Assembly (NCBI GenBank): GCA_019058015.1
Contig: JAHLWH010000079.1
Location: 1 to 14,182, forward strand
Reading direction: 5' to 3'
DNA from: Promethearchaeota archaeon
GTDB taxonomy: Archaea > Asgardarchaeota > Lokiarchaeia > Sigyniarchaeales > SOKP01
DNA: 14,182 nucleotides
A program made the position numbers and the translations under genes. Shown piece by piece: positions 1 through 14,182 of this stretch (its first letter is position 1; each line of letters opens with the position of its first letter). The notes beneath the pieces are model-generated. The model saw nothing but the letters and a program-made list of their open reading frames with translations. It searched no databases and was not told the origin of the DNA.

Positions 1-120
1 CTGAAGGAATACAAAAAAATATATGAAATAACATATATAAATCTAAAAAAGTATATTTTTATACTTATTTCTCTAATTTGAAATAATATTCAAAGAAGTT
101 TTGAATATGCAAAATTTATT

Positions 121-576
121 TCATACATCAACTATGTTATAATTTCTGTTTTTATTATAAAAAACACTAATTGATTCTAAGAGCTCCCCCATATTTTTTT
201 GCTCTCGTTTACATAATTGTCTTTCTTTCGGTGCTTGCCAATTTATTACATATTTTCTCCAATTAGAATCATTTAATTTTTTGGAATGAATTCCAAAAAA
301 TATAAGAATTTCTTTATCATTTACATGACCATTCTCGTCTTCAATAACAAAATGAGGGACCTCATGTAAATATGTCCTTCCAGCAATCATGTAAGAAAGT
401 AAAGAATGGTGTCCATCAAATAAGATCCATTCCGATTGCTTTGTCTTTACTAATTTAATATTTGGTAATCCACGTGGAGATAGGATATCTTTTCCAGATT
501 TTATTTGTTTAACCATTGTTCTTATCTGGTTCATGCTTTTAATGCCATTAATATTATGGAGGTTTATAATTTCCAC
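121..576 (-). CDS. ParB/sulfiredoxin-like N-terminal domain protein (stand-alone, 151 aa)
   Basis: LPNIKLVK...WILFDGHHSLLSY..AG....VP follows the ParB/Srx core pattern (P-I-x-V...h-h-DGHHR-h-x-A...G...h-P), with Ser in place of the Arg. No HTH or dimerisation domain follows. Confidence 0.6.
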   Translation of the reverse strand: MEIINLHNINGIKSMNQIRTMVKQIKSGKDILSPRGLPNIKLVKTKQSEWILFDGHHSLLSYMIAGRTYLHEVPHFVIEDENGHVNDKEILIFFGIHSKKLNDSNWRKYVINWQAPKERQLCKREQKNMGELLESISVFYNKNRNYNIVDV

Positions 577-767
577 AATAAAACTAGTTTTTTAACTTCT
601 TTGATTGTCTCTTTTATTTTTGAACCTAATCCTTTTTCATACTGATCAACAATATCATAAATGGTATTGCTTTTATTTCTTAAATAAACTTTTAATGATG
701 AAATATGCTTTAAATTTCCATCTTTAGATTTATACGGATATGTTAGTTTCACGAATCTATAATTCAT
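564..767 (-). CDS. Small basic hypothetical protein (67 aa from ATG at 767; ORF track extends it to 785)
   Basis: Open frame. ATG lies 24 nt downstream of a TATA-like box. Its stop overlaps the start of the ParB-like gene by 13 bp (ATGGAAATTATAA), suggesting translational coupling. No family recognised. Confidence 0.5.
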   Translation of the reverse strand: MNYRFVKLTYPYKSKDGNLKHISSLKVYLRNKSNTIYDIVDQYEKGLGSKIKETIKEVKKLVLLWKL

Positions 768-790
768 CTGTATTAAAATATTCAAACTAA

Positions 791-804
791 TTTATAAAGC
801 TTTT
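791..804 (-). promoter_or_regulatory. Archaeal BRE-TATA promoter, probably leaderless transcript
   Basis: Minus strand reads AAAAGC-TTTATAAA (purine-rich BRE plus TATA box), ending 24 nt before the ATG at 767, which is canonical spacing for a leaderless mRNA. Confidence 0.5.
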
Positions 805-980
805 ATGAGTGTTTTAACCAAATATTACATCTTTCATTAATAATTGATAAAAAGATATTCTTACAATTAGATTTTTCTAGCTATTCTTTAATAAATTATT
901 AAGAAACACTCTTTCCCTAATAATCAAGAATTTTAGATAATATCCATGAATTAATAAGAAAGAGATCGTTATACCTAATT

Positions 981-2195
981 ATGGTAATAGTACGAAGAGA
1001 AGGAGTTCTCTTAGAAGCAACTGAGAACGAGTTTGAAAATCAGGCTGTCTTAAATCCTACGGTGGTTCAGCAAGGAGGTTCATTACATTTATTCTATCGC
1101 GCTGTAAAAGAAGGAAATTATTCAAGTATTGGTTATTGTAAATTGGAAGGACCCTTGAATATCGTAGAAAGGAAAAATAGTCCTATTTTGTTTCCTGAAT
1201 ATGATTATGAAATACATGGTACAGAAGATCCTAGAATCGTTTTTCTTGATGGTACTTATTTTATGTTTTACACGGCCTATGATGGAAAAAATGCGTTAAT
1301 AGCATACGCAACTAGTAAAGACCTAAAAACTTGGGAAAAGCATGGAATAATTTCAGCTAAAATGACATACGATGAAGCAGGGAATTTTTTTCATTTATCG
1401 AAGCTAAAAGAAAAGTATCATTTCTTTATATCATATTATAAGGATGTCGTTGCTGAAGATGTACTTTTATGGGAAAAAGATGCATTCATTTTACCAAAAA
1501 AATATAATAATCAGTTTGCACTGTTCCATAGAGTATTACCAGATATTCAAATTATTTGTTTCGATGATTTTAAAGATTTGACAATCGATTTCTGGAAGGA
1601 TTATCTAAAAAAATTAGGCGATCATGTTGTAATGGAGCCAAAATTTGGATTCGAATCAAGAAATATCGGTGCTGGAGCACCATTAATAGAAACTGAGAGA
1701 GGTTGGCTTATGATATATCATTCTGTAGAAGATTCTAATAGGGGTAAGGTATATTACGCAAGTGCCGCCCTCCTTGATAAACATAATCCATATAAGGTAA
1801 TAGGACGGCTTAAACAACCTCTCTTTTCGCCAACTGAAGATTATGAAAAAATTGGAGATATAGCTAATGTTGTTTTCCCTACAGGCACTGCAATATTTGG
1901 AGAAAGACTTTATATTTATTATGGTGCCGCCGATAAGAGAATAGCCGTAATATCGGTAAATCTGCATAAACTTATTCACGAACTCTTGGCGTCTGAATTA
2001 GAGGTTGGAATTGGTTTTTTAGCAGGGCAGATCTTTAATCTTACAATTAAAGAAGAAAAAAGCTTAACTCAACTTAAGAATTTATTGAACCAAAAAGAGT
2101 ATGTTTTATTGATGGCAATTGGTTGGTTAACAAGGGAAAATAAGATTCTGTGTAGAATTGATTCAGATGAATTAATCGTTAGATCTATAAGGTAA
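981..2195 (+). CDS. GH130 family (DUF377) beta-mannoside phosphorylase/glycosidase-like protein fused to a C-terminal DUF2582-like winged-helix domain
   Basis: GH130 beta-propeller motifs VLNP, LFYRA, EDPRI (catalytic Asp), YTAYDG, KD...LFHR, GAGAPLIETERGWLMIYH, VVFPTG, IYYGAAD. Residues ~341-404 (IGFLAGQIF...LTQLK...LLMAIGWLTRENKI) match the DUF2582 pattern IG..AG.IW...LA(I/L)GWLARE.KI. Confidence 0.88.
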   Translation: MVIVRREGVLLEATENEFENQAVLNPTVVQQGGSLHLFYRAVKEGNYSSIGYCKLEGPLNIVERKNSPILFPEYDYEIHGTEDPRIVFLDGTYFMFYTAYDGKNALIAYATSKDLKTWEKHGIISAKMTYDEAGNFFHLSKLKEKYHFFISYYKDVVAEDVLLWEKDAFILPKKYNNQFALFHRVLPDIQIICFDDFKDLTIDFWKDYLKKLGDHVVMEPKFGFESRNIGAGAPLIETERGWLMIYHSVEDSNRGKVYYASAALLDKHNPYKVIGRLKQPLFSPTEDYEKIGDIANVVFPTGTAIFGERLYIYYGAADKRIAVISVNLHKLIHELLASELEVGIGFLAGQIFNLTIKEEKSLTQLKNLLNQKEYVLLMAIGWLTRENKILCRIDSDELIVRSIR

Positions 2196-2219
2196 CTATT
2201 AAAAAAAATTATCTCAAAT

Positions 2220-2258
2220 ATTTAAGATCTTAAATTTTTTAATGTTTTTGTCTTTTTT
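2220..2258 (+). terminator. Putative terminator of the GH130 gene (palindrome plus oligo-T tracts)
   Basis: Perfect 16-bp palindrome ATTTAAGATCTTAAAT (2220-2235) starting 25 nt after the stop, followed by several T-runs. Confidence 0.4.
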
Positions 2259-2297
2259 TAAAATTAATTTATCGAATTTTATATTGTGGAACTACTT

Positions 2298-2351
2298 TTC
2301 GGTTTTTTTAAAGATCAGACATTTAATGTCATTGTAATCAAAAAAACTGAA
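2298..2351 (+). repeat. Long imperfect inverted repeat / stem-loop
   Basis: TTCGGTTTTTTT (2298-2309) pairs with AAAAAAACTGAA (2340-2351, one G-U pair). Inner pairs GAT/ATC, CA/TG and GACAT/ATGTC close a 3-nt loop. Confidence 0.45.
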
Positions 2352-2434
2352 CCTTATCCAGTAAAATTTGGGATAAATAACATCTAAAAGTTTAAAAGTG
2401 GTAAGATAATAAAATAATTACTTTATTTCTAATG

Positions 2435-2459
2435 AAAAAAAGTAAATCCTACTTTTTTT
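2435..2459. promoter_or_regulatory. Perfect 10-bp inverted repeat upstream of the glycosyltransferase (candidate operator or 5'-UTR hairpin)
   Basis: AAAAAAAGTA-AATCC-TACTTTTTTT, 36 nt before the ATG at 2496. TATA-like candidates lie at 2391-2397 (preceded by AAAAG) and at about 2464-2473. Confidence 0.35.
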
Positions 2460-2495
2460 TACCAAATATATACAATTTTTAATGAGAGTTTTAGA

Positions 2496-4697
2496 ATGGA
2501 ATCTAATTGGATCCTTTATATGGCCACATATCCTCCAAGAGAGTGTGGGATTGCTACTTTTACAAAAGATTTAAGAACAGCAATGGATAAAAAATTTTCT
2601 CCTTTTATAAAATCAAAAATCCTCGTTATTAATAATAATAACGATAATAATTATGAAAATATTAAAGATGTTTTATTTGATATTGCTGATAATGATATTT
2701 CAGCATATATAAAGGCTGCGAAAAGAGTAAATGAGATAGATGCTATAAAGCTGATAAATATACAACACGAATTTGGTATTTTTGGTGGAGAATATGGAAA
2801 TTATTTAATAAAATTTCTAGAAATTGTAAAAAAACCGGTCGTTATATCATTCCATACAGTCATCCCAAATCCAGAGGATAAATTAAAGAAAATTGTTCGT
2901 GAGCTAGCAAAAAAATCTTCTTATTTAGTTGTTATGACTAACAAAGGGATCGATATTTTAAGAAAAGATTATGATATTAAAAGAGAGATAATTGTAATAC
3001 CTCATGGAACGCCAACAGTGTCATTTGATGAGAGTATAAAAGAAAAAACAGCAATGGGTATTGATGAGAAAATTGTATTATCGTCTTTTGGCCTTATTAA
3101 CTCCGGGAAAGGTTATGAATATGTAATTGAGTCGTTAACTGAGGTTGTTAAAAAACATCCTAATATTTTATATTTAATAATTGGCGAAACACATCCCATA
3201 GTAAGGAAAAAAGAAGGAGAAAAGTATAGAAATTTTCTCGAGGAAAAAGTGAAGGAGTTTAACCTTGAAAAAAGTGTAAAATTCTATAATCGGTATATGA
3301 CGCTAGAAGAAATAGTAAAATTTCTACTAGCAACAGATATCTATATTTCTTCAAATCTGAATCCTAATCAGATTGTTAGTGGCACTTTAGCATACGCAAT
3401 AGCCTGCGGTAGAGCGATTATCTCTACACCCTTCATTTATGCTAAAGATATTATTTCACCTGAAAGAGGTCTTTTAGTAAAATTCAGAGATCCTAATTCA
3501 TATACTAATGCTCTAATAAAAATATTATCAAATCCCCTCTTAAAAGAAGAAATGGAAAGAAACAATTATTCATTTTCTAGGTGCATGATTTGGCCAAATG
3601 TAGCAATATCTTATTATAATGTTTTCAAGCGAGTTATTCCTGATTTAGAAAAATGTGAAATGTCATATCCAGAAATCAAGTTTGATCATATTATGAATCT
3701 TACGGATGATTTTGGAATATTACAATTTGCAAATTATGCAAAACCAGATAAATTATCTGGATATACTCTAGATGACAATGCTCGAGCCTTGTTAGCTTGT
3801 ACGCTATATTATAAGTTATTTAAAGATAATACTAAATTGAAATTGATGAAAATTTATCTGAATTTTATAAAGTATGTCCACAAAAATGAAAATAAGTTGT
3901 ACAATTTTGTTAATTACAATAAAATTGTAAATCTCGAGCATTGGAGCGAGGACGCCCATGGAAGAGCAATGATGGCTCTTGGTTATTTAATTGCTACAAA
4001 AAATATCCCAATGGAATTAAGAGTAGAGGCAGAACTGATTTTTGAAGATGCGAAAAAAGCTGTAGACAAGATTAGATCTCCAAGAGCAATTTCGTTTATT
4101 TTGATTGGACTCTATTTCTATAATGTAATAAAAAATTCTGAAGTCATTAGAATTAAAAAATTAGCCGATTATCTAGCCCAGCTCTATAAGGATTGTAAGA
4201 GTGAGAAATGGAACTGGTTCGAAAATTACCTTACTTATTCAAATAGTAAATTGCCTGAGGCTCTTTTTTTTTGCTATAAAACAACTAAAGATGACAAATA
4301 TTTAATAATTGCCAAAGAATCTTTAGATTTTCTTATTTCTATTTCGTTTAAAGACGGAAAATTTGCTCCTATTGGTCAGAACGGATGGTATCATAAAAAT
4401 GGCCATAATGCTAGTCATGACCAACAGCCAGTTGATGCTGCTTCAATGGTACAAACATTGAGCGTTGCATATGATACCACTAAAGAGAATAGGTATATGA
4501 AACTTGCCATCGACGCATTTAATTGGTTCTTTGGAAAAAATTCTCTGAATCAAGAAGTTTATAACAATTTAACGGGTGGTTGCCACGATGGTATTGGAGA
4601 GTATTCTCTAAACATGAATCAAGGGGCTGAATCATCAATTTCTTATTTACTTGCTAGACTTTCACTTCAAATATCAAAAGGTTCTATTGCTTTTTAG
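2496..4697 (+). CDS. Two-domain protein: GT4 (GT-B fold) glycosyltransferase plus C-terminal six-hairpin-glycosidase-like (alpha/alpha) domain
   Basis: N-half: TYPPRECGIATF, IQHEFGIFGG, FHT, IPHG, FGLINSGKG, GETHP, QIVSGTLAYAIACG, ISTPF. C-half from ~aa 392: GILQFA, GYTLDDNARAL, SEDAHGRA, WFENYLTYSN, DQQPVDA, GGCHDG, NQGAES, characteristic of the ~750-aa GT fusions that commonly neighbour GH130 genes. Confidence 0.87.
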   Translation: MESNWILYMATYPPRECGIATFTKDLRTAMDKKFSPFIKSKILVINNNNDNNYENIKDVLFDIADNDISAYIKAAKRVNEIDAIKLINIQHEFGIFGGEYGNYLIKFLEIVKKPVVISFHTVIPNPEDKLKKIVRELAKKSSYLVVMTNKGIDILRKDYDIKREIIVIPHGTPTVSFDESIKEKTAMGIDEKIVLSSFGLINSGKGYEYVIESLTEVVKKHPNILYLIIGETHPIVRKKEGEKYRNFLEEKVKEFNLEKSVKFYNRYMTLEEIVKFLLATDIYISSNLNPNQIVSGTLAYAIACGRAIISTPFIYAKDIISPERGLLVKFRDPNSYTNALIKILSNPLLKEEMERNNYSFSRCMIWPNVAISYYNVFKRVIPDLEKCEMSYPEIKFDHIMNLTDDFGILQFANYAKPDKLSGYTLDDNARALLACTLYYKLFKDNTKLKLMKIYLNFIKYVHKNENKLYNFVNYNKIVNLEHWSEDAHGRAMMALGYLIATKNIPMELRVEAELIFEDAKKAVDKIRSPRAISFILIGLYFYNVIKNSEVIRIKKLADYLAQLYKDCKSEKWNWFENYLTYSNSKLPEALFFCYKTTKDDKYLIIAKESLDFLISISFKDGKFAPIGQNGWYHKNGHNASHDQQPVDAASMVQTLSVAYDTTKENRYMKLAIDAFNWFFGKNSLNQEVYNNLTGGCHDGIGEYSLNMNQGAESSISYLLARLSLQISKGSIAF

Positions 4698-4730
4698 TAT
4701 TTATGAACAATAACCGTTCCACGAAGTTAT

Positions 4731-4781
4731 TTTTATAAAAAAATAGAAAGAAAAAAAAAATTTGAATAGATTTTTTAATTT
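4731..4781. terminator. Convergent oligo-A/oligo-T terminator region between the GT and MFS genes
   Basis: 84-bp gap between converging stops, with a long A tract (T on the minus strand) and T tracts, typical of archaeal oligo-T termination. Confidence 0.35.
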
Positions 4782-6143
4782 TTAAGTTTTCTTTTCCCAG
4801 TTGAAATCGAGTTTGATGTATTTTCTAGTATAAAGATAAGCCACAATTAATATTATAGAACATATAGGCCCCCATAATACTAAGCCCATACTATAAGTTA
4901 GAGGTCCTACATCAATATTAGGAAGTGATTCAATAGCAACACCAAGGAAAAACACTCCAAAAGCTTGGAATATATTAAGAATTATAGCAGGAAAGCCAGC
5001 ATAAACTCCTGCCTTTAAATTCCCTGTGCTTTTTTCATCATCCTCAGCAAGATCAGCATATATGATGTAAGGAAATAAGCCCCAACCTCCCAATATTGCA
5101 GCGATACCAATAATAAAAATTAATCCGAATACTAAATTGACAGCAATTGGCATTAGACCTACTAGTGTTAGGGGAAGAAATACAATCCCAAAGAGAATGA
5201 TAATTAGAAGAGTTGGTTTTTTACCTCTTTTCTCTATTAATTTTCTCCATATATAAAAGAAAATCAAAACACCAAAAATAAAACTTACAGCAACAATTAA
5301 ATATTCAGTTGTACCAAAATCTAATACGACTTGAGTGTAGGTTAACATCACAGTAGATATCTGGGACCAGGCTAAGCTTGAGATCCCTATCATAAGAATG
5401 ATCTTTAGGAAATTCTTATTTTTTATGATGATTTTAATACTTTCCTTTAAATTAGTATCGATCTCATAATGTGGCTCTGTTGGCATTAGAAAGGCGACTG
5501 TATAGAATAAAACCATTACAATAACTCCAAATAATATTGTAAGTATTAAAAAAGTTGATGGCATAGGAGCATTTATATCAGTTTCTAAATCGCTAACAAA
5601 ACTTGTTAAAACAAGCATTGACATAAGTATCATGATTGCATTTCCGAAATAATTGAAATAATTCTGCCATTGTGAAACTTTAGGGCGTGATTTAACTTCA
5701 AATTGCTCAGGCATCCAAGCTTGATATACTGTTGTCATAGAATAACCTATCTTAAAGACAATGTCCCAAATTAAAAACCATAAAAATAAAGCAATCTTAT
5801 CAGTAAGATCAGGTAAGATTAAAGATGGTAATAATAAAGCAATAAAGGAAATTGTCAGTAAGGGAGTAATTATTATTATATATGGCTTTCTTCTTCCCCA
5901 CCGAGTATATTTTGCATCACTAATCCATCCGAAGAAAAATTGACTTAAACCTATTACAATGAATCCGATAGCTTGGGCAGAAGTGACAAGAATTGCTGGA
6001 ACTCCAAAACCTACATAATAAAGAGTGAATAAAGCAAAGCCTTCAATTCCAAGAACCATTGCTGAGCTGAGCCTTGCAGATCCATAAAATACTATTTTAC
6101 CTGTAGAGCTTTTACTCCTTTCGAAATCTTTTACTTCGTTCAT
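4782..6143 (-). CDS. MFS transporter, GPH/MelB-like (MFS_2) family
   Basis: About 12 hydrophobic segments. GWISDAKYTRWGRRKPYI loop motif, KNKNF after the central loop, KRGKK repeat motif, ADLAEDDE...GxxKAGVY. SD-like AGGT just upstream of the ATG. Confidence 0.9.
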   Translation of the reverse strand: MNEVKDFERSKSSTGKIVFYGSARLSSAMVLGIEGFALFTLYYVGFGVPAILVTSAQAIGFIVIGLSQFFFGWISDAKYTRWGRRKPYIIIITPLLTISFIALLLPSLILPDLTDKIALFLWFLIWDIVFKIGYSMTTVYQAWMPEQFEVKSRPKVSQWQNYFNYFGNAIMILMSMLVLTSFVSDLETDINAPMPSTFLILTILFGVIVMVLFYTVAFLMPTEPHYEIDTNLKESIKIIIKNKNFLKIILMIGISSLAWSQISTVMLTYTQVVLDFGTTEYLIVAVSFIFGVLIFFYIWRKLIEKRGKKPTLLIIILFGIVFLPLTLVGLMPIAVNLVFGLIFIIGIAAILGGWGLFPYIIYADLAEDDEKSTGNLKAGVYAGFPAIILNIFQAFGVFFLGVAIESLPNIDVGPLTYSMGLVLWGPICSIILIVAYLYTRKYIKLDFNWEKKT

Positions 6144-6196
6144 AATTTTTACCTAAATTTATTTTAAAAAGTAACGAAATATAATAGGAATGAACT

Positions 6197-6204
6197 TATA
6201 TAAA
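6197..6204 (-). promoter_or_regulatory. Candidate TATA box for the MFS gene
   Basis: TTTATATA on the minus strand about 53 nt upstream of the ATG. The AT-rich context weakens the call. Confidence 0.3.
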
Positions 6205-6258
6205 TAATTATCAATTTGAAATTTTTAAAATTAGAAAAAATTATTGAGGTCTATAGGC

Positions 6259-7269
6259 TTATTCTTCTTCTTCCTCTTCATGCCATCCCAGATCAGATAA
6301 AATATCTTGAAATTGTTCATTTTCTTCTATTTCAAATTCAGCATCGTATTCAGATGCAAATTTAAATTCATTTAAACCTTGAGGGGGTTCAAAACTTTGA
6401 TAATTAAAGCTTTCTTCAGGTATTTCTTGTTCAATTTCAGGAACTGGTTCTGTAATGGGCACTTCTTCTGGAATTATTTCTTCTGATACAATTCCTTCTT
6501 CAATTTCCATAGGTGTATAATCATCAAGAGGAATTGGTGGCACTTCATCGCCATATACCTTAATTCCATATAATTCCTCGGATTTTTGTGCTTTATTGAT
6601 GGCTTCTGCTTTTTCTTCGGCAGTTATTGGGATTGTTTTTCCTTCTATTGGGATCTCCATCATCATAGATTGAGGAATGGAGACTATATTATTTTGAACT
6701 ATTTCCTCCTCCTCTCCTTCAGCACCCCATGATTTTAAAAATTGTAGAGTCGCTTCTATTGCTTTTTGATCTTCTTTAGCAGATGGTTTTAATATTCCTA
6801 CTCCCTTTTCTGCTTGTATTTTTTCCTTTTCTGCTTGCATTTTCTTTAATTCTTCTTCTTCAAGATTTATTGCCATTTCCGTTACTTCTCCACCTGAAAT
6901 TAATTCATTAATTTTCCGGGCGATTTCTCTCAAATAACCCATATAATAACCGATTTTTAATACGTTCTCTAACGCTCCGAAAATAATATATTCATCATTT
7001 ACAGCCATTAATATACCATAACCTTTCTCATTGTGGAGTAGGATTTCTCTTAAGGCTCCATGTTCTACAGATTGACTTAAACGAATTCCAAGATCAATTA
7101 AAGCTGTGCTTGATGCAGAAATTGCGTCAGCATCTAATTCAGCTGATTTTGCTGAAGCAACTTTCATTCCAATACGTGAAAGTACAGATAACTGTTCAAG
7201 ATCTGTTTTCTCCTCTTCTTTTTGAAGGATTTCCATGAGACTATTCTGAATTTGTGGAGAAAGCGACAT
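6259..7269 (-). CDS. Roadblock/LC7 (MglB-like) domain protein with long acidic, Pro-rich C-terminal extension
   Basis: aa 1-~125 show the Roadblock pattern (helix; SVLSRIGMKVAS; DADAISASSTALIDLGIRLS..VEHGALREILLHNEKGYGILMAV; IGYYMGYLREIARKI). The rest is Glu/Pro/Ile-rich low complexity ending LSDLGWHEEEEEE. Confidence 0.8.
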   Translation of the reverse strand: MSLSPQIQNSLMEILQKEEEKTDLEQLSVLSRIGMKVASAKSAELDADAISASSTALIDLGIRLSQSVEHGALREILLHNEKGYGILMAVNDEYIIFGALENVLKIGYYMGYLREIARKINELISGGEVTEMAINLEEEELKKMQAEKEKIQAEKGVGILKPSAKEDQKAIEATLQFLKSWGAEGEEEEIVQNNIVSIPQSMMMEIPIEGKTIPITAEEKAEAINKAQKSEELYGIKVYGDEVPPIPLDDYTPMEIEEGIVSEEIIPEEVPITEPVPEIEQEIPEESFNYQSFEPPQGLNEFKFASEYDAEFEIEENEQFQDILSDLGWHEEEEEE

Positions 7270-7406
7270 TCTTATCTAAAAGGGATTAATTATTTAATTC
7301 TACTATTTATACAAATAACAACTAATTTTAATTAATTTATGTTTTTTTTTTGATATATTAATTTACTTATAAAATTTATATAAGAAGAGAAAATTGATAA
7401 ATAAAA

Positions 7407-8126
7407 TCATAAGAACTTCGATATATCCTTAAAATTTTCAAGTTTTTTCTTAGGTGAGTAATCACTTATAGTAAAAATTATATTTTCGATATTTTTAACT
7501 ACATCCTTAGAGCTTAGGTCGTTAGTTTGAATAATCGATAAATTTCTTTTTTTCTTTTCATTAGAAAGTAGAAATTCATTATAATATTCCAAAATTTTTA
7601 AGAGATAATTATAATCTTTCTCGTGCCATCTTTTTCTTTTCATTTCTGCTTTATTTTGTTCCTTAAAGGATAATTGCCCTCTAGAAATAATTCGTTTCAT
7701 AATTACATTAGCATCGGCATGGAGATAAATAATATGTTCTTTTTTAACCCAATCAATTGATTTATACAGATCGTATATTAACTTATAATCTTTGGAAACC
7801 ATTTCTAAAGCTTTGGAATATATTAATACACAAATTGGAGTTCGATCTAAAATTATAACTTTATTATTGTTTTTTTTTAAATAAACTTTAAGACGAGTAT
7901 TTCGCTTTATTAATTGCTGCAGAAAGAATATTTCTCCACGAAAAGCAATCTCCTTTTTGATTGAGCCTAATGGATATGTAGGATTTTTAACAATATATCT
8001 CTCATGATAAAATTTGAATGTATTGTTTTTAGAATATTTATCTTCTAAAATTGAAAATACAGTAGTTTTGCCCACTCCGTGAACTCCTGATATTGAAAAA
8101 ATAAAATTACTCTTTCCCGCCCACAT
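7407..8126 (-). CDS. P-loop kinase of the deoxynucleoside kinase / thymidylate kinase family
   Basis: Walker A ISGVHGVGKTT near the N-terminus, VIILDR motif, IIYLHA...IMKRIISRG lid, E...YL..I...Y helix. Confidence 0.8.
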   Translation of the reverse strand: MWAGKSNFIFSISGVHGVGKTTVFSILEDKYSKNNTFKFYHERYIVKNPTYPLGSIKKEIAFRGEIFFLQQLIKRNTRLKVYLKKNNNKVIILDRTPICVLIYSKALEMVSKDYKLIYDLYKSIDWVKKEHIIYLHADANVIMKRIISRGQLSFKEQNKAEMKRKRWHEKDYNYLLKILEYYNEFLLSNEKKKRNLSIIQTNDLSSKDVVKNIENIIFTISDYSPKKKLENFKDISKFL

Positions 8127-8176
8127 TTTAAACGGTAAATTGGTTTTATTTGTTAATTTTTGATGTTTAAATAGAA

Positions 8177-9163
8177 TTAAATTAAAATCATAATAAATAT
8201 TATAAATGTATAAATGCCATTAGCAGAAATAGTGGAAAATAGATTCCGATTGGATATTTCAAAAATTAATCCTAAAATAATATTATTTAAAAAGTAAATA
8301 ATAACTAAACCTATATCAAAAGTGAAAAACAAAAATAAAACTGAATATATTAAACTTACAATAAGAATAATATATATTCTTTGTGTTAGTTGAGAACCAA
8401 GTTTTGTGATTAATCCCTTGTGTAAAACTCCACGGAATGTTATCTCTGTACCAAAAACATCTAACATTAATAAAAATAATAATAAGATCTTATATAAAAG
8501 ATTAGAGTTCTTTATAACTGTGTATTGTTCAGCTATACTTTCTGGTGGAGAGAAAATAGCCCAACCCATTGATACAAAGAAGTCATTGATAAAAATAGAT
8601 AATTCAGCCATAATATAGACCATAAACGCTCCAATTATGCCAATTAATAATGCAATAAGTAATTTTTTTCTCTCATAATTTAGACCAAGTTTTGAAATCT
8701 TGTGTTTTTTAGAGTATATATAAGATAGCGGATATATAATTAAGATCGCTCCAGGAATTTGACTTAATGTAATAGCTTCAATAGTAATTGGAAAATCAAT
8801 ACCTGCAGAAGGCCCTTGAAGTATAAAAAAAAGCGTAAAAATACCAATTTTTGCAAATAAGAACAAAACTAAACTATTAAAGAAGACATTTATTGCTTCA
8901 CGAAATTTCCATTGATCTTTTTGAAGTATAAATTTATTAGAGAGCTCAAGTTTCTTTCCTGTGAATATAAAATATGATTTTTCTTCTTCTTTTTTTACCC
9001 CTATTACATCCAGTGGTAAATCCTCCAAAACAGTATCACATATGGGACATTGTTTGAGTATTTTTGAAGAAATAATTGAACCACATTTTGAACATTTTCT
9101 TTCAAGGGTTTTCCCTTTATTTGCAGTTGAGACTTCTTTTTTTTCCTTGCTCTTTTCAGACAT
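8177..9163 (-). CDS. Zinc-ribbon plus CPBP (CAAX/Abi) family membrane protein with degenerate active site
   Basis: N-terminal CSKC...CPIC, about 8 TM segments, LGL motif, GTEITFRG (EExxxR position), LGLIFEISNRNLFSTISAN (motif-3/4 region). Confidence 0.75.
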   Translation of the reverse strand: MSEKSKEKKEVSTANKGKTLERKCSKCGSIISSKILKQCPICDTVLEDLPLDVIGVKKEEEKSYFIFTGKKLELSNKFILQKDQWKFREAINVFFNSLVLFLFAKIGIFTLFFILQGPSAGIDFPITIEAITLSQIPGAILIIYPLSYIYSKKHKISKLGLNYERKKLLIALLIGIIGAFMVYIMAELSIFINDFFVSMGWAIFSPPESIAEQYTVIKNSNLLYKILLLFLLMLDVFGTEITFRGVLHKGLITKLGSQLTQRIYIILIVSLIYSVLFLFFTFDIGLVIIYFLNNIILGLIFEISNRNLFSTISANGIYTFIIFIMILI

Positions 9164-9676
9164 TGTTATATTTCTCTTAAAAATTCTTATATTAAATTAA
9201 AGCAAATATATTATTATAATATTGATATTATAAATTAAATTTACCGCCTAGTCTCAAACGGATTAAAATTGAATAGTAAAGAGAGAAAAACAATGAAAAA
9301 ATGGGGGAAATATAATAAGGATGGTATAATTGAATAATCATTTGAATTATAAAAAAATATTATCATTCCAATAAATCAAAGTGAGTTTATCTCTCTCATT
9401 ATATTTCCTACCTAACTTAAAAGAAAATGGACTATTTGAAATAAAAATATATTAATTGAATAGATAGCATGAGTCCTTAAATTTTATTATTCTTTTTTAC
9501 AATAGAAAGAAATTATTTTCAATATTAATCATTCATGAGGAAAAAACAGAACAGTTTTTTTAAATCTTAGCTAATCCTTAACACAATAATTAAATATCAA
9601 GCATTTTTTTTATTTTTAGACAAATTTAAATAAATATAATAAAATTTGTATATTTATATTCCTAGGAAAAAAAAAA

Positions 9677-10060
9677 TTGTCTGATATAAAAACACTTGAG
9701 TCGATCTTAAAAAAATTAATAACTTCAGTACCGGAAATTGAAGCCGCTGCAATAGTTTCAATGGAGGGGTTTCCAATAGCGAGCGCTTTGCCAGCAGGTA
9801 TAGATGACGCAAAGATCTCTGCGATGACTGCAGCAATCCTTTCACTTGGAGAGGTTGCAGTACAAGAAAGAAATATGGGTGACCTAGAGGTGACTTTTAT
9901 TGAAGGAGAAGATGGTTTTATAATTACGCGTAACGCGGGAAAAAATGCAGCGCTTATAATCTCTACCAACCCAAACATTACACGAGGGCTAATCTTTTTA
10001 GAATGTAAAAGAACATGCGAAAAAATCGAAGAAATTCTTAAAAAAAGAGATAACCAATAA
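9677..10060 (+). CDS. Roadblock/LC7 domain protein (stand-alone, TTG start)
   Basis: IEAAAIVSMEGFPIASALP..IDDAKISAMTAAILSLGE.....GDL....IEGEDG.I....AGKNAAL...GLIFLE is the typical archaeal Roadblock/MglB-like signature. Confidence 0.92.
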   Translation: MSDIKTLESILKKLITSVPEIEAAAIVSMEGFPIASALPAGIDDAKISAMTAAILSLGEVAVQERNMGDLEVTFIEGEDGFIITRNAGKNAALIISTNPNITRGLIFLECKRTCEKIEEILKKRDNQ

Positions 10061-10218
10061 TATAACTTATTCTCTATAAACCACTTGTAATATTCATAAT
10101 CTCCATTAAAAGTAGCCCATGATAATATAAAATTGAGTCGAAATAATGCTCTCCTTTAGAACCATTTTCCTTACCACTAATGTCGAGATATCAATCTGAA
10201 TTTTAGAAAAAAATTATT

Positions 10219-10551
10219 TTAGTATTCGTCTATTTTTGCCTGTCTCTTATATTCATCCTTTTTTCTTAAAGCTTCAAACTCCGGGTCTTCACTTGATAAA
10301 TGTCTTATATTCTTATCCTTTAAATATTGCATAAATTCTTCGGTCTTGTAAGGATACTCTTGTTCTAAAGTATCTCTACAATCCATAGCCCATTTTGATA
10401 ATTCTAAACGTGCTTGTGAATCATATAATGCTAAAGATGCTAAATGAATTGACTCACGGAATTTTTCTAAAATTTGCCCTTCATACCCAAAAAACTCAGC
10501 AAACTCTTCTGGACTTAAAATTTTTACATTTTCTGGAAAAGGGATATCCAT
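10219..10551 (-). CDS. Hypothetical protein, possibly a 5'-truncated gene fragment
   Basis: 110 open codons with natural charged composition. The ATG lies inside the opposite-strand hydrolase fragment, with a stop just upstream in frame and no non-coding space for a promoter. Confidence 0.55.
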   Translation of the reverse strand: MDIPFPENVKILSPEEFAEFFGYEGQILEKFRESIHLASLALYDSQARLELSKWAMDCRDTLEQEYPYKTEEFMQYLKDKNIRHLSSEDPEFEALRKKDEYKRQAKIDEY

Positions 10552-10555
10552 TTTC
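10536..10555. repeat. 20-bp near-perfect palindrome at the junction of two back-to-back coding segments
   Basis: GAAAA-G-GGATATCC-A-TTTTC (one mismatched pair), with extra flanking arms ACATT (10526-10530) and AATGT (10560-10564). Confidence 0.6.
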
Positions 10556-10784
10556 TTTTAATGTGGATAAATCATGTAAAAAATTCGAAAAACCGACATT
10601 GCTTCTGTTAGGTAGGCAAGACAGCTCTGTGGGATGTAGCGATGCGTGGAACATTATTGAAAAATACCCCAGATCAACTTATGCTATAATAGATAAAGCA
10701 GGACATTCTTTACAAATCGAACAAGTAGAACTATTTAACTCATTGGTAAGTGAATGGCTAACAAGGATTGAAGAATGTGGTTAA
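10542..10784 (+). pseudogene. 3' fragment of an alpha/beta-fold hydrolase
   Basis: GYPFSFNVD...KPTLLLLGRQDSSVG...IDKAGHSLQIEQVELFNSLVSEWL carries the catalytic Asp and His. The nucleophile (GxSxG) half is absent, and the upstream in-frame sequence (10395-10541) reads as antisense of the minus-strand ORF. Confidence 0.75.
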
Positions 10785-10888
10785 CCTATACCTATTTCTT
10801 TAGGTAATCACATAAAATTAAAATTTAAATTATATAAAAAAAATAGTTTAGATTTTTAGAATTATCTTAATTAGCTAAAAAGCTCTTA

Positions 10889-11254
10889 TTAATCGTCAAC
10901 ATCTCCAATGTTTCTAATACCACTGAAATCTCCGGCAATACATTGCTCTAAAAGATCTACAGACTTCGCCCAAATAGTTTCTAAAGCTTTTTGCACTATA
11001 TTCATATTATCTAGTGAACCAAATATTAACCTAATTATTTGTTGGTCTTCATCTATTTTGATTTCCATAGGAAAGTCTTGATTTAAACCTCCGAACATGT
11101 GTAACATTATTTTAATTTCATTTGGATCAGCAAAATCGTTGCCTAATTTTGTATTACTCTTCACAAGCATGTTTATCTCAAGATTTTTCTCATAGGTCTC
11201 TACTTTAATAGCTTCTTTTAACATATTTCTTAACGAGAGAATAATTTTTTCCAT
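10889..11254 (-). CDS. Hypothetical protein (121 aa)
   Basis: Open frame with SD AGGTGG upstream of the ATG, 27 bp after the CocE stop. No family recognised. Confidence 0.75.
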   Translation of the reverse strand: MEKIILSLRNMLKEAIKVETYEKNLEINMLVKSNTKLGNDFADPNEIKIMLHMFGGLNQDFPMEIKIDEDQQIIRLIFGSLDNMNIVQKALETIWAKSVDLLEQCIAGDFSGIRNIGDVDD

Positions 11255-11264
11255 TTTTTTTTTA

Positions 11265-11270
11265 CCACCT
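11265..11270 (-). promoter_or_regulatory. Shine-Dalgarno site
   Basis: AGGTGG on the minus strand about 10 nt before the ATG at 11254, in an intra-operon gap. Confidence 0.5.
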
Positions 11271-11281
11271 TTTTCAAGAGT

Positions 11282-13099
11282 TTATTTCTCTATAATTGGC
11301 AGATCAATATAGGAAGCATGCATTTTGTTGCTTGAAATTGTAATCGTCGGTCTTCCATCCTTAGGATATCTGCTAAAAGTATCTTTATCGTGACCTGCGA
11401 TGGCGATTCTAATTCTATGACCTTTACGAATTAAAACCGAAGTCGTATGTAATCCGAACTTTAATTCAGTAATTTCGCCTGGAATTAATGGAGCAGAATC
11501 TTCTTTTTTGTATGTATGATAAGGAATCAAGATTTTGTATGGCGGCTCTTCTGATGAAATTTTTCTATGAATAACCCGAAACTCACCATCTGTAACATAT
11601 GTAACGTTTCCCTCTTCGTCAACATCTTCCAGATATACGAATAAAGCACCATCTTCGTGAGTAGATTTCAAATAAAGGCAAGCTATTATTTGACCAGTAA
11701 TTTCAGTATTCTTTTCTAAAGGAAGGCTTGTGTAACACAGCAGTTTCTCGTCCATTTTAGCTCTATTCTTATAACTTATTGGTTGTCCTAATAGCGTCCA
11801 CCAACGATTAAGTCTACCTGTTGTCGCTCGAAAATTTATCTTGTAGTTATTTTCTCCAATATCTTTATCTGGCATTTCTTTGGATAAAGCTAAATTTTCC
11901 GTTAAATACCATCTTTGATATTTATGTCCTTTAGGTGGCCAAACACTTGTCTTTTTCCATTCTTCTTCTGCCATTGTATAGTAATGCAAGACTTTCTCTT
12001 TAATTCCATCGTCATAAATACAGGTATCGAAGAAATTAATAAAGGCATTAATTCTTTCGTTTGGACTTGGAGTCACCGCAGTTCTATTAGAGAAAAACTG
12101 GTTAGCAGGAGATGCTGCTCCGTGATTCCAATCTCCGAGGATAGCAATCATAGGATTTGTTAAATTTAAAAATCGATGAATTACAGCGTCTACATAACCA
12201 GAATCATACCATGAACACCAAATTAACATGGGAATGTTTGATTCTTCAATCCGAGATTGACGGTTCATGATTATATCATCATATTGAGTACCATCAGGAA
12301 GAGCCTCATCGCGGTAATTTCTATCTTTTGCGTGTTCGTGAACATAACGGTTTAATTTATGCTTTTCGATTGCTTCATTTAAGAAATTCAAATTACCATC
12401 TGAATCAACTGGTTTTACGCCTTTAGAAAATAGCCAATCTGAGGGTAAAAGTTGTCGAAACACTTTTGGATTGTTTATATCTAAATTAAAACCTAGGAAC
12501 GACCATGTTTGCATAAAAGAATTATCGTAAATTCCTCCTGGAAATACTACATCTAAGTAAGAGTCCCAAACTCCATGTCCAAGTATAATTGCCTTTATTG
12601 CGGAATGGTTAATAGTTGTAATTAATTCAGCTGTAGTTCCAGCATAGGAAATTCCCTTAGAAACTACATTCCCATCTGACCAGGGTTGGGATATTATCCA
12701 ATCAACGATCTCAGAACCATCTTTTACTTCTTCTTCAGACCAAGGAATATTCCTCGTTCCCAACGAAGCTCCCGTTCCTCGAACATCAGTAATAATGAAA
12801 GCATAACCTCGACTAGTAATTATTTCAGGATTCGGAGTGGTCGTGACAATTTCGTCTAAAATCCACCTAAATGGGATTCGCAATTTCTTTGCTCTCCAAT
12901 ATCGTGTTTGAGTTAATATTGTAGGGATTTTCTCAATTGGAGAAATCCCTTTAGGAAGACAAATTGTTGCTGCTATATTAACCCCATCACGCATAGGAAT
13001 GTAAATTGATTCTACTATATACCCGTTTCGATATTTTTTTTCTGGAATCTCACCTAATTCCTTAAAGGGATTATTTAATACTGCTCTTGGATCAGTCAT
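11282..13099 (-). CDS. CocE/NonD family serine hydrolase (peptidase S15-like)
   Basis: IPMRDGV, TRYWR, DVRGTGAS, WIISQPWSDG, nucleophile GISYAG, WYD (Asp), GDWNH (His), and a C-terminal jelly-roll with YTS.PL, YVTDG.FR, GHRIRIAI. Confidence 0.93.
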   Translation of the reverse strand: MTDPRAVLNNPFKELGEIPEKKYRNGYIVESIYIPMRDGVNIAATICLPKGISPIEKIPTILTQTRYWRAKKLRIPFRWILDEIVTTTPNPEIITSRGYAFIITDVRGTGASLGTRNIPWSEEEVKDGSEIVDWIISQPWSDGNVVSKGISYAGTTAELITTINHSAIKAIILGHGVWDSYLDVVFPGGIYDNSFMQTWSFLGFNLDINNPKVFRQLLPSDWLFSKGVKPVDSDGNLNFLNEAIEKHKLNRYVHEHAKDRNYRDEALPDGTQYDDIIMNRQSRIEESNIPMLIWCSWYDSGYVDAVIHRFLNLTNPMIAILGDWNHGAASPANQFFSNRTAVTPSPNERINAFINFFDTCIYDDGIKEKVLHYYTMAEEEWKKTSVWPPKGHKYQRWYLTENLALSKEMPDKDIGENNYKINFRATTGRLNRWWTLLGQPISYKNRAKMDEKLLCYTSLPLEKNTEITGQIIACLYLKSTHEDGALFVYLEDVDEEGNVTYVTDGEFRVIHRKISSEEPPYKILIPYHTYKKEDSAPLIPGEITELKFGLHTTSVLIRKGHRIRIAIAGHDKDTFSRYPKDGRPTITISSNKMHASYIDLPIIEK

Positions 13100-13151
13100 T
13101 TCTATTTCAAATTTATTTATTTATTTATTTTTTTTATTGTTGGAAATATAT

Positions 13152-14182
13152 CTACAGATCAATTTCTCTCATCTGAGCTCTGAGCTCTATTCTTTTTTCT
13201 TCCGGGAGTTTCCATAATAATCGAAAGACCAGGATTGCTATAACCGAAAGGATTATTGGAACTAAAGCCATATCTGCGATAATTCCCCATTGAGCTAAAG
13301 GTGCTTGAACATCTGCATTTGGGTCAAAACCAGTGATAAGGTGAGTGATTGCAAAAATAATAATAGTGAGTGGTACTGATGCGCGTAATAAAACATGTAA
13401 TATACCATTATAAGCCCCCTCTACACGTCGCTTTTCCTGTACCACCGTTTGGTCGATCACTGATGCGAATAGGGGTTCATCCGCAACCTGCACAGCACAA
13501 ACAAAAATGCCCGCTACGGCTGAAGCGATAAAAGCTGAAATTAATATATTACTAAAAATTAGGATTGGGACCGTAGAAACCGCCATTCCTATCATACCGA
13601 TATATAGAACTTTAATCTCCTTAACTTTACCTAATACCCAGAGCCAGAAAGGAATTGTTAAGAAACCCGTTATTAAGTAACCTAATAGAATAATGCTTCC
13701 CCAAAATTGTTCTATTTGTAAAATATATCGTGTGTAATAAATAACTGATGCAATAACTATATCCATATAGACACCTAGCATCGCCCAAACAATAAGTATT
13801 GCAAGAAAATTTCGATTCTTCAAGAGTTTTTTCATTATATTGAAAAATCTTACCTTCTCTTTGTGTTGGGCTTCGCTTTTTAAAACTTGTTCAATCATTT
13901 CCTTGTCTTCACGAACCCCAGGAATCCCTAATACTATAAAGGGGAGGGCGATCAACACAATAATTAAGCTCGCTGTAAAAAAGCTTGATTTATCTCCAAA
14001 CACGATAACCAATGGTGGGAACACAATACCGAAGAATTGCATTGCCGTCCATCCAACTAGGTTCATCCCGGTAACATAACGACGATCTCTATCAGTACGG
14101 AATTTTTGAGGATATAATGCCGAATAATTTAGCGAAAAGGCCGTATAAAACCATTCATATGCACAAAGAAACAATATGAGCC
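13152..14182 (-). CDS. MFS transporter, GPH/MelB-like family (5' end outside the window)
   Basis: Frame stays open to the window edge. ALYP.KFR...RR, KNRNF, VID......RRVEGAYNG, GFDP motifs and multiple TM segments. Confidence 0.9.
   Translation of the reverse strand, partial: LILFLCAYEWFYTAFSLNYSALYPQKFRTDRDRRYVTGMNLVGWTAMQFFGIVFPPLVIVFGDKSSFFTASLIIVLIALPFIVLGIPGVREDKEMIEQVLKSEAQHKEKVRFFNIMKKLLKNRNFLAILIVWAMLGVYMDIVIASVIYYTRYILQIEQFWGSIILLGYLITGFLTIPFWLWVLGKVKEIKVLYIGMIGMAVSTVPILIFSNILISAFIASAVAGIFVCAVQVADEPLFASVIDQTVVQEKRRVEGAYNGILHVLLRASVPLTIIIFAITHLITGFDPNADVQAPLAQWGIIADMALVPIILSVIAILVFRLLWKLPEEKRIELRAQMREIDL

Follow-up and report, generated by a model that had tools for sequence, protein, structure and literature searches.

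Enzymes of glycoside hydrolase family GH130 are described as largely mono-modular in a review (PMC8950772), which bears out the premise of an initial annotation of the locus reported here. In two further papers, a Glu preceding the catalytic Asp is given as the mark of the beta-1,2 enzymes (PMC12814180; PMC4599007), this Asp being the proton donor (PMC4599007), and the quaternary structure of the family is said to vary, with monomers and dimers of different modes (PMC12814180). The described enzymes closest to our locus are Teth514_1788 and Teth514_1789 of Thermoanaerobacter sp. X-514 (GH130_6; PDB 9FJ8 and 7FIP), which are beta-1,2-oligomannan/beta-1,2-mannobiose phosphorylases, and Teth514_1788 is reported in the same source to be a dimer in the crystal and in solution (PMC12814180). 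DUF2582, in turn, is a widespread family of small winged-helix proteins with two solved structures, BVU3908 (2L01) and BT2368 (2L02) of Bacteroides, both free proteins of 77–82 amino acids with two chains per entry. On contig JAHLWH010000079.1 of a Promethearchaeota archaeon, of which the whole stretch analysed, 14,182 nucleotides, is called the window below, these two families are found in one protein.

A single open reading frame on the forward strand (981..2195; ATG at 981, TAA stop at 2193–2195) encodes this protein of 404 amino acids, with zero stops and zero frame changes between the GH130 and the DUF2582 parts. When the whole protein was scanned against Pfam, Glyco_hydro_130 (PF04041) matched residues 20–332 (1038..1976, forward strand; E 5e-51, 174 bits against a curated cut-off of 26) and DUF2582 (PF10771) matched residues 344–401 (2010..2183, forward strand; E 2.3e-11, 44.1 bits against a curated cut-off of 24.2), while the segment 2001–2192 scanned by itself gave DUF2582 at E 8.2e-13 and 48.8 bits. 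With both domains above their cut-offs in one frame, the fusion proposed in the initial annotation stands, and so do its coordinates, position 2001 being codon 341. Between the C-terminal helix of the GH130 part and helix 1 of the winged helix lies a linker (residues 337–343; 1989..2009, forward strand) that is variable in sequence and length among orthologs, differing by up to 4 residues (alignment columns about 373–384). The full-length model draws the junction as a single continuous helix (328–354), and pLDDT falls to 77–78 over residues 331–350.

The enzyme part forms a five-bladed propeller and resembles, in its sequence, the beta-1,2-mannoside phosphorylases Teth514_1788 and Teth514_1789, with catalytic motifs intact. 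Its best solved sequence matches were 9fj8, that is Teth514_1788 (E 6.4e-48), and 7fip (E 3.2e-46), and the full-length model (pLDDT 92.4) superposed with a TMt of 0.84–0.87 on 9fj8, 9gph and 7fip (0.86 on 9fj8), all of the top 35 structure matches being GH130 enzymes. E82-D83-P84-R85 is identical to Teth514_1788 in the alignment, and it is E82, not Tyr, that adjoins the catalytic D83, as in beta-1,2 enzymes. In an alignment of 31 orthologs 73 columns are invariant, including E82-D83-P84, R40, K166-D167, R184, H247 and D318; R40, K166 and R184 are candidates for the three basic phosphate-binding residues that set phosphorylases apart from hydrolases, and in the alignment the phosphorylase Teth514_1788 has the same residues as K166 and R184. 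The NCBIfam model for beta-1,2-mannobiose phosphorylase (NF052550) gave 203 bits, below its equivalog cut-off of 450, and the beta-1,2-mannosidase model gave 137 bits, likewise under its cut-off. A helical insertion specific to the clade (about residues 125–165; 1353..1475, forward strand) falls in a gap of the 9fj8 alignment, in which residues 124 to 166 of the query stand against 137 to 143 of the 9fj8 chain; in the model it carries helices at 130–137 and 143–156, with K143, Y146 and F149 invariant.

This insertion is also where the protein is predicted to pair with itself. Modelled in two copies, it scored 0.48 while the best of three controls scored 0.00, the score mark being reached by 20 of 30 proteins whose solved structures are pairs but by only 1 of 23 with single-chain structures; since an alignment of our own was used and related GH130 dimers are already solved, the pass may partly reflect likeness to these. 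The runs agreed in at least 76% of contacts, with a partner pLDDT of at least 89, and the confident contacts comprised residues 141–156, 188, 213–227 and 251–256, with the insertion residues 141–156 as the core. Thus we predict from the models a symmetric homodimer formed through the clade-specific helical insertion, and a dimeric enzyme would carry two winged helices. The winged helix itself as dimer interface found no support, there being zero confident contacts in residues 337–404; residues that are not listed are uncertain, so that the tail may still make contacts.

The initial annotation had named a tail that does not model as a winged helix-turn-helix as evidence against its own proposal; modelled alone, the tail adopted the canonical winged helix (H-strand-H-H-hairpin) with a pLDDT of 95.8. 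Its best structural match was 2L01, both in Foldseek (TMq 0.82, rmsd 1.9) and in VIA (Z 11.0, rmsd 1.6 over 68 residues), and a profile built from 13 fused and 11 short DUF2582 sequences matched 2L01 at E 1.8e-13 and 2L02 at E 5.2e-13. The signatures IGxxAGxI and GWL(A/T)RExK are in place: the G381, W382 and L383 columns are invariant in the 24 aligned fused and stand-alone sequences, and conservation reaches at least 90% in the I, A, G and K columns. Throughout the family the most conserved stretch is helix 3 (MAxGWLAREnK), irrespective of genomic context. On this evidence of sequence and model, the tail is a genuine DUF2582 (PF10771) winged helix, and according to a genome search (47.7 bits) the fusion copy is the only DUF2582 in this genome. 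The view that DUF2582 proteins mostly stand alone holds in that most of the 74 non-fused metagenome loci encode proteins of about 65–85 amino acids, but the family also comes in tandem copies (2x, 3x), with coiled coils and with CBS pairs. For a census, a single-sequence search with the 69-amino acid tail against 1.84 billion representatives was too insensitive, returning 25 matches only, including the spurious low-complexity proteins P0124 and P0145, and a word-based search with the tail alone found close orthologs only; its alignment-based repeat was informative.

The architecture is not confined to this genome. Both domains were present in 102 of the 120 best database clusters, and 2 more of the clusters were recognised as fused with a DUF2582 domain profile; of 80 loci from genomes 22 carried the fused form, as did 6 of 80 from metagenomes, and among 41 relatives an ortholog was held by 8, fused in each of them. 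Unfused orthologs exist at 65–71% identity to this protein. The earlier statement that no described example was known needs a qualification: the literature searched yielded nothing on DUF2582 by name or on GH130 together with a winged helix, but public sequence data commonly contain the architecture, which NCBI names 'winged helix-turn-helix domain-containing protein'. In the domain tree all 29 fused DUF2582 domains fell in one clade with 99% support, and the GH130 tree needed four changes of fusion state, only one of them forced by well-supported branches, so that by these trees the fusion looks like a single origin within an archaeal branch that takes in Asgard, DPANN and some Methanosarcinales MAGs. 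In the winged-helix part, identity at codon positions 1 and 2 was 0.82–0.93 versus 0.69–0.82 at the third position, in the same direction in all eight pairwise comparisons, a pattern by which the domain is judged to be kept under purifying selection. Altogether we hold it as nearly certain that the gene encodes a cytoplasmic GH130 enzyme of the beta-1,2-mannoside-phosphorylase type with intact motifs, standing first in its cassette, which gained a DUF2582 domain C-terminally in one archaeal branch and has kept it by purifying selection.

The cassette partner is a protein of 733 amino acids (2496..4697, forward strand) composed of a GT4 glycosyltransferase (residues about 1–380; Glycos_transf_1, E 2.5e-16) and an (alpha/alpha)6-like C-terminal domain with weak Pfam matches to GH88, GH127 and C5-epimerase; a search for a characterised relative of it found none. 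Such a gene comes immediately after GH130 in 67 cases, of which 49 involve an unfused and 18 a fused enzyme gene, the latter being all the fused genes for which downstream DNA was recovered. The pair makes up a two-gene cassette that is widespread in archaea and bacteria, with GH130 leading and GT4-(alpha/alpha)6 following. The two genes are separated by a median of 184.5 nt in the 18 fused cases (40–353 nt in the fused lineages) versus 2 nt in the 49 unfused ones, while in seven of eight unfused archaeal genes the spacer measures –4 to 136 nt; the contrast comes essentially from one lineage and may only reflect Asgard genome style. In our locus the spacer (2196..2495) is AT-rich, 300 nt long and without a detected constrained element. 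It seemed 88% conserved among five close loci, and it contains trivial ORFs only, of 31–33 amino acids. As a conserved RNA or operator it was rejected, since its pairwise identity of 78–82% falls short of the 86% that the same genomes show at third codon positions, and Rfam families had no match anywhere in the window. Upstream, the intergenic region (786..980) is conserved among close relatives over the roughly 45 nt that precede the ATG. When 13 diverse fused loci were compared in their upstream regions and spacers, no shared 7-, 8- or 9-mer exceeded 100 shuffles, although operators can co-evolve with their regulator; no palindrome was found to be shared upstream of diverse fused loci, and AT-rich palindromes such as that at 2222–2233, considered as operators, are not kept in relatives.

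On the other side of the intergenic region lies a divergent, conserved gene for a protein of about 215 amino acids (121..785, reverse strand), which is split into ORFs 564–785 and 121–576 by a frame break near 570–580; its homologs form one ORF of 203–220 amino acids in five loci (L002, L019, L016, L023 and L015), and a homolog adjoins the cassette in nine. Its ParB-like assignment is weak, as ParBc_2 matched one homolog only, at E 0.0085 and under the cut-off. A neighbouring MFS_2 transporter was also considered as a cassette member and dropped, a homolog being found in none of the 80 fetched loci, many of which have short flanks.

As to what the winged helix does, we tentatively prefer, at somewhat short of an even chance, that it provides a DNA-binding output by which the enzyme acts as its own regulator; DNA binding, ligand dependence and target site are all things that we infer. 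The winged helix would be a nucleic-acid-binding output carried on a short linker of variable length, and the dimeric enzyme would bind DNA at its own cassette or close by. When mannose-1-phosphate, a beta-1,2-mannoside or phosphate occupies the active site, the presentation of both winged helices would change, and transcription of the cassette would follow sugar supply, in particular that of the GT4 gene, which in fused lineages sits behind its own spacer of 40–353 nt, so that the protein would form a one-component 'enzyme plus regulator'. Several findings count for a DNA-binding role. In profile and structure searches alike, the matches ranking next behind DUF2582 itself were regulators of the ArsR/SmtB type, followed by MarR and PadR; the match to HlyU (profile E 0.018–0.02; Foldseek E 3e-4; Z 10.0, rmsd 0.9 over 60 residues) is borderline and level with unrelated winged helices. 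Both solved DUF2582 entries hold two chains, stand-alone DUF2582 genes are scattered over many unrelated operons, which is the pattern of local regulators, and the CBS-pair protein with DUF2582 has the sensor-then-output layout of one-component regulators; the longer GH130-GT4 spacer of the fused genes was counted on the same side. Against these points, the fold is generic, Z-alpha, RPA2, Rpc34, ESCRT-II and cullin winged helices all being level at Z 9–10 and several of them binding proteins rather than DNA. The net charge of the domain ranges from –4 to +6 and is +2 in this protein; the absence of a shared k-mer in the 13 fused loci and the unconstrained 300-nt spacer also weigh against regulation. 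Moreover, helix 3 is conserved whatever the context, which one common ligand fits better than many different operators, and the tandem and coiled-coil architectures are more scaffold-like. The C-terminal winged helix of DprA, which has been studied by experiment, was also set against a DNA-binding role. In its full form, namely that an active Asgard/DPANN phosphorylase is the transcription factor of its own mannoside cassette and senses mannose-1-phosphate or mannoside via DUF2582, we regard the proposal as unlikely.

A docking role is nearly as likely as a DNA-binding output, although taken by itself we consider it possible rather than probable: the winged helix would bind a protein partner, the best candidate being the GT-B glycosyltransferase of the neighbouring gene, GT4-(alpha/alpha)6, and by this physical tie would couple the making and breaking of the mannoside or channel mannose-1-phosphate. 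It is favoured by the position of the GT4-(alpha/alpha)6 gene, next after the fused gene in all 18 cases with recovered downstream DNA, and by the bacterial gene pairs, which overlap or abut (median gap 2 nt, many at –4 or –11) in a pattern typical of co-made proteins; the archaeal fused forms lost this gene coupling and gained the tether. The family-wide conservation of helix 3, the tandem and coiled-coil forms, and the precedent of DprA, in which ComM is recruited by the C-terminal winged helix (PMC12012524), point the same way. The stand-alone genes give evidence on both sides. Eight of the 70 stand-alone DUF2582 loci with scanned neighbours lie in glycogen-enzyme clusters: in L113, L117, L129 and L132 they are immediate neighbours of GT4/GT5 glycogen-synthase-like genes, and in L114–L116 and L163 they are placed between a branching enzyme and GH57, on the same strand as these neighbours and with gaps of 9–302 nt; L117 is, on a long branch, the only stand-alone copy within the clade of fused domains. 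However, unfused orthologs in 57 loci do without any nearby DUF2582, and of four bacterial genomes that have the cassette two, Gillisia and Pedobacter, gave no DUF2582 match in the genome searched, while in B. intestinalis and Proteiniphilum free DUF2582 copies lie far from the GH130-GT4 cassette. Other stand-alone contexts (Hsp20 with DUF2934, metal efflux, DUF72) are also without a common protein partner.

The same loci decide how far the fusion serves as a Rosetta-stone clue to DUF2582, as the initial annotation had proposed. The expected adjacency to GH130 failed: none of the 57 unfused GH130 genome loci has an adjoining DUF2582, and neither GH130 nor a GT4 like P0002 was near stand-alone DUF2582 in 74 metagenome loci or in five genome loci from three genomes. 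What survives of the clue is a looser link to sugar polymers through the glycogen-enzyme clusters, and by gene neighbourhood DUF2582 may be said to be loosely tied to enzymes that build or break such polymers, most stand-alone contexts being unrelated to glycans.

That looser link is shared by a third explanation, which we consider improbable, that the domain is an anchor binding a glycan chain, a nucleic-acid shape or a small molecule common to the family and so localising the enzyme. The (near-)invariant G-W-L and R-E-x-K of helix 3 in all contexts would suit such a ligand, as would the recurrence in sugar-polymer enzyme clusters, and Z-alpha domains are the lowest-rmsd matches outside the family (ZBP1, Z 10.1 and rmsd 1.6; PKZ, Z 10.0 and rmsd 1.4). 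However, we know of no winged helix that binds a glycan, the residues that we take to be the Z-alpha contact residues are, by eye, not visibly common to the DUF2582 alignment, and a glycan ligand is at odds with the prevalence of contexts that have no relation to glycans. More improbable still is that the domain is a structural add-on with no separate function, which would only keep the enzyme stable or soluble or adjust its oligomeric state. The junction modelled as one continuous helix and the differing quaternary structures of GH130 enzymes (PMC12814180) are in keeping with it, but the DUF2582 signature residues are fully retained, linker differences of up to 4 residues would rotate a rigidly attached domain, the confident dimer contacts are predicted elsewhere, with possible contacts among the uncertain, unlisted residues, and orthologs exist without the domain. 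Finally, that two separate genes were fused by an assembly or sequencing error, as a metagenome-assembled source and the frame break in the neighbouring gene might suggest, is refuted in practice, because the stop near 1995–2005 that the initial annotation had considered in relatives is absent and the frame runs on uninterrupted in the 22 fused genome loci, in the 6 from metagenomes and in the genomes of 8 relatives, and these 36 read-through copies from independent assemblies, with identity down to about 55%, make a stop or frame change at about 1990–2010 very unlikely.

For a family such as DUF2582, a conserved and selected covalent fusion to an enzyme whose chemistry is known is one of few handles, and the free genes recurring in glycogen-enzyme clusters are a second, independent one; both point to cytoplasmic sugar-polymer turnover. 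For GH130, the fusion adds a natural two-domain form, and the GH130-GT4 cassette is conserved, in 67 gene pairs, from Asgard archaea to Bacteroides. If the regulator reading were true in its full form, which we regard as unlikely, the protein would be the first 'trigger enzyme' among glycoside phosphorylases and would give DUF2582 its first function; the free members of the family would in that case act as local regulators of operons for storage glycans, heat shock and metal efflux.

Set beside the known systems, the protein has in common with Teth514_1788 and Teth514_1789 the propeller, at 32–34% identity, and with Teth514_1788 an identical EDPRIV motif and other conserved residues of the active-site region in the alignment. 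Unlike these enzymes of about 300 amino acids and one domain, it adds the insertion of ~40 residues and a tail of 68, and its genomic partner is the GT4-(alpha/alpha)6 gene. With BVU3908 and BT2368 it shares the DUF2582 family, fold (TMq 0.82 and 0.77; Z 11.0 and 10.0) and both signatures; those are free proteins, whereas the fusion copy is covalently tied to an enzyme. Gram-negative DprA (PDB 6GW7) differs in host protein and process, and PMC12012524 deals with neither GH130 nor stand-alone DUF2582; there, ComM is described as a helicase, and the label that HHsearch gives to DprA tails is one of PF17782, PF10771 and PF15977. By description, DprA resembles our protein in being a larger protein whose C-terminal part is a small winged helix. 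Lastly, whereas DNA binding and operators are established for the known dimeric regulators and no operator-like motif was found for GH130-DUF2582, the layout of those regulators, a metabolite-binding or catalytic domain with one small winged helix, is the one proposed here.

The interval 981-2195 (+) of the window is a single ORF of 404 codons, from the ATG at 981 to the TAA at 2193-2195, in which Glyco_hydro_130 occupies residues 20-332 (Pfam E 5e-51) and DUF2582 (PF10771) residues 344-401 (E 2.3e-11; 44.1 bits versus a gathering score of 24.2), the latter match reaching E 8.2e-13 when 2001-2192 was scanned by itself. The initial annotation had described an in-frame fusion of a GH130 enzyme to a DUF2582-like winged helix, and this description holds, as one ORF carries both Pfam families above cut-off. 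The tail (residues 337-404), modelled in isolation with 24 aligned sequences, was predicted to fold, in order, into a helix, a short strand, two helices and a beta-hairpin with a pLDDT of 95.8, and its top structural match in two independent searches was the solved DUF2582 protein BVU3908 (2L01; Foldseek TMq 0.82, rmsd 1.9; VIA Z 11.0, rmsd 1.6 over 68 residues). Searched as a profile, the aligned domains matched 2L01 at E 1.8e-13 and a second solved DUF2582 protein, 2L02, at E 5.2e-13. Since the winged-helix nature of the tail was borne out and none of the relatives examined has a stop at the junction, neither a tail of another fold nor a pair of separate genes was found. By every test run, the fusion protein belongs to GH130 as well as to DUF2582.

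A whole-protein search for this architecture, which the annotation had proposed as a check, recovered both Pfam families in 102 of the best 120 clusters, and a domain profile picked up DUF2582 in two further clusters of these 120 (P0088 and P0090). The source names of the fused clusters are Promethearchaeota, Hodarchaeales, Helarchaeota, Hermod-, Loki-, Thor-, Nano- and Woesearchaeota, and NCBI names many of the fused proteins 'winged helix-turn-helix domain-containing protein'; the architecture is already present and domain-annotated in public databases. A literature search on DUF2582, PF10771 and GH130 with winged helix or Asgard found no publication on it, in agreement with the annotation, which knew of no described example. 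Among 80 fetched loci (one genome per species), 22 are fused, 57 unfused and 1 cut off. Orthologs of at least 63% identity were present in 8 of 41 relatives of the window's genome, and all eight are fused ORFs 408-423 aa long. The window's fusion carries the sole DUF2582 of its genome, in which two more GH130 paralogs, both single-domain, lie on contigs C222 and C240. In a tree of 84 GH130 catalytic domains, fused sequences group inside the archaeal part and all bacterial ones are unfused; the fused/unfused label needs four changes, of which well-supported branches force only one. All 29 fused sequences formed one clade with 99% support in a tree of 105 DUF2582 domains, built on a short alignment of low resolution. 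First and second codon positions of the tail were more conserved than the third in 8/8 comparisons, which also indicated weaker constraint on the tail than on the catalytic part.

The fusion had further been proposed as a Rosetta-stone clue to DUF2582 function, and in its strict form this failed: no separate DUF2582 ORF was found within the flanks of the 57 unfused GH130 loci, and none of 74 stand-alone DUF2582 metagenome loci had a GH130 or similar GT4 gene nearby. Free DUF2582 genes and the cassette, that is, a GH130 gene followed by a GT4-(alpha/alpha)6 gene, lie on different contigs in Bacteroides intestinalis and Proteiniphilum, and Gillisia and Pedobacter have the cassette and no DUF2582 match. 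What remained of the clue is a looser, real link to sugar-polymer metabolism: when the immediate neighbours of free copies were scanned (70 loci, 113 proteins), DUF2582 lay among alpha-glucan enzymes in 8 loci, on the same strand and with short gaps. These neighbours are GT4/GT5 glycogen-synthase-like proteins (loci L113, L117, L129, L132), GH13 branching enzyme (L114-L116) and GH57+DUF3536 (L114-L116, L163). Of the seven free copies closest to the window's tail, five come from these eight loci, and L117, on a long branch, is the sole free copy within the fused DUF2582 clade. Other free copies accompany Hsp20 that is either joined to DUF2934 or next to it (4 loci: L119, L120, L122, L123), heavy-metal efflux HlyD/HMBD (3 loci: L143, L147, L158) or DUF72 (2 loci: L134, L172). 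Further architectures comprise double and triple tandems, a CBS pair with DUF2582, and two N-terminal copies ahead of a long coiled coil (290-360 aa; proteins P0155, P0163, P0167, P0191, P0207 and about 40 similar), which has weak ATG16, tropomyosin and crescentin-like matches; this last form looks scaffold-like. In the architectures that these searches recovered, GH130 was the only catalytic partner of DUF2582.

Having weighed the points for and against DNA binding, we tentatively regard a DNA-binding regulator as the leading role for the tail, at somewhat less than an even chance. In profile and structure searches, the ArsR/SmtB-type regulators HlyU, NolR and SqrR, then MarR and PadR, ranked next after DUF2582, which would fit such a role. 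By analogy, the presence of free DUF2582 in many unrelated operons resembles that of local regulators, and the CBS form has a sensor-then-output layout; the two chains in each solved DUF2582 entry and the long spacer ahead of the GT4 gene in fused lineages also speak in favour. Several points speak against DNA binding. The fold is a generic one, with winged helices of Z-alpha, RPA2, Rpc34, ESCRT-II and cullin tied at Z 9-10; no shared motif was found in the regulatory DNA of fused loci, the 300-nt spacer between fusion and GT4 genes evolves neutrally, and the net charge of the tail is near zero. A protein-docking module, most plausibly binding the neighbouring GT-B transferase, is a nearly as likely reading: the tandem and coiled-coil forms look scaffold-like, and DprA offers an analogy that speaks against DNA binding, since its C-terminal winged helix serves in protein recruitment and HHsearch put DprA tails in one of three winged-helix Pfam families, PF10771 included (PMC12012524). 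Another point against DNA binding is that helix 3 is the most conserved DUF2582 part in any context, which suits one common ligand over many operators. A polymer or ligand anchor is improbable, and a purely structural tail more improbable still. The fusion is not a demonstrated new mechanism; it provides a handle on the orphan domain DUF2582 and on the very widespread, so far uncharacterised GH130-GT4 cassette.

In the window, the GT4 glycosyltransferase gene (2496-4697, +; 733 aa, with an (alpha/alpha)6-like C-terminal half by Pfam) starts 300 nt downstream of the fusion gene; no characterised relative of its product was found, nor any characterised member for either cassette protein. A similar GT4 gene directly follows 67 GH130 genes of the clade (18 fused, 49 unfused), the partner measuring 730-800 aa, and the cassette ranges over Asgard and DPANN archaea, Bacteroidota (B. 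intestinalis, Proteiniphilum), CPR bacteria, Omnitrophota and Planctomycetia. The two bacterial genes either abut or share 4-23 nt (median gap 2 nt), and those of fused archaeal loci are 40-353 nt apart (median 184.5). A possible role of the cassette is the synthesis and recycling of a cytoplasmic beta-mannoside. On reading the sequence, no hydrophobic signal-like stretch was found at the N-terminus of the fusion protein. In one metagenome locus (L110:1703-5603) the fused GH130 is followed by a much longer partner, an ORF of >1300 aa that matches the GT4 part over its first 387 residues, and a second, divergent unfused GH130 paralog adjoins the cassette in six archaeal loci (L007, L020, L022, L042, L060, L061).

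A gene of about 215 aa from a conserved, unassigned family (121-785, -) stands beside the cassette in nine archaeal loci. In Asgard loci it lies upstream in divergent orientation, and in Woesearchaeota, Altiarchaeota and Methanosarcinales MAGs it comes downstream of GT4. The family has a D-G-H-H motif and, in one homolog, a weak, sub-threshold ParB-like match; in the window, a frame break near 570-580 divides the gene into ORFs of 73 and 151 aa, so that this copy is a pseudogene or the break is a sequencing error. The GT4 gene is followed immediately, on the other strand, by an MFS_2 transporter of the glycoside-pentoside-hexuronide type (4782-6143, -), which was sought in the other 80 loci, many of them with short flanks, and not found; a second of this type lies at 13152-14174 (-). 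The window also holds a 336-aa, very acidic protein with a terminal Glu run and no Pfam match (6259-7269, -) and a Roadblock/LC7 domain gene (9677-10060, +) overlapped by a 120-aa antisense ORF.

The closest solved proteins to the fusion protein were Teth514_1788 (9FJ8, E 6.4e-48) and Teth514_1789 (7FIP, E 3.2e-46), which are beta-1,2-oligomannan and beta-1,2-mannobiose phosphorylases, respectively, of subfamily GH130_6 (PMC12814180). Superposition of the full-length model (pLDDT 92.4) on these proteins gave TMt 0.84-0.87 and 32-34% identity, and in pairwise alignment the EDPRIV motif is identical to that of Teth514_1788. A Glu preceding the catalytic Asp is a mark of beta-1,2 enzymes (PMC12814180; PMC4599007), and in our alignment of 31 orthologs the Glu, the catalytic Asp and the Pro after it are among 73 invariant columns. 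The Thermoanaerobacter enzymes lack a helical insertion some 40 residues long (residues 125-165; 1353-1475, +) in which K143, Y146 and F149 are invariant. Because of this insertion and a score below the NCBI equivalog cut-offs (203 versus 450 bits), the GH130 part is a distinct, beta-1,2-mannoside phosphorylase-like clade, and the protein does not qualify as an equivalog of the characterised beta-1,2-mannobiose phosphorylase. The clade-specific insertion forms the core of a predicted symmetric homodimer interface, with confident contacts at residues 141-156 (within the insertion), 188, 213-227 and 251-256. The two-copy prediction, run on our own alignment, scored 0.48 versus 0.00 for the best of three controls, with at least 76% contact agreement and partner pLDDT of at least 89 across runs, and thereby passed a mark reached by 20/30 proteins solved as pairs and 1/23 solved as single chains; the pass may partly reflect likeness, since related GH130 dimers have been solved and the alignment was our own. 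The prediction thus supports, without proving, a homodimer. If it is correct, this mode of dimerization would be unavailable to Teth514_1788, since the insertion is absent there.
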